A stretch of DNA of 64,000 nt from Heterodontus francisci. Taxonomy: Eukaryota. Shown piece by piece: positions 1 to 64,000 of this stretch. The notes beneath the pieces were generated by a model. That model searched no databases. It saw nothing but the letters and a program-made list of their open reading frames with translations, and had not been told where the DNA came from. Position 1 is the first letter of the stretch, and each line of letters begins with the position of its first letter. The stretch spans positions 5,518,001 through 5,582,000 of the forward strand of contig NC_090404.1 of the NCBI RefSeq assembly GCF_036365525.1. Reading direction: 5' to 3'. A program made the translations under genes and the position numbers.

Positions 1-103
1 TAAGAAGAAGAATATAAGTAACGCGAATAATCATGCAACGGTCTATTTAAGCAATGTGAGAATTCATTAATTTCCCAGGCAAAGGACCATTTCCCTCACT
101 TCG

Positions 104-117
104 CCACCAGAGGGAGC
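104..117 (+). promoter_or_regulatory. CTCF-binding-element-like motif upstream of V1
   Basis: CCACCAGAGGGAGC fits the CTCF core CCASYAGRKGGCRS with one mismatch; ~480 bp upstream of the V1 ATG, same strand. Confidence 0.65.
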
Positions 118-514
118 TCCCTCTTCGTGTTTACAGGCTCACTGCGACAGATCAATAACTAGCGTTGACTCCTAGAGAGGCTGCAGTTCCACAGGCTCCA
201 TAAGGAAAGGGATATTCAGACTACCCTGAATGTGTTGTTTACATTGCGAGGTACAGTTCCACAGGCTCTATTCATTTGGTAAGGAAAGGATTTTACTGGA
301 TTCCAACACCCAGCGTCAGGTCTGTCCCTTTACAGAGTCACTTTCACAAAGCGATGGGATTCCCCTCAATTTCCTCCACAAGGAGGAGAGGAATAAGCTG
401 ATCATTAGACAACTGACATGTCCAGATGTGAACTGCTGGTGAAGGTAGGAACGGATCAACAAACATCCTTACATCGGCTGAACAATATCCAGTTCCAGCC
501 AATCGAAGAGAAGG

Positions 515-594
515 AACCCCACGTGACTGAGACTTTAACTGGGCGGTGCTGCCTTTAAGATGCCAACATTTTAATGTGTTCACTCATTACAAGG
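515..594 (+). promoter_or_regulatory. Putative V1 core promoter
   Basis: CACGTGAC (E-box/CRE-like, 520-527), GGGCGG GC box (541-546) and TTTAAGA TATA-like (554-560) just before the leader ATG at 595. Confidence 0.4.
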
Positions 595-1027
595 ATGTAT
601 TACTCGGTAAAAGTGAATCTATTGGCCGTCATTCTGGCACTGCTAACATGTAGGTACAGGAACTGTACTCAATAACCCGCTGTGTTTATTTGTTATTCAC
701 GTTGCTTCAGTGTTTCATGATCTGAATGTTTTTACAGGTCGATGTCTCTCTGACCGAGTGTTCCAGTCTCCCGCTACGAAAACGGTCCAGAGTGGGGAAC
801 CGGTGAAGCTAATCTGCAGCTATGACATGTCCAGCATTTACACCATGCATTGGTACAAACAGAAATCCGGTCAGAGACTGGAGTGGGTAATAACGCGAGT
901 ATCGACTGGCAAAGAGAGAAGCGGGCGATTTGAACTGGATCTTTCCACTGCGGACAAACGCGGACAATTGGTTATTGAAAACACGGAGAGCGCGGATACG
1001 GCGGTGTATTACTGTGCGATAGAGCCG
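595..1027 (+). CDS. TRAV: TCR alpha/delta-type V segment V1 (leader exon 595-649, intron 650-737, V exon 738-1027), apparently intact
   Basis: Leader MYYSVKVNLLAVILALLT, phase-1 GT..AG intron, V domain DRVFQSP..LICSY..MHWYKQK..DTAVYYCAIEP with conserved Cys/Trp/Cys, then an RSS. Alpha versus delta use cannot be decided from sequence. Confidence 0.92.
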
Positions 1028-1066
1028 CACACTGAGAGGAAACGCGGCAGTCACTGTACAAAAACC
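1028..1066 (+). other. 23-RSS of V1
   Basis: CACACTG + 23 nt + ACAAAAACC (consensus nonamer). Confidence 0.95.
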
Positions 1067-1090
1067 TCCCTCCTGTTTACAGTTCCGAAA

Positions 1091-1164
1091 CAGCGGCAGC
1101 AATCTCTCCAATAACACAGGCCAGGCAAGGAAGGTCAGAGTGAGAGCAGCAAACGGAGGGTGTG
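1091..1164 (-). promoter_or_regulatory. Copy of the V2/V5 upstream module, pointing antisense into the V1 RSS
   Basis: Minus strand TCCGTTTGCTGCTCTCACTCTGACC...TGTGTTATTGGAGAGATTGCTGCCGCTG aligns with 8890-8953(+) and 3880-3953(-). Confidence 0.55.
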
Positions 1165-1527
1165 AGTGGGGCTGCCGCGGGCAGGATTATTGCAGAGTCT
1201 GTCTCTATAATTCCCATTGGATAGCGGGTTTGATCAGAGATACTGACGGTCACAGCATAAAGTATCGGACTGAGGAGTCAGTCACTCAGTGAGTGCAGTC
1301 TATGGTGTGAGAATAGGTTCAACATTTCTTAATTGTGAGTTTATATTAAACGGTACCGAATCGGACATTTTCCTGAGAGTTTGTTTATTTTATGCCGCTG
1401 TGCGACGTCTCACCGACAACATTAACATCAATCTCCTGTACAATTCGTGTTTAAATTGAGGCGTTCACACTGTAAGATAGATTTCCTCTGGGACCGAATT
1501 CTAATGAAATAGTGAATGTTTTCTAAA

Positions 1528-2370
1528 ACTGAAGCAGTCCGTGTAGAAATGCAGCAAGACCTGGACAATATCCAGGCTTGGGCTGACAAGTGGCAAGAAA
1601 CATTTACGCCACACAAGTGCCAGGCAATGACCATCTCCAACAAGAGAGAATCTAATCATCTCCCCTTGATATTCAATGGCATTACCATCGCTGAATCCCC
1701 CACTATCAACATTCTGGGGGTTACCATTGACCAGGAACTGAACTGGACAAGCACATAAATACTGTGGCTACAAGAGCAGGTCAGAGGCTAGGAATCCTGA
1801 GGCGAGTAACTCACCTCCTGACTCCCCAAAGCCTGCCCACCATCTACAAGGCACAAGTCAGGAGTGTGATGGAATACTTGCCTGGATGGGTGCAGCTCCA
1901 ACAACACTCAAGAAGCTCGACACCATCCAGGACAAAGCAGCCCGCTTGATTGACACCCCATCCACAAACATTCACTCCCTCTGCCACCGACGCACAGTAG
2001 CAGCAGTGTTTACCATCTACAAGATGCACTGCAGCAAATCTGAAAGGCTCCTTCGACAGCACCTTCCAAATCCGCGACCTCTACCAACTAGAAGGACAAG
2101 GGCAGCAAATGCAGGGGAACACCACCACCTGCAAGTTCCCCTCCAAGTCACACACCATCCTGACTTGGAACTATATCGCTGTTTCTTTACTCTCGCTGGA
2201 TCAAAATCCTGGAACTCCCTTCGTGACAGCACTGTGGGTGTACCTACCCCACATGGACTGCAGCGGTTCAAGAAGGCAGCTCACCACCACCTTCTCAAGG
2301 GCAATTAGGCATGGGCAATAAATGCTGGCCTAACCAGTGACGCCCACATCCCGTGAATGAATAAAAAAAA
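1528..2370 (+). mobile_element. 5'-truncated CR1/L2-group LINE (ORF2 C-terminal remnant, 3' UTR, A tail)
   Basis: Broken frames QQDLDNIQAWADKWQ..ILGVTIDQELNW..RLGILRRV..YKAQVRSVMEY..LDTIQDKAARLI; ends TGAATGAATAAAAAAAA; second copy at 10946-11382. Confidence 0.88.
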
Positions 2371-2443
2371 CTAATAAAATTATGGTAAAGCAACTTTCCG
2401 AAGAGTTTTCCACGGAGAGATCAGAGAAAATCTTTCTATGTCC

Positions 2444-2835
2444 TTTCCTGGAATGTGGGAGTCACTGACAGGCCAGCATTTGCTGCCCATCCCTAATTGC
2501 CCTCGACAACTTGCGAGGCCATTTAATAGGACAGCTCAGAGTCAGCCACATTGCTGTGGGTCTGGAAACACATGTCAGCCAGACCAGGTAAGCATGGCAG
2601 ATTTATTTCCTTAAAGGACATTAGTGAGCCAAATGGTATTTTACATCAATCGATGATCGTTTCATGGCACAATTACTGAGAGGAGCTGTCAACTTCAGTT
2701 TTCTTAATTAGTAAATTAAACAACTTAATTATTTTGAAGCTAAATTCTACCAGCTGCCGTGGTGGGATTTAAAATTAGCCCGGGCCTCTGCATTACTAGT
2801 TTAGGGACATTACCACTACGTCACTGTCTTCCCCC
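2444..2835 (-). mobile_element. tRNA-derived SINE sharing its 3' tail with the adjacent LINE
   Basis: Minus-strand head with A-box-like TGACGTAGTGG and degenerate B-box TTTAAATCCC; tail GGCAATTAGGGATGGGCAGCAAATGCTGGCCT..CCCACATTCC matches the LINE 3' end at 2300-2355. Confidence 0.75.
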
Positions 2836-2901
2836 TTGTATATTGTAACATAAAGTTAATCAAATTCGACCGGCGTCAATCACCTCAGTCTGATTCGTGA
2901 T

Positions 2902-3001
2902 AGAGTTCCGATGAAAGGACACTGAGTGAAACGTTAACTGTCTTTTCTTCTCCACAGATGCTTCCAGACCGGTTGAGTGTTTCCAGCATTTTCTGTCTCT
3001 G
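2902..3001 (+). mobile_element. Penelope-like element terminal fragment with degenerate minimal hammerhead ribozyme motif
   Basis: AGAGTT-CCGATGA-N13-GAAA-CGTTA-ACTG followed by CTCCACAGATGCT..CCAGCATTTTCTG; family recognised from memory, not from a search. Confidence 0.6.
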
Positions 3002-3016
3002 TAGTCCATCCTCCTA

Positions 3017-3030
3017 CTGCCCTCTGGTGG
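3017..3030 (-). promoter_or_regulatory. CTCF-binding-element-like motif downstream of the V2 RSS
   Basis: Minus strand CCACCAGAGGGCAG, full match to the core consensus; ~160 bp past the V2 nonamer, same strand as V2. Confidence 0.75.
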
Positions 3031-3191
3031 CAAACACTTGCAAATGTTTCAAACTGAGTTCAGATCTGCGCTTCTAAAAGACAGATTTAGCTGATACTGC
3101 AATTGAGCATTAGAAAATGACAGATTGTTGCACCTGACCACCATAATAACTGATTTTAGCTGGCGGATTTTCTGATCTACACAGCGGCGGG

Positions 3192-3230
3192 AGTTTCTGT
3201 GCGAGCATTTACCTGGTTTCCATCAGTGTG
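3192..3230 (-). other. 23-RSS of V2
   Basis: Minus strand CACACTG + 23 nt + ACAGAAACT. Confidence 0.9.
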
Positions 3231-3772
3231 AGCCTCAGGGCGCAGTAATAAACTGCAGTGTCGGTCAGCTGCAGCCCCGAAATGGTTAAGTTGGTGAATT
3301 TTGCCAAGTTGCCGAGTTGTGCAGAGAAGCGGATTTTGGCAAACTCTGCTTTATCTTCAGAACCACTTGTGTATTTAATCAGAATAAACTCAGGTTGTGT
3401 GTCTGGGTGTTGCCGATACCAGTACAAATTATAGCTGCCGCCCCGTGTAGTATTATAGGTACAGATTAAAGTCACCGCTTGTCCTTCTGTCTTAACACTT
3501 GAGGACAGCGGCTGAGTGACTGAATCTCCATGATTCAGATCTGAAAAACATATTCAAACAGGAAAGAATCAAACGGATGTTTAATATTCCGGTTCAAAAC
3601 TTGACGTAAAAGATCCGAAATGAGTTTGATCCAATTTCACCTTCATCACCATCCTTTAACAAATAATAATATGTGGGTTACAGCAGTCAGCGGGAGAATG
3701 GATTTTTACCGGAGCAAAACAGATACTCAGAAGTGATATAGTTATGAGGAATAGATAGATACAGTTCCGCAT
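3231..3772 (-). CDS. TRAV: TCR alpha/delta-type V segment V2 (leader 3772-3727, intron 3726-3541, V exon 3540-3231), apparently intact
   Basis: MRNCIYLFLITISLL/NLNHGDSVTQPLSSSVKTEGQAVTLICTY..LYWYRQ..DTAVYYCALR; donor GTATCT is weak, acceptor TTTTTCAG. Confidence 0.92.
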
Positions 3773-3879
3773 GATGCTCCCCTTGTCTGTAACTCTGCAG
3801 TCGGGGAAATCCTGTGCCGGAACTGAATTACAGATCCCCGTCCCACTGCTCTGCTGAAGCAACCAGTGCTATCAGGGAA

Positions 3880-3953
3880 CAGCGGCAGAAATCTGTCCAA
3901 TAATACAGTGTAAGCAAAGGCGGGTCAGAGTGAGAGCTGCAAACGGAAGCTGT
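3880..3953 (-). promoter_or_regulatory. Conserved V2 upstream module (ETS-like CGGAAG and ATTGG/CCAAT box)
   Basis: Conserved with the equivalent position upstream of V5. Confidence 0.55.
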
Positions 3954-4345
3954 ATGTCAGCCTATCAGTGTTATCACATGTTGGATCCGCCTGTGAGGAA
4001 TTGTCTCACTGTCCTCACATTCTATCACAGCGATCCCTTCCTCCTTTCTTTGAAAGAATCCACCCCAAGGAGACAGAACTCAACACTTGTGACCCGCTGC
4101 TGGGGGATGTGCAAGTGATTCAACCAGTATCCTATCGCAGTGCCGGACTGCAATGACATCGAGTGCAATATCAGATAATTCATACTATCTAAGACATAAA
4201 TGATGAATGAAGCGTGTTCAAATCAAACATTGCAGATTCCATCTCACAGGTACCGCGGCACATACAGAGGGATACCCTGTTACCCTCCATCTAATAAACG
4301 ATGGGATATTTTAAACGTAACTGCTGCCAATTTAAACTGTCATTT

Positions 4346-4410
4346 GATTGGTGCCCAAGTATCATCGGTTCTGACAGACGAGCCAATCCTGTCCCTGGGA
4401 AACGCGCCCC
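4346..4410 (+). promoter_or_regulatory. Duplicated double-CCAAT element (copy 1; copy 2 at 5619-5682)
   Basis: TGATTGG..GTTCTGA.AGAC.AGCCAATCCTGTCCCTGGGAAACGC occurs twice. Confidence 0.45.
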
Positions 4411-4421
4411 AGTTTCCCACT

Positions 4422-5313
4422 AGACCACGAAAAATAGGAGCAGAAGTAGTCCATTCGGCCCATCGAGCCTGCTCCGCCATTCAATACGATCATGGCTGAT
4501 CTTGGGCTTCAATTTCACTTTCCTGCCCGCTCCCGATAGCCTTTGATTCTCTGCGAGACCAAATCTCTATCTACCCCAACCTTAAATGTATTCAATGATC
4601 CACAACCCACAACCCTCTGGGGCAGAGAATTCCAAACATTCACAACCCTTTGAGTGCAGTAATTTCGCCTCATTTCAGTCCAGAATAAAGGACTCCTTCT
4701 CCGGAGACTGTGACCCTGGGTTCAAGCTTCCCTGAGCAGCGGAAACAATCTCTCAGCTTCTACCTGATCGAACCCCCTTCAGAATCTCGTATATCTCAAT
4801 TAAATCACCTCTCATTCTTCTAAACTCCAGAGAATATAGGCCCAATTTACTCAGCCTCTCATCATAGGACAACCCCTTCATCCCAGGGACCAATTTAGTA
4901 AATCTTCACTGCACTGCCTCCAGTGCAAGTATATCCTTTCTTAAATATGGAGACCAAAACTGCAGACAGTATTCCAGGTGCGGTCTCACCAAAGCCCTGT
5001 ATAATTTTACTAAGACTTCTTTACTCCTGTACTCCAATCCCCTCGCAATAAAGGCCAACACGCCATTTACCTTCCTAATAGCCTGCTGCGCCCGCATGTT
5101 AACTTTGTGTATTCCTTGTACGAGTTCCCCCAAGTCTCTCTGAACATCAACACTTACCAGGTTTACACCTTTTAAAAAATATTTTGCTTTTCTATTTTTA
5201 CGACCAAAGTGAACAACCTCACTCTTCCCTACATTATACTCCATTTTCCATCTTGTTGTCCACTCACTTAATCTGTCTATATCTCCTTGCAGCCTCTCTA
5301 CGTCCTCTCCCAG
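4422..5313 (-). mobile_element. 5'-truncated CR1 LINE
   Basis: ORF2 remnant QRDLG..LYRALVRPHLEYCLQFWSPYLRKDILALEAVQ with stop; CR1-type tail GGGCCGAATGGACTACTTCTGCTCCTATT. Confidence 0.9.
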
Positions 5314-5439
5314 TTTTTGTTATTATCTTCTATTACAGCTGCTGCTATTATTGAAACACATTGGGGAACTCGTTAAAACGGGAACTATGGAAATTGGATT
5401 TTCTACACGCTGCACTGTCAAGAAACACGGTAAAAGGAG

Positions 5440-5585
5440 TGAAGACAAAGTGAGAGAGAGGCACAGAGACAAAGATAGGGGTGATAGAGATAAAGAGACT
5501 CCGAACGACAGAGCGAGACAGATAGACATCGAGAAGCAAAGAGAGAGGCAGAGACACGGAGAAAGACACAAGCAGAAAGAGCAAT
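5440..5585. repeat. GA/GACA-rich low-complexity tract
   Basis: Degenerate (GA)n/(GACA)n; explains the spurious ORFs here. Confidence 0.7.
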
Positions 5586-5618
5586 AGTCAGAGGAAGTAA
5601 TTAGTCTGCAACTTACGC

Positions 5619-5682
5619 TGATTGGAGCCCAACTGTTATCCGTTCTGAGAGACCAGCCAATCCTGTCCCTGGGAAACGCCCC
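5619..5682 (+). promoter_or_regulatory. Double-CCAAT element (copy 2), putative V3 promoter
   Basis: ATTGG and CCAAT boxes with upstream GAGGAAGT ETS-like site (5591-5598), ~110 bp before the V3 exon. Confidence 0.45.
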
Positions 5683-5748
5683 TGAGATTCTCAATGAGTG
5701 AAATCTCTCCCTGATCTGAATTTCTTCTTTAAGATCAGTGTCTGTTTC

Positions 5749-6082
5749 ATGTGTTATATTCACATCTATTTGATATATCTCATATTTTTCGAGGTTTAGT
5801 GCCTCAGAATCCGTCTGAGTTAACGGTGCTGGAAGGACAGACCATAATACTGAAGTGCAGTTACTCGACAGCTGGTGTTCCAACTCTGTTTTGGTACATC
5901 CAGTATTCCGGGAAAACTCCGAGATATTTCATGAGGATATATAGCTCGGGACTTGAAGATAAGTCTCCTGATTTCCCAGACAGGTTCTGTGCTATTTTAA
6001 ACAAATAAAACAAAGTGGTTCCTTTAAATATCGCCGGGGTTCTTCCCTCCGACAGCGCCGTGTATTTCTGTGCCATGGAGCC
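5749..6082 (+). pseudogene. TRAV: TCR V pseudogene V3
   Basis: LVPQNPSELTVLEGQTIILKCSYS..LFWYIQY..FPDRFCAILNK*NKVVPLNIAGVLPSDSAVYFCAME; in-frame TAA at 6006-6008; leader-like MCYIHIYLIYLIFF at 5749 is out of frame with no clear intron. Confidence 0.88.
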
Positions 6083-6122
6083 CACGCTGCTGCAGAGATA
6101 GAGCAGATCCCACAGAAAAACC
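6083..6122 (+). other. RSS of V3 (degenerate; best nonamer at 24-nt spacing)
   Basis: CACGCTG + 24 nt + AGAAAAACC. Confidence 0.7.
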
Positions 6123-6146
6123 CACACTGAGAGTTCCCGCCAGTGC

Positions 6147-6160
6147 TCAGCAGAGGGCGC
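6147..6160 (+). promoter_or_regulatory. RSS-adjacent CTCF-like motif (V3)
   Basis: TCAGCAGAGGGCGC, 24 nt after the nonamer. Confidence 0.7.
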
Positions 6161-6818
6161 TCTCACGCCGATTAGCAGAAACAATAATTCAACGTCCTCA
6201 GTGAGAATCACAGGGAACTTCCTCAAAGATAATGAAACACACAGCACTCAAAAACAGGCGAGGAGCACTTGCGAAGTTATAATAGTTGATTTCATCTATA
6301 CTAAAAATGAACTCCACCAATTTATTTGTAATGTGTTAACTTACCTTTTGTCTTTTGATATTCTTTCGGTGACTGTCTGAATATTCGTGCAGCCCTTTCC
6401 CCATTTCCGCTATCAGTTTATCGGCCCCTTTGATCACAGCCGGGCCGCAGAGTCTATTTTATCAGAGTATTTTGCTGGTTCAGAGACAGTTTGCACAAAA
6501 ATTGAGACATCTTACAAGGTAGTGATTGTACTCTTCAGAATAAGGACAGGGCACAGAGTTTCATTCATGTTCATTGTCCTTTCCAGTATCTTTTTAATGC
6601 TTTCATATTTTCTGCTACCGTTTCGCCTTACAATAACCAGACCAGGGTTTCAATCCCACCCGCTCTCTAAATCTGTAACCATTCCCCCTATAAGGATAGG
6701 GTCTGTAGCCCAGCTCGGAGTGTTTCCATTCACTGGCAGCCAGCTCGCCACCTATCGGACTCCCAGCACCACTGCAGACACAAGGAGGTGAGGTGAGAGC
6801 ATCTTGTGTTTGTTACAG

Positions 6819-7050
6819 GAACGAGTGGCGCAAAATCAGTGCCCCAGGATGCGTCTGAGTTAACGGTTCCTGAAGAATAGCCAGTAATGTTCAACTATAG
6901 TTACTCCACATCCTTTCTTTACCACTGTTGGTGCGCCATTATTCAGGGTAAGCTTCGAGATCTTTCCTGAAGCGATAAAACTCGGGGCATGGAGATAAGT
7001 CTCAAAATTTCCCAGACCGGTTCTCTGTTGCAAGGACAAAGACAACAATA
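6819..7050 (+). pseudogene. Decayed, 3'-truncated V relic V3b of the V3 family (not in ORF track)
   Basis: Acceptor TGTTACAG then TSGAKSVPQDASELTVPEE*..YSYST and, after a frameshift, SGHGDKSQNFPDRFSV (V3: LVPQNPSELTVLEG..SGLEDKSPDFPDRFCA); no YxC or RSS; possible leader MFIVLSSIFLMLSYFLL at 6567. Confidence 0.8.
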
Positions 7051-7164
7051 CAACTGTTTAATACAGAAACCTGACTGTCTTCACCCTCCGTGGGTCGGGG
7101 ATCAAACTAACGCCGCAGATAAAAGCAACAAAGTAAACTTAACGGACCTGTAATTACTCGCTGA

Positions 7165-7203
7165 GGTTTTTGTACGGGGTCTTGGCTTTTATCTGACGCT
7201 GTG
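7165..7203 (-). other. 23-RSS of V4
   Basis: Minus strand CACAGCG + 23 nt + ACAAAAACC. Confidence 0.95.
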
Positions 7204-7721
7204 CCTCACTGCACAGTAATAGAGCGCCCCGTCCTCCACACTCAGGCCGCTTATGTTGAGGTAACCGTACTTTTTAGACTTGTCAGCAGTCGCCAGATAT
7301 CGTCCTGAGATTTCGTTTCCCTGAAGTGCTACTACTTTGGTGATAATCCAGGTTGGAGGCTGTGCAGGTTTCTGCCGATACCATTGCATGCTGTAAATAT
7401 CCGGGTTTGTATATTCGCAATCTAACTGCACCAAACTCCCTTCTGACACGGTTATCATCAGCGGAGACTGAGTTACTGGATCTGCACCTAGTCCAGCTGT
7501 GAAGGTAGAGGGAAAAAAAGATCGGCAGGTTAAGCAGGGTTGATCTAAACTTGTGTCTCTCTGTATAAGAATGTGTGACTTCCCATCTCCACAGCTCTCC
7601 TCCAATATGGATATTTCTGATGGAGAACAAACTCTTTGCATTAACCTGCCTTGATTAAACTAATCCAATACTTACTGTCCAACACAGCCGCCAGTATTAT
7701 CAGAAACATGTCTGACTGCAT
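7204..7721 (-). CDS. TRAV: TCR alpha/delta-type V segment V4 (leader 7721-7676, intron 7675-7497, V exon 7496-7204), apparently intact
   Basis: MQSDMFLIILAAVLD/TGLGADPVTQSP..LDCEY..MQWYRQK..DGALYYCAVR; GTAAGT donor, pyrimidine tract + ACAG acceptor; related to V1. Confidence 0.93.
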
Positions 7722-7913
7722 CCCTCGCAGTGAATGGGAATGGAATGAGCCAGAGATTGAGAAGCGGGGTGGTGGGGGGGAGAGGTAACCCGGGGCATCG
7801 TTCCACCCGCATACTGCAGGGGGCGGCCCCATCGTGACCTCACTCGGACTGCGGCCCCCTATTGGCCTTGGCGCTGGCATCGCGTGACTTTGTAATTGCC
7901 GTGTTTGAACTTG

Positions 7914-7927
7914 GCGCCCACTGCTGG
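7914..7927 (-). promoter_or_regulatory. CTCF-like motif upstream of V4
   Basis: Minus strand CCAGCAGTGGGCGC in a GC/CpG-rich region with a CCAAT box (7861-7865), ~190 bp upstream of the ATG. Confidence 0.6.
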
Positions 7928-8104
7928 CGGATTCTGTTCAATCCGATTTACAATGGGGCCAGTGAGTCCGTTCAGGCATATTCAAACAGGACTGTCAGAC
8001 ATCGTCTCCCAGAAAGCTAAATTGAAACCGATTAGACCTAACCTTTATTTTTGTTGGATGTTTCTGGCAGAAAGTGAAACCAACCCTTTTTAAATCACTG
8101 TTTT

Positions 8105-8710
8105 GAACATCGGCTGGTGTTCTCTGTCCAATTCTGGGCAACGTGAATTAGAAAGAACGTAAAGACGTTGGAGAAAGCGCGGAGAGATACACCAGAATGG
8201 TAGCAGGGGTGAGGGACTTTTATGTGAACAGATTAGAGACACTGCTTTTGCTCTGCAATGCAAATGTACATTGCATACAAAGTTTTGTGAATAAATATAT
8301 TTTTGAAAAAAAATAGAGAAACTGGGATTTTTCTCCTTATAATAAAGAAGTTTAAGGAGGGTCTTAATTGAGATGCCCAAACCTATACCTGATTTTGATC
8401 GAGTAGATTACACGTAACTGTTTCCACTAGCAGAAAATTCAATAACCCGCGCACTCCAATATAAAAGAATTGTTGGAAAAATACAAGGAGAGATTATATT
8501 TATTTCTTACACTGTTTTCTTAAAATTTGGAATGCACTTCCTAAAAGGGTGGCGGAAGCAGATTCAGCAGTAATTTTCAAAAGGGTATTGTATATAATTT
8601 GGAAAAGCTGTGGAAAATACGGGAAGTGAAAGATGAATTGGGGAGCTATTTCAAAAAGCACAGGCACGATAGGCCGAATGGCCTCATTCCGTGCTCTAAC
8701 CTTCTATTTG
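8105..8710 (+). mobile_element. Old degraded CR1 LINE 3' fragment
   Basis: Remnants such as TGGAATGCACTTCCTAAAAGGGTGGCGGAAGCAGATTCA and tail GGCCGAATGGCCTC. Confidence 0.7.
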
Positions 8711-8889
8711 TCTATTCCCTCCATGTCCCTCCCACTCTGTTTGTTGCCAGTTAATTGAACAGTGAGCAGGTGCAGGATGGCCACAGACTTCCGAAGCTTC
8801 AATCGTCACTATTTCCGCTCCATCGGTTCCGAGTGCAGCTGAGTGTCGCCGCACACTTCGCTCAATGTTGAGTCTGCGGTATCTCCGCC

Positions 8890-8953
8890 CACAGCTTCCG
8901 TTTGCTGCTCTCGCTCTGACCCGATTGTGTTATTGGAGCGATTGGTGCCGCTG
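8890..8953 (+). promoter_or_regulatory. Conserved V5 upstream module
   Basis: CAGCTTCCGTTTGCTGCTCTCGCTCTGACCCG..TTATTGG, homologous to the V2 upstream region. Confidence 0.55.
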
Positions 8954-9061
8954 GTCTATTCTTGTAATTGGTTGAATCAGCGGTGCAGTGGGACGGGGAT
9001 CTGTATTTCTGCTCCGACAGAGACTTTCCTGCACTGCAGAGTTACAGATTCAGGAAGTATC

Positions 9062-9565
9062 GTGGGGAACCGTCTCTCACCGCTTCTCATCATTATATCA
9101 CTTCTCAGTAAGTATTTCATTCCCAGTAAAAATCCATTCTCCCTCTGACTGCTGTCACCCAGATGGGATTGTTGGTAAAATAATAGTGATGGTGGTAATA
9201 CCGGTTACGTTGATCAATATGAGGTTGATGCTGATTGGTGACATTACTTTTTTAATGTTAGAATGGAGCCACCAAGACACAGTGGAACAGCCGGTTGCTG
9301 AAATGACTGTTGAAGAGGAAATTAACGTCACTCTAACCTGCACCTTGAAAACAAGCGCTTCTAACCCTGATGTGTACTGGTACAGTCAGCAACCCGGGCA
9401 GCCTCCACAGTACTTGCTTCGTCTTATTGGAGGGAATCTATACAGGAACACCGGCATCGCTGTTCAGTTCTCGGCTACGTTTAATAAAACTGCCAAGATC
9501 ACCGAGCTAACGGTCGGCAACACCCTGATCTCCGACAGCGCCGTGTATTTCTGTGCCATGAGCCC
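9062..9565 (+). CDS. TRAV: TCR V segment V5 (leader 9062-9107 starting with GTG, intron 9108-9261, V exon 9262-9565); open frame, start codon altered
   Basis: (V)GNRLSPLLIIISLL/KWSHQDTVEQP..VTLTCTL..VYWYSQQ..DSAVYFCAMS; GTAAGT donor; GTG aligns with the V2 ATG. Confidence 0.85.
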
Positions 9566-9605
9566 CACACTGTTGCAGAGATATAGCAGATCCCGGGCAA
9601 AAACC
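9566..9605 (+). other. RSS of V5 (24-nt spacer)
   Basis: CACACTG + 24 nt + GCAAAAACC. Confidence 0.8.
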
Positions 9606-9629
9606 CACACTGAGAGTTCCAGTTAGCGC

Positions 9630-9643
9630 TCACCAGAGGGCGC
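9630..9643 (+). promoter_or_regulatory. RSS-adjacent CTCF-like motif (V5)
   Basis: TCACCAGAGGGCGC, 24 nt after the nonamer. Confidence 0.7.
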
Positions 9644-10215
9644 GCTTGCACCGTTAAACAGAAACAATAATTCAGACTCCACAGTGAGAGACACAGAGAG
9701 ATTCTTAAAACTGCGACAGAGCACAAACCTCAACAACAGGCGAGGTCCACATCTTAGTCTGTGACCGCAACTTGCAGTTACCATACAAATCAGCTTTACA
9801 AATCGACGCCTGCTGCCTTTACTCACCTTTTGTCTTTTCCTGCCTACTTGTTCCTTACCCTGTCTCCACACTTTATCCATAATTGTATACATTTACTTCT
9901 TCTAGTCTTTAGTTTACAGATATAAACTTTAATTCAGAACCATTCCAACTCAGCTGCCCATCGATTCAGTCCTGGTTTAACCCGAATTCACTAATAAAGA
10001 TTTCGCTTATTATTGATTCTCCTGTCCCGAGACTGCTTCCCCCGCCACCAACCCCCCCCCCCCCACCCCCACACACTATGTAATGAATGTGAAAGTGCCG
10101 CAGCTCTTATAGAAAGGCAGAGTTGTAGAACTTTCGGAAGGGACATTATTATTTAATTCCGTTCCTTACAAGTGGAGACTCCATGTGATCAGACTGCTTG
10201 CGGAACTCCCGCCCC

Positions 10216-10285
10216 CAGCTTCCGTTTCTCTCTGTCTCTCTGACCCGCCGCCGTCCATACCCTGTGTAGTTGAAGAGATTGTTCG
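10216..10285 (+). promoter_or_regulatory. Orphan degenerate copy of the V upstream module
   Basis: CAGCTTCCGTTTCTCTCTGTCTCTCTGACCCG..TGTGTAGTTGAAGAGATTG; no leader or V exon found downstream. Confidence 0.45.
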
Positions 10286-10513
10286 CTCTCTTTGCCTTCT
10301 CATTCCCGGTCTCCACATTTTCCCCACAGTCGTTTAAATTTCCCTTTTCGGTCTTCAGTTTAACAGCATAAAATCTTTGTTTTTGCTCGGTGTTTTACTT
10401 GAGAACCGCTGCAACCCACCTTCCTATGAGCATGAACTGCCAGATATGGTCACTGAATAAACATAGAATTTCTCACACCCTGTCCACCGACATCTGAATA
10501 CTTCTTAGAATAT

Positions 10514-10527
10514 CCAGCAGAGGGCAT
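10514..10527 (+). promoter_or_regulatory. CTCF-like motif at the end of the V cluster
   Basis: CCAGCAGAGGGCAT. Confidence 0.6.
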
Positions 10528-10577
10528 CAGATCACCGTGTTCCTTTTGTGGATCCACCCCCCCGGGGAGAGAAGAAT

Positions 10578-10945
10578 TAGACTTTATATAGCAACTTTCA
10601 CATCCTCAGGAATACCCAAAGCATTTCACAGCCAATGAATTACCTTTGAAGTGTAATTGTTTTATTGGAAAAGGTGTCAGCAAGATCTCATAAGCAGTAA
10701 ATGAGATGAAGAACCAGTTAAGCTGTGTTGGTGGTGTTGTTTGACTGGTCAAGAGGAGAACTCCCAGCTCTTCATCAAATAGTGCCATATGATCTTTGAG
10801 ATCGACCTCAATGGGTAAATAGCACTTTAGTTTAACGTCTCATCTGAAAGATGGCAGCACTCCCTCAACACGGCCCTGAAGTGTCAGCCTAGATTATGTG
10901 GTGAACTAAAGTAGCGCTTGAATCCATAAATTACTAACTCAGAGT
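10578..10945 (-). mobile_element. DeuSINE-type (SacSINE1/AmnSINE1-like) SINE, degraded
   Basis: GTTTAACGTCTCATCTGAAAGATGGCAGCACTCCCTCA..GTGTCAGCCTAGATTATGTG core, recognised from memory. Confidence 0.65.
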
Positions 10946-11382
10946 CCAGGACAAAGCAGGCCGCTTGATTGGCACCCCATCTACAAACATTCACTCCCTC
11001 CACCACCGACGCACAGCGGCAGCAGTGTGTACCATCTACAAGATGCACTGCAGCCACGCACCAAGGCCCCTCAGACAGCACCTTCCAAACGCGCGACCTC
11101 TACCAACTAGAAGGACAAGGGCAGCAAATACATGGGAACACCACCACCTGCAAGTTCCCCTCCAAGTCACACACCATTCTGACTTGGAACAATATCGCCG
11201 TTCCTCCACTGTCGCTGGGTCAAAATCCTGGAACTCCCTTCCTAACAGCACTGTGGGTGTACCTACCCCACATGAGCGGTTCAAGAAGGCAGCTCACCAC
11301 CACCTTCTCAAGGGCAGTTAGGGATGGGCAATAAATGATGGCTTAGCCAGCGATACTCACATCCCATGAATGAATTTTTAAA
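10946..11382 (+). mobile_element. LINE 3' fragment, same family as 1528-2370
   Basis: Closely similar to 1926-2365. Confidence 0.9.
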
Positions 11383-11384
11383 AC

Positions 11385-11882
11385 ATTTAGAGGAGGATAT
11401 TCTTGCATTGGAGGCAGTTCAGAGGAGGTTCACTAGACTGATTCCTGGGAGGAAGTGGTTGTATTACGAGGAAAGGTTGAACAGGTTGGGCCTGTACTCA
11501 TTGGAGTTTAGACGAATGAGAGGTGATCTTATTGAAACATGTAAGATTCCGAGGCAGCTTGACAGGGTAGATACTGAGAGGATGTTTCCCCTGATGCAGG
11601 AATCTAGAACGAGGTGGCACAGTTTCAGAATAAGGGGTCTCCCATTAGGCGAGGAGGATTGTTAATCTTTGGAATTCTCTACTCCAGAGAGGAGTAGAGG
11701 CTGGGTCATTAAATATATTCAAGACTGAGTTAGACAGATTTGTGATCTACAAGGGAGTCAAGGGTTATGTGGGGAAGACAGGAAAATGGAGTTGAGGTCA
11801 CAATCAGATCAGCCATGATATTATTGAATGGTGGAGCAGGCTTGAGGGGCCGAATGGCCTACTCCTCCTAGTTCTTATGTTG
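11385..11882 (+). mobile_element. CR1 LINE 3' fragment
   Basis: DILALEAVQRRFTRLIPG..YEERLNRLGLYSLEFRRMRGDLIET; tail GGGGCCGAATGGCCTACTCCT..TTCTTATGTT. Confidence 0.9.
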
Positions 11883-11884
11883 TC

Positions 11885-12770
11885 TCCCCAGTATGAACTC
11901 GCTGCTGTGTCAGCAGGGTGGATGACTGAGTGAATCTTTTCACAACACATGTAACAGGTGAACCGTCTTTCCTCAGAGTGAGTGCATTGGTGATTCAGCA
12001 GATCTTTATTGTTTTTAAAGGGCTTCTCACAGTCATAACATTTAAATGACCTCTTATCAGAGTGAACAAGCTGATGTGTCAGAGATGGGATAACTGAGTG
12101 AATCTCTTCTCACACACAGGGCAGGTGAATGGCCTCTCACTGGTGTGAATTTGCCGGTGTGTCAGCAGATCCTTTCTGCTTTTATATCACTTCTCACAGT
12201 CAGAACATTTAAAAGGCCTCTTATCAGTGTAAGTAAGCTGGTGTGTCAGAAGGTGGGATAACTGAGTGAATCCCTTCCAGCAGACAGGGAAGGTGAACGG
12301 CCTCTCCCTGGTGTGACTGTGCCAATGAGTTTCCAGCAGGGACGGGTAATTGAATCCCTTCCCACAGTCCCCACATTTCCACGGTATCTCCGTGGTGCGG
12401 GTGTCCTTGTGAGTCTCCAGGTTGGATGATCACTTGAAGCCTCGTCCACACACAGAACACGTGTACAGTTTCTCCCCGCTGTGAATGATGTGTTGTTTTT
12501 TCAGGCTGTGTAACTGGTTAAAGCTCTTTCCACAGTCAGTGCACTGGAACACTCTCACTTAGGTGTGTCTCAGTGCTTTTCCAGTCACACTGATGTTTGA
12601 AATCTTTTCCCACAGACAGAACAGACAAACATTTCTCCTTCCACATTCAAATGCTGATGATATTCAGGTTCTGATTAATTGAGTGACTCGGTCAGATCTT
12701 GATGTTTGGTTTGAGTTTCCTGTCTGTAAATCATTCCCTTCTAATAGCCAATGAAAGGAGTTTACAAAAT
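11885..12770 (-). pseudogene. Tandem C2H2 zinc-finger pseudogene exon (not recovered by ORF track)
   Basis: Minus strand [80 protein letters not shown] with stops and frameshifts. Confidence 0.88.
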
Positions 12771-13124
12771 TCTGCACTCTAACTACAGGATCGAAATTCA
12801 GAACAGACAATTCTACTTTCTATGGAATTTTACTTCCCACAAAGCTATAAATCACCATCCCACACACTCTCCCTGCTCATTGTGCTGAAATTCAAATCCA
12901 CCACATGAAACTTGTTTCCACATGTCCCAGTTTTCTGATGGCAAGAACTCTAGTTTCAGATCTGCAGTAACTGCTTCCCCTCGCATCCCACCACTCACAC
13001 TCTCCCCCCGGCCCCCACACCACCCGACACCGAGCCCCCCCCACCACCCCCCACCTCCAACCAACCACCCTCTCCTCCCCTCAATGTGCTGAATCTACCT
13101 GGGTTCAGTCCTATTCTCACTGAT

Positions 13125-13265
13125 TTAATAGAATGGTGACAGCATAAAATGAAGCCATTCGGCCCACCGTATCCCTGCTTGCTCTCTGCTAAAGCTATTA
13201 AGTGAATCCCACTTGTCCACCGTTTCCCCATCTTTCAGCAATTATTTTTCTCAGCGGAAAAATAT
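13125..13265 (-). mobile_element. CR1-type 3' tail fragment next to the satellite
   Basis: ATAGAATGGTGACAGCAT..GCCATTCGGCCCA is the reverse complement of the tail seen at 8670-8710. Confidence 0.55.
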
Positions 13266-13295
13266 ACAGTTTTCTTCTGAATCGATTAAATAAGC

Positions 13296-16200
13296 CTCCA
13301 ACACACTCTCAGGCAGTGCATTCCAGATCTGAACCACTCACCCAGTCTCCAATACACTCTCAGACAGTACATTCCAGATCTGAACCACTCACCCAGTCTC
13401 CAACACACTCTCAGACAGTGCATTCCAGATCTGAACCACTCACCCAGTCTCCAACACACTCTCATGCAGTGCATTCCAGATCTGAACCACTCACCCAGTC
13501 TCCAATACACTCTCAGACAGTGCATTCCAGATCTGAACCACTCACCCAGTCTCCAACACACTCTCAGACAGTACATTCCAGATCTGAACCACTCACCCAG
13601 TCTCCAACACACTCTCAGACCGTACATTCCAGATCTGAACCACTCACCCAGTCTCCAACACACTCTCAGGCAGTGCATTCCAGATCTGAACCACTCACCC
13701 AGTCTCCAACACACTCTCAGGCAGTGCATTCCAGATCTGAACCACTCACCCAGTCTCCAATACAATCTCAGACAGTACATTCCAGATCTGAACCACTCAC
13801 CCAGTCTCCAACACACTCTCAGGCAGTACATTCCAGATCTGAACCACTCACCCAGTCTCCATCACACTCTCAGACAGTACATTCCAGATCTGAACCACTC
13901 ACCCAGTCTCCATCACACTCTCAGACAGTACATTCCAGATCTGAACCACTCACCCAGTCTCCATCACACTCTCAGACAGTACATTCCAGATCTGAACCAC
14001 TCACCCAGTCTCCATCACACTCTCAGACAGTACATTCCAGATCTGAACCACTCACCCAGTCTCCATCACACTCTCAGACAGTACATTCCAGATCTGAACC
14101 ATTCACCCAGTCTCCAACACACTCTCAGACAGTGCATTCCAGATCTGAACCACTCACCCAGTCTCCAACACACTCTCAGGCAGTGCATTCCAGATCTGAA
14201 CCACTCACCCAGTCTCCAACATACTCTCAGACAGTACATTCCAGATCTGAACCACTCACCCAGTCTCCAACACACTCTCAGACAGTACATTCCAGATCTG
14301 AACCACTCACCCAGTCTCCAACACACTCTCAGGCAGTGCATTCCAGATCTGAACCACTCACCCAGTCTCCAACACACTCTCAGGCAGTGTATTCCAGATC
14401 TGAACCACTCACAGAGTCTCCAACACACTCTCAGACAGTGCATTCCAGATCTGAACCACTCACCCAGTCTCCAACACACTCTCAGGCAGGGCATTCCAGA
14501 TCTGAACCACTCACCCAGTCTCCAACACACTCTCAGGCAGTGTATTCCAGATCTGAACCACTCACAGAGTCTCCAACACACTCTCAGACAGTGCATTCCA
14601 GATCTGAACCACTCACCCAGTTTCCAACACACTCTCAGGCAGTGTATTCCAGATCTGAACCACTCACAGAGTCTCCAACACACTGTCAGGCAGTACATTC
14701 CAGATCTGAACCACTCACCCAGTCTCCAACACACTCTCAGACAGTACATTCCAGATCTGAACCACTCACCCAGTCTCCAACACATTCTCAGACAGTACAT
14801 TCCAGATCTGAACCACTCAGCCAGTCTCCAACACATTCTCAGACAGTGCATTCCAGATCTGAACCACTCACCCAGTCTCCAACACACTCTCAGACTGTGC
14901 ATTCCAGATCTGAACCACTCACCCAGTCTCCAACACATTCTCAGACAGTGCATTCCAGATCTGAACCACTCACCCAGTCTCCAACACACTCTCAGACAGT
15001 GCATTCCAGATCTGAACCACTCACCCAGTCTCCAATACACTCTCAGACAGTACATTCCAGATCTGAACCACTCACCCAGTCTCCAACACACTCTCAGACA
15101 GTACATTCCAGATCTGAACCATTCACTCAGTCTCCAACACACTCTCAGACAGTACATTCCAGATCTGAACCACTCACCCAGTCTCCAACACACTCTCAGA
15201 CAGTACATTCCAGATCTGAACCACTCACCCAGTCTCCAATACACTCTCCGGCAGTACATTCCAGATTTGAACCATTCACCCAGTCTCCAACACACACTCA
15301 GACAGTGAATTCCCGATCTGAACCATTCACCCAGTCTCCAACACACTCTCAGGCAGTACATTCCAGATCTGAACCACTCAGCCAGTCTCCAACACATTCT
15401 CAGACAGTGCATTCCAGATCTGAACCACTCACCCAGTCTCCAACACACGCTCAGGCAGTACATTCCAGATCTGAACCACTCACCCAGTCTCCAACACACT
15501 CTCAGACAGTACATTCCAGATCTGAACCACTCAGCCAGTCTCCAACACATTCTCAGACAGTACATTCCAGATCTGAACCACTCAGCCAGTCTCCAACACA
15601 TTCTCAGACAGTGCATTCCAGTTCTGAACCACTCACCCAGTCTCCAACACACTCTCAGACAGTACATTCCAGATCTGAACCACTCACCCAGTCTCCATCA
15701 CACTCTCAGACAGTACATTCCAGATCTGAACCATTCACCCAGTCTCCAACACACTCTCAGACAGTGCATTCCAGATCTGAACCACTCACCCAGTCTCCAA
15801 CACACTCTCAGACAGTACATTCCAGATCTGAACCACTCACCCAGTCTCCAACACACTCTCAGACAGTGCATTCCAGATCTGAACCACTCACCCAGTCTCC
15901 AACACACTCTCAGGCAGTGCATTCCAGATCTGAACCACTCACCCAGTCTCCAACACACTCTCAGGCAGTGTATTCCAGATCTGAACCACTCACAGAGTCT
16001 CCAACACACTCTCAGACAGTGCATTCCAGATCTGAACCACTCACCCAGTCTCCAACACACTCTCAGGCAGGGCATTCCAGATCTGAACCACTCACCCAGT
16101 CTCCAACACACTCTCAGGCAGTGTATTCCAGATCTGAACCACTCACAGAGTCTCCAACACACTCTCAGACAGTGCATTCCAGATCTGAACCACTCACCCA

Positions 16201-19200
16201 GTCTCCAACACACTCTCAGGCAGTGTATTACAGATCTGAACCACTCACAGAGTCTCCAACACACTGTCAGGCAGTACATTCCAGATCTGAACCACTCACC
16301 CAGTCTCCAACACACTCTCAGACAGTACATTCCAGATCTGAACCACTCACCCAGTCTCCAACACATTCTCAGACAGTACATTCCAGATCTGAACCACTCA
16401 GCCAGTCTCCAACACATTCTCAGACAGTGCATTCCAGATCTGAACCACTCACCCAGTCTCCAACACACTCTCAGACTGTGCATTCCATATCTGAACCACT
16501 CACCCAGTCTCCAACACATTCTCAGACAGTGCATTCCAGATCTGAAACACTCACCCAGTCTCCAACACACTCTCAGACAGTGCATTCCAGATCTGAACCA
16601 CTCACCCAGTCTCCAATACACTCTCAGACAGTACATTCCAGATCTGAACCACTCACCCAGTCTCCAACACACTCTCAGACAGTACATTCCAGATCTGAAC
16701 CATTCACTCAGTCTCCAACACACTCTCAGACAGTACATTCCAGATCTGAACCACTCACCCAGTCTCCAACACACTCTCAGACAGTACATTCCAGATCTGA
16801 ACCACTCACCCAGTCTCCAATACACTCTCCGGCAGTACATTCCAGATTTGAACCATTCACCCAGTCTCCAACACACACTCAGACAGTGCATTCCCGATCT
16901 GAACCATTCACCCAGTCTCCAACACACTCTCAGGCAGTACATTCCAGATCTGAACCACTCAGCCAGTCTCCAACACATTCTCAGACAGTGCATTCCAGAT
17001 CTGAACCACTCACCCAGTCTCCAACACACGCTCAGGCAGTACATTCCAGATCTGAACCACTCACCCAGTCTCCAACACACTCTCAGACAGTACATTCCAG
17101 ATCTGAACCACTCAGCCAGTCTCCAACACATTCTCAGACAGTACATTCCAGATCTGAACCACTCAGCCAGTCTCCAACACATTCTCAGACAGTGCATTCC
17201 AGATCTGAACCACTCACCCAGTCTCCAACACACTCTCAGACAGTACATTCCAGATCTGAACCACTCAGCCAGTCTCCAACACATTCTCAGACAGTGCATT
17301 CCAGATCTGAACCACTCACCCAGTCTCCAACACACTCTCAGACAGTACATTCCAGATCTGAACCACTCACCCAGTCTCCAATACACTCTCAGACAGTACA
17401 TTCCAGATCTGAACCACTCACCCAGTCTCCAACACACTCTGCGGCAGTGCATTCCAGATCTGAACCGTTCACCCAGTCTCCAACACATTCTCAGATAGTA
17501 CAGTCCAGATCTGAACCACTCACCCAGTCTCCAACACACTCTCAGACAGTACATTCCAGATCTGAACCACTCACCCAGTCTCCAACACACTCTCAGGCAG
17601 TGCATTCCAGATCCGAACCATTCACCCAGTCTCCAACACACTCTCAGACAGTACATTCCAGATCTGAACCACTCACCCAGTCTTCAACACACTCCAGGCA
17701 GTACATTCCAGATCTGAACCACTCACCCAGTCTCCAACACACTCTCAGGCAGTATATTCCAGATCTGAACCACACACCCAGTCTTCAACACACTCTCAGA
17801 CAGTACATTCCAGATCTGAACCACTCACCCAGTCTTCAACACACTCTCAGGCAGTGCATTCCAGATCTGAACCACTCACCCAGTCTTCAACACACTCTCA
17901 GGCAGTATATTCCAGATCTGAACCACTCACCCAGTCTTCAACACACTCTCAGGCAGTATATTCCCGATCTGAACCACTCACCCAGTCTTCAACACACTCT
18001 CAGGCAGTATATTCCAGATCTGAACCACTCGCCCAGTCTCCAACACACTCTCAGGCAGTATATTCCAGATCTGAACCACTCACCCAGTCTTCAACACACT
18101 CTCAGACAGTATATTCCAAATCTGAACCACTCACCCAGTCTTCAACACACTCTCAGGCAGTGCATTCCAGATCTGAACCACTCGCCCAGTCTCCAACACA
18201 CTCTCAGGCAGTGCATTCCAGATCTGAACCACTCACCCAGTCTCCAACATACTCTCAGGCAGGGCATTCCAGATCTGAACCACTTACCCAGTCTTCAACA
18301 CACTCTCAGGCAGTATATTCCAAATCTGAACCACTCACCCAGTCTTCAACACACTCTCAGGCAGTATATTCCAAATCTGAACCACTCACCCAGTCTTCAA
18401 CACACTCTCAGGCAGGGCATTCCAGATCTGAACCACTTACCCAGTCTTCAACACACTCTCAGGCAGCATATTCCAAATCTGAACCACTCACCCAGTCTTC
18501 AACACACTCTCAGGCAGGGCATTCCAGATCTGAACCACTTACCCAGTCTTCAACACACTCTCAGGCAGTATATTCCAGATCTGAACCACTCACCCAGTCT
18601 TCAACACACTCTCAGACAGTGCATTCCAGATCTGAACCACTTACCCCGTCTTCAACACACTCTCAGGCAGGGCATTCCAGATCTGAACCACTTACCCAGT
18701 CTTCAACACACTCTCAGGCAGGGCATTCCAGATCTGAACCACTTACCCAGTCTTCAACACACTCTCAGAAGTACATTCCAAATCTGAACCACTCACCCAG
18801 TCTTCAACACACTCTCAGGCAGTATATTCCAAATCCGAACCACTCACCCAGTCTTCAACACACTCTCAGGCAGTATATTCCAAATCTGAACCACTCACCC
18901 AGTCTTCAACACACTCTCAGACAGTACATTCCAGATCTGAACCACTCACCCAGTCTTCAACACACTCTCAGGCAGTATATTCCAAATCTGAACCACTCAC
19001 CCAGTCTTCAACACACTCTCAGACAGTACATTCCAAATCTGAACCACTCACCCAGTCTTCAACACACTCTCAGGCAGTATATTCCAAATCTGAACCACTC
19101 ACCCAGTCTTCAACACACTCTCAGACAGTATATTCCAAATCTGAACCACTCGCCCAGTCTCCAACACACTCTCAGGCAGTACATTCCAAATCTGAACCAC

Positions 19201-22200
19201 TCACCCAGTCTTCAACACACTCTCAGGCAGTATATTCCAGATCTGAACCACTCACCCAGTCTTCAACACACTCTCAGACAGTATATTCCAAATCTGAACC
19301 ACTCACCCAGTCTTCAACACACTCTCAGGCAGTATATTCCAGATCTGAACCACTCACCCAGTCTTCAACACACTCTCAGACAGTATATTCCAAATCTGAA
19401 CCACTCACCCAGCCTTCAACACACTCTCAGGCAGTATATTCCAAATCTGAACCACTCACCCAGTCTTCAACACACTCTCAGGCAGTATATTCCAGATCTG
19501 AACCACTCACCCAGTCTTCAACACACTCTCAGACAGTATATTCCAAATCTGAACCACTCACCCAGTCTTCAACACACTCTCAGGCAGTATATCCCAAATC
19601 TGAACCACTCACCCAGTCTTCAACACACTCTCAGACAGTACATTCCAGATCTGAACCATTCACCCAGTCTTCAACACACTCTCAGGCAGTATATTCCAAA
19701 TCTGAACCACTCACCCAGTCTTCAACACACTCTCAGGCAGGGCATTCCAGATCTGAACCACTTACCCAGTCTTCAACACACTCTCAGGCAGTATATTCCA
19801 AATCTGAACCACTCACCCAGTCTTCAACACACTCTCAGGCAGCATATTCCAAATCTGAACCACTCACCCAGTCTCCAACACACTCTCAGGCAGTATATTC
19901 CAAATCTGAACCACTCACCCAGTCTCCAACACACTCTCAGGCAGTATATTCCAAATCTGAACCACTCACCCAGTCTCCAACACACTCTCAGGCAGTATAT
20001 TCCAGATCTGAACCACTCACCCAGTCTCCAACACACTCTCAGGCAGTGCATTCCAAATCTGAACCACTCACCCAGTCTTCAACACACTCTCAGGCAGGGC
20101 ATTCCAGATCTGAACCACTTACCCAGTCTTCAACACACTCTCAGGCAGTATATTCCAAATCTGAACCACTCACCCAGTCTTCAACACACTCTCAGGCAGT
20201 ATATTCCAAACCTGAACCACTCGCCCAGTCTCCAACACACTCTCAGGCAGTATATTCCAAATCTGAACCACTCACCCAGTCTTCAACACACTCTCAGACA
20301 GTACATTCCAAATCTGAACCACTCACCCAGTCTCCAACACACTCTCAGGCAGTATATTCCAAATCTGAACCACTCACCCAGTCTCCAACACACTCTCAGG
20401 CAGTATATTCCAAATCTGAACCACTCACCCAGTCTTCAACACACTCTCAGGCAGTACATTCCAGATCTGAACCACTCACCCAGTCTCCAACACACTCTCA
20501 GGCAGTGCATTCCAGATCTGAACCACTCACCCAGTCTCCAACACACTCTCAGACAGTACATTCCAAATCTGAACCACTCACCCAGTCTCCAACACACTCT
20601 CAGGCAGTACATTCCAGATCTGAACCACTCACCCAGTCTCCAACACACTCTCAGGCAGTACATTCCAGATCTGAACCACTCACCCAGTCTCCAACACACT
20701 CTCAGACAGTACATTCCAGATCTGAACCACTCACCCAGTCTCCAACACACTCTCAGGCAGTGCATTCCAGATCTGAACCACTCGCCCAGTCTCCAACACA
20801 CTCTCAGACAGTACATTCCAGATCTGAACCACTCACCCAGTCTCCAACACACTCTCAGGCAGTGCATTCCAGATCTGAACCACTCGCCCAGTCTCCAACA
20901 CACTCTCAGACAGTACATTCCAGATCTGAACCACTCACCCAGTCTCCAACACACTCTCAGACAGTACATTCCAAATCTGAACCACTCACCCAGTCTCCAA
21001 CACACTCTCAGGCAGTATATTCCAAATCTGAACCACTCACCCAGTCTCCAACACACTCTCAGACAGTACATTCCAGATCTGAACCATTCACCCAGTCTCC
21101 AACACACTCTCAGACAGTACATTCCAGATCTGAACCACTCACCCAGTCTCCAGCACACTCTCAGACAGTACATTCCAGATCTGAACCACTCACCCAGTCT
21201 CCAACACACTCTCAGGCAGTATATTCCAAATCTGAACCACTCACCCAGTCTCCAACACACTCTCAGGCAGTGCATTCCAGATCTGAACCACTCACCCAGT
21301 CTCCAACACACTCTCAGGCAGTATATTCCAAATCTGAACCACTCACCCAGTCTCCAACACACTCTCAGGCAGTATATTCCAAATCTGAACCACTCACCCA
21401 GTCTCCAACACACTCTCAGGCAGTATATTCCAAATCTGAACCACTCACCCAGTCTTCAACACACTCTCAGACAGTATATTCCAAATCTGAACCACTCACC
21501 CAGTCTCCAACACACTCTCAGGCAGTATATTCCAAATCTGAACCACTCACCCAGTCTCCAACATACTCTCAGGCAGTATATTCCAAATCTGAACCACTCA
21601 CCCAGTCTCCAACACACTCTCAGGCAGTATATTCCAAATCTGAACCACTCACCCAGTCTTCAACACACTCTCAGGCAGGGCATTCCAGATCTGAACCACT
21701 TACCCAGTCTTCAACACACTCTCAGGCAGTATATTCCAAATCTGAACCACTCACCCAGTCTTCAACACACTCTCAGGCAGTATATTCCAAATCTGAACCA
21801 CTCACCCAGTCTTCAACACACTCTCAGGCAGGGCATTCCAGATCTGAACCACTTACCCAGTCTTCAACACACTCTCAGGCAGTATATTCCAAATCTGAAC
21901 CACTCACCCAGTCTTCAACACACTCTCAGGCAGTATATTCCAAATCTGAACCACTCACCCAGTCTTCAACACACTCTCAGACAGTACATTCCAAATCTGA
22001 ACCACTCACCCAGTCTCCAACACACTCTCAGGCAGTATATTCCAAATCTGAACCACTCACCCAGTCTCCAACACACTCTCAGGCAGTATATTCCAAATCT
22101 GAACCACTCACCCAGTCTTCAACACACTCTCAGGCAGTACATTCCAGATCTGAACCACTCACCCAGTCTCCAACACACTCTCAGACAGTACATTCCAAAT

Positions 22201-25200
22201 CTGAACCACTCACCCAGTCTCCAACACACTCTCAGGCAGTACATTCCAGATCTGAACCACTCACCCAGACTCCAACACACTCTCAGGCAGTACATTCCAG
22301 ATCTGAACCACTCACCCAGTCTCCAACACACTCTCAGACAGTACATTCCAGATCTGAACCACTCACCCAGTCTCCAACACACTCTCAGGCAGTGCATTCC
22401 AGATCTGAACCACTCACCCAGTCTCCAACACACTCTCACACAGTACATTCCAAATCTGAACCACTCACCCAGTCTCCAACACACTCTCAGGCAGTATATT
22501 CCAAATCTGAACCACTCACCCAGTCTCCAACACACTCTCAGGCAGTGCATTCCAGATCTGAACCACTCACCCAGTCTCCAACACACTCTCAGGCAGTATA
22601 TTCCAAATCTGAACCACTCACCCAGTCTCCAACACACTCTCAGGCAGTGCATTCCAGATCTGAACCACTCACCCAGTCTCCAACACACTCTCAGACAGTA
22701 CATTCCAGATCTGAACCACTCACCCAGTCTTCAACACACTCTCAGACAGTACATTCCAAATCTGAACCACTCACCCAGTCTCCAACATACTCTCAGGCAG
22801 TATATTCCAAATCTGAACCACTCACCCAGTCTCCAACACACTCTCAGGCAGTGCATTCCAGATCTGAACCACTCACCCAGTCTCCAACACACTCTCAGGC
22901 AGTATATTCCAAATCTGAACCACTCACCCAGTCTCCAACACACTCTCAGGCAGTGCATTCCAGATCTGAACCACTCACCCAGTCTCCAACACACTCTCAG
23001 ACAGTACATTCCAGATCTGAACCACTCACCCAGTCTCCAATACACTCTCAGACAGTACATTCCAGATCTGAACCACTCACCCAGTCTTCAACACACTCTC
23101 AGACAGTACATTCCAAATCTGAACCACTCACCCAGTCTCCAATACAATCTCAGGCAGTATATTCCAAATCTGAACCACTCACCCAGTCTCCAACACACTC
23201 TCAGGCAGTATATTCCAAATCTGAACCACTCACCCAGTCTTCAACACACTCTCAGGCAGGGCATTCCAGATCTGAACCACTTACCCAGTCTTCAACACAC
23301 TCTCAGGCAGTACATTCCAAATCTGAACCACTCACCCAGTCTCCAACACACTCTCAGGCAGTACATTCCAGATCTGAACCACTCACCCAGTCTCCAACAC
23401 ACTCTCAGGCAGTGCATTCCAGATCTGAACCACTCACCCAGTCTCCAACACACTCTCAGACAGTACATTCCAAATCTGAACCACTCACCCAGTCTCCAAC
23501 ACACTCTCAGGCAGTATATTCCAAATCTGAACCACTCACCCAGTCTTCAACACACTCTCAGACAGTACATTCCAGATCTGAACCACTCACAGAGTCTCCA
23601 ACACACTCTCAGGCAGTACATTCCAGATCTGAACCACTCACCCAGTCTCCAATACACTCTCAGGCAGTGCATTCCAGATCTGAACCACTCACCCAGTCTC
23701 CAACACACTCTCAGACAGTACATTCCAGATCTGAACCACTCACCCAGTCTTCAACACACTCTCAGACAGTGCATTCCAGATCTGAACCACTCACCCAGTC
23801 TCCAACACACTCTCAGACAGTGCATTCCAGATCTGAACCACTCACCCAGTCTCCAATACACTCTCAGACAGTACATTCCAGATCTGAACCACTCACCCAG
23901 TCTCCAACACACTCTCAGACAGTACATTCCAGATCTGAACCATTCACTCAGTCTCCAATACACTCTCAGACAGTACATTCCAGATCTGAACCACTCACCC
24001 AGTCTCCAACACACTCTCAGACAGTACATTCCAGATCTGAACCATTCACTCAGTCTCCAACACACTCTCAGACAGTACATTCCAGATCTGAACCACTCAC
24101 CCAGTCTCCAACACACTCTCAGACAGTACATTCCAGATCTGAACCACTCACCCAGTCTCCAATACACTCTCCGGCAGTACATTCCAGATTTGAACCACTC
24201 ACCCAGTCTCCAACACACACTCAGTCAGTGCATTCCCGATCTGAACCATTCACCCAGTCTCCAACACACTCTCAGGCAGTACATTCCAGATCTGAACCAC
24301 TCACCCAGTCTCCAACACATTCTCAGACAGTGCATTCCAGATCTGAACCACTCACCCAGTCTCCAACACACTCTCAGGCAGTACATTCCAGATCTGAACC
24401 ACTCACCCAGTCTCCAACACACTCTCAGACAGTACATTCCAGATCTGAACCACTCAGCCAGTCTCCAACACATTCTCAGACAGTACATTCCAGATCTGAA
24501 CCACTCAGCCAGTCTCCAACACATTCTCAGACAGTGCATTCCAGATCTGAACCACTCACCCAGTCTCCAACACACTCTCAGACAGTACATTCCAGATCTG
24601 AACCACTCAGCCAGTCTCCAACACATTCTCAGACAGTGCATTCCAGATCTGAACCACTCACCCAGTCTCCAACACACTCTCAGACAGTACATTCCAGATC
24701 TGAACCACTCACCCAGTCTCCAATACACTCTCAGACAGTACATTCCAGATCTGAACCACTCACCCAGTCTCCAACACACTCTGCGGCAGTGCATTCCAGA
24801 TCTGAACCATTCACCCAGTCTCCAACACACTCTCAGATAGTACAGTCCAGATCTGAACCACTCACCCAGTCTCCAACACACTCTCAGACAGTACATTCCA
24901 GATCTGAACCACTCACCCAGTCTCCAACACACTCTCAGGCAGTGCATTCCAGATCCGAACCATTCACCCAGTCTCCAACACACTCTCAGACAGTACATTC
25001 CAGATCTGAACCACTCACCCAGTCTTCAACACACTCCAGGCAGTACATTCCAGATCTGAACCATTCACCCACTCTCCAACACACTCTCAGGCAGTATATT
25101 CCAGATCTGAACCACACACCCAGTCTTCAACACACTCTCAGACAGTACATTCCAGATCTGAACCACTCACCCAGTCTTCAACACACTCTCAGGCAGTGCA

Positions 25201-28200
25201 TTCCAGATCTGAACCACTCACCCAGTCTTCAACACACTCTCAGGCAGTATATTCCAGATCTGAACCACTCACCCAGTCTTCAACACACTCTCAGGCAGTA
25301 TATTCCAGATCTGAACCACTCACCCAGTCTTCAACACACTCTCAGGCAGTATATTCCAGATCTGAACCACTCGCCCAGTCTCCAACACACTCTCAGGCAG
25401 TATATTCCAGATCTGAACCACTCACCCAGTCTTCAACACACTCTCAGACAGTATATTCCAAATCTGAACCACTCACCCAGTCTTCAACACACTCTCAGGC
25501 AGTGCATTCCAGATCTGAACCACTCACCCAGTCTCCAACATACTCTCAGGCAGTACATTCCAGATCTGAACCACTCACCCAGTCTTCAACACACTCTCAG
25601 ACAGTACATTCCAGATCTGAACCACTCGCCCAGTCTCCAACACACTCTCAGGCAGTGCATTCCAGATCTGAACCACTCACCCAGTCTCCAACATACTCTC
25701 AGGCAGTACATTCCAGATCTGAACCACTCACCCAGTCTTCAACACACTCTCAGACAGTATATTCCAAATCTGAACCACTCACCCAGTCTTCAACACACTC
25801 TCAGGCAGTGCATTCCAGATCTGAACCACTCGCCCAGTCTCCAACACACTCTCAGGCAGTGCATTCCAGATCTGAACCACTCACCCAGTCTCCAACATAC
25901 TCTCAGGCAGGTCATTCCAGATCTGAACCATTTACCCAGTCTTCAACACACTCTCAGGCAGTATATTCCAAATCTGAACCACTCACCCAGTCTTCAACAC
26001 ACTCTCAGGCAGTATATTCCAGATCTGAACCACTTACCCAGTCTTCAACACACTCTCAGGCAGTATATTCCAAATCTGAACCACTCACCCAGTCTTCAAC
26101 ACACTCTCAGGCAGGGCATTCCAGATCTGAACCACTTACCCAGTCTTCAACACACTCTCAGGCAGTATATTCCAAATCTGAACCACTCACCCAGTCTTCA
26201 ACACACTCTCAGGCAGTATATTCCAGATCTGAACCACTTACCCAGTCTTCAACACACTCTCAGGCAGTATATTCCAAATCTGAACCACTCACCCAGTCTT
26301 CAACACACTCTCAGGCAGTATATTCCAAATCTGAACCACTCACCCAGTCTTCAACACACTCTCAGGCAGTATATTCCAAATCGGAACCACTCACCCAGTC
26401 TTCAACACACTCTCAGGCAGGGCATTCCAGATCTGAACCACTTACCCAGTCTTCAACACACTCTCAGACAGTACATTCCAGATCTGAACCATTCACCCAG
26501 TCTTCAACACACTCTCAGGCAGTATATTCCAAATCTGAACCACTCACCCAGTCTTCAACACACTCTCAGGCAGTATATTCCAGATCTGAACCACTTACCC
26601 AGTCTTCAACACACTCTCAGACAGTACATTCCAGATCTGAACCATTCACCCAGTCTTCAACACACTCTCAGGCAGTATATTCCAAATCTGAACCACTCAC
26701 CCAGTCTTCAACACACTCTCAGGCAGTATATTCCAAATCTGAACCACTCACCCAGTCTTCAACACACTCTCAGGCAGTATATTCCAGATCTGAACCACTT
26801 ACCCAGTCTTCAACACACTCTCAGGCAGTACATTCCAGATCTGAACCATTCACCCAGTCTTCAACACACTCTCAGGCAGTATATTCCAAATCTGAACCAC
26901 TCACCCAGTCTTCAACACACTGTCAGGCAGTATATTCCAAATCTGAACCACTCACCCAGTCTCCAACACACTCTCAGGCAGTACATTCCAGATCTGAACC
27001 ACTCACCCAGTCTCCAATACAATCTCAGACAGTACATTCCAGATCTGAACCACTCACCCAGTCTCCAACACACTCTCAGACAGTACATTCCAGATCTGAA
27101 CCACTCACCCAGTCTCCAACACATTCTCAGACAGTGCATTCCAGATCTGAACCACTCACCCAGTCTCCAACACACTCTCAGGCAGTACATTCCAGATCTG
27201 AACCACTCACCCAGTCTCCAACACACTCTCAGCCAGTACATTCCAGATCTGAACCACTCAGCCAGTCTCCAACACATTCTCAGACAGTACATTCCAGATC
27301 TGAACCACTCAGCCAGTCTCCAACACATTCTCAGACAGTGCATTCCAGATCTGAACCACTCACCCAGTCTCCAACACACTCTCAGACAGTACATTCCAGA
27401 TCTGAACCACTCAGCCAGTCTCCAACACATTCTCAGACAGTGCATTCCAGATCTGAACCACTCACCCAGTCTCCAACACACTCTCAGACAGTACATTCCA
27501 GATCTGAACCACTCACCCAGTCTCCAATACACTCTCAGACAGTACATTCCAGATCTGAACCACTCACCCAGTCTCCAACACACTCTGCGGCAGTGCATTC
27601 CAGATCTGAACCATTCACCCAGTCTCCAACACACTCTCAGATAGTACAGTCCAGATCTGAACCACTCACCCAGTCTCCAACACACTCTCAGACAGTACAT
27701 TCCAGATCTGAACCACTCACCCAGTCTCCAACACACTCTCAGGCAGTGCATTCCAGATCCGAACCATTCACCCAGTCTCCAACACACTCTCAGACAGTAC
27801 ATTCCAGATCTGAACCACTCACCCAGTCTTCAACACACTCCCGGCAGTACATTCCAGATCTGAACCACTCACCCACTCTCCAACACACTCTCAGGCAGTA
27901 TATTCCAGATCTGAACCACACACCCAGTCTTCAATACACTCTCAGACAGTACATTCCAGATCTGAACCACTCACCCAGTCTTCAACACACTCTCAGGCAG
28001 TGCATTCCAGATCTGAACCACTCACCCAGTCTTCAACACACTCTCAGGCAGTATATTCCAGATCTGAACCACTCACCCAGTCTTCAACACACTCTCCGGC
28101 AGTACATTCCAGATTTGAACCACTCACCCAGTCTCCAACACACACTCAGTCAGTGCATTCCCGATCTGAACCATTCACCCAGTCTCCAACACACTCTCAG

Positions 28201-31200
28201 GCAGTACATTCCAGATCTGAACCACTCACCCAGTCTCCAACACATTCTCAGACAGTGCATTCCAGATCTGAACCACTCACCCAGTCTCCAACACACTCTC
28301 AGGCAGTACATTCCAGATCTGAACCACTCACCCAGTCTCCAACACACTCTCAGACAGTACATTCCAGATCTGAACCACTCAGCCAGTCTCCAACACATTC
28401 TCAGACAGTACATTCCAGATCTGAACCACTCAGCCAGTCTCCAACACATTCTCAGACAGTGCATTCCAGATCTGAACCACTCACCCAGTCTCCAACACAC
28501 TCTCAGACAGTACATTCCAGATCTGAACCACTCAGCCAGTCTCCAACACATTCTCAGACAGTGCATTCCAGATCTGAACCACTCACCCAGTCTCCAACAC
28601 ACTCTCAGACAGTACATTCCAGATCTGAACCACTCACCCAGTCTCCAATACACTCTCAGACAGTACATTCCAGATCTGAACCACTCACCCAGTCTCCAAC
28701 ACACTCTGCGGCAGTGCATTCCAGATCTGAACCATTCACCCAGTCTCCAACACACTCTCAGATAGTACAGTCCAGATCTGAACCACTCACCCAGTCTCCA
28801 ACACACTCTCAGACAGTACATTCCAGATCTGAACCACTCACCCAGTCTCCAACACACTCTCAGGCAGTGCATTCCAGATCCGAACCATTCACCCAGTCTC
28901 CAACACACTCTCAGACAGTACATTCCAGATCTGAACCACTCACCCAGTCTTCAACACACTCCAGGCAGTACATTCCAGATCTGAACCATTCACCCACTCT
29001 CCAACACACTCTCAGGCAGTATATTCCAGATCTGAACCACACACCCAGTCTTCAACACACTCTCAGACAGTACATTCCAGATCTGAACCACTCACCCAGT
29101 CTTCAACACACTCTCAGGCAGTGCATTCCAGATCTGAACCACTCACCCAGTCTTCAACACACTCTCAGGCAGTATATTCCAGATCTGAACCACTCACCCA
29201 GTCTTCAACACACTCTCAGGCAGTATATTCCAGATCTGAACCACTCACCCAGTCTTCAACACACTCTCAGGCAGTATATTCCAGATCTGAACCACTCGCC
29301 CAGTCTCCAACACACTCTCAGGCAGTATATTCCAGATCTGAACCACTCACCCAGTCTTCAACACACTCTCAGACAGTATATTCCAAATCTGAACCACTCA
29401 CCCAGTCTTCAACACACTCTCAGGCAGTGCATTCCAGATCTGAACCACTCACCCAGTCTCCAACATACTCTCAGGCAGTACATTCCAGATCTGAACCACT
29501 CACCCAGTCTTCAACACACTCTCAGACAGTACATTCCAGATCTGAACCACTCGCCCAGTCTCCAACACACTCTCAGGCAGTGCATTCCAGATCTGAACCA
29601 CTCACCCAGTCTCCAACATACTCTCAGGCAGTACATTCCAGATCTGAACCACTCACCCAGTCTTCAACACACTCTCAGACAGTATATTCCAAATCTGAAC
29701 CACTCACCCAGTCTTCAACACACTCTCAGGCAGTGCATTCCAGATCTGAACCACTCGCCCAGTCTCCAACACACTCTCAGGCAGTGCATTCCAGATCTGA
29801 ACCACTCACCCAGTCTCCAACATACTCTCAGGCAGGTCATTCCAGATCTGAACCATTTACCCAGTCTTCAACACACTCTCAGGCAGTATATTCCAAATCT
29901 GAACCACTCACCCAGTCTTCAACACACTCTCAGGCAGTATATTCCAGATCTGAACCACTTACCCAGTCTTCAACACACTCTCAGGCAGTATATTCCAAAT
30001 CTGAACCACTCACCCAGTCTTCAACACACTCTCAGGCAGGGCATTCCAGATCTGAACCACTTACCCAGTCTTCAACACACTCTCAGGCAGTATATTCCAA
30101 ATCTGAACCACTCACCCAGTCTTCAACACACTCTCAGGCAGTATATTCCAGATCTGAACCACTTACCCAGTCTTCAACACACTCTCAGGCAGTATATTCC
30201 AAATCTGAACCACTCACCCAGTCTTCAACACACTCTCAGGCAGTATATTCCAAATCTGAACCACTCACCCAGTCTTCAACACACTCTCAGGCAGTATATT
30301 CCAAATCGGAACCACTCACCCAGTCTTCAACACACTCTCAGGCAGGGCATTCCAGATCTGAACCACTTACCCAGTCTTCAACACACTCTCAGACAGTACA
30401 TTCCAGATCTGAACCATTCACCCAGTCTTCAACACACTCTCAGGCAGTATATTCCAAATCTGAACCACTCACCCAGTCTTCAACACACTCTCAGGCAGTA
30501 TATTCCAGATCTGAACCACTTACCCAGTCTTCAACACACTCTCAGACAGTACATTCCAGATCTGAACCATTCACCCAGTCTTCAACACACTCTCAGGCAG
30601 TATATTCCAAATCTGAACCACTCACCCAGTCTTCAACACACTCTCAGGCAGTATATTCCAAATCTGAACCACTCACCCAGTCTTCAACACACTCTCAGGC
30701 AGTATATTCCAGATCTGAACCACTTACCCAGTCTTCAACACACTCTCAGGCAGTACATTCCAGATCTGAACCATTCACCCAGTCTTCAACACACTCTCAG
30801 GCAGTATATTCCAAATCTGAACCACTCACCCAGTCTTCAACACACTGTCAGGCAGTATATTCCAAATCTGAACCACTCACCCAGTCTCCAACACACTCTC
30901 AGGCAGTACATTCCAGATCTGAACCACTCACCCAGTCTCCAATACAATCTCAGACAGTACATTCCAGATCTGAACCACTCACCCAGTCTCCAACACACTC
31001 TCAGACAGTACATTCCAGATCTGAACCACTCACCCAGTCTCCAACACATTCTCAGACAGTGCATTCCAGATCTGAACCACTCACCCAGTCTCCAACACAC
31101 TCTCAGGCAGTACATTCCAGATCTGAACCACTCACCCAGTCTCCAACACACTCTCAGCCAGTACATTCCAGATCTGAACCACTCAGCCAGTCTCCAACAC

Positions 31201-34200
31201 ATTCTCAGACAGTACATTCCAGATCTGAACCACTCAGCCAGTCTCCAACACATTCTCAGACAGTGCATTCCAGATCTGAACCACTCACCCAGTCTCCAAC
31301 ACACTCTCAGACAGTACATTCCAGATCTGAACCACTCAGCCAGTCTCCAACACATTCTCAGACAGTGCATTCCAGATCTGAACCACTCACCCAGTCTCCA
31401 ACACACTCTCAGACAGTACATTCCAGATCTGAACCACTCACCCAGTCTCCAATACACTCTCAGACAGTACATTCCAGATCTGAACCACTCACCCAGTCTC
31501 CAACACACTCTGCGGCAGTGCATTCCAGATCTGAACCATTCACCCAGTCTCCAACACACTCTCAGATAGTACAGTCCAGATCTGAACCACTCACCCAGTC
31601 TCCAACACACTCTCAGACAGTACATTCCAGATCTGAACCACTCACCCAGTCTCCAACACACTCTCAGGCAGTGCATTCCAGATCCGAACCATTCACCCAG
31701 TCTCCAACACACTCTCAGACAGTACATTCCAGATCTGAACCACTCACCCAGTCTTCAACACACTCCCGGCAGTACATTCCAGATCTGAACCACTCACCCA
31801 CTCTCCAACACACTCTCAGGCAGTATATTCCAGATCTGAACCACACACCCAGTCTTCAACACACTCTCAGACAGTACATTCCAGATCTGAACCACTCACC
31901 CAGTCTTCAACACACTCTCAGGCAGTGCATTCCAGATCTGAACCACTCACCCAGTCTTCAACACACTCTCAGGCAGTATATTCCAGATCTGAACCACTCA
32001 CCCAGTCTTCAACACACTCTCAGGCAGTATATTCCAGATCTGAACCACTCACCCAGTCTTCAACACACTCTCAGGCAGTATATTCCAGATCTGAACCACT
32101 CGCCCAGTCTCCAACACACTCTCAGGCAGTATATTCCAGATCTGAACCACTCACCCAGTCTTCAACACACTCTCAGACAGTATATTCCAAATCTGAACCA
32201 CTCACCCAGTCTTCAACACACTCTCAGGCAGTGCATTCCAGATCTGAACCACTCACCCAGTCTCCAACATACTCTCAGGCAGTACATTCCAGATCTGAAC
32301 CACTCACCCAGTCTTCAACACACTCTCAGACAGTACATTCCAGATCTGAACCACTCGCCCAGTCTCCAACACACTCTCAGGCAGTGCATTCCAGATCTGA
32401 ACCACTCACCCAGTCTCCAACATACTCTCAGGCAGTACATTCCAGATCTGAACCACTCACCCAGTCTTCAACACACTCTCAGACAGTATATTCCAAATCT
32501 GAACCACTCACCCAGTCTTCAACACACTCTCAGGCAGTGCATTCCAGATCTGAACCACTCGCCCAGTCTCCAACACACTCTCAGGCAGTGCATTCCAGAT
32601 CTGAACCACTCACCCAGTCTCCAACATACTCTCAGGCAGGTCATTCCAGATCTGAACCACTTACCCAGTCTTCAACACACTCTCAGGCAGTATATTCCAA
32701 ATCTGAACCACTCACCCAGTCTTCAACACACTCTCAGGCAGTATATTCCAGATCTGAACCACTTACCCAGTCTTCAACACACTCTCAGGCAGTATATTCC
32801 AAATCTGAACCACTCACCCAGTCTTCAACACACTCTCAGGCAGGGCATTCCAGATCTGAACCACTTACCCAGTCTTCAACACACTCTCAGGCAGTATATT
32901 CCAAATCTGAACCACTCACCCAGTCTTCAACACACTCTCAGGCAGTATATTCCAGATCTGAACCACTTACCCAGTCTTCAACACACTCTCAGGCAGTATA
33001 TTCCAAATCTGAACCACTCACCCAGTCTTCAACACACTCTCAGGCAGTATATTCCAAATCTGAACCACTCACCCAGTCTTCAACACACTCTCAGGCAGGG
33101 CATTCCAGATCTGAACCACTTACCCAGTCTTCAACACACTCTCAGGCAGTATATTCCAAATCTGAACCGCTCACCCAGTCTTCAACACACTCTCAGGCAG
33201 TATATTCCAAATCTGAACCACTCACCCAGTCTTCAACACACTCTCAGGCAGTATATTCCAAATCGGAACCACTCACCCAGTCTTCAACACACTCTCAGGC
33301 AGGGCATTCCAGATCTGAACCACTTACCCAGTCTTCAACACACTCTCAGACAGTACATTCCAGATCTGAACCATTCACCCAGTCTTCAACACACTCTCAG
33401 GCAGTATATTCCAAATCTGAACCACTCACCCAGTCTTCAACACACTCTCAGGCAGTATATTCCAGATCTGAACCACTTACCCAGTCTTCAACACACTCTC
33501 AGACAGTACATTCCAGATCTGAACCATTCACCCAGTCTTCAACACACTCTCAGGCAGTATATTCCAAATCTGAACCACTCACCCAGTCTTCAACACACTC
33601 TCAGGCAGTATATTCCAAATCTGAACCACTCACCCAGTCTTCAACACACTCTCAGGCAGTATATTCCAGATCTGAACCACTTACCCAGTCTTCAACACAC
33701 TCTCAGGCAGTACATTCCAGATCTGAACCATTCACCCAGTCTTCAACACACTCTCAGGCAGTATATTCCAAATCTGAACCACTCACCCAGTCTTCAACAC
33801 ACTGTCAGGCAGTATATTCCAAATCTGAACCACTCACCCAGTCTCCAACACACTCTCAGGCAGTACATTCCAGATCTGAACCACTCACCCAGTCTCCAAT
33901 ACAATCTCAGACAGTACATTCCAGATCTGAACCACTCACCCAGTCTCCAACACACTCTCAGACAGTACATTCCAGATCTGAACCACTCACCCAGTCTCCA
34001 ACACACTCTCAGACAGTACATTCCAGATCTGAACCACTCACCCAGTCTCCAACACACTCTCAGACAGTACATTCCAGATCTGAACCACTCACCCAGTCTC
34101 CAACACACTCTCAGACAGTACATTCCAGATCTGAACCACCCACCCAGTCTCCAACACACTCTCAGACAGTACATTCCAGATCTGAACCACTCACCCAGTC

Positions 34201-37200
34201 TCCAACACACTCTCAGACAGTACATTCCAGATCTGAACCACTCACCCAGTCTCCAACACACTCTCAGACAGTACATTCCAGATCTGAACCACTCACCCAG
34301 TCTCCAACACACTCTCAGACAGTACATTCCAGATCTGAACCACTCACCCAGTCTCCAACACACTCTCAGACAGTACATTCCAGATCTGAACCACTCACCC
34401 AGTCTCCAACACACTCTCAGACAGTACATTCCAGATCTGAACCACTCACCCAGTCTCCAACACACTCTCAGACAGTACATTCCAGATCTGAACCACTCAC
34501 CCAGTCTCCAACACACTCTCAGACAGTACATTCCAGATCTGAACCACTCACCCAGTCTCCAACACACTCTCAGACAGTACATTTCAGATCTGAACCACTC
34601 ACCCAGTCTCCAACACACTCTCAGACAGTACATTCCAGATCTGAACCACTCACCCAGTCTCCAACACACTCTCAGACAGTACATTCCAGATCTGAACCAC
34701 TCACCCAGTCTTCAACACACTCTCAGGCAGTACATTCCAGATCTGAACCACTCACAGAATCTCCAACACACTCTCAGACAGTGCATTCCAGATCTGAACC
34801 ACTCACCCAGTCTTCAACACACTCTCAGGCAGTACATTCCAGATCTGAACCACTCACAGAGTCTCCAACACACTCTCAGACAGTGCATTCTTGATCTGAA
34901 CCACTCACCCAGTCTTCAACACACTCTCAGGCAGTACATTCCAGATCTGAACCACTCACAGAGTCTCCAACACACTCTCAGGCAGTACATTCCAGATCTG
35001 AACCACTCACCCAGTCTCCAACACACTCTCAGGCAGTGCATTCCAGATCTGAACCACTCACCCAGTCTCCAACACACTCTCAGACAGTACATTCTAGATC
35101 TGAACCACTCACCCAGTCTCCAACACACTCTCAGACAGTACATTCCAGATCTGAACCACTCACCCAGTCTCCAACACACTCTCAGGCAGTGCATTCCAGA
35201 TCTGAACCACTCACCCAGTCTCCAACACACTCTCAGACAGTACATTCCAGATCTGAACCACTCACCCAGTCTCCAACACACTCTCAGGCAGTGCATTCCA
35301 GATCTGAACCACTCACCCAGTCTCCAACACACTCTCAGACAGTACATTCCAGATCTGAACCACTCACCCAGTCTCCAACACACTCTCAGGCAGTGCATTC
35401 CAGATCTGAACCACTCACCCAGTCTCCAACACACTCTCAGACAGTACATTCCAGATCTGAACCACTCACCCAGTGTCCAACACACTCTCAGACAGTGCAT
35501 TCCAGATCTGAACCACTCACAGAGTCTCCAACACACTCTCAGACAGTGCATTCCAGATCTGAACCACTCACCCAGTCTCCAACACACTCTCAGACAGTAC
35601 ATTCCAGATCTGAACCACTCACCCAGTCTCCAACACACTCTCAGACAGTGCATTCCAGATCTGAACCATTCACCCAGTCTCCAACACACTCTCAGACAGT
35701 GCATTCCAGATCTGAACCATTCACCCAGTCTCCAACACACTCTCAGACAGTGCATTCCAGATCTGAACCACTCACCCAGTCTTCAACACACTCTCAGACA
35801 GTACATTCCACATCTGAACCACTCACCCAGTCTCCAACACACTCTCAGACAGTGCATTCCTGATCTGAACCACTCACCCAGTCTCCAACACACTCTCAGA
35901 CAGTACATTCCAGATCTGAACCATTCACCCAGTCTCCAACACACTCTCAGGCAGTGTATTCCAGATCTGAACCACTCACCCAGCCTCCAACACACTCTCA
36001 GGCAGTGCATTCCAGATCTGAACCACTCACCCAGTCTCCACCATACTCTCAGACAGTACATTCCAGATCTGAACCACTCACCCAGTCTCCAACACACTCT
36101 CAGACAGTGCATTCCAGATCTGAACCACTCACAGAGTCTCCAACACACTCTCAGACAGTGCATTCCAGATCTGAACCACTCACCCAGTCTCCAACACACT
36201 CTCAGGCAGTACATTCCAGATCTGAACCACTCACCCAGTCTCCAACACACTCTCAGGCAGTACATTCCAGATCTGAACCACTCACCCAGTCTCCAACACA
36301 CTCTCAGACAGTGCATTCCAGATCTGAACCATTCACCCAGTCTCCAACACACTCTCAGACAGTGCATTCCAGATCTGAACCATTCACCCAGTCTCCAACA
36401 CACTCTCAGACAGTACATTCCAGATCTGAACCACTCACCCAGACTCCAACACACTCTCAGACAGTGCATTCCAGATCTGAACCACTCACCCAGTCTCCAA
36501 CACACTCTCAGACAGTACATTCCAGATCTGAACCATTCACCCAGTCTCCAACACACTCTCAGGCAGTATATTCCAGATCTGAACCACTCACCCAGTCTCC
36601 AACACACTCTCAGGCAGTACATTCCAGATCTGAACCACTCACCCAGTCTCCAACACACTCTCAGGCAGTGCATTCCAGATCTGAACCACTCACCCAGTCT
36701 TCAACACACTCTCAGACAGTACATTCCAGATCTGAACCACTCACCCAGTCTCCAACACACTCTCAGACAGTACATTCCAGATCTGAACCACTCACCCAGT
36801 CTCCAACACACTCTCAGACAGTGCATTCCAGATCTGAACCATTCACCCAGTCTCCAACACACTCTCAGACAGTGCATTCCAGATCTGAACCATTCACCCA
36901 GTCTCCAACACACTCTCAGACAGTGCATTCCAGATCTGAACCACGCACCCAGTCTCCAACACACTCTCAGACAGTACATTCCAGATCTGAACCACTCACC
37001 CAGTCTCCAACACACTCTCAGACAGTACATTCCAGATCTGAACCACTCACCCAGTGTCCAACACACTCTCAGACAGTGCATTCCAGATCTGAACCACTCA
37101 CAGAGTCTCCAACACACTCTCAGACAGTGCATTGCAGATCTGAACCACTCACCCAGTCTCCAACACACTCTCAGACAGTACATTCCAGATCTGAACCACT

Positions 37201-40200
37201 CACCCAGTCTCCAACACACTCTCAGACAGTGCATTCCAGATCTGAACCATTCACCCAGTCTCCAACACACTCTCAGACAGTGCATTCCAGATCTGAACCA
37301 TTCACCCAGTCTCCAACACACTCTCAGACAGTGCATTCCAGATCTGAACCACTCACCCAGTCTTCAACACACTCTCAGACAGTACATTCCACATCTGAAC
37401 CACTCACCCAGTCTCCAACACACTCTCAGACAGTGCATTCCTGATCTGAACCACTCACCCAGTCTCCAACACACTCTCAGACAGTACATTCCAGATCTGA
37501 ACCATTCACCCAGTCTCCAACACACTCTCAGGCAGTGTATTCCAGATCTGAACCACTCACCCAGTCTCCAACACACTCTCAGGCAGTGCATTCCAGATCT
37601 GAACCACTCACCCAGTCTCCAACATACTCTCAGACAGTACATTCCAGATCTGAACCACTCACCCAGTCTCCAACACACTCTCAGACAGTGCATTCCAGAT
37701 CTGAACCACTCACAGAGTCTCCAACACACTCTCAGACAGTGCATTCCAGATCTGAACCACTCACCCAGTCTCCAACACACTCTCAGGCAGTACATTCCAG
37801 ATCTGAACCACTCACCCAGTCTCCAACACACTCTCAGGCAGTACATTCCAGATCTGAACCACTCACCCAGTCTCCAACACACTCTCAGACAGTGCATTCC
37901 AGATCTGAACCATTCACCCAGTCTCCAACACACTCTCAGACAGTGCATTCCAGATCTGAACCATTCACCCAGTCTCCAACACACTCTCAGACAGTACATT
38001 CCAGATCTGAACCACTCACCCAGACTCCAACACACTCTCAGACAGTGCATTCCAGATCTGAACCACTCACCCAGTCTCCAACACACTCTCAGACAGTACA
38101 TTCCAGATCTGAACCATTCACCCAGTCTCCAACACACTCTCAGGCAGTATATTCCAGATCTGAACCACTCACCCAGTCTCCAACACACTCTCAGGCAGTA
38201 CATTCCAGATCTGAACCACTCACCCAGTCTCCAACACACTCTCAGGCAGTGCATTCCAGATCTGAACCACTCACCCAGTCTCCAACATACTCTCAGACAG
38301 TACATTCCAGATCTGAACCACTCACCCAGTCTCCAACACACTCTCAGACAGTGCATTCCAGATCTGAACCACTCACAGAGTCTCCAACACACTCTCAGGC
38401 AGTGCACTCCAGATCTGAACCACTCACCCAGTCTCCAACACACTCTCAGACAGTACATTCCAGATCTGAACCACTCACCCAGTCTCCAACACACTCTCAG
38501 ACAGTACATTCCAGATCTGAACCACTCACCCAGTCTCCAACACACTCTCAGACAGTGCATTCCAGATCTGAACCACTCACAGAGTCTCCAACACACTCTC
38601 AGGCAGTGCATTCCAGATCTGAACCACTCACCCAGTCTCCAACACACTCTCAGACAGTACATTCCAGATCTGAACCACTCACCCAGTCTCCAACACACTC
38701 TCAGACAGTGCATTCCAGATCTGAACCACTCACAGAGTCTCCAACACACTCTCAGGCAGTGCATTCCAGATCTGAACCACTCACCCAGTCTCCAACACAC
38801 TCTCAGGCAGTGCATTCCAGATCTGAACCACTCACCCAGTCTCCAACACACTCTCAGACAGTACATTCCAGATCTGAACCGCTCTCCCAGTCTCCAACAC
38901 ACTCTCAGGCAGTGCATTCCAGATCTGAACCACTCACCCAGTCTCCAACACACTCTCAGACAGTACATTCCAGATCTGAACGACTCACAGAGTCTCCAAC
39001 ACACTCTCAGACAGTGCATTCCAGATCTGAACCACTCACCCAGTCTCCAACACACTCTCAGGCAGTACATTCCAGATCTGAACCACTCACCCAGTCTCCA
39101 ACACACTCTCAGACAGTACATTCCAGATCTGAACCACTCACCCAGTCTCCAACACACTCTCAGACAGTACATTCCAGATCTGAACCACTCACCCAGTCTC
39201 CAACACACTCTCAGACAGTACATTCCAGATCTGAACCACTCACCCAGTCTCCAACACACTCTCAGACAGTACATTCCAGATCTGAACCACTCACCCAGTC
39301 TCCAACACACTCTCAGACAGTACATTCCAGATCGGAACCACTCACCCAGTCTCCAACACACTCTCAGACAGTACATTCCAGATCTGAACCACTCACCCAG
39401 TCTCCAACACACTCTCAGACAGTGCATTCCAGATCTGAACCACTCACCCAGTCTCCAACACACTCTCAGACAGTAGATTCCAGATCTGAACCATTCACCC
39501 AGTCTCCAACACACTCTCAGAAAGTGCATTCCAGATCTGAACCACTCACCCAGTCTCCAACACACTCTCAGACAGTGCATTCCAGATCTGAACCACTCAC
39601 CCAGTCTCCAACATACTCTCAGACAGTGCATTCCAGATCTGAACCATTCACCCAGTCTCCAACACACTCTCAGACAGTACATTCCAGATCTGAACCACTC
39701 ACCCAGTCTCCAACATACTCTCAGACAGTGCATTCCAGATCTGAACCATTCACCCAGTCTCCAACACACTCTCAGACAGTACATTCCAGATCTGAACCAC
39801 TCACCCAGTCTCCAATACACTCTCAGACAGTACATTCCAGATCTGAACCACTCGCCCAGTCTCCAATACACTCTCAGACAGTACATTCCAGATCTGAACC
39901 ACTCGCCCAGTCTCCAACATACTCTCAGACAGTACATTCCAGATCTGAACCATTCACCTAGTCTCCAACACACTCTCAGACAGTAGATTCCAGATCTGAA
40001 CCACTCACCCAGTCTCCAACACACTCTCAGACAGTGCATTCCAGATCTGAACCACTCACCCAGTCTCCAACACACTCTCAGACAGTGCATTCCAGATCTG
40101 AACCACTCACCCAGTCTCCAACACACTCTCAGACAGTACATTCCAGATCTGAACCATTCACCTAGTCTCCAACATACTCTCAGACAGTGCATTCCAGATC

Positions 40201-43200
40201 TGAACCATTCACCCAGTCTCCAACACACTCTCAGGCAGTACATTCCAGATCTGAACCATTCACCCAGTCTCCAACACACTCTCAGACAGTACATTCCAGA
40301 TCTGAACCATTCACCCAGTCTCCAACACACTCTCAGGCAGTGCATTCCAGATCTGAACCACTCACCCAGTCTCCAACACACTCTCAGACAGTACATTCCA
40401 GATCTGAACCATTCACCCAGTCTCCAACACACTCTCAGACAGTGCATTCCAGATCTGAACCACTCACCCAGTCTCCAATACACTCTCAGACAGTGCATTC
40501 CAGATCTGAACCACTCACCCAGTCTCCAACACACTCTCAGACAGTACATTCCAGATCTGAACCATTCACCCAGTCTCCAACACACTCTCAGACAGTGCAT
40601 TCCAGATCTGAACCATTCACCCAGTCTCCAACACACTCTCAGGCAGTACATTCCAGAACTGAACCATTCACCCAGTCTCCAATACACTCTCAGACAGTGC
40701 ATTCCAGATCTGAACCACTCACCCAGTCTCCAACACACTCTCAGGCAGTGCATTCCAGATCTGAACCACTCACCCAGCCACCAACACACTCTCAGACAGT
40801 ACATTCCAAATCTGAACCACTCACCCAGTCTCCAACACACTCTCAGGCAGTACATTCCAGATCTGAACCACTCACCCAGTCTCCAACACACTCTCAGGCA
40901 GTACATTCCAGATCTGAACCACTCACCCAGTCTCCAACACACTCTCAGGCAGTGCATTCCAGATCTGAACCACTCACCCAGCCACCAACACACTCTCAGA
41001 CAGTACATTCCAGATCTGAACCACTCACCCAGTCTCCAACACACTCTCAGACAGTGCATTCCAGATCTGAACCATTCACCCAGTCTCCAACACACTCTCA
41101 GGCAGTACATTCCAGATCTGAACCATTCACCCAGTCTCCAATACACTCTCAGACAGTGCATTCCAGATCTGAACCACTCACCCAGTCTCCAACATACTCT
41201 CAGACAGTACATTCCAGATCTGAACCACTCACCCAGTCTCCAACACACTCTCAGACAGTGCATTCCAGATCTGAACCACTCACAGAGTCTCCAACACACT
41301 CTCAGACAGTACATTCCAGATCTGAATCACTCACCTAGTCTCCAACACACTCTCAGACAGTGCATTCCAGATCTGAACCACTCACCCAGTCTCCAACACA
41401 CTCTCAGGCAGTGCATTCCAGATCTGAACCACTCACCCAGTCTCCAACACACTCTCAGACAGTACATTCCAGATCTGAACCACTCACCCAGTCTCCAACA
41501 CACTCTCAGACAGTGCATTCCAGATCTGAACCACTCACCCAGTCTCCAACACACTCTCAGGCAGTGCATTCCAGATCTGAACCACTCACCCAGCCACCAA
41601 CACACTCTCAGACAGTACATTCCAGATCTGAACCACTCACCCAGTCTCCAACACACTCTCAGGCAGTACATCCCAGATCTGAACCACTCACCCAGTCTCC
41701 AACACACTCTCAGGCAGTACATTCCAGATCTGAACCACTCACCCAGTCTCCAACACACTCTCAGACAGTACATTCCAGATCTGAACCACTCACCCAGTCT
41801 CCAACACACTCTCAGACAGTGCATTCCAGATCTGAACCACTCACCCAGTCTCCAACACACTCTCAGACAGTAGATTTCAGATCTGAACCATTCACCCAGT
41901 CTCCAACACACTCTCAGACAGTGCATTCCAGATCTGAACCACTCACCCAGTCTCCAACACACTCTCAGACAGTGCATTCCAGATCTGAACCACTCACCCA
42001 GTCTCCAACATACTCTCAGACAGTGCATTCAAGATCTGAACCATTCACCCAGTCTCCAACACACTCTCAGACAGTACATTCCAGATCTGAACCACTCACC
42101 CAGTCTCCAATACACTCTCAGACAGTACATTCCAGATCTGAACCACTCGCCCAGTCTCCAATACACTCTCAGACAGTACATTCCAGATCTGAACCACTCG
42201 ACCAGTCTCCAACATACTCTCAGACAGTACATTCCAGATCTGAACCATTCACCTAGTCTCCAACACACTCTCAGACAGTATATTCCAGATCTGAACTACT
42301 CACCCAGTCTCCAACACACTCTCAGACAGTGCATTCCAGATCTGAACCACTCACCCAGTCTCCAACACACTCTCAGACAGTACATTCCAGATCTGAACCA
42401 TTCACCTAGTCTCCAACATACTCTCAGACAGTGCATTCCAGATCTGAACCATTCACCCAGTCTCCAACACACTCTCAGGCAGTACATTCCAGATCTGAAC
42501 CATTCACCCAGTCTCCAACACACTCTCAGACAGTACATTCCAGATCTGAACCATTCACCCAGTCTCCAACACACTCTCAGGCAGTGCATTCCAGATCTGA
42601 ACCACTCACCCAGTCTCCAATACACTCTCAGACAGTACATTCCAGATCTGAACCACTCACCCAGTCTCCAACACACTCTCAGACAGTACATTCCAGATCT
42701 GAACCATTCACCCAGTCTCCAACACACTCTCAGACAGTGCATTCCAGATCTGAACCATTCACCCAGTCTCCAACACACTCTCAGGCAGTACATTCCAGAT
42801 CTGAACCATTCACCCAGTCTCCAACACACTCTCAGACAGTACATTCCAGATCTGAACCATTCACCCAGTCTCCAACACACTCTCAGGCAGTGCATTCCAG
42901 ATCTGAACCACTCACCCAGTCTCCAACACACTCTCAGACAGTACATTCCAGATCTGAACCACTCACCCAGTCTCCAACACACTCTCAGGCAGTGCATTCC
43001 AGATCTGAACCACTCACCCAGTCTCCAACACACTCTCAGACAGTACATTCCAGATCTGAACCACTCACCCAGTCTCCAATACAATCTCAGGCAGTGCATT
43101 CCAGATCTGAACCACTCACCCAGTCTCCAACACACTCTCAGACAGTACATTCCAGATCTGAACCATTCACCCAGTCTCCAACACACTCTCAGACAGTACA

Positions 43201-46200
43201 TTCCAGATCTGAACCATTCACCCAGTCTCCAACACACTCTCAGACAGTACATTCCAGATCTGAACCACTCACCCAGTCTCCAACATACTCTCAGACAGTG
43301 CATTCCAGATCTGAACCATTCACCCAGTCTCCAACACACTCTCAGACAGTACATTCCAGATCTGAACCACTCACCCAGTCTCCAACATACTCTCAGACAG
43401 TGCATTCCAGATCTGAACCACTCACCCAGTCTCCAATACACTCTCAGACAGTACATTCCAGATCTGAACCATTCACCCAGTCTCCAACACACTTTCAGAC
43501 AGTACATTCCAGAACTGAACCATTCACCCAGTCTCCAACACACTCTCAGACAGTACATTCCAGATCTGAACCACTCACCCAGTCTCCAATACAATCTCAG
43601 GCAGTGCATTCCAGATCTGAACCACTCACCCAGTCTCCAACACACTCTCAGACAGTACATTCCAGATCTGAACCATTCACCCAGTCTCCAACACACTCTC
43701 AGACAGTGCATTCCAGATCTGAACCATTCACCCAGTCTCCAACACACTCTCAGACAGTGCATTCCAGATCTGAACCATTCACCCAGTCTCCAACACACTC
43801 TCAGACAGTACATTCCAGATCTGAACCATTCACCCAGTCTCCAACACACTCTCAGACAGTACATTCCAGATCTGAACCACTCACCCAGTCTCCAACACAC
43901 TCTCAGACAGTACATTCCAGATCTGAACCATTCACCCAGTCTCCAACACACTCTCAGACAGTGCATTCCAGATCTGAACCATTCACCCAGTCTCCAACAC
44001 ACTCTCAGACAGTACATTCCAGATCTGAACCACTCACCCAGTCTCCAACACACTCTCAGACAGTACATTCCAGATCTGAACCATTCACCCAGTCTCCAAC
44101 ACACTCTCAGACAGTGCATTCCAGATCTGAACCATTCACCCAGTCTCCAACACACTCTCAGACAGTACATTCCAGATCTGAACCACTCACCCAGTCTCCC
44201 ATACACTCTCAGACAGTACATTCCAGATCTGAACCACTCACCCAGTCTCCCATACACTCTCAGACAGTACATTCCAGATCTGAACCACTCACCCAGTCTC
44301 CCATACACTCTCAGACAGTACATTCCAGATCTGAACCATTCACCCAGTCTCCAACACACTCTCAGACAGTACATTCCAGATCTGAACCACTCACCCAGTC
44401 TCCCATACAATCTCAGACAGTACATTCCAGATCTGAACCACTCACCCAGTCTCCAACATACTCTCAGACAGTGCATTCCAGATCTGAACCACTCACCCAG
44501 TCTCCAACACACTCTCAGACAGTACATTCCAGATCTGAACCACTCACCCAGTCTCCAACACACTCTCAGAGAGTACATTCCAGATCTGAACCACTCACCC
44601 AGTCTCCAACATACTCTCAGACAGTACATTCCAGATCTGAACCACTCACCCAGTCTCCAACACACTCTCAGACAGTACATTCCAGATCTGAACCACTCAC
44701 CCAGTCTCCAACACACTCTCAGACAGTACATTCCAGATCTGAACCACTCACCCAGTCTCCAACATACTCTCAGACAGTACATTCCAGATCTGAACCATTC
44801 ACCCAGTCTCCAACACACTCTCAGACAGTACATTCCAGATCTGAACCACTCACCCAGTCTCCCATACACTCTCAGACAGTACATTCCAGATCTGAACCAC
44901 TCACCCAGTCTCCAACATACTCTCAGACAGTGCATTCCAGATCTGAACCACTCACCCAGTCTCCAACACACTCTCAGACAGTACATTCCAGATCTGAACC
45001 ACTCACCCAGTCTCCAACACACTCTCAGACAGTACATTCCAGATCTGAACCACTCACCCAGTCTCCAACATACTCTCAGACAGTACATTCCAGATCTGAA
45101 CCACTCACCCAGTCTCCAACACACTCTCAGACAGTACATTCCAGATCTGAACCACTCACCCAGTCTCCAACATACTCTCAGACAGTGCATTCCAGATCTG
45201 AACCATTCACCCAGTCTCCAACACACTCTCAGGCAGTACATTCCAGATCTGAACCATTCACCCAGTCTCCAATACACTCTCAGACAGTGCATTCCAGATC
45301 TGAACCACTCACCCAGTCTCCAACATACTCTCAGACAGTACATTCCAGATCTGAACCACTCACCCAGTCTCCAACACACTCTCAGACAGTGCATTCCAGA
45401 TCTGAACCACTCACAGAGTCTCCAACACACTCTCAGACAGTACATTCCAGATCTGAATCACTCACCTAGTCTCCAACACACTCTCAGACAGTGCATTCCA
45501 GATCTGAACCACTCACCCAGTCTCCAACACACTCTCAGGCAGTGCATTCCAGATCTGAACCACTCACCCAGTCTCCAACACACTCTCAGACAGTACATTC
45601 CAGATCTGAACCACTCACCCAGTCTCCAACACACTCTCAGACAGTGCATTCCAGATCTGAACCACTCACCCAGTCTCCAACACACTCTCAGGCAGTGCAT
45701 TCCAGATCTGAACCACTCACCCAGCCACCAACACACTCTCAGACAGTACATTCCAGATCTGAACCACTCACCCAGTCTCCAACACACTCTCAGGCAGTAC
45801 ATTCCAGATCTGAACCACTCACCCAGTCTCCAACACACTCTCAGGCAGTACATTCCAGATCTGAACCACTCACCCAGTCTCCAACACACTCTCAGACAGT
45901 ACATTCCAGATCTGAACCACTCACCCAGTCTCCAACACACTCTCAGACAGTGCATTCCAGATCTGAACCACTCACCCAGTCTCCAACACACTCTCAGACA
46001 GTAGATTTCAGATCTGAACCATTCACCCAGTCTCCAACACACTCTCAGACAGTGCATTCCAGATCTGAACCACTCACCCAGTCTCCAACACACTCTCAGA
46101 CAGTGCATTCCAGATCTGAACCACTCACCCAGTCTCCAACATACTCTCAGACAGTGCATTCAAGATCTGAACCATTCACCCAGTCTCCAACACACTCTCA

Positions 46201-49200
46201 GACAGTACATTCCAGATCTGAACCACTCACCCAGTCTCCAATACACTCTCAGACAGTACATTCCAGATCTGAACCACTCGCCCAGTCTCCAATACACTCT
46301 CAGACAGTACATTCCAGATCTGAACCACTCGACCAGTCTCCAACATACTCTCAGACAGTACATTCCAGATCTGAACCATTCACCTAGTCTCCAACACACT
46401 CTCAGACAGTATATTCCAGATCTGAACTACTCACCCAGTCTCCAACACACTCTCAGACAGTGCATTCCAGATCTGAACCACTCACCCAGTCTCCAACACA
46501 CTCTCAGACAGTACATTCCAGATCTGAACCATTCACCTAGTCTCCAACATACTCTCAGACAGTGCATTCCAGATCTGAACCATTCACCCAGTCTCCAACA
46601 CACTCTCAGGCAGTACATTCCAGATCTGAACCATTCACCCAGTCTCCAACACACTCTCAGACAGTACATTCCAGATCTGAACCATTCACCCAGTCTCCAA
46701 CACACTCTCAGGCAGTGCATTCCAGATCTGAACCACTCACCCAGTCTCCAACACACTCTCAGACAGTACATTCCAGATCTGAACCACTCACCCAGTCTCC
46801 AACACACTCTCAGACAGTACATTCCAGATCTGAACCATTCACCCAGTCTCCAACACACTCTCAGACAGTGCATTCCAGATCTGAACCACTCACCCAGTCT
46901 CCAATACACTCTCAGACAGTGCATTCCAGATCTGAACCACTCACCCAGTCTCCAACACACTCTCAGACAGTACATTCCAGATCTGAACCATTCACCCAGT
47001 CTCCAACACACTCTCAGACAGTGCATTCCAGATCTGAACCATTCACCCAGTCTCCAACACACTCTCAGGCAGTACATTCCAGATCTGAACCATTCACCCA
47101 GTCTCCAACACACTCTCAGACAGTACATTCCAGATCTGAACCATTCACCCAGTCTCCAACACACTCTCAGGCAGTGCATTCCAGATCTGAACCACTCACC
47201 CAGTCTCCAACACACTCTCAGACAGTACATTCCAGATCTGAACCACTCACCCAGTCTCCAACACACTCTCAGGCAGTGCATTCCAGATCTGAACCACTCA
47301 CCCAGTCTCCAACACACTCTCAGACAGTACATTCCAGATCTGAACCACTCACCCAGTCTCCAATACAATCTCAGGCAGTGCATTCCAGATCTGAACCACT
47401 CACCCAGTCTCCAACACACTCTCAGACAGTACATTCCAGATCTGAACCATTCACCCAGTCTCCAACACACTCTCAGACAGTACATTCCAGATCTGAACCA
47501 TTCACCCAGTCTCCAACACACTCTCAGACAGTACATTCCAGATCTGAACCACTCACCCAGTCTCCAACATACTCTCAGACAGTGCATTCCAGATCTGAAC
47601 CATTCACCCAGTCTCCAACACACTCTCAGACAGTACATTCCAGATCTGAACCACTCACCCAGTCTCCAACATACTCTCAGACAGTGCATTCCAGATCTGA
47701 ACCACTCACCCAGTCTCCAATACACTCTCAGACAGTACATTCCAGATCTGAACCATTCACCCAGTCTCCAACACACTTTCAGACAGTACATTCCAGAACT
47801 GAACCATTCACCCAGTCTCCAACACACTCTCAGACAGTACATTCCAGATCTGAACCACTCACCCAGTCTCCAATACAATCTCAGGCAGTGCATTCCAGAT
47901 CTGAACCACTCACCCAGTCTCCAACACACTCTCAGACAGTACATTCCAGATCTGAACCATTCACCCAGTCTCCAACACACTCTCAGACAGTGCATTCCAG
48001 ATCTGAACCATTCACCCAGTCTCCAACACACTCTCAGACAGTGCATTCCAGATCTGAACCATTCACCCAGTCTCCAACACACTCTCAGACAGTACATTCC
48101 AGATCTGAACCATTCACCCAGTCTCCAACACACTCTCAGACAGTACATTCCAGATCTGAACCACTCACCCAGTCTCCAACACACTCTCAGACAGTACATT
48201 CCAGATCTGAACCATTCACCCAGTCTCCAACACACTCTCAGACAGTGCATTCCAGATCTGAACCATTCACCCAGTCTCCAACACACTCTCAGACAGTACA
48301 TTCCAGATCTGAACCACTCACCCAGTCTCCAACACACTCTCAGACAGTACATTCCAGATCTGAACCATTCACCCAGTCTCCAACACACTCTCAGACAGTG
48401 CATTCCAGATCTGAACCATTCACCCAGTCTCCAACACACTCTCAGACAGTACATTCCAGATCTGAACCACTCACCCAGTCTCCCATACACTCTCAGACAG
48501 TACATTCCAGATCTGAACCACTCACCCAGTCTCCCATACACTCTCAGACAGTACATTCCAGATCTGAACCACTCACCCAGTCTCCCATACACTCTCAGAC
48601 AGTACATTCCAGATCTGAACCATTCACCCAGTCTCCAACACACTCTCAGACAGTACATTCCAGATCTGAACCACTCACCCAGTCTCCCATACAATCTCAG
48701 ACAGTACATTCCAGATCTGAACCACTCACCCAGTCTCCAACATACTCTCAGACAGTGCATTCCAGATCTGAACCACTCACCCAGTCTCCAACACACTCTC
48801 AGACAGTACATTCCAGATCTGAACCACTCACCCAGTCTCCAACACACTCTCAGAGAGTACATTCCAGATCTGAACCACTCACCCAGTCTCCAACATACTC
48901 TCAGACAGTACATTCCAGATCTGAACCACTCACCCAGTCTCCAACACACTCTCAGACAGTACATTCCAGATCTGAACCACTCACCCAGTCTCCAACACAC
49001 TCTCAGACAGTACATTCCAGATCTGAACCACTCACCCAGTCTCCAACATACTCTCAGACAGTACATTCCAGATCTGAACCATTCACCCAGTCTCCAACAC
49101 ACTCTCAGACAGTACATTCCAGATCTGAACCACTCACCCAGTCTCCCATACACTCTCAGACAGTACATTCCAGATCTGAACCACTCACCCAGTCTCCAAC

Positions 49201-52200
49201 ATACTCTCAGACAGTGCATTCCAGATCTGAACCACTCACCCAGTCTCCAACACACTCTCAGACAGTACATTCCAGATCTGAACCACTCACCCAGTCTCCA
49301 ACACACTCTCAGACAGTACATTCCAGATCTGAACCACTCACCCAGTCTCCAACATACTCTCAGACAGTACATTCCAGATCTGAACCACTCACCCAGTCTC
49401 CAACACACTCTCAGACAGTACATTCCAGATCTGAACCACTCACCCAGTCTCCAACATACTCTCAGACAGTACATTCCAGATCTGAACCACTCACCCAGTC
49501 TCCAACACACTCTCAGACAGTACATTCCAGATCTGAACCACTCACCCAGTCTCCCATACACTCTCAGACAGTACATTCCAGATCTGAACCACTCACCCGG
49601 TCTCCCATACACTCTCAGACAGTACATTCCAGATCTGAACCACTCACCCAGTCTCCAACATACTCTCAGACAGTGCATTCCAGATCTGAACCACTCACCC
49701 AGTCTCCAACACACTCTCAGACAGTACATTCCAGATCTGAACCACTCACCCAGTCTCCAACACACTCTCAGACAGTACATTCCAGATCTGAACCACTCAC
49801 CCAGTCTCCAACACACTCTCAGACAGTACATTCCAGATCTGAACCACTCACCCAGTCTCCCATACACTCTCAGACAGTACATTCCAGATCTGAACCACTC
49901 ACCCAGTCTCCAACACACTCTCAGACAGTACATTCCAGATCTGAACCACTCACCCAGTCTCCCATACACTCTCAGACAGTACATTCCAGATCTGAACCAC
50001 TCACCCAGTCTCCAACACACTCTCAGACAGTACATTCCAGATCTGAACCACTCACCCAGTCTCCCATACACTCTCAGACAGTACATTCCAGATCTGAACC
50101 ACTCACCCAGTCTCCAACATACTCTCAGACAGTGCATTCCAGATCTGAACCACTCACCCAGTCTCCCATACACTCTCAGACAGTACATTCCAGATCTGAA
50201 CCACTCACCCAGTCTCCAACATACTCTCAGACAGTGCATTCCAGATCTGAACCACTCACCCAGTCTCCCATACACTCTCAGACAGTACATTCCAGATCTG
50301 AACCACTCACCCAGTCTCCAACACACTCTCAGACAGTACATTCCAGATCTGAACCACTCACCCAGTCTCCCATACACTCTCAGACAGTACATTCCAGATC
50401 TGAACCACTCACCCAGTCTCCAATACAATCTCAGGCAGTACATTCCAGATCTGAACCACTCACCCAGTCTCCAATACAATCTCAGGCAGTGCATTCCAGA
50501 TCTGAACCACTCACCCAGTCTCCAACACACTCTCAGACAGTACATTCCAGATCTGAACCACTCACCCAGTCTCCAACACACTCTCAGACAGTACATTCCA
50601 GATCTGAACCACTCACCCAGTCTCCCATACACTCTCAGACAGTACATTCCAGATCTGAACCACTCACCCAGTCTCCAATACAATCTCAGACAGTACATTC
50701 CAGATCTGAACCACTCACCCAGTCTCCAATACAATCTCAGGCAGTGCATTCCAGATCTGAACCACTCACCCAGTCTCCAATACAATCTCAGGCAGTGCAT
50801 TCCAGATCTGAACCACTCACCCAGTCTCCCATACACTCTCAGACAGTACATTCCAGATCTGAACCACTCACCCAGTCTCCAATACAATCTCAGGCAGTGC
50901 ATTCCAGATCTGAACCACTCACCCAGTCTCCCATACACTCTCAGACAGTACATTCCAGATCTGAACCACTCACCCAGTCTCCAACACACTCTCAGACAGT
51001 ACATTCCAGATCTGAACCATTCACCCAGTCTCCAACACACTCTCAGACAGTACATTCCAGATCTGAACCACTCACCCAGTCTCCCATACACTCTCAGACA
51101 GTACATTCCAGATCTGAACCACTCACCCAGTCTCCAATACAATCTCAGGCAGTACATTCCAGATCTGAACCACTCACCCAGTCTCCAATACAATCTCAGG
51201 AAGTGCATTCCAGATCTGAACCACTCACCCAGTCTCCAACACACTCTCAGACAGTACATTCCAGATCTGAACCACTCACCCAGTCTCCAACACACTCTCA
51301 GACAGTACATTCCAGATCTGAACCACTCACCCAGTCTCCCATACACTCTCAGACAGTACATTCCAGATCTGAACCACTCACCCAGTCTCCAATACAATCT
51401 CAGACAGTACATTCCAGATCTGAACCACTCACCCAGTCTCCAATACAATCTCAGGCAGTGCATTCCAGATCTGAACCACTCACCCAGTCTCCAATACAAT
51501 CTCAGGCAGTGCATTCCAGATCTGAACCACTCACCCAGTCTCCCATACACTCTCAGACAGTACATTCCAGATCTGAACCACTCACCCAGTCTCCAATACA
51601 ATCTCAGGCAGTGCATTCCAGATCTGAACCACTCACCCAGTCTCCCATACACTCTCAGACAGTACATTCCAGATCTGAACCACTCACCCAGTCTCCAACA
51701 CACTCTCAGACAGTACATTCCAGATCTGAACCATTCACCCAGTCTCCAACACACTCTCAGACAGTACATTCCAGATCTGAACCACTCACCCAGTCTCCCA
51801 TACACTCTCAGACAGTACATTCCAGATCTGAACCACTCACCCAGTCTCCAATACAATCTCAGGCAGTGCATTCCAGATCTGAACCACTCACCCAGTCTCC
51901 AACACACTCTCAGACAGTACATTCCAGATCTGAACCACTCACCCAGTCTCCAACACACTCTCAGGCAGTACATTCCAGATCTGAACCATTCACCCAGTCT
52001 CCATCACACTCTCAGACAGTACATTCCAGATCTGAACCACTCACCCAGTCTCCAACACACTCTCAGGCAGTGCATTCCAGATCTGAACACTCACCCAGTC
52101 TCCAACACACTCTCAGACAGTACATTCCAGATCTGAACCATTCACCCAGTCTCCAACACACTCTCAGACAGTACATTCCAGATCTGAACCATTCACCCAG

Positions 52201-55200
52201 TCTCCATCACACTCTCAGACAGTACATTCCAGATCTGAACCACTCACCCAGTCTCCAACACACTCTCAGGCAGTGCATTCCAGATCTGAACCACTCACCC
52301 AGTCTCCAACACACTCTCAGACAGTACATTCCAGATCTGAACCATTCACCCAGTCTCCAACACACTCTCAGACAGTACATTCCAGATCTGAACCATTCAC
52401 CCAGTCTCCAACACACTCTCAGACAGTACATTCCAGATCTGAACCACTCACCCAGTCTCCAGCACACTCTCAGACAGTACATTCCAGATCTGAACCACTC
52501 ACCCAGTCTCCATCACACTCTCAGACAGTACATTCCAGATCTGAACCACTCACCCAGTCTCCAACACACTCTCAGACAGTACATTCCAGATCTGAACCAC
52601 TCACCCAGTCTCCAACACACTCTCAGACAGTACATTCCAGATCTGAACCACTCACCCAGTCTCCATCACACTCTCAGACAGTACATTCCAGATCTGAACC
52701 ACTCACCCAGTCTCCAACACACTCTCAGACAGTACATTCCAGATCTGAACCACTCACCCAGTCTCCAACATAATCTCAGACAGTGCATTCCAGATCTGAA
52801 CCACTCACCCAGTCTCCAACACACTCTCAGACAGTACATTCCAGATCTGAACCACTCACCCAGTCTCCAACATACTCTCAGACAGTGCATTCCAGATCTG
52901 AACCATTCACCCAGTCTCCATCACACTCTCAGACAGTACATTCCAGATCTGAACCACTCACCCAGTCTCCAACACACTCTCAGACAGTGCATTCCAGATC
53001 TGAACCACTCACCCAGTCTCCCATACACTCTCAGACAGTACATTCCAGATCTGAACCACTCACCCAGTCTCCAACATACTCTCAGACAGTGCATTCCAGA
53101 TCTGAACCATTCACCCAGTCTCCAACATACTCTCAGACAGTACATTCCAGATCTGAACCACTCACCCAGTCTCCCATACACTCTCAGACAGTAGATTCCA
53201 GATCTGAACCATTCACCCAGTCTCCAACACACTCTCAGACAGTACATTCCAGATCTGAACCACTCACCCAGTCTCCCATACACTCTCAGACAGTACATTC
53301 CAGATCTGAACCACTCACCCAGTCTCCAATACAATCTCAGGCAGTACATTCCAGATCTGAACCACTCACCCAGTCTCCAACACACTCTCAGACAGTACAT
53401 TCCAGATCTGAACCATTCACCCAGTCTCCAACACACTCTCAGACAGTACATTCCAGATCTGAACCACTCACCCAGTCTCCCATACACTCTCAGACAGTAC
53501 ATTCCAGATCTGAACCACTCACCCAGTCTCCCATACACTCTCAGACAGTACATTCCAGATCTGAACCACTCACCCAGTCTCCAACACACTCTCAGACAGT
53601 ACATTCCAGATCTGAACCATTCACCCAGTCTCCATCACACTCTCAGACAGTACATTCCAGATCTGAACCACTCACCCAGTCTCCAACACACTCTCAGACA
53701 GTACATTCCAGATCTGAACCATTCACCCAGTCTCCATCACACTCTCAGACAGTACATTCCAGATCTGAACCATTCACCCAGTCTCCATCACACTCTCAGA
53801 CAGTACATTCCAGATCTGAACCACTCACCCAGTCTCCAACACACTCTCAGACAGTACATTCCAGATCTGAACCATTCACCCAGTCTCCATCACACTCTCA
53901 GACAGTACATTCCAGATCTGAACCACTCACCCAGTCTTCAACACACTCTCAGACAGTACATTCCAGATCTGAACCACTCACCCAGTCTCCAACACACTCT
54001 CAGACAGTACATTCCAGATCTGAACCACTCACCCAGTCTCCAACACACTCTCAGGCAGTACATTCCAGATCTGAACCACTCACCCACTCTCCAACACACT
54101 CTCAGACAGTACATTCCAGATCTGAACCACTCACCCAGTCTCCCAGACACTCTCAGAGAGTACATTCCAGATCTGAACCACTCACCCAGTCTCCCATACA
54201 CTCTCAGACAGTACATTCCAGATCTGAACCACTCACCCAGTCACCCATACACTCTCAGACAGTACATTCCAGATCTGAACCATTCACCCAGTCTCCAACA
54301 CACTCTCAGACAGTACATTCCAGATCTGAACCACTCACCCAGTCTCCCATACACTCTCAGACAGTACATTCCAGATCTGAACCACTCACCCAGTCTCCAA
54401 CATACTCTCAGACAGTGCATTCCAGATCTGAACCACTCACCCAGTCTCCAACACACTCTCAGACAGTACATTCCAGATCTGAACCACTCACCCAGTCTCC
54501 AACACACTCTCAGAGAGTACATTCCAGATCTGAACCACTCACCCAGTCTCCAACATACTCTCAGACAGTACATTCCAGATCTGAACCACTCACCCAGTCT
54601 CCAACACACTCTCAGACAGTACATTCCAGATCTGAACCACTCACCCAGTCTCCAACACACTCTCAGACAGTACATTCCAGATCTGAACCACTCACCCAGT
54701 CTCCAACATACTCTCAGACAGTACATTCCAGATCTGAACCATTCACCCAGTCTCCAACACACTCTCAGACAGTACATTCCAGATCTGAACCACTCACCCA
54801 GTCTCCCATACACTCTCAGACAGTACATTCCAGATCTGAACCACTCACCCAGTCTCCAACATACTCTCAGACAGTGCATTCCAGATCTGAACCACTCACC
54901 CAGTCTCCAACACACTCTCAGACAGTACATTCCAGATCTGAACCACTCACCCAGTCTCCAACACACTCTCAGACAGTACATTCCAGATCTGAACCACTCA
55001 CCCAGTCTCCAACATACTCTCAGACAGTACATTCCAGATCTGAACCACTCACCCAGTCTCCAACACACTCTCAGACAGTACATTCCAGATCTGAACCACT
55101 CACCCAGTCTCCAACATACTCTCAGACAGTACATTCCAGATCTGAACCACTCACCCAGTCTCCAACACACTCTCAGACAGTACATTCCAGATCTGAACCA

Positions 55201-58200
55201 CTCACCCAGTCTCCCATACACTCTCAGACAGTACATTCCAGATCTGAACCACTCACCCAGTCTCCCATACACTCTCAGACAGTACATTCCAGATCTGAAC
55301 CACTCACCCAGTCTCCAACATACTATCAGACAGTGCATTCCAGATCTGAACCACTCACCCAGTCTCCAACACACTCTCAGACAGTACATTCCAGATCTGA
55401 ACCACTCACCCAGTCTCCAACACACTCTCAGACAGTACATTCCAGATCTGAACCACTCACCCAGTCTCCAACACACTCTCAGACAGTACATTCCAGATCT
55501 GAACCACTCACCCAGTCTCCCATACACTCTCAGACAGTACATTCCAGATCTGAACCACTCACCCAGTCTCCAACACACTCTCAGACAGTACATTCCAGAT
55601 CTGAACCACTCACCCAGTCTCCCATACACTCTCAGACAGTACATTCCAGATCTGAACCACTCACCCAGTCTCCAACACACTCTCAGACAGTACATTCCAG
55701 ATCTGAACCACTCACCCAGTCTCCCATACACTCTCAGACAGTACATTCCAGATCTGAACCACTCACCCAGTCTCCAACATACTCTCAGACAGTGCATTCC
55801 AGATCTGAACCACTCACCCAGTCTCCCATACACTCTCAGACAGTACATTCCAGATCTGAACCACTCACCCAGTCTCCAACATACTCTCAGACAGTGCATT
55901 CCAGATCTGAACCACTCACCCAGTCTCCCATACACTCTCAGACAGTACATTCCAGATCTGAACCACTCACCCAGTCTCCAACACACTCTCAGACAGTACA
56001 TTCCAGATCTGAACCACTCACCCAGTCTCCCATACACTCTCAGACAGTACATTCCAGATCTGAACCACTCACCCAGTCTCCAATACAATCTCAGGCAGTA
56101 CATTCCAGATCTGAACCACTCACCCAGTCTCCAATACAATCTCAGGCAGTGCATTCCAGATCTGAACCACTCACCCAGTCTCCAACACACTCTCAGACAG
56201 TACATTCCAGATCTGAACCACTCACCCAGTCTCCAACACACTCTCAGACAGTACATTCCAGATCTGAACCACTCACCCAGTCTCCCATACACTCTCAGAC
56301 AGTACATTCCAGATCTGAACCACTCACCCAGTCTCCAATACAATCTCAGACAGTACATTCCAGATCTGAACCACTCACCCAGTCTCCAATACAATCTCAG
56401 GCAGTGCATTCCAGATCTGAACCACTCACCCAGTCTCCAATACAATCTCAGGCAGTGCATTCCAGATCTGAACCACTCACCCAGTCTCCCATACACTCTC
56501 AGACAGTACATTCCAGATCTGAACCACTCACCCAGTCTCCAATACAATCTCAGGCAGTGCATTCCAGATCTGAACCACTCACCCAGTCTCCCATACACTC
56601 TCAGACAGTACATTCCAGATCTGAACCACTCACCCAGTCTCCAACACACTCTCAGACAGTACATTCCAGATCTGAACCATTCACCCAGTCTCCAACACAC
56701 TCTCAGACAGTACATTCCAGATCTGAACCACTCACCCAGTCTCCCATACACTCTCAGACAGTACATTCCAGATCTGAACCACTCACCCAGTCTCCAATAC
56801 AATCTCAGGCAGTACATTCCAGATCTGAACCACTCACCCAGTCTCCCATACACTCTCAGACAGTACATTCCAGATCTGAACCACTCACCCAGTCTCCAAC
56901 ACACTCTCAGACAGTACATTCCAGATCTGAACCACTCACCCAGTCTCCCATACACTCTCAGACAGTACATTCCAGATCTGAACCACTCACCCAGTCTCCA
57001 ACACACTCTCAGACAGTACATTCCAGATCTGAACCACTCACCCAGTCTCCATTACACCCTCAGACAGTACATTCCAGATCTGAACCACTCACCCAGTCTC
57101 CAACATACTCTCAGACAGTGCATTCCAGATCTGAACCACTCACCCAGTCTCCCATACACTCTCAGACAGTACATTCCAGATCTGAACCACTCACCCAGTC
57201 TCCAACATACTCTCAGACAGTGCATTCCAGATCTGAACCACTCACCCAGTCTCCCATACACTCTCAGACAGTACATTCCAGATCTGAACCACTCACCCAG
57301 TCTCCAACACACTCTCAGACAGTACATTCCAGATCTGAACCACTCACCCAGTCTCCCATACACTCTCAGACAGTACATTCCAGATCTGAACCACTCACCC
57401 AGTCTCCAATACAATCTCAGGCAGTACATTCCAGATCTGAACTACTCACCCAGTCTCCAATACAATCTCAGGCAGTGCATTCCAGATCTGAACCACTCAC
57501 CCAGTCTCCAACACACTCTCAGACAGTACATTCCAGATCTGAACCACTCACCCAGTCTCCAACACACTCTCAGACAGTACATTCCAGATCTGAACCACTC
57601 ACCCAGTCTCCCATACACTCTCAGACAGTACATTCCAGATCTGAACCACTCACCCAGTCTCCAATACAATCTCAGACAGTACATTCCAGATCTGAACCAC
57701 TCACCCAGTCTCCAATACAATCTCAGGCAGTGCATTCCAGATCTGAACCACTCACCCAGTCTCCAATACAATCTCAGGCAGTGCATTCCAGATCTGAACC
57801 ACTCACCCAGTCTCCCATACACTCTCAGACAGTACATTCCAGATCTGAACCACTCACCCAGTCTCCAATACAATCTCAGGCAGTGCATTCCAGATCTGAA
57901 CCACTCACCCAGTCTCCCATACACTCTCAGACAGTACATTCCAGATCTGAACCACTCACCCAGTCTCCAACACACTCTCAGACAGTACATTCCAGATCTG
58001 AACCATTCACCCAGTCTCCAACACACTCTCAGACAGTACATTCCAGATCTGAACCACTCACCCAGTCTCCCATACACTCTCAGACAGTACATTCCAGATC
58101 TGAACCACTCACCCAGTCTCCAATACAATCTCAGGCAGTGCATTCCAGATCTGAACCACTCACCCAGTCTCCAACACACTCTCAGACAGTACATTCCAGA

Positions 58201-61200
58201 TCTGAACCACTCACCCAGACTCCAACACACTCTCAGGCAGTACATTCCAGATCTGAACCATTCACCCAGTCTCCATCACACTCTCAGACAGTACATTCCA
58301 GATCTGAACCACTCACCCAGTCTCCAACACACTCTCAGGCAGTGCATTCCAGATCTGAACCACTCACCCAGTCTCCAACACACTCTCAGACAGTACATTC
58401 CAGATCTGAACCATTCACCCAGTCTCCAACACACTCTCAGACAGTACATTCCAGATCTGAACCATTCACCCAGTCTCCATCACACTCTCAGACAGTACAT
58501 TCCAGATCTGAACCACTCACCCAGTCTCCAACACACTCTCAGGCAGTGCATTCCAGATCTGAACCACTCACCCAGTCTCCAACACACTCTCAGACAGTAC
58601 ATTCCAGATCTGAACCATTCACCCAGTCTCCAACACACTCTCAGACAGTACATTCCAGATCTGAACCATTCACCCAGTCTCCAACACACTCTCAGACAGT
58701 ACATTCCAGATCTGAACCACTCACCCAGTCTCCAACACACTCTCAGACAGTACATTCCAGATCTGAACCACTCACCCAGTCTCCATCACACTCTCAGACA
58801 GTACATTCCAGATCTGAACCACTCACCCAGTCTCCAACACACTCTCAGAGAGTACATTCCAGATCTGAACCACTCACCCAGTCTCCAACACACTCTCAGA
58901 CAGTACATTCCAGATCTGAACCACTCACCCAGTCTCCATCACACTCTCAGACAGTACATTCCAGATCTGAACCACTCACCCAGTCTCCAACACACTCTCA
59001 GACAGTACATTCCAGATCTGAACCACTCACCCAGTCTCCAACATACTCTCAGACAGTGCATTCCAGATCTGAACCACTCACCCAGTCTCCAACACACTCT
59101 CAGACAGTACATTCCAGATCTGAACCACTCACCCAGTCTCCAACATACTCTCAGACAGTGCATTCCAGATCTGAACCATTCACCCAGTCTCCATCACACT
59201 CTCAGACAGTACATTCCAGATCTGAACCACTCACCCAGTCTCCAACACACTCTCAGACAGTGCATTCCAGATCTGAACCACTCACCCAGTCTCCCATACA
59301 CTCTCAGACAGTACATTCCAGATCTGAACCACTCACCCAGTCTCCAACATACTCTCAGACAGTGCATTCCAGATCTGAACCATTCACCCAGTCTCCAACA
59401 TACTCTCAGACAGTACATTCCAGATCTGAACCACTCACCCAGTCTCCCATACACTCTCAGACAGTAGATTCCAGATCTGAACCATTCACCCAGTCTCCAA
59501 CACACTCTCAGACAGTACATTCCAGATCTGAACCACTCACCCAGTCTCCCATACACTCTCAGACAGTACATTCCAGATCTGAACCACTCACCCAGTCTCC
59601 AATACAATCTCAGGCAGTACATTCCAGATCTGAACCACTCACCCAGTCTCCAACACACTCTCAGACAGTACATTCCAGATCTGAACCATTCACCCAGTCT
59701 CCAACACACTCTCAGACAGTACATTCCAGATCTGAACCACTCACCCAGTCTCCCATACACTCTCAGACAGTACATTCCAGATCTGAACCACTCACCCAGT
59801 CTCCCATACACTCTCAGACAGTACATTCCAGATCTGAACCACTCACCCAGTCTCCAACACACTCTCAGACAGTACATTCCAGATCTGAACCATTCACCCA
59901 GTCTCCATCACACTCTCAGACAGTACATTCCAGATCTGAACCACTCACCCAGTCTCCAACACACTCTCAGACAGTACATTCCAGATCTGAACCATTCACC
60001 CAGTCTCCAACACACTCTCAGACAGTACATTCCAGATCTGAACCACTCACCCAGTCTCCAACACACTCTCAGACAGTACATTCCAGATCTGAACCACTCA
60101 CCCAGTCTCCCATACACTCTCAGACAGTACATTCCAGATCTGAACCACTCACCCAGTCTCCAATACAATCTCAGACAGTACATTCCAGATCTGAACCACT
60201 CACCCAGTCTCCAATACAATCTCAGGCAGTGCATTCCAGATCTGAACCACTCACCCAGTCTCCAATACAATTTCAGGCAGTGCATTCCAGATCTGAACCA
60301 CTCACCCAGTCTCCCATACACTCTCAGACAGTACATTCCAGATCTGAACCACTCACCCAGTCTCCAATACAATCTCAGGCAGTGCATTCCAGATCTGAAC
60401 CACTCACCCAGTCTCCCATACACTCTCAGACAGTACATTCCAGATCTGAACCACTCACCCAGTCTCCAACACACTCTCAGACAGTACATTCCAGATCTGA
60501 ACCATTCACCCAGTCTCCAACACACTCTCAGACAGTACATTCCAGATCTGAACCACTCACCCAGTCTCCCATACACTCTCAGACAGTACATTCCAGATCT
60601 GAACCACTCACCCAGTCTCCAATACAATCTCAGGCAGTGCATTCCAGATCTGAACCACTCACCCAGTCTCCAACACACTCTCAGACAGTACATTCCAGAT
60701 CTGAACCACTCACCCAGTCTCCAACACACTCTCAGGCAGTACATTCCAGATCTGAACCATTCACCCAGTCTCCATCACACTCTCAGACAGTACATTCCAG
60801 ATCTGAACCACTCACCCAGTCTCCAACACACTCTCAGGCAGTGCATTCCAGATCTGAACCACTCACCCAGTCTCCAACACACTCTCAGACAGTACATTCC
60901 AGATCTGAACCATTCACCCAGTCTCCAACACACTCTCAGACAGTACATTCCAGATCTGAACCATTCACCCAGTCTCCATCACACTCTCAGACAGTACATT
61001 CCAGATCTGAACCACTCACCCAGTCTCCCATACACTCTCAGACAGTACATTCCAGATCTGAACCACTCACCCAGTCTCCAATACAATCTCAGGCAGTACA
61101 TTCCAGATCTGAACCACTCACCCAGTCTCCAATACAATCTCAGGCAGTGCATTCCAGATCTGAACCACTCACCCAGTCTCCAACACACTCTCAGACAGTA

Positions 61201-64000
61201 CATTCCAGATCTGAACCACTCACCCAGTCTCCAACACACTCTCAGACAGTACATTCCAGATCTGAACCACTCACCCAGTCTCCCATACACTCTCAGACAG
61301 TACATTCCAGATCTGAACCACTCACCCAGTCTCCAATACAATCTCAGACAGTACATTCCAGATCTGAACCACTCACCCAGTCTCCAATACAATCTCAGGC
61401 AGTGCATTCCAGATCTGAACCACTCACCCAGTCTCCAATACAATCTCAGGCAGTGCATTCCAGATCTGAACCACTCACCCAGTCTCCCATACACTCTCAG
61501 ACAGTACATTCCAGATCTGAACCACTCACCCAGTCTCCAATACAATCTCAGGCAGTGCATTCCAGATCTGAACCACTCACCCAGTCTCCCATACACTCTC
61601 AGACAGTACATTCCAGATCTGAACCACTCACCCAGTCTCCAACACACTCTCAGACAGTACATTCCAGATCTGAACCATTCACCCAGTCTCCAACACACTC
61701 TCAGACAGTACATTCCAGATCTGAACCACTCACCCAGTCTCCCATACACTCTCAGACAGTACATTCCAGATCTGAACCACTCACCCAGTCTCCAATACAA
61801 TCTCAGGCAGTACATTCCAGATCTGAACCACTCACCCAGTCTCCCATACACTCTCAGACAGTACATTCCAGATCTGAACCACTCACCCAGTCTCCAACAC
61901 ACTCTCAGACAGTACATTCCAGATCTGAACCACTCACCCAGTCTCCCATACACTCTCAGACAGTACATTCCAGATCTGAACCACTCACCCAGTCTCCAAC
62001 ACACTCTCAGACAGTACATTCCAGATCTGAACCACTCACCCAGTCTCCATTACACTCTCAGACAGTACATTCCAGATCTGAACCACTCACCCAGTCTCCA
62101 ACATACTCTCAGACAGTGCATTCCAGATCTGAACCACTCACCCAGTCTCCCATACACTCTCAGACAGTACATTCCAGATCTGAACCACTCACCCAGTCTC
62201 CAACATACTCTCAGACAGTGCATTCCAGATCTGAACCACTCACCCAGTCTCCCATACACTCTCAGACAGTACATTCCAGATCTGAACCACTCACCCAGTC
62301 TCCAACACACTCTCAGACAGTACATTCCAGATCTGAACCACTCACCCAGTCTCCCATACACTCTCAGACAGTACATTCCAGATCTGAACCACTCACCCAG
62401 TCTCCAATACAATCTCAGGCAGTACATTCCAGATCTGAACTACTCACCCAGTCTCCAATACAATCTCAGGCAGTGCATTCCAGATCTGAACCACTCACCC
62501 AGTCTCCAACACACTCTCAGACAGTACATTCCAGATCTGAACCACTCACCCAGTCTCCAACACACTCTCAGACAGTACATTCCAGATCTGAACCACTCAC
62601 CCAGTCTCCCATACACTCTCAGACAGTACATTCCAGATCTGAACCACTCACCCAGTCTCCAATACAATCTCAGACAGTACATTCCAGATCTGAACCACTC
62701 ACCCAGTCTCCAATACAATCTCAGGCAGTGCATTCCAGATCTGAACCACTCACCCAGTCTCCAATACAATCTCAGGCAGTGCATTCCAGATCTGAACCAC
62801 TCACCCAGTCTCCCATACACTCTCAGACAGTACATTCCAGATCTGAACCACTCACCCAGTCTCCAATACAATCTCAGGCAGTGCATTCCAGATCTGAACC
62901 ACTCACCCAGTCTCCCATACACTCTCAGACAGTACATTCCAGATCTGAACCACTCACCCAGTCTCCAACACACTCTCAGACAGTACATTCCAGATCTGAA
63001 CCATTCACCCAGTCTCCAACACACTCTCAGACAGTACATTCCAGATCTGAACCACTCACCCAGTCTCCCATACACTCTCAGACAGTACATTCCAGATCTG
63101 AACCACTCACCCAGTCTCCAATACAATCTCAGGCAGTGCATTCCAGATCTGAACCACTCACCCAGTCTCCAACACACTCTCAGACAGTACATTCCAGATC
63201 TGAACCACTCACCCAGACTCCAACACACTCTCAGGCAGTACATTCCAGATCTGAACCATTCACCCAGTCTCCATCACACTCTCAGACAGTACATTCCAGA
63301 TCTGAACCACTCACCCAGTCTCCAACACACTCTCAGGCAGTGCATTCCAGATCTGAACCACTCACCCAGTCTCCAACACACTCTCAGACAGTACATTCCA
63401 GATCTGAACCATTCACCCAGTCTCCAACACACTCTCAGACAGTACATTCCAGATCTGAACCATTCACCCAGTCTCCATCACACTCTCAGACAGTACATTC
63501 CAGATCTGAACCACTCACCCAGTCTCCAACACACTCTCAGGCAGTGCATTCCAGATCTGAACCACTCACCCAGTCTCCAACACACTCTCAGACAGTACAT
63601 TCCAGATCTGAACCATTCACCCAGTCTCCAACACACTCTCAGACAGTACATTCCAGATCTGAACCATTCACCCAGTCTCCAACACACTCTCAGACAGTAC
63701 ATTCCAGATCTGAACCACTCACCCAGTCTCCAACACACTCTCAGACAGTACATTCCAGATCTGAACCACTCACCCAGTCTCCATCACACTCTCAGACAGT
63801 ACATTCCAGATCTGAACCACTCACCCAGTCTCCAACACACTCTCAGAGAGTACATTCCAGATCTGAACCACTCACCCAGTCTCCAACACACTCTCAGACA
63901 GTACATTCCAGATCTGAACCACTCACCCAGTCTCCATCACACTCTCAGACAGTACATTCCAGATCTGAACCACTCACCCAGTCTCCAACACACTCTCAGA
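13296..64000. repeat. 51-bp tandem satellite, ~990 head-to-tail copies, continuing past the window end
   Basis: Consensus CCAACACACTCTCAGACAGTACATTCCAGATCTGAACCACTCACCCAGTCT; no inversion or TE insertion seen; CpG-free consensus, C/A-rich plus strand, one BglII site per consensus unit. Confidence 0.99.

What the first reader, a model, noticed from the sequence alone, without database searches (positions are those of the whole stretch)
104..10527. Each RSS-bearing V has a co-oriented CTCF motif, placed in two different ways
Seen: six motifs at 104(+), 3017(-), 6147(+), 7914(-), 9630(+), 10514(+). The related V1 and V4 carry theirs upstream of the promoter; V2, V3 and V5 carry theirs downstream of the RSS; orientation follows the V strand. 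Established: CTCF sites at mammalian Tcra/d V promoters and beside proximal Igh V RSSs shape cohesin/RAG access. Inference: both architectures coexist in one early jawed-vertebrate locus, with the site travelling as part of the V cassette.
Basis: partly seen in the sequence, partly recalled or inferred. Interest (0 to 1): 0.7.

Follow-up and report, generated by a model that had tools for sequence, protein, structure and literature searches.

The report
CTCF sites riding shark TCR families
In a shark T-cell-receptor gene array, motifs for the DNA-folding protein CTCF sit at fixed spots beside particular gene-segment families and flip with them, so they likely act as local loop anchors that help those segments get rearranged, as similar sites do in mice, although binding is untested.

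Summary
All six motifs are at the stated coordinates and strands (6 found, 0.61 expected). The window lies in a roughly 10 Mb shark TCR alpha/delta V array with V segments on both strands.

Across 236 sampled V segments the sites are family traits, not one per V:
- V5 family: site 24 bp behind the RSS in 27 of 34; one V3 subfamily took the same 3' cassette by sequence exchange.
- V4 family: upstream site in 19 of 20.
- V1 family: 1 of 8. V1's site came from a deleted neighbour.
- V2 family: 1 of 19.
- Several families have none.

The RSS-side core changes about nine times more slowly than its flanks. Orientation follows the V strand (12 of 15 independent site classes), not the direction of the J-C end: 16 of 21 intact RSS-side cassettes point away from it. 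The best reading is local cohesin anchors in an Igk-like multi-loop fold, not Igh-like one-way scanning. Binding and any effect on V usage are untested. My five literature searches found no shark report; earlier notes of this scan describe the same pattern on other DNA.

The parts
104..117 (+). CTCF motif (site class 3); homologue of the distal upstream site of V family f12, brought next to V1 by loss of the f12 gene
595..1027 (+). V1 (family f9): leader from 595, intron, V exon about 737-1027, open frame
1028..1066 (+). V1 23-RSS
3017..3030 (-). CTCF motif (class 8), about 160 bp past the V2 RSS; not a family-wide trait
3192..3230 (-). V2 23-RSS
3231..3772 (-). V2 (family f4): V exon about 3231-3541, leader ATG at 3772
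5790..6082 (+). V3 (family f0, subfamily A): pseudogene with in-frame TAA at 6006-6008; no leader detected
6083..6122 (+). V3 RSS with 24-bp spacer (a 22-bp reading is also possible)
6147..6160 (+). RSS-adjacent CTCF motif (class 0), 24 bp behind the nonamer
7165..7203 (-). V4 23-RSS
7204..7709 (-). V4 (family f3): V exon about 7204-7500, leader ATG at 7709, open frame
7810..7828 (+). weaker CTCF-like motif opposing V4 (class 5, 5 copies)
7835..7865 (-). V4 promoter elements: CRE-like octamer at 7835 and CCAAT at 7861 (motif names recalled)
7914..7927 (-). promoter-upstream CTCF motif of the V4 family (class 1), about 205 bp upstream of the ATG
9062..9565 (+). V5 (family f1): leader starts with GTG at 9062 (ATG in paralogues); V exon about 9261-9565 open
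9566..9605 (+). V5 RSS with 24-bp spacer
9630..9643 (+). RSS-adjacent CTCF motif (class 0), 24 bp behind the nonamer
10514..10527 (+). intergenic CTCF motif (class 2), recurring 0.4-1.1 kb downstream of f1 genes and 1.4-2.1 kb upstream of f4 genes

Best explanation
These are conserved CTCF-type motifs fixed to particular V families of a shark TCR alpha/delta array, and they likely bind CTCF and act as local cohesin anchors that raise the chance that the attached V meets the RAG-loaded D/J end. Shown: two stable layouts. One lies 24 bp behind the RSS nonamer (family f1 and chimeric subfamily f0A). The other lies 300-500 bp upstream of the V exon (f3, f12, part of f10). Both are copied and inverted with their V, and both have cores that change less than their flanks. 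Also shown: the sites have no polarity towards the J-C end. Inferred: the locus folds as many small loops, as mouse Igk does, and V-J pairing happens by diffusion, by deletion or inversion. Inferred: because f3 and f1 genes usually sit head to head, such a module offers one site facing J-C in either orientation.
For: Enrichment: 144 sites in 1,154 kb, 129 within 2 kb of a V, against 1 in 200 kb; matrix-free check 0 in 200 kb. Family fidelity, V chosen on coding sequence: f1 27/34 (14/15 intact), f3 19/20 (10/10 intact), f12 4/5, f13 3/5. Constraint on the RSS-side core: 0.50 changes per high-information position against 4.51 in flanks over 43 copies; 0 of 91 slid masks as low; 20 distinct variants cost -1.13 bits on average against -3.29 at random, p=5e-5. 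V4-family site: 0.50 against 1.69, p=0.005; 8 of 163 slid masks as low. Orientation: 39/39 sites within 150 bp of a V are same-strand; 12 of 15 independent classes, p=0.035. No locus polarity: 82 plus, 62 minus, with J-alpha and C-alpha on the minus strand at the low end. 15 of 23 class-1 sites have an opposite-facing f1 gene 1.2-1.3 kb away. Contigs of three other coded organisms cover the cassette, with one listed core difference. Mouse precedent: PMC6746451, PMC5859386, PMC10121685, PMC10772921 (passages).
Against: No binding, Hi-C or usage data. About 60% of sampled TCR-type V segments lack a nearby same-strand site, including intact families f5 (0/14) and f6 (0/12). Broken copies keep the RSS-side motif as well as intact ones (19/20 each at 13 bits or more), so constraint is not tied to a working V. 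Both RSS-side carriers in the window look non-functional. Three classes are not same-strand; f7 has an opposite site in 6/6 intact genes. Copies are related and exchange sequence, so the p-values overstate independence. CpG depletion does not distinguish cassettes from site-less RSS flanks (0.54 against 0.58). The sample is about 1.15 of 10.5 Mb and is enriched for site-bearing families.
Confidence: 0.55

Rival explanations
1. Igh-like one-way RAG scanning: only sites facing the J-C end (minus strand) stall extrusion and help their V. Plus-strand copies are inert until an earlier inversion flips them.
For: Position and strand relative to the RSS match mouse proximal VH sites (22 bp against 17-19 bp in the convention of PMC6746451). 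15 of 19 V4-family sites face J-C. Plus-strand motifs facing the V array lie near the J-C end (3.292, 3.488, 3.505 Mb).
Against: 28 of 40 RSS-side cassettes and 16 of 21 intact ones point away from J-C; 57 of 123 intact V segments are in inversional orientation. Inverted V genes fail in mouse Igh (PMC10121685, passages). The second C-delta-like exon also lies at the low end and would not give plus-strand V segments a deletional partner (inference).
Confidence: 0.15
2. The sites bind CTCF but work locally on chromatin: nucleosome positioning, protection from methylation, or insulation of V promoters and RSSs from the surrounding repeats. They are not long-range anchors.
For: Fixed spacing of about two helical turns to the nonamer; orientation tied to the V, not the locus; retention at pseudogenes; V clusters flanked by long satellite (window 13-64 kb). 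The site goes with a 24-bp RSS spacer: 23 of 26 site-bearing against 4 of 16 site-less f0/f1 genes, and 0 of 82 intact genes of other families.
Against: In mouse such sites are cohesin-dependent loop anchors (bioRxiv 2020.01.01.891473, passages). No CpG signature specific to the cassettes.
Confidence: 0.2
3. Passive hitchhiking: a few chance GC-rich motifs were amplified with duplicated V cassettes and have no function.
For: 158 sites of 14 bits or more reduce to 32 homology classes. Same-strand orientation within a family follows from descent. V1's pairing is an accident of deletion.
Against: The core is better kept than the RSS itself (heptamer 1-4 and nonamer 1-6 changes per position, core 0.5), and the common variation is at the position where CTCF accepts C or G. 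At least 12 unrelated classes lie within 1 kb of V segments in the same strand.
Confidence: 0.1

Closest known systems
RSS-associated CTCF sites of mouse D-proximal and human IGHV genes (PMC6746451: passages and first third of Results; bioRxiv 2020.01.01.891473: passages)
   Same: Site at a fixed short distance behind the nonamer, restricted to certain V families, better conserved than the DNA between it and the RSS.
   Different: Here on TCR alpha/delta V segments of a shark; 22 bp against 17-19 bp (mouse) and 19 or 48 bp (human) by the paper's convention; most copies point away from J-C, whereas over 98% of mouse VH sites share one orientation; kept at pseudogenes, whereas non-functional mouse 7183/Q52 genes typically lack it.
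CTCF sites upstream of mouse Tcra/d V promoters (PMC5859386: passages, Table 2)
   Same: Same locus type; sites upstream of V promoters (f3, f12).
   Different: In mouse 129 of 144 sites point to J-C; here 62 of 144 sampled do. That table lists no RSS-adjacent class for mouse Tcra/d.
Mouse Igk locus (PMC10121685, PMC5859386: passages)
   Same: About half of the V segments inverted; CTCF sites in both orientations; many small loops and diffusion proposed.
   Different: PMC5859386 reports Igk sites as mostly intergenic with no correlation to V orientation; here they are fixed to V families and follow the V strand.

Membership tests
RSS-associated CTCF-binding element (Igh type) | CTCF consensus motif | tested here: met
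   1 mismatch to the published consensus at 6147 and 9630; 38 of 40 ungapped cassette copies score 13 bits or more
RSS-associated CTCF-binding element (Igh type) | Fixed distance of about two helical turns behind the nonamer | tested here: met
   20-22 bp from nonamer to the 19-mer in 21 of 21 intact carriers
RSS-associated CTCF-binding element (Igh type) | Motif more conserved than neighbouring DNA | tested here: met
   0.50 against 4.51 changes per position
RSS-associated CTCF-binding element (Igh type) | Uniform orientation towards the D-J-C end | tested here: not met
   28 of 40 point away; J-C on the minus strand at 3.18-3.34 Mb
RSS-associated CTCF-binding element (Igh type) | CTCF/cohesin occupancy and effect on V usage | not testable with these tools
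Tcra/d V-promoter CTCF site | Site upstream of the V promoter in a TCR alpha/delta locus | tested here: met
   f3 19/20, f12 4/5; locus identified by J-alpha array, C-alpha-like and C-delta-like exons and J-delta cluster (labels inferred from layout)
Tcra/d V-promoter CTCF site | Large majority facing J-C | tested here: inconclusive
   15 of 19 f3 sites face J-C, but only 62 of 144 sites overall
One site per V segment (the finding's rule) | Every RSS-bearing V has a same-strand site | tested here: not met
   38 of 108 intact TCR-type V segments; f5 0/14, f6 0/12; f9 1/8, f4 1/19

The most novel reading that the evidence does not exclude
Sharks carry a mobile RSS-plus-CTCF 3' cassette that is swapped between V families and tunes their usage independently of orientation, compensating for a poor 24-bp spacer. 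CTCF control of V choice would then predate the shark-mammal split and would have worked by diffusion among small loops before one-way scanning arose.
Probability: 0.25. Interest if true: 0.8.

Novelty: new variant of a known kind. Interest (0 to 1): 0.55.

Why it matters
CTCF control of V(D)J recombination is described, in the papers I read, only for mammals. This locus holds both mammalian layouts in a shark and in a new combination: sites bound to V families inside an array of mixed orientation. It is a natural experiment. The same cassette occurs facing towards and away from the J-C end, and with and without an intact site, so repertoire sequencing alone can ask whether an RSS-side CTCF site needs convergent orientation, and whether scanning or diffusion is the older mode.

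Tried and rejected
Pfam PF09291 did not find C-alpha; it was found by translating the region below the J array. The PDB search gave only generic V domains. 'V1 and V4 share an upstream architecture' was rejected: the sites fall in different homology classes and V1's came by deletion. CpG observed/expected did not separate cassettes from site-less flanks. No RNA holder was listed among sequencing runs; contig depths were not used as evidence of expression. The CTCF-bearing minisatellite below C-alpha was not accepted as a super-anchor: only some units match and a related array lies on another contig. Rows dropped: f0 type-B genes (different 3' end), one f1 copy with a replaced flank, and truncated or edge copies; f3 used 16 of 20; the IgH-like and NAR-TCR-like families f2 and f18 were excluded from the 210. 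Of 16 control loci on other contigs, 10 held no RSS-bearing V and were not used. Searches for shark CTCF work: 0 papers; 4; 5; 9; 10; none relevant by title or abstract start. PMC7909615 was not held. I opened no supplements; Table S3 of PMC6746451 lists its species, and its main text names only mouse, human, chimpanzee and rabbit.
Full report
Observation. The six motifs are present at the given positions and strands. The consensus quoted in PMC6746451 finds exactly these six in 64 kb with up to one mismatch, against 0.61 expected. A JASPAR matrix recalled from memory gives 15.6-23.8 bits and adds two weaker sites upstream of V4. Five V exons with RSSs lie in the first 9.6 kb; the rest of the window is repeat and a 51-bp satellite. 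V3 has a stop and V5 has lost its ATG.

The locus. The window is G000:C34:5,518,001-5,582,000. V domains run from about 3.36 to 13.9 Mb on both strands, with C1 exons interspersed. At the low end, on the minus strand, lie a C-alpha-like exon at 3.1845 Mb, 37 J segments at 3.191-3.272 Mb, a C-delta-like exon at 3.3037 Mb and 9 J segments at 3.321-3.340 Mb (alpha and delta labels are inferred from this layout). The C-alpha exon has one other, identical copy on a separate contig. A mirror-image delta-like cluster lies at 3.41-3.46 Mb. The nearest named relatives of V2 are cartilaginous-fish proteins, one labelled TCR alpha, and linkage of IgH clusters to TCR alpha/delta is reported for sharks (PMC12227049, passages). 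Minus-strand V segments therefore join by deletion and plus-strand ones by inversion; 57 of 123 intact V segments sampled are on the plus strand.

Locus-wide test. I fetched stretches chosen mostly on V coding hits, found 236 V segments (128 intact by frame and RSS) and grouped them into families. Sites of 15 bits or more number 144 in 1,154 kb, 129 within 2 kb of a V, against 1 in 200 kb of evenly spaced windows. They are family traits: f1 (V5) 27/34 behind the RSS; f0 (V3) 12/37; f3 (V4) 19/20 upstream; f12 4/5 and f10 4/7 upstream; f13 3/5 about 600 bp downstream; f9 (V1) 1/8; f4 (V2) 1/19. A matrix-free recount agrees and gives none for f5 (14), f6 (12) and the IgH-like or NAR-TCR-like f2 (25). 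Overall 82 of 210 TCR-type V segments have a same-strand site within 700 bp. The sample covers about a ninth of the array and favours site-bearing families.

The window's exceptions. Bases 1-150 align to the upstream flank of an f12 gene at 13.4016 Mb, and bases 162-740 to the DNA between that gene and its f9 neighbour; about 0.8 kb holding the f12 V is missing here. V1's site is thus inherited from a lost neighbour. V2's site has two homologues, one beside a V2-like remnant; V2's two closest paralogues have a replaced 3' flank. The 10514 site belongs to an intergenic class lying between f1 and f4 genes.

A mobile cassette. Subfamily f0A resembles f0B over its coding region (66-86%) and f1 only 36-64%. 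From about 15 nt before the V end the pattern reverses: 79-91% to f1, falling to 32% to f0B. The V end, a 24-bp-spacer RSS and the site were therefore exchanged between families. The site goes with the 24-bp spacer in 23 of 26 carriers.

Constraint. Over 43 cassette copies the eight high-information positions show 0.50 parsimony changes each against 4.51 in flanks, fewer than in the heptamer or nonamer. The commonest core variant is C to G at a position where both are accepted. The V4-family site shows a weaker version of this. Against a simple usage role, pseudogene copies keep the motif equally well. Contigs from three other coded organisms cover the cassette, with one core difference listed in a single low-depth contig; these were selected at 80% likeness over the stretch, so the support is modest.

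Orientation. All 39 sites within 150 bp of a V are same-strand, but they are largely one class. The 158 sites of 14 bits or more form 32 homology classes; of 15 strong classes within 1 kb of a V, 12 are same-strand (p=0.035). There is no polarity towards J-C: 82 plus, 62 minus; 16 of 21 intact RSS-side carriers point away, while 15 of 19 V4-family sites point towards it. f3 and f1 genes commonly sit head to head (15 of 23 class-1 sites), so one module carries both orientations.

Mechanism. Shown: position, family fidelity, constraint, strand coupling, lack of locus polarity. Established in mouse (passages read): RSS-side sites promote use of proximal VH genes during cohesin-driven scanning; inverted VH genes fail, while Igk with mixed orientations folds into many loops; diffusion can join inverted substrates at Tcrb. 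Inferred: CTCF binds these sites, stalls cohesin beside the V, and the array folds Igk-like so that V segments of either strand reach the recombination centre (0.55). Rivals: local chromatin effect (0.2), one-way scanning (0.15), hitchhiking (0.1).

Comparison and novelty. It works like mouse RSS-side VH sites and Tcra/d promoter sites but fails the uniform-orientation feature, so I do not file it as the Igh type. It differs from Igk, where site and V orientation are reported as uncorrelated. Five searches showed no paper on CTCF at shark receptor loci; most subscription journals are not covered. Earlier notes of this scan (unchecked) describe the same pattern: 25 notes in at least 11 genomes, including other parts of this array. 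I reached my reading before opening them; they supplied one paper lead.

Noticed in passing
G000:C34:3,154,000-3,167,700 (L118, L059): Minisatellite of about 42 bp lying 17-30 kb downstream of the C-alpha exon, with 38 plus-strand CTCF-like units facing the J and V arrays; positioned like mouse 3' anchors, but a related array lies on C45.
   Followed up: partly
G000:C34:3,292,036; 3,487,906; 3,505,183: Plus-strand CTCF motifs facing the V array: one between C-delta and the first J-alpha (where mouse has the TEA site), two between the delta clusters and the main V array.
   Followed up: no
G000:C34:3.36-3.46 Mb: Two mirror-image clusters of NAR-TCR-like or IgH-like V segments, each leading to its own J set and C-delta-like exon (60% identical).
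   Followed up: partly
L148, L149, L151 (contigs C761, C779): TCR-beta-like V arrays (identity inferred) carry same-strand CTCF motifs, one about 40 bp behind an RSS, and a 45-bp repeat with 27 motif copies; two IgL-like cluster loci on C8 had none in 20 kb.
   Followed up: no
window 3490-3950: V2's leader and promoter resemble those of family f1 rather than of other f4 genes, suggesting a second chimera; its splice donor is non-consensus.
   Followed up: partly
window 6127-6138 and 9610-9621: A conserved 10-bp block 6 bp upstream of the RSS-side core resembles the CTCF upstream module (resemblance recalled; conservation).
   Followed up: partly
window 6838-7027: Degenerate f0-like V remnant on the plus strand that my RSS scan does not pair with an RSS.
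   Followed up: no
G000:C34:8,685,000-8,724,000: Tandem array of 16 f1 genes at a 2.56-kb period, all on the plus strand.
   Followed up: no
window 13,296-64,000: 51-bp C-rich satellite from 13,296 (scanned to 20,000); the same strand skew continues to the window's end.
   Followed up: no
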